403 nucleotides of DNA from a phage, in sequence record BH153126.1. One strand, written 5' to 3'. The notes under the pieces are model-generated. The model had not been told where the DNA came from. It searched no databases and saw only the letters and a list, made by a program, of their open reading frames with translations. The translations under genes and the position numbers were made by a program. Below are positions 1-403 of the stretch, in pieces (within the stretch, counting starts at the first letter, position 1; every line of letters starts with the position of its first letter).

Positions 1-72
1 ATCGAATCCCAGCGTGTCGAAATCGCATCCAGTATCATGATGCAAGGTGAAGAAGAAAAAAGACCGCGATGA
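1..72 (+). CDS. 3' end of an upstream protein-coding gene (5' end outside the window), read exactly as written in frame 1; product unidentified
   Basis: Frame 1 is open from base 1 to TGA 70-72, with a second in-frame TGA at 73-75, giving IESQRVEIASSIMMQGEEEKRPR*. Codons 1-60 are typical preferred enterobacterial codons (atc, gaa, tcc, cag, cgt, gtc, gca, ggt). The last three sense codons include two rare Arg codons (AGA, CGA), which suggests the true frame is lost near 58-63. Frames 2 and 3 are closed at 38-40 and 48-50. Confidence 0.4.
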   Translation: MESQRVEIASSIMMQGEEEKRPR

Positions 73-139
73 TGAAGATATGGAAGATGAGGACGAAGAT
101 CGCAAAGACGATAAAAAAGACAAAGAAGACGACGAATAA
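1..139 (+). pseudogene. Alternative reading of the same gene: frame 1 (1-60) joined to frame 2 (62-139) by a one-base register change in the A6 run; C-terminal K/D/E-rich charged tail; frameshifted gene, sequencing error, or recoding
   Basis: Frame 2 (41-136) reads CKVKKKKDRDDEDMEDEDEDRKDDKKDKEDDE, followed by tandem stops TAA TAG (137-142). In this tract the T residues sit at codon position 2 or 3 in frame 2, mostly as the wobble base of GAT, which is a coding-frame signature. Frame 2 is closed upstream by TGA 38-40 and has no plausible start with an RBS, so it is best explained as the displaced 3' end of the frame 1 gene. One extra A in the run at 56-61 would give ...IMMQGEEEKKDRDDEDMEDEDEDRKDDKKDKEDDE**. 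Confidence 0.35.
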
Positions 140-140
140 T

Positions 141-146
141 AGGAAG
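141..146 (+). promoter_or_regulatory. Shine-Dalgarno / ribosome-binding site for the ATG at 152
   Basis: AGGAAG at 141-146, overlapping the second stop codon (TAG 140-142) of the upstream tail. The AGGA core ends 7 nt before ATG 152-154, within the usual spacing range. Confidence 0.5.
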
Positions 147-151
147 CCAAC

Positions 152-235
152 ATGATTAAAGATTTTACTCCTAAAGCTGACTTAGAAACTTTTCTGCCGG
201 AAGCACAGGAAATTGGACATGTTGGCTATGTTTGA
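152..235 (+). CDS. Small ORF as written (27 codons), probably the 5' portion of a longer frame-disrupted gene; product unidentified
   Basis: ATG 152 with a well-spaced SD; frame 2 reads MIKDFTPKADLETFLPEAQEIGHVGYV then TGA 233-235. The start lies 9 nt after the upstream tandem stops, an operon-like arrangement. At 84 nt it is too short to be confident as a stand-alone gene. Confidence 0.35.
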   Translation: MIKDFTPKADLETFLPEAQEIGHVGYV

Positions 236-395
236 GTCAGAAGAACTATTGAAAATCGTTGAAGGTATCTCCGAGGATGAGCCGAACTGGCGGTAGCAAT
301 GCTGTCTATCATCGACGGAATTATCGTAAATGAAGCAATGGTTAACATGTAACGCACGCGGGGAAGTTGCACGTAAGAAGATCGCAAACCCGTGA
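152..395 (+). pseudogene. Candidate small acidic protein gene (about 80 codons if restored) disrupted by about three frame changes; could equally be assembly indels
   Basis: Four consecutive open segments with protein-like composition and preferred codons: frame 2 at 152-232 (MIKDFTPKADLETFLPEAQEIGHVGYV); frame 3 at 234-293 (ESEELLKIVEGISEDEPNWR, stop TAG 294-296); frame 2 at 281-349 (AELAVAMLSIIDGIIVNEAMVNM, stop TAA 350-352); frame 3 at 354-392 (ARGEVARKKIANP, stop TGA 393-395). Each segment begins where the previous one ends. The individual segments are only 13-27 codons, so none is statistically compelling alone. Confidence 0.28.
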
Positions 396-403
396 GCGCA
401 TGC

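Follow-up and report, generated by a model that had tools for sequence, protein, structure and literature searches.

An apparent frame break in the prohead core gene 67 of an RB49-type phage sequence is very probably a homopolymer miscall

The prohead core of phage T4 contains about 340 copies of gp67 (PMC9958956, PMC9026906), a core protein that the gp21 protease degrades into peptides at L/I-X-E motifs (PMC9958956, PMC9026906), and the T4 core proteins named as dispensable include gp68, not gp67 (PMC9958956). The T4-like coliphage RB49 (Krischvirus, Straboviridae) encodes orthologs of T4 gp67/PIP and gp68 in its genes 67 and 68, both already known and annotated, and the properties of T4 gp67 would be expected, by orthology, to carry over to RB49. 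RB49 gp67 (NP_891728, 'prohead; precursor to internal peptides') is a single protein of 76 aa that ends ...IIESQRVEIASSIMIEGEEEKDRDDEDMEDEDEDRKDDKKDKEDDE before its stop codon. Over residues 1–76 it matches profile positions 1–75 of 80 in the Pfam family GP67 (PF17634) with 47.8 bits, against a cut-off of 27, and it matches the PHROG 1064 'prohead' profile with E=4.5e-23. The gene order portal gene 20, 67, 68, 21, 22 is annotated in RB49 and 14 other Krischvirus genomes, a list that includes KMB43 and kaaroe, and the same head-cluster order is found in the T4-type phage RB3.

We analyzed a 403-nt stretch of phage DNA (the window, throughout this text) that appears to carry a frame break in this gene cluster. 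A blastn search of 50,697 phage records returned 110 matches, the closest being Escherichia phage RB49 at 91128–91533 (97.1% identity), in the annotated genes 67 and 68. The window itself covers 67 then 68 only, namely, the 3' end of the gene for the prohead core protein gp67 and the 5' two-thirds of gene 68. In the alignment of 16 Krischvirus loci, the lack of a GAC-repeat insertion is a trait of RB49 alone that the window shares, and the C in GAGCGCAATGC is common to the window, RB49 and kaaroe only. Judged by its sequence, the window is RB49 or a practically identical phage. An RB49-like remnant was absent from 5,426 complete E. coli genomes, and the sole match in a plasmid search was a chance low-complexity hit to a Bacillus ATPase, so that an origin from a prophage or plasmid remnant was rejected. 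Directly 5' of the first base of the window, RB49 has the tetranucleotide GATC (CCCAGATC/ATCGAATCC, the slash marking the window start; L001:1497-1501 in the RB49 locus). A GATC at this position might hint at a read from the end of a Sau3AI/BamHI clone, and could equally be a coincidence, at about 1 in 256 for a 4-mer; a search for literature on the cloning of early RB49 fragments yielded nothing relevant to a Sau3A clone end.

On direct reading, frame 1 runs ATC...GGT GAA GAA GAA AAA AGA CCG CGA TGA TGA, with the translation ...IMMQGEEEKRPR, and passes through a run of six A residues shortly before the double stop. Past this run, frame 2 reads GAC CGC GAT ... GAC GAC GAA TAA TAG, that is, the acidic peptide DRDDEDMEDEDEDRKDDKKDKEDDE followed by two stops at 137-139 and 140-142. 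All of these elements, on which the original prediction had been built, are thus present (Table 1), although two of its descriptive details needed correction. The clean frame 2 reading, put at 26 codons, comprises 25, or 27 with the run's own two AAA codons included, and the preference for T at its wobble positions disappears on counting, given that the third positions hold 6 T, 8 C, 9 A and 2 G, and GAT and GAC occur six times each. A 30-aa GTG-started ORF in frame 2 has no exact product on record.

Table 1. Features and discrepancies in the 403-nt window (window coordinates), with the comparison to RB49 and its relatives
Feature	Position	Strand	Basis or comparison
Gene 67 (gp67), residues about 31-51	1..61	+	Frame 1 through the A-run; identical to RB49 (NC_005066) except 42-43 and the extra A
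Adjacent-base swap, GC in window, CG in all relatives	42..43		I-E of '...IMIEGEEE' becomes M-Q
A6 homopolymer, site of the frame break	56..61		A5 in every relative; one A extra in window
Gene 67 acidic C-terminal tail DRDDEDMEDEDEDRKDDKKDKEDDE and TAA stop, window frame 2	62..139	+	DNA 100% identical to RB49; tail lies within the Pfam GP67 and PHROG 1064 profiles
TGA TGA, frame 1, out-of-frame stops	70..75	+	True frame in RB49 is (G)AT GAT GA(A), D-D-E
Second stop TAG (140-142) and 67-68 intergenic spacer with Shine-Dalgarno-like AGGA (141-144)	140..151	+	Invariant in 16/16 relatives
Gene 68 (prohead core / head scaffolding gp68), first ~86 codons	152..403	+	Alignment to RB49 gene 68; three-frame translations
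A5 to A3, two bases missing, first gene 68 break	209..211		A5 in all relatives
GG to G, CCGAAC in window, CCGGAAC in RB49 and most relatives	283..284		Alignment
Adjacent-base swap, TC in window, CT in RB49 (ATC GTA vs ACT GTA; T to I in gp68)	324..325		Alignment
Five one-base A-run undercalls near the window 3' end	343..400		Alignment
AAA to AA	about 344		Homopolymer indel vs RB49
AAA to AA	about 351		Homopolymer indel vs RB49
AAA to AA	about 378		Homopolymer indel vs RB49
AAAA to AAA	about 386		Homopolymer indel vs RB49
AA to A	about 399		Homopolymer indel vs RB49

The central proposal of the original prediction, that the upstream gene is separated from its own charged tail by a change of one base in the A-run, held up well. 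Removal of a single A yields one ORF, IESQRVEIASSIMMQGEEEKDRDDEDMEDEDEDRKDDKKDKEDDE, closed by the two stops, and this repaired translation equals residues 31-76 of RB49 gp67 up to its stop, except for the swap of IE to MQ at 42-43. The extra A is the only reason why the double TGA seems to terminate the gene. The fused 45-aa fragment is 96% identical to RB49 gp67 and aligns with positions 33-75 of 80 in the Pfam GP67 profile (21.3 bits, E=3.7e-4), a score that lies below the cut-off of 27 because the sequence is only a fragment. Neither the truncated frame 1 piece nor the acidic piece matched any profile when searched alone, and it is homology, rather than chance statistics, that shows the two pieces to belong together. 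Inspection of the tails of the homologs, as the prediction had recommended, revealed a contiguous acidic tail in every Krischvirus homolog and in RB3 gp67 (...LIEGEEPEDEDEDEDDDEDSDDKDDKKDKDSDEDEDDE), and we found no homologs that end at ...EEEKRPR without it. Compared with RB49 gene 67, the window has the same DNA apart from the miscalls, the same succession of 67 and 68 and, once repaired, a contiguous acidic tail; it differs in having A6 rather than A5, which places the tail in another frame, and in the GC/CG swap, and we judge both differences to be artefacts.

Several features of this region vary, or are preserved, among the relatives independently of the frame break. The acidic tract (window 75-100, alignment columns ~77-106) is polymorphic in length among Krischvirus genomes, with in-frame indels of GAA/GAC/GAT repeats of 3, 9 and 12 nt that result in gp67 lengths of 72-80 aa; the short form of RB49 recurs in the window, and only Brandy has a shorter one. 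The I-E-G columns upstream of the tract are invariant, T4-type RB3 gp67 included, and the relatives keep the motif ...IMIE/G..., which through the swap reads MMQG in the window. The swapped site coincides with L-I-E of RB3 gp67, a match to the L/I-X-E motif of gp21. In the intergenic spacer, the equivalent of the AGGA is annotated in phage Ec_Makalu_002 as the ribosome binding site of gene 68.

At the site of the A-run in gene 67, 16 of 16 aligned Krischvirus loci have A5. We extended this comparison with a short-query test against the INPHARED phage genomes, using a 37-nt piece of the window containing A6 and the corresponding 36-nt piece of RB49 containing A5. The A6 query reached at best 97.3% identity, with one gap, in 58 records and at least 99% in none, whereas the A5 query was 100% identical in 40 of 59 records, and the identity bands of the other records differed between the two queries by exactly one column. 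The short-query test thus indicates that A6 occurs in none of the 58 complete Krischvirus genomes. The exact A6 pattern also gave no matches in IMG/VR viral contigs, JGI metagenome contigs or the 185,579 species genomes of GTDB; for the contig sets these zeros have almost no denominator, given that the exact A5 pattern itself occurred in a single viral contig and in no metagenome contig. INPHARED genomes were used because the contig collections are near-empty for the A5 version too.

A similar one-base change was encountered in gene 67 of phage vB_Eco_TB34 (OX001802, complete genome), whose second A-run (L014:521-525, at about 15,901-15,905 of the record) is A5, against A6 in the window (113-118) and in all 15 other relatives. 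The annotated gp67 of this phage ends ...DDKKIKKTTNNRKPT at its stop and overlaps gene 68. This change may be either a homopolymer error of the assembly or a real variant.

Downstream of the first 142 bases, to which the original prediction was confined, we found seven further breaks, all in gene 68. The ORF opens at ATG 152 (MIKDFTPKADLETFLPEAQE...) and then changes frame repeatedly up to the window end. Aligned with RB49 gene 68 (NP_891729, PHROG 1049) over its first ~86 codons, the window shows seven homopolymer deletions and one base swap, which split the gene into eight frame pieces, in frames 2, 3, 2, 1, 3, 2, 1 and 3. On the opposite strand, a 53-aa ORF (226-387) was dismissed; it is a frameshifted piece of an antisense frame of RB49 that is stop-free across the entire 410 nt (L001:1501-1910). 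Open antisense frames are common opposite purine-rich coding sequence, and this one is most likely such a frame rather than a gene. In phage ELT4 (OM803178, L015:563-961), gene 68 is annotated to start 69 nt downstream (locus position 632); the customary ATG at 563 still opens an intact full-length ORF, and the annotated start looks like a choice of the gene caller, not a sequence difference.

Altogether, the window and RB49 differ by ten discrepancies, of which eight are changes of homopolymer length and two are swaps of adjacent bases, with no isolated substitutions. The 15 natural relatives carry 0–16 substitutions relative to RB49, and their indels, the one-base change of TB34 excepted, measure only 3, 9 or 12 nt. 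All eight indels in the window fall in runs of at least two bases (P about 1.7e-3 under uniform placement) and seven of them in A-runs (P about 3.7e-4). The last 70 nt contain five of the eight (permutation over homopolymer sites, P=0.0055), and each of the four A-runs of three or more bases there is shortened by one. Across the window, 6 of 15 A-runs of at least three bases are miscalled, including both A5 runs, and the longest run, A6 at 113-118, is correct. Because the per-run error rate is this high, one miscall of A5 as A6 is to be expected without any need for biology. The A-run at the frame break is the sole overcall (+1) among the eight events and is located in the early window, where other runs are mostly correct, which makes it the most atypical event of the set.

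This pattern resembles the homopolymer miscalls of single-pass or low-coverage reads (late-read Sanger, 454 / Ion Torrent, nanopore) in that the indels are confined to homopolymers and are mostly undercalls, their density goes up toward the end of the read, substitutions do not accompany them, the sequence is roughly 400 nt long, and independent sequences lack the variants. The window does not, however, resemble the output of one specific chemistry, because errors in runs of 2-3 bases and swaps of adjacent bases also occur, as in a generally poor read. An old Sanger read or a flow-based read would be compatible with undercalls late in the sequence, with the swapped bases and with a length of ~400 nt. 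We consider it very probable, from these sequence comparisons, that A6 is a homopolymer miscall of a true A5 in a low-accuracy read of RB49, with gene 67 unbroken. Under this explanation, RB49 plus-strand DNA would have been read in an error-prone manner, probably in a single pass, with accuracy dropping toward the 3' end; a true A5 would have been overcalled as A6, shifting the acidic tail out of frame, and the same error process would have produced the seven homopolymer undercalls and the two adjacent-base swaps elsewhere in the window. In the phage, gene 67 would then be one continuous 76-codon ORF, with neither a truncated isoform nor recoding, and its product, helical in its N-terminal part and rich in D/E/K in its tail, would be incorporated into the scaffolding core of the prohead and broken down by the gp21 protease. 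We infer base-calling, rather than mutation, as the cause, and likewise the type of read.

The original prediction had listed a miscall, a genuine frameshift mutation and recoding into two C-terminal isoforms as explanations that fit; only the first gained strong support, with A6 present in no relative and seven further indels in the same window, and the other two were not supported. Were A6 real, gp67 would be truncated after ...EEEKRPR and lack the acidic tail, and the sequence would represent a newly formed pseudogene, a defective copy of the phage or a laboratory mutant. Homopolymer runs are true mutational hot spots for replication slippage, which favours such a mutation, and TB34, a deposited complete genome whose other gene 67 A-run differs by one base and whose gp67 is annotated with a frameshifted tail, demonstrates that states of this kind enter databases. 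A real mutation would, however, require that these 403 nt had acquired eight independent frameshifts and two inverted dinucleotides but no point substitution at all, whereas decay and divergence in the Krischvirus clade proceed mainly by substitution. An error density climbing toward one end of the window is, moreover, a trait of reads and not of mutation, and both the absence of an RB49-like remnant from the complete E. coli genomes and the absence of the A6 pattern from the GTDB species genomes speak against a genuine mutation. The T4 literature, moreover, does not name gp67 as one of the core proteins that assembly can do without (PMC9958956). We decided for a miscall over mutation and recoding because the same 403 bases hold the seven further homopolymer indels and the two swaps, and gene 68 is shredded; a genuine mutation appears very improbable to us, and some small probability is kept for a real A6 because the site is the only overcall and sits where the read is otherwise more accurate.

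Recoding of a real A6 would produce full-length gp67 beside a short isoform ending ...KRPR, either on the ribosome, by a +1 shift of tRNA-Lys from AAA (58-60) to AAA (59-61) ahead of the rare AGA, or by RNA polymerase dropping one A. The sequence A AAA AGA does present a slippery Lys codon ahead of AGA, a codon rare in E. coli, an SD-like AAGGTG is located upstream at 44-49, and the junction is open in both frames. In these respects, namely, a frame change at an A-run with both frames open, the window is similar to sites of programmed +1 frameshifting of the prfB type and to sites of A-run slippage, such as those in dnaX of Thermus and in IS elements; it is unlike them in being unconserved, in having too short a run and no correctly spaced stimulator, and in showing the same type of break throughout gene 68. 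Programmed sites are conserved, whereas the A6 site occurs in 0 of 58 genomes, the relatives read E-G-E-E-E-K-D in frame, and the ending RPR followed by two stops, which the short isoform would have, is found nowhere else. The +1 shift in prfB is stimulated by an SD element at a spacing of ~3 nt, whereas the AAGGTG lies 8 nt from the shift codon, and we rejected AAA AGA, together with the AAGGTG, as a +1 site of the prfB type on grounds of both conservation and spacing. Efficient transcriptional slippage in E. coli involves runs of about 8-9 or more, and A6 is below that length. A search for Rfam frameshift elements at a permissive threshold returned only a chance snoRNA match (E=0.5), and Tandem Repeats Finder reported nothing in the window. 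The seven further breaks in gene 68 are in any case beyond the reach of recoding, which we regard as exceedingly unlikely. Hardly any credence is left, likewise, for the variant in which the phage stock truly has A6, rescued by a +1 slip of tRNA-Lys on A-AAA-AGA or by loss of an A by the host polymerase, with the other seven indels being read errors; if true, it would represent an accidental, unselected recoding rescue of a head-scaffold gene.

On the sequence evidence assembled here, the frame break is almost certainly no real biological feature, and the value of recognizing a miscalled A5 lies in quality control, in that a false candidate for a pseudogene or for recoding is removed from a phage locus that is already well known. 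Annotated as it stands, the window would give a shortened gp67, a stand-alone acidic mini-ORF and a number of gp68 pieces. A further lesson is that a frame break at a homopolymer has to be judged from the whole read: the seven breaks that were decisive lie just beyond the segment (1-142) in which the original one was noticed. The A-rich stretch encoding the acidic tail of gp67 is susceptible to problems of this kind, as the change in the neighbouring A-run of TB34 illustrates.

Follow-up and report, generated by a model that had tools for sequence, protein, structure and literature searches.

Pairs of GATC sites that are regulated through Dam are known from the operators of pap and agn43 and from the SeqA sites at oriC, and in all of these the sites lie in non-coding regulatory DNA and their GATC positions are conserved. 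The genes that matter here are best described in phage T4, where gp67 and gp68 belong to the scaffolding core of the prohead, at roughly 340 and 240 copies, and are cut to peptides by the gp21 protease during maturation (PMC9958956, PMC9026906). Our subject is an exact direct repeat with a GATC in each copy, found in a 403-nt stretch of phage DNA (BH153126.1; the whole stretch is called the window below). The original prediction, made from the letters of the window alone, had offered a small duplication, a shared binding motif or coincidence as its explanation. Our conclusion, which we hold with a probability of about 0.93, is that the repeat is a chance coincidence of coding composition in two adjacent, non-homologous late genes and not a functional element.

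The window matches 110 phage records, the best of them being Escherichia phage RB49 (Krischvirus, Straboviridae, T4-like) with 97% identity over the full length. Its counterpart in RB49, NC_005066.1 91128-91533, takes in the last part of gene 67 and the greater part of gene 68 (Table 1), and once the indels and swaps private to the window are set aside the two are the same over the full length. A megablast search of complete E. coli genomes gave no match to the window, which is thus neither prophage nor host sequence. The plasmid search returned only a weak low-complexity match, to an ATPase gene of Bacillus, that has no bearing here, and the sole Rfam match at E ≤ 1 was a meaningless snoRNA at 13.9 bits, where the gathering score is 60. 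Scans of the window for intrinsic terminators and promoters found none, the promoter scan covering the sigma-70 type and not T4 late promoters; the T4 late promoter sequence TATAAATA was not seen when the window was inspected by eye.

Table 1. Coordinates of the features of the window, numbered from its first letter.
Feature	Position	Strand	Basis or remark
Gene 67, 3' end (prohead core protein gp67)	1..139	+	RB49 match, translation, Pfam, PHROG
Gene 67 stop codon TAA	137-139	+	
Copy 1 of the repeat	95..106	+	Gene 67 frame, GAA GAT CGC AAA = E-D-R-K
Spacer between genes 67 and 68	140..151	+	Second in-frame stop TAG at 140-142; Shine-Dalgarno-like AGGAAG at 141-146
Gene 68, first two-thirds or so (prohead core / head scaffolding protein gp68)	152..403	+	RB49 match, PHROG
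Copy 2 of the repeat	377..388	+	Conserved basic segment of gp68, ARGEVARKKDRKTRERNA

RB49 carries genes 20 (portal), 67, 68, 21 (protease), 22 and 23 in the same order as T4, and the order around gene 67 is likewise kept in 10 other Krischvirus and two Tequatrovirus records. The RB49 gp67 protein has 76 aa and an acidic C-terminal tail, ...DEDEDRKDDKKDKEDDE (also given as ...EEEKDRDDEDMEDEDEDRKDDKKDKEDDE). It is a member of the Pfam family GP67 (PF17634), scoring 47.8 bits where the curated cut-off is 27, and matches PHROG 1064 with an E-value of 4.5e-23. The 135-aa gp68 belongs to PHROG 1049 (head scaffolding, E = 2.3e-57) and is 56-57% identical to the gp68 of Tequatrovirus; no Pfam family was found for it. 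In phage Ec_Makalu_002 an RBS is annotated at the site equivalent to the spacer between the two genes.

As had been predicted, the 12-mer GAAGATCGCAAA is present in exactly two copies on the + strand of the window, at 95-106 and 377-388, both of them beginning at positions 2 mod 3. A separate repeat search returned this pair as well. No further copy was found in the window on either strand at up to two mismatches, and the match cannot be extended, since C and A precede the copies and G and C follow them. The predicted identity of 12 nt holds only in the window, however, and the references share 11 nt. In all 11 Krischvirus records copy 2 reads AAGAAAGATCGCAAAACC (AAG AAA GAT CGC AAA ACC CGT, encoding K-K-D-R-K-T-R), and in the window an A is missing there on either side of GATCGC. 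The genuine shared word is the 11-nt AAGATCGCAAA, which is repeated in RB49 and in eight of the ten other complete Krischvirus genomes, and the 12th matching base is due to a private deletion, the window having lost an A from the AAA run ahead of copy 2. The predicted separation of 282 bp is likewise that of the window, where six bases between the copies are missing; in the references it is 288 bp. The claim that the copies are in the same phase fits the references, in which genes 67 and 68 share a reading frame and divide the word as (GA)A GAT CGC AAA in the one and (AA)A GAT CGC AAA in the other, or E/K-D-R-K. It does not fit the window itself, where the frame of gene 68 is broken and the ORF over copy 2 (330-395) runs in a different frame from GAT CGC AAA.

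The quality of the window becomes apparent when it is aligned with RB49 and the ten other complete Krischvirus genomes. Its private differences are exclusively eight homopolymer-length indels (a gain of A near 56 and losses of AA near 209, of G near 283 and of a single A near 343, 350, 377, 385 and 399) and two swaps of adjacent bases (GC for CG at 42-43 and TC for CT at 324-325). None of these changes is found in any of the 11 Krischvirus genomes, and there are no ordinary substitutions between the window and RB49. The extra A, which falls in an A-run, breaks the frame of gene 67, and that of gene 68 is broken at every one of the deletions, by two bases in the case of the one near 209. The net effect is that gp67 is cut off before its acidic tail and gene 68 is interrupted several times, so that the list of ORFs in the window holds only fragments of 21-53 aa. 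An exact search with copy 2 and its flanks as they stand in the window found nothing in IMG/VR or in metagenome contigs; with the reference version there was one match, in IMG/VR. Given that the private differences consist only of homopolymer indels and swaps, and that they break both reading frames, we infer that they are sequencing or assembly errors of the homopolymer-miscall type rather than real mutations. If so, the true copy 2 would read AAAGATCGCAAAA and the spacing would be 288 bp. As a whole the window resembles a low-accuracy single read or an unpolished contig of RB49 itself.

The part of gene 67 that holds copy 1 is variable among isolates. The tract changes length by indels of GAx codons, and the gp67 tails of Krischvirus isolates therefore differ. 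This acidic tail (about 71-106 in the window, around 370-410 in our sequences L002-L011) is a hot spot of such in-frame indels; the annotated length of gene 67 ranges from 219 to 243 nt including the stop codon among Krischvirus isolates, and W115 has lost the segment that encodes DRK. The window also has a second, imperfect direct repeat, of 23 nt with 74% identity and a spacing of 57, at 56-78 and 113-135, whose codons are GA-rich ones for Asp, Glu and Lys. The exact 9-mer at its core, AAAAAAGAC (at 56 and 113), would not be there without the additional A at 56.

How surprising the main repeat is depends on what it is compared with. In 5000 dinucleotide shuffles of the window an exact direct repeat of 12 nt or more turned up somewhere with P = 0.012, and one of 11 nt or more with P = 0.043. 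The predicted rarity of the 12-mer is thus borne out for one window, but such a repeat is routine across hundreds of windows, and several are still expected when a 164-kb genome is cut into windows of 403 bp. The caution that the purine-rich composition raises the odds was right. When codons were shuffled within each gene and gene 67 was compared with gene 68, the two had a word of 11 nt or more in common in 18% of 2000 trials and one of 12 nt or more in 6.7%. Asp, Glu, Lys and Arg make up 93% of the last 30 residues of gp67, Lys and Arg make up 41% of residues 70-135 of gp68, and the two proteins have six tripeptides in common, including DRK and KDR. In the head-gene block of RB49, GAT is used for 67% of Asp, CGC for 36% of Arg, AAA for 81% of Lys and GAA for 84% of Glu.

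The same question can be asked of the whole RB49 genome. It contains 78 direct pairs of 11 nt or more that lie within 400 bp, where block shuffles that preserve composition give 19.7 ± 4, but the pair in genes 67 and 68 has the minimum length among these local pairs, and the excess consists of much longer repeats in early-gene regions. Counting the word throughout the genome, which had been proposed as a check, revealed no genome-wide motif in RB49: GAAGATCGCAAA occurs once, and AAGATCGCAAA occurs three times on the + strand and not at all on the - strand. The three occurrences compare with about 0.09 expected per strand under a first-order model, which counts against coincidence, although the comparison is post hoc. 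In RB49 728 distinct 11-mers occur at least three times, and the word has neither the genome-wide over-representation nor the positional bias of a functional repeat there. Its third copy is at 100718-100728 of RB49 (818-828 of our sequence L016), on the + strand and antisense within the minus-strand gene inh. The product of inh is a minor head protein and protease inhibitor, and this context is unrelated to that of the copies in genes 67 and 68.

The excess of local repeats in RB49 is concentrated in the early-gene regions (for example 114739-115028, 117099-117348, 118248-118646, 121441-121674, 131658-132001 and 158912-159249), with TTTGATTCTCC(T), GTCAACAAC(T)TTTT and TTTCGTTTCGGTATGGGTG as recurring words. 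Mobile regulatory cassettes have reportedly been described for RB49 and phi1, and the words of the early regions are probably these cassettes.

The acidic tail of gp67 and the basic segment of gp68 each hold Asp-Arg-Lys after a codon ending in AA (GAA or AAA), and codons that are common in the head-gene block and used by both genes then produce the genuine 11-nt identity. The loss of a single A before copy 2 in the window stretches the match to 12 nt. On this reading the repeat itself carries no mechanism, and each copy acts through its codons alone.

A shared binding motif would mean that the copies are paired protein-binding sites or Dam-methylation-sensitive sites (GATC operators), acting on the DNA of the head cluster or on late mRNA. 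The GATC in each copy, the Dam methyltransferase that RB49 encodes (RB49p063) and the high count of AAGATCGCAAA relative to the first-order model are in its favor, as is the identity of 17 nt around copy 2, AAAGATCGCAAAACCCG, between RB49 and two Tequatrovirus genomes, synonymous sites included. Despite this we consider it extremely unlikely. Both copies lie within ORFs and are in frame as D-R-K, and copy 1 is dispensable: its 12-mer is found in nine of 11 Krischvirus records, but W115 has it deleted and Brandy has GATCAC there, with His in place of Arg. DRK is also absent from the gp67 of Tequatrovirus (T4-type). Copy 2 sits in ARGE-x-x-R-x-KDRKTRERNA, the peptide of gp68 that is best conserved, and we read this segment in 22 T4-like loci of IMG/VR that were recovered by gp68 alignment. 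K-D-R-K is encoded in 20 of them, and across the 22 the codons vary between GAT and GAC, between CGC, CGT and CGA, and between ACC, ACG, ACT and ACA, with GATC missing from the site in 14. This free synonymous variation in other T4-like lineages led us to reject the 17-nt identity as a sign of nucleotide-level selection. Judging from the codons in these alignments, the constraint at copy 2 acts on the protein and not on the DNA word, and the two copies show no nucleotide-level conservation beyond what the proteins need. The GATC sites themselves look ordinary. The window has only two, at 98-101 and 380-383, one in each copy as had been predicted, and each is the junction of the Asp codon GAT and the Arg codon CGC. 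Their number is as composition predicts (2.45 ± 1.37 in dinucleotide shuffles, with at least two in 148 of 200 shuffles), and their density is average, 4.96/kb against 5.76/kb (945 sites) in the RB49 genome. As RB49 has Dam, both sites are probably methylated, as would be the other 943, and nothing singles them out. The third copy has an unrelated context, the sigma-70-type scan found no promoter-like site near the copies, and the comparative data have already largely refuted a binding or Dam site. A variant in which AAGATCGCAAA, found in both head-core genes in most Krischvirus genomes and in gene 68 in some Tequatrovirus ones, is a nucleotide-level signal that was secondarily lost in some lineages is barely credible to us. 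Such a signal, tolerated as coding sequence, could be a site that responds to Dam or binds a protein and so coordinates the expression of late head genes, or it could be a hotspot of recombination.

We consider it very unlikely that the repeat is the remnant of a small duplication or of gene conversion between genes 67 and 68, or a microhomology through which the two recombine. The word is exact and has the same orientation and phase in two adjacent genes, 288 bp apart, as this would lead one to expect, but the identity stops sharply at its edges (GAC-G/AAGATCGCAAA/G-AC against AAG-A/AAGATCGCAAA/A-CC). The flanks thus differ at once, and the two proteins have no detectable homology (BLASTP E = 4.7), which is not the picture of a segmental duplication. 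T4-type phages have copy 2 without copy 1, from which it follows that copy 1 arose within the fast-evolving tract of GAx codons. A 288-bp deletion joining the copies is seen in no relative among the aligned Krischvirus genomes, and the codon-shuffle null already stands at P = 0.18 for a word of this length. The opposite concern is that the repeat is wholly an artefact of the errors of the window, with none in the real genome. Two private single-A deletions do flank copy 2, and one of them makes the 12th matching base. However, the 11-nt repeat is real in the references, so that the errors lengthen the coincidence and do not create it, and an artefact of this kind is exceedingly improbable. Coincidence is then the sole survivor of the three explanations originally put forward, and chance similarity of coding composition is the reading we retain.

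Two further observations concern methylation in RB49. GATC is over-represented in its genome, with 945 sites where base composition predicts 592 and a first-order model 668. RB49p143 and RB49p189 are also annotated as DNA methyltransferases, and the note on RB49p143 points to an rRNA methyltransferase.

The start of gene 68 drew our attention for another reason. A perfect 10-nt inverted repeat, AGCCAACATG at 145-154 and CATGTTGGCT at 218-227 of the window (1644-1653 and 1719-1728 of our RB49 sequence L001), has its first arm across the gene 68 start codon, adjoining its Shine-Dalgarno, and its second arm in codons 23-26. A 111-nt RNA of RB49 (L001:1630-1740) folds at -30 kcal/mol with this helix closing a hairpin (z = -4.24), and none of 200 shuffles was as good. 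The arms are invariant in 11 Krischvirus phage records and in three IMG/VR loci, one of which is the same contig fetched again, and the stop codon of gene 67 lies 12 nt upstream of the start of gene 68. The predicted fold may be a candidate for a hairpin that sequesters the start and couples the translation of gp68 to that of gp67. In most other T4-like lineages gene 67 overlaps or abuts the start of gene 68, and most T4-like loci have no significant structure at that start (z between -2 and +0.5). Two T4-like IMG/VR loci of different sequence (L027 and L028) also draw the start codon into a long-range helix (z = -2.5 and -4.2), the folded stretch running from about 25 nt upstream of the gene 68 start to 90 nt downstream of it. 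An inner CCCUG...CAGGG pairing, in the codons for -PE- and -AQG-, is common to many T4-type loci.

The result is chiefly a negative one, and the repeat can be struck from the candidates. It is also an example of two traps that await scanning by sequence alone. Charged low-complexity coding regions yield exact short repeats at appreciable rates, and where a read is of low accuracy, homopolymer errors can make such matches longer while masking the reading frames that would explain them. Were the repeat functional after all, which the comparative data argue against strongly, it would be a new cis-element inside T4-type head genes.

Looking at the known systems side by side helps to place this locus. 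With T4 gp67 and gp68 and with genes 67 and 68 of RB49 the window shares gene order and protein families, but unlike RB49 and its relatives it carries homopolymer indels and swaps that break both ORFs. The likeness to Dam-regulated site pairs is limited to the GATC in each copy and to a Dam that is encoded by the phage; unlike the sites in pap, agn43 and oriC, the GATCs of the window are codon junctions inside ORFs and are lost in relatives. The repeat can also be set beside the chance repeats of charged low-complexity tracts of GAx and AAx codons, with which the tail of gp67 and the basic part of gp68 share their charged composition, and nothing sets the pair in genes 67 and 68 apart from the 20 or so pairs that chance gives per genome.

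Follow-up and report, generated by a model that had tools for sequence, protein, structure and literature searches.

In bacteriophage T4, gp68 goes into the prohead core and is later degraded by gp21 (PMC9958956, PMC9026906). The capsid shell of T4 assembles around this core, and degradation of gp68 by the gp21 protease follows. According to a review of the T4 head, gp68, IPI-III, and Alt are dispensable for assembly; gp67 is absent from that list (PMC9958956). Coliphage RB49 carries an ortholog of gp68 with 135 residues (NP_891729/AAQ15396), encoded by gene 68 at NC_005066 91278-91685. Because both sequence and gene order are conserved, the RB49 ortholog is expected, by analogy, to act like T4 gp68. 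The order of the head-gene cluster, 20 (portal)-67-68-21 (protease)-22, is complete in RB49 and in 11 other annotated relatives.

The subject of this study is a stretch of phage DNA of 403 nucleotides, referred to as the window. An earlier note, made from the letters of the window, had described a gene that appeared to be split across four frame segments between positions 152 and 395. The comparison with related phages presented here indicates that this split gene is the already known gene 68 of phage RB49, present here as a copy of low accuracy, and that the split is almost certainly an artefact.

Results

The Window Is a Copy of RB49 Genes 67 and 68

A blastn search with the window matched 110 phage records. 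The top match is RB49, with 97.1% identity over positions 1-400, and the close matches come almost exclusively from Krischvirus, the RB49-like T4-type coliphages. When 5,426 complete E. coli genomes were searched with the window for a prophage origin, no matches were obtained. The window reproduces a segment of coliphage RB49 (genus Krischvirus, family Straboviridae), NC_005066 91128-91537. Genes 67 and 68 are annotated at the matched stretch in RB49 and its relatives, and the two genes lie between the portal gene 20 and the prohead protease gene 21. Gene 67 ends within the window; a 12-nt spacer with a ribosome-binding site separates it from gene 68, of which the first ~250 nt are included. 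Gene 67 thus lies directly upstream of gene 68, as in the cluster, and gene 21 lies beyond the window. The features are as follows.

1-139, plus strand: 3' end of gene 67, encoding a prohead core protein and internal-peptide precursor; it includes the acidic tail and ends with the stop codon TAA at 137-139
141-146, plus strand: Shine-Dalgarno-like AGGAAG, read from the sequence; 5 nt lie between it and the ATG of gene 68
152-403, plus strand: 5' two-thirds of gene 68, encoding a prohead core/head scaffolding protein; the ATG is at 152, and the gene runs off the window end

Gene 67 is closed by a tandem stop, TAA TAG (137-139 and 140-142), and AGGAAG comes next, before the ATG of gene 68. The spacer between the two genes shows no variation among the aligned relatives. 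A search of either strand of the window for RNA families (Rfam) gave a single sub-threshold chance match, which scored 13.9 bits where the gathering score is 60, and neither promoter-like nor terminator-like sites turned up on either strand.

Both gene products belong to described families. RB49 gp67 matches the Pfam model GP67 (PF17634) with an E value of 2e-12 and 47.8 bits, above the cut-off of 27, and it matches phrog_1064 at 4.5e-23. The gp68 ortholog of RB49 matches phrog_1049, annotated "head scaffolding protein," at 2.3e-57, and a Pfam search with RB49 gp68 returned no model. With gp68 as the query, tblastn matched 1416 phage records. In all 40 of the matches listed, which are spread down the ranking and include T4 at 56.6% identity, gp68 is encoded in-frame as a single piece.

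Against the window itself, RB49 gp68 gives tblastn matches in frame 2 (E value 8e-20) and frame 3 (3e-17). Identity is perfect inside each true-frame stretch. In the same way, the frame 1 match of gp67 to the window covers residues 32-51, and its frame 2 match covers residues 48-76.

The Window Differs from RB49 by Ten Events

The window was aligned with RB49, KMB43, kaaroe, and W115 and was then compared with RB49 column by column. Exactly ten events separate the two sequences: seven deletion events, one insertion, and two swaps of adjacent bases. When the ten edits are reversed, the resulting 410-base string is an exact substring of RB49, NC_005066 91128-91537. Besides the two swaps, there is no ordinary substitution in the 410-base comparison. 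The ten events are listed below.

42-43, plus strand: adjacent-base swap in gene 67, GC where RB49 and all relatives have CG; ATC GAA (I E) becomes ATG CAA (M Q)
56-61, plus strand: extra A in gene 67, A6 where RB49 and all relatives have A5; +1 frameshift
210-212, plus strand: deletion of two bases, A3 where all relatives have A5; the true first break in gene 68, frame 2 to 3
284, plus strand: deletion of one base, G where all relatives have GG (CCGGAA becomes CCGAA); frame 3 to 2
324-325, plus strand: adjacent-base swap in gene 68, TC where the relatives have CT; ACT (T) becomes ATC (I)
344-345, plus strand: deletion of one base, A2 where the relatives have A3; frame 2 to 1
351-352, plus strand: deletion of one base, A2 where the relatives have A3; frame 1 to 3
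378-379, plus strand: deletion of one base, A2 where the relatives have A3; frame 3 to 2; missed in the earlier note
386-388, plus strand: deletion of one base, A3 where the relatives have A4; frame 2 to 1; missed in the earlier note
400, plus strand: deletion of one base, A where the relatives have AA; frame 1 to 3

The frame of gene 67 in this copy is 1 until about position 60 and 2 from there on. Gene 67 is therefore damaged as well as gene 68, so the error process is not specific to gene 68.

The acidic tail of gene 67, a stretch rich in GAA, GAC, and GAT at about 75-105 of the window, shows a natural length polymorphism among Krischviruses that is in-frame (3n). Relative to RB49 and the window, the tail is longer by 3 nt in KMB43 and by 9 nt in kaaroe, and W115 has an insertion of 3 nt and a deletion of 6 nt.

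A Ser-rich antisense ORF of 167 amino acids is present in intact RB49 on the minus strand (1404-1907 of the RB49 stretch examined), where it spans genes 67 and 68. The GAA/GAT-rich sense codons probably produce it as a shadow ORF. A remnant of 53 amino acids occurs on the minus strand of the window at 226-387, shortened by the same indels. An exact-protein look-up in a gene collection with the products of this 53-amino acid ORF and of a 30-amino acid GTG ORF found neither on record.

The True Reading Frame of Gene 68

Gene 68 in this copy consists of eight frame stretches with the seven deletion events, which remove eight bases in total, between them. The true reading is as follows.

152-211, plus strand: frame 2, MIKDFTPKADLETFLPEAQE
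213-284, plus strand: frame 3, LDMLAMFESEELLKIVEGISEDEP
287-343, plus strand: frame 2, LAVAMLSIIDGI[I]VNEAMV
346-348, plus strand: frame 1, H
351-377, plus strand: frame 3, NARGEVARK
380-388, plus strand: frame 2, DRK
391-399, plus strand: frame 1, RER
402 onward, plus strand: frame 3, continuing past the window end
393-395, plus strand: TGA, not a stop in the true frame, which here reads CGT GAG CGC (R E R)

The open frames recorded in the earlier note are indeed present: frame 2 at 152-235, frame 3 closed by the stop at 294-296, frame 2 open from 281 and closed by the stop at 350-352, and frame 3 open from 330 and closed by the stop at 393-395. One real gene broken by indels, as had been proposed, is borne out by the homology to gp68, but three single-base changes do not account for it. 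The first junction had been placed at the T3 run at 231-233, whereas the true break is the A run at 210-212, about 20 nt upstream, where 14 of 14 related loci read the intact GGAAAAATTGG. The residues EIGHVGYV of the earlier reconstruction are therefore out of frame, and the correct residues are EKLDMLAMF. A break around position 350 does exist, but it comprises two deletions 7 nt apart and not one. The reconstructed end KKIANP* has to be replaced by KKDRKTRERN..., which runs on past the window. The last ~16 nt, which had been read as IANP* with the stop at 393-395, are out of frame, because three more deletions follow position 377. Instead of a protein of about 80 amino acids, the relatives have one of 135 amino acids, 49 residues of which lie beyond the window end in RB49.

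Gene 68 Is Intact in Related Phages

The gene was compared across 14 related loci, which comprise 12 phage records (RB49 counted twice) and two IMG/VR contigs. In all 14, gene 68 is uninterrupted, 408 nt long, and free of indels. Eighteen sites vary among them: 15 are third codon positions, and just three alter an amino acid, which shows that gene 68 is under purifying selection. The alignment with the orthologous locus finds an intact gene in every relative and substitutions mainly at third codon positions. A single uninterrupted frame of about 135-141 codons is a property of these loci that the window, with its seven breaks, lacks; we attribute this lack to sequence error and not to the gene being of another kind.

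The pattern of change in the window is the opposite of that in nature. The 14 relatives have 18 substitutions and no indels in gene 68, whereas the window has eight indel events and no plain substitution. The view of the earlier note that the frame was broken recently or by sequence error, and not through ancient decay, is supported.

The Indels Are Confined to Homopolymers

All eight indel events are situated in runs of at least two identical bases, although such runs make up 45% of the RB49 segment (p about 0.002). Runs of A hold seven of the eight (p about 4e-4). The homopolymer is shortened in seven of the events and lengthened in one, the insertion in gene 67. Overall, the ten events in 403 bases amount to an error rate of about 2.5%, concentrated in homopolymers.

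Strings specific to the window were used to look for a second copy of the junctions. Four window-specific junction strings gave no matches in IMG/VR, two of them also gave none in JGI metagenomes, and one of them none in GTDB genomes; the intact form of the first junction string is present in IMG/VR.

Discussion

Gene 68 is not naturally split. Taken together, these results make it highly probable that the ten differences are errors in the sequence record, not mutations of a living phage. An artefactual origin is the most likely explanation for a set of differences that is restricted to homopolymer lengths and base order while the gene is intact in all relatives. The two exact swaps of neighboring bases would be characteristic of a misread or mistyped base order and not of mutation spectra. 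On the other side, modern sequencers do not typically produce clean swaps of adjacent bases, which counts against an artefact. Candidate sources of the errors would include homopolymer under-calling or base calling by a sequencer, old manual gel reading, transcription, simulated noise, and deliberate corruption. Parts of the RB49 head-gene region were reportedly sequenced in the 1990s by Monod and co-workers, and a tie between the window and that sequencing would be speculation. A literature search for an earlier error-prone RB49 sequence found a citation of Monod et al. 1997 in PMC2839356 and nothing tying the window to that work.

Other readings of the split gene were considered. Tiling of 152-395 by open frames is by itself no better than chance: in 1000 dinucleotide shuffles of this region, three frame switches were the commonest minimum, and three or fewer sufficed in 73%. 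The segments could on this evidence be chance open frames in non-coding DNA with no gene at all, since shuffled sequence typically allows the same tiling. However, every stretch is identical to RB49 gp68 (tblastn E values of 8e-20 and 3e-17), the RB49 ortholog matches phrog_1049 at the value given above, and the relatives vary chiefly at third codon positions. The identity to gp68 rules out chance open frames even though the tiling alone is not significant, and we give this reading practically no credence. Programmed ribosomal frameshifting, which would join the segments, for example by a +1 shift at GTT-TGA-G (231-236), is scarcely more credible and is refuted by the alignment. What speaks for it is a superficial likeness of GTT-TGA-G to sites of the XUU-UGA-N type, nothing more. 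One continuous ORF runs through these bases in 14 of 14 relatives, with ATG TTT GAG (M F E) as the in-frame codons, and the TGA at 233-235 is therefore just an out-of-frame triplet, in keeping with the preference of the earlier note for an indel over a programmed site. The proposed site lies about 20 nt downstream of the actual break, which was made by the two-base deletion at 210-212, and its bases are read as TTT GAG. Moreover, seven frame changes would be needed in 250 nt, some of them only 1-3 codons apart. A programmed site would be expected to have its two-frame arrangement kept in relatives, whereas a single frame is found in all 14 and the breaks are private to the window.

A more serious alternative, although still an unlikely one, is that the deletions are real and that the source of the window is an RB49-like genome, defective or in decay, in which genes 67 and 68 were inactivated by repeated homopolymer slippage. 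The molecule could, for example, be a non-viable member of a population, a cloned fragment, or part of a lineage with a mutator polymerase. The location of all eight indel events in homopolymers, where replication slippage acts, is consistent with such an origin. In addition, gp68 is reported to be non-essential for T4 head assembly (PMC9958956), and a phage without gp68 could therefore in principle survive. Against real deletions stands the combination of eight slippage events and two swaps within 403 bases that lack any ordinary substitution compared with RB49, the reverse of what the 14 relatives show. A genuine pseudogene would be recognized by relaxed substitution and by disabling changes shared by independent sequences, but the window has no plain substitutions and its junctions are private; no second public copy of any tested junction emerged from the IMG/VR, JGI metagenome, and GTDB scans. 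Gene 67 is damaged too, and in T4 this gene is essential, as is known from the older genetics literature. In the T4 head review (PMC9958956), gp67 is not among the dispensable core proteins. A uniform error process, which explains damage to both genes within 403 bases, fits better than selective gene loss, which does not. It is very unlikely, and less likely than real deletions in general, that the window represents an RB49 variant or subpopulation that lost gp67 and gp68 in a burst of homopolymer slippage, caused for instance by a mutator DNA polymerase, and that is still propagating. If this were the case, components of the scaffold core would be dispensable in Krischvirus.

Errors in the record thus remain the preferred explanation, and the use of the finding is that of a quality-control warning on the source sequence only; no new biology follows from it. 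With about 2.5% error in the window, calls of genes, frameshifts, or pseudogenes made on the same source should be distrusted. The comparison also illustrates that frame junctions inferred from the positions of stops alone can be off by tens of bases and that compensating indels in close succession escape notice when only stops are read.

With respect to known systems, positions 1-139 of the window correspond to the 3' end, including the acidic tail, of RB49 gene 67 and of T4 gp67 (PF17634), and they differ from RB49 gene 67 in the extra A at 56-61 and the CG to GC swap at 42-43. The upstream gene 67 and the 12-nt spacer are common to the window and RB49. Compared with RB49 gene 68, the window copy lacks eight bases through seven deletions, contains one base swap that turns T into I, and is without the last ~150 nt; reversal of the ten edits brings the 410 shared bases to 100% identity with RB49. 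The RB49 ortholog is placed in the T4-type family by its match to phrog_1049 and by its 56.6% identity to T4 gp68. Compared with record errors in homopolymer length and base order, the window shows the same two kinds of change: its indels are all changes of homopolymer length, and the rest are two swaps of neighboring bases.
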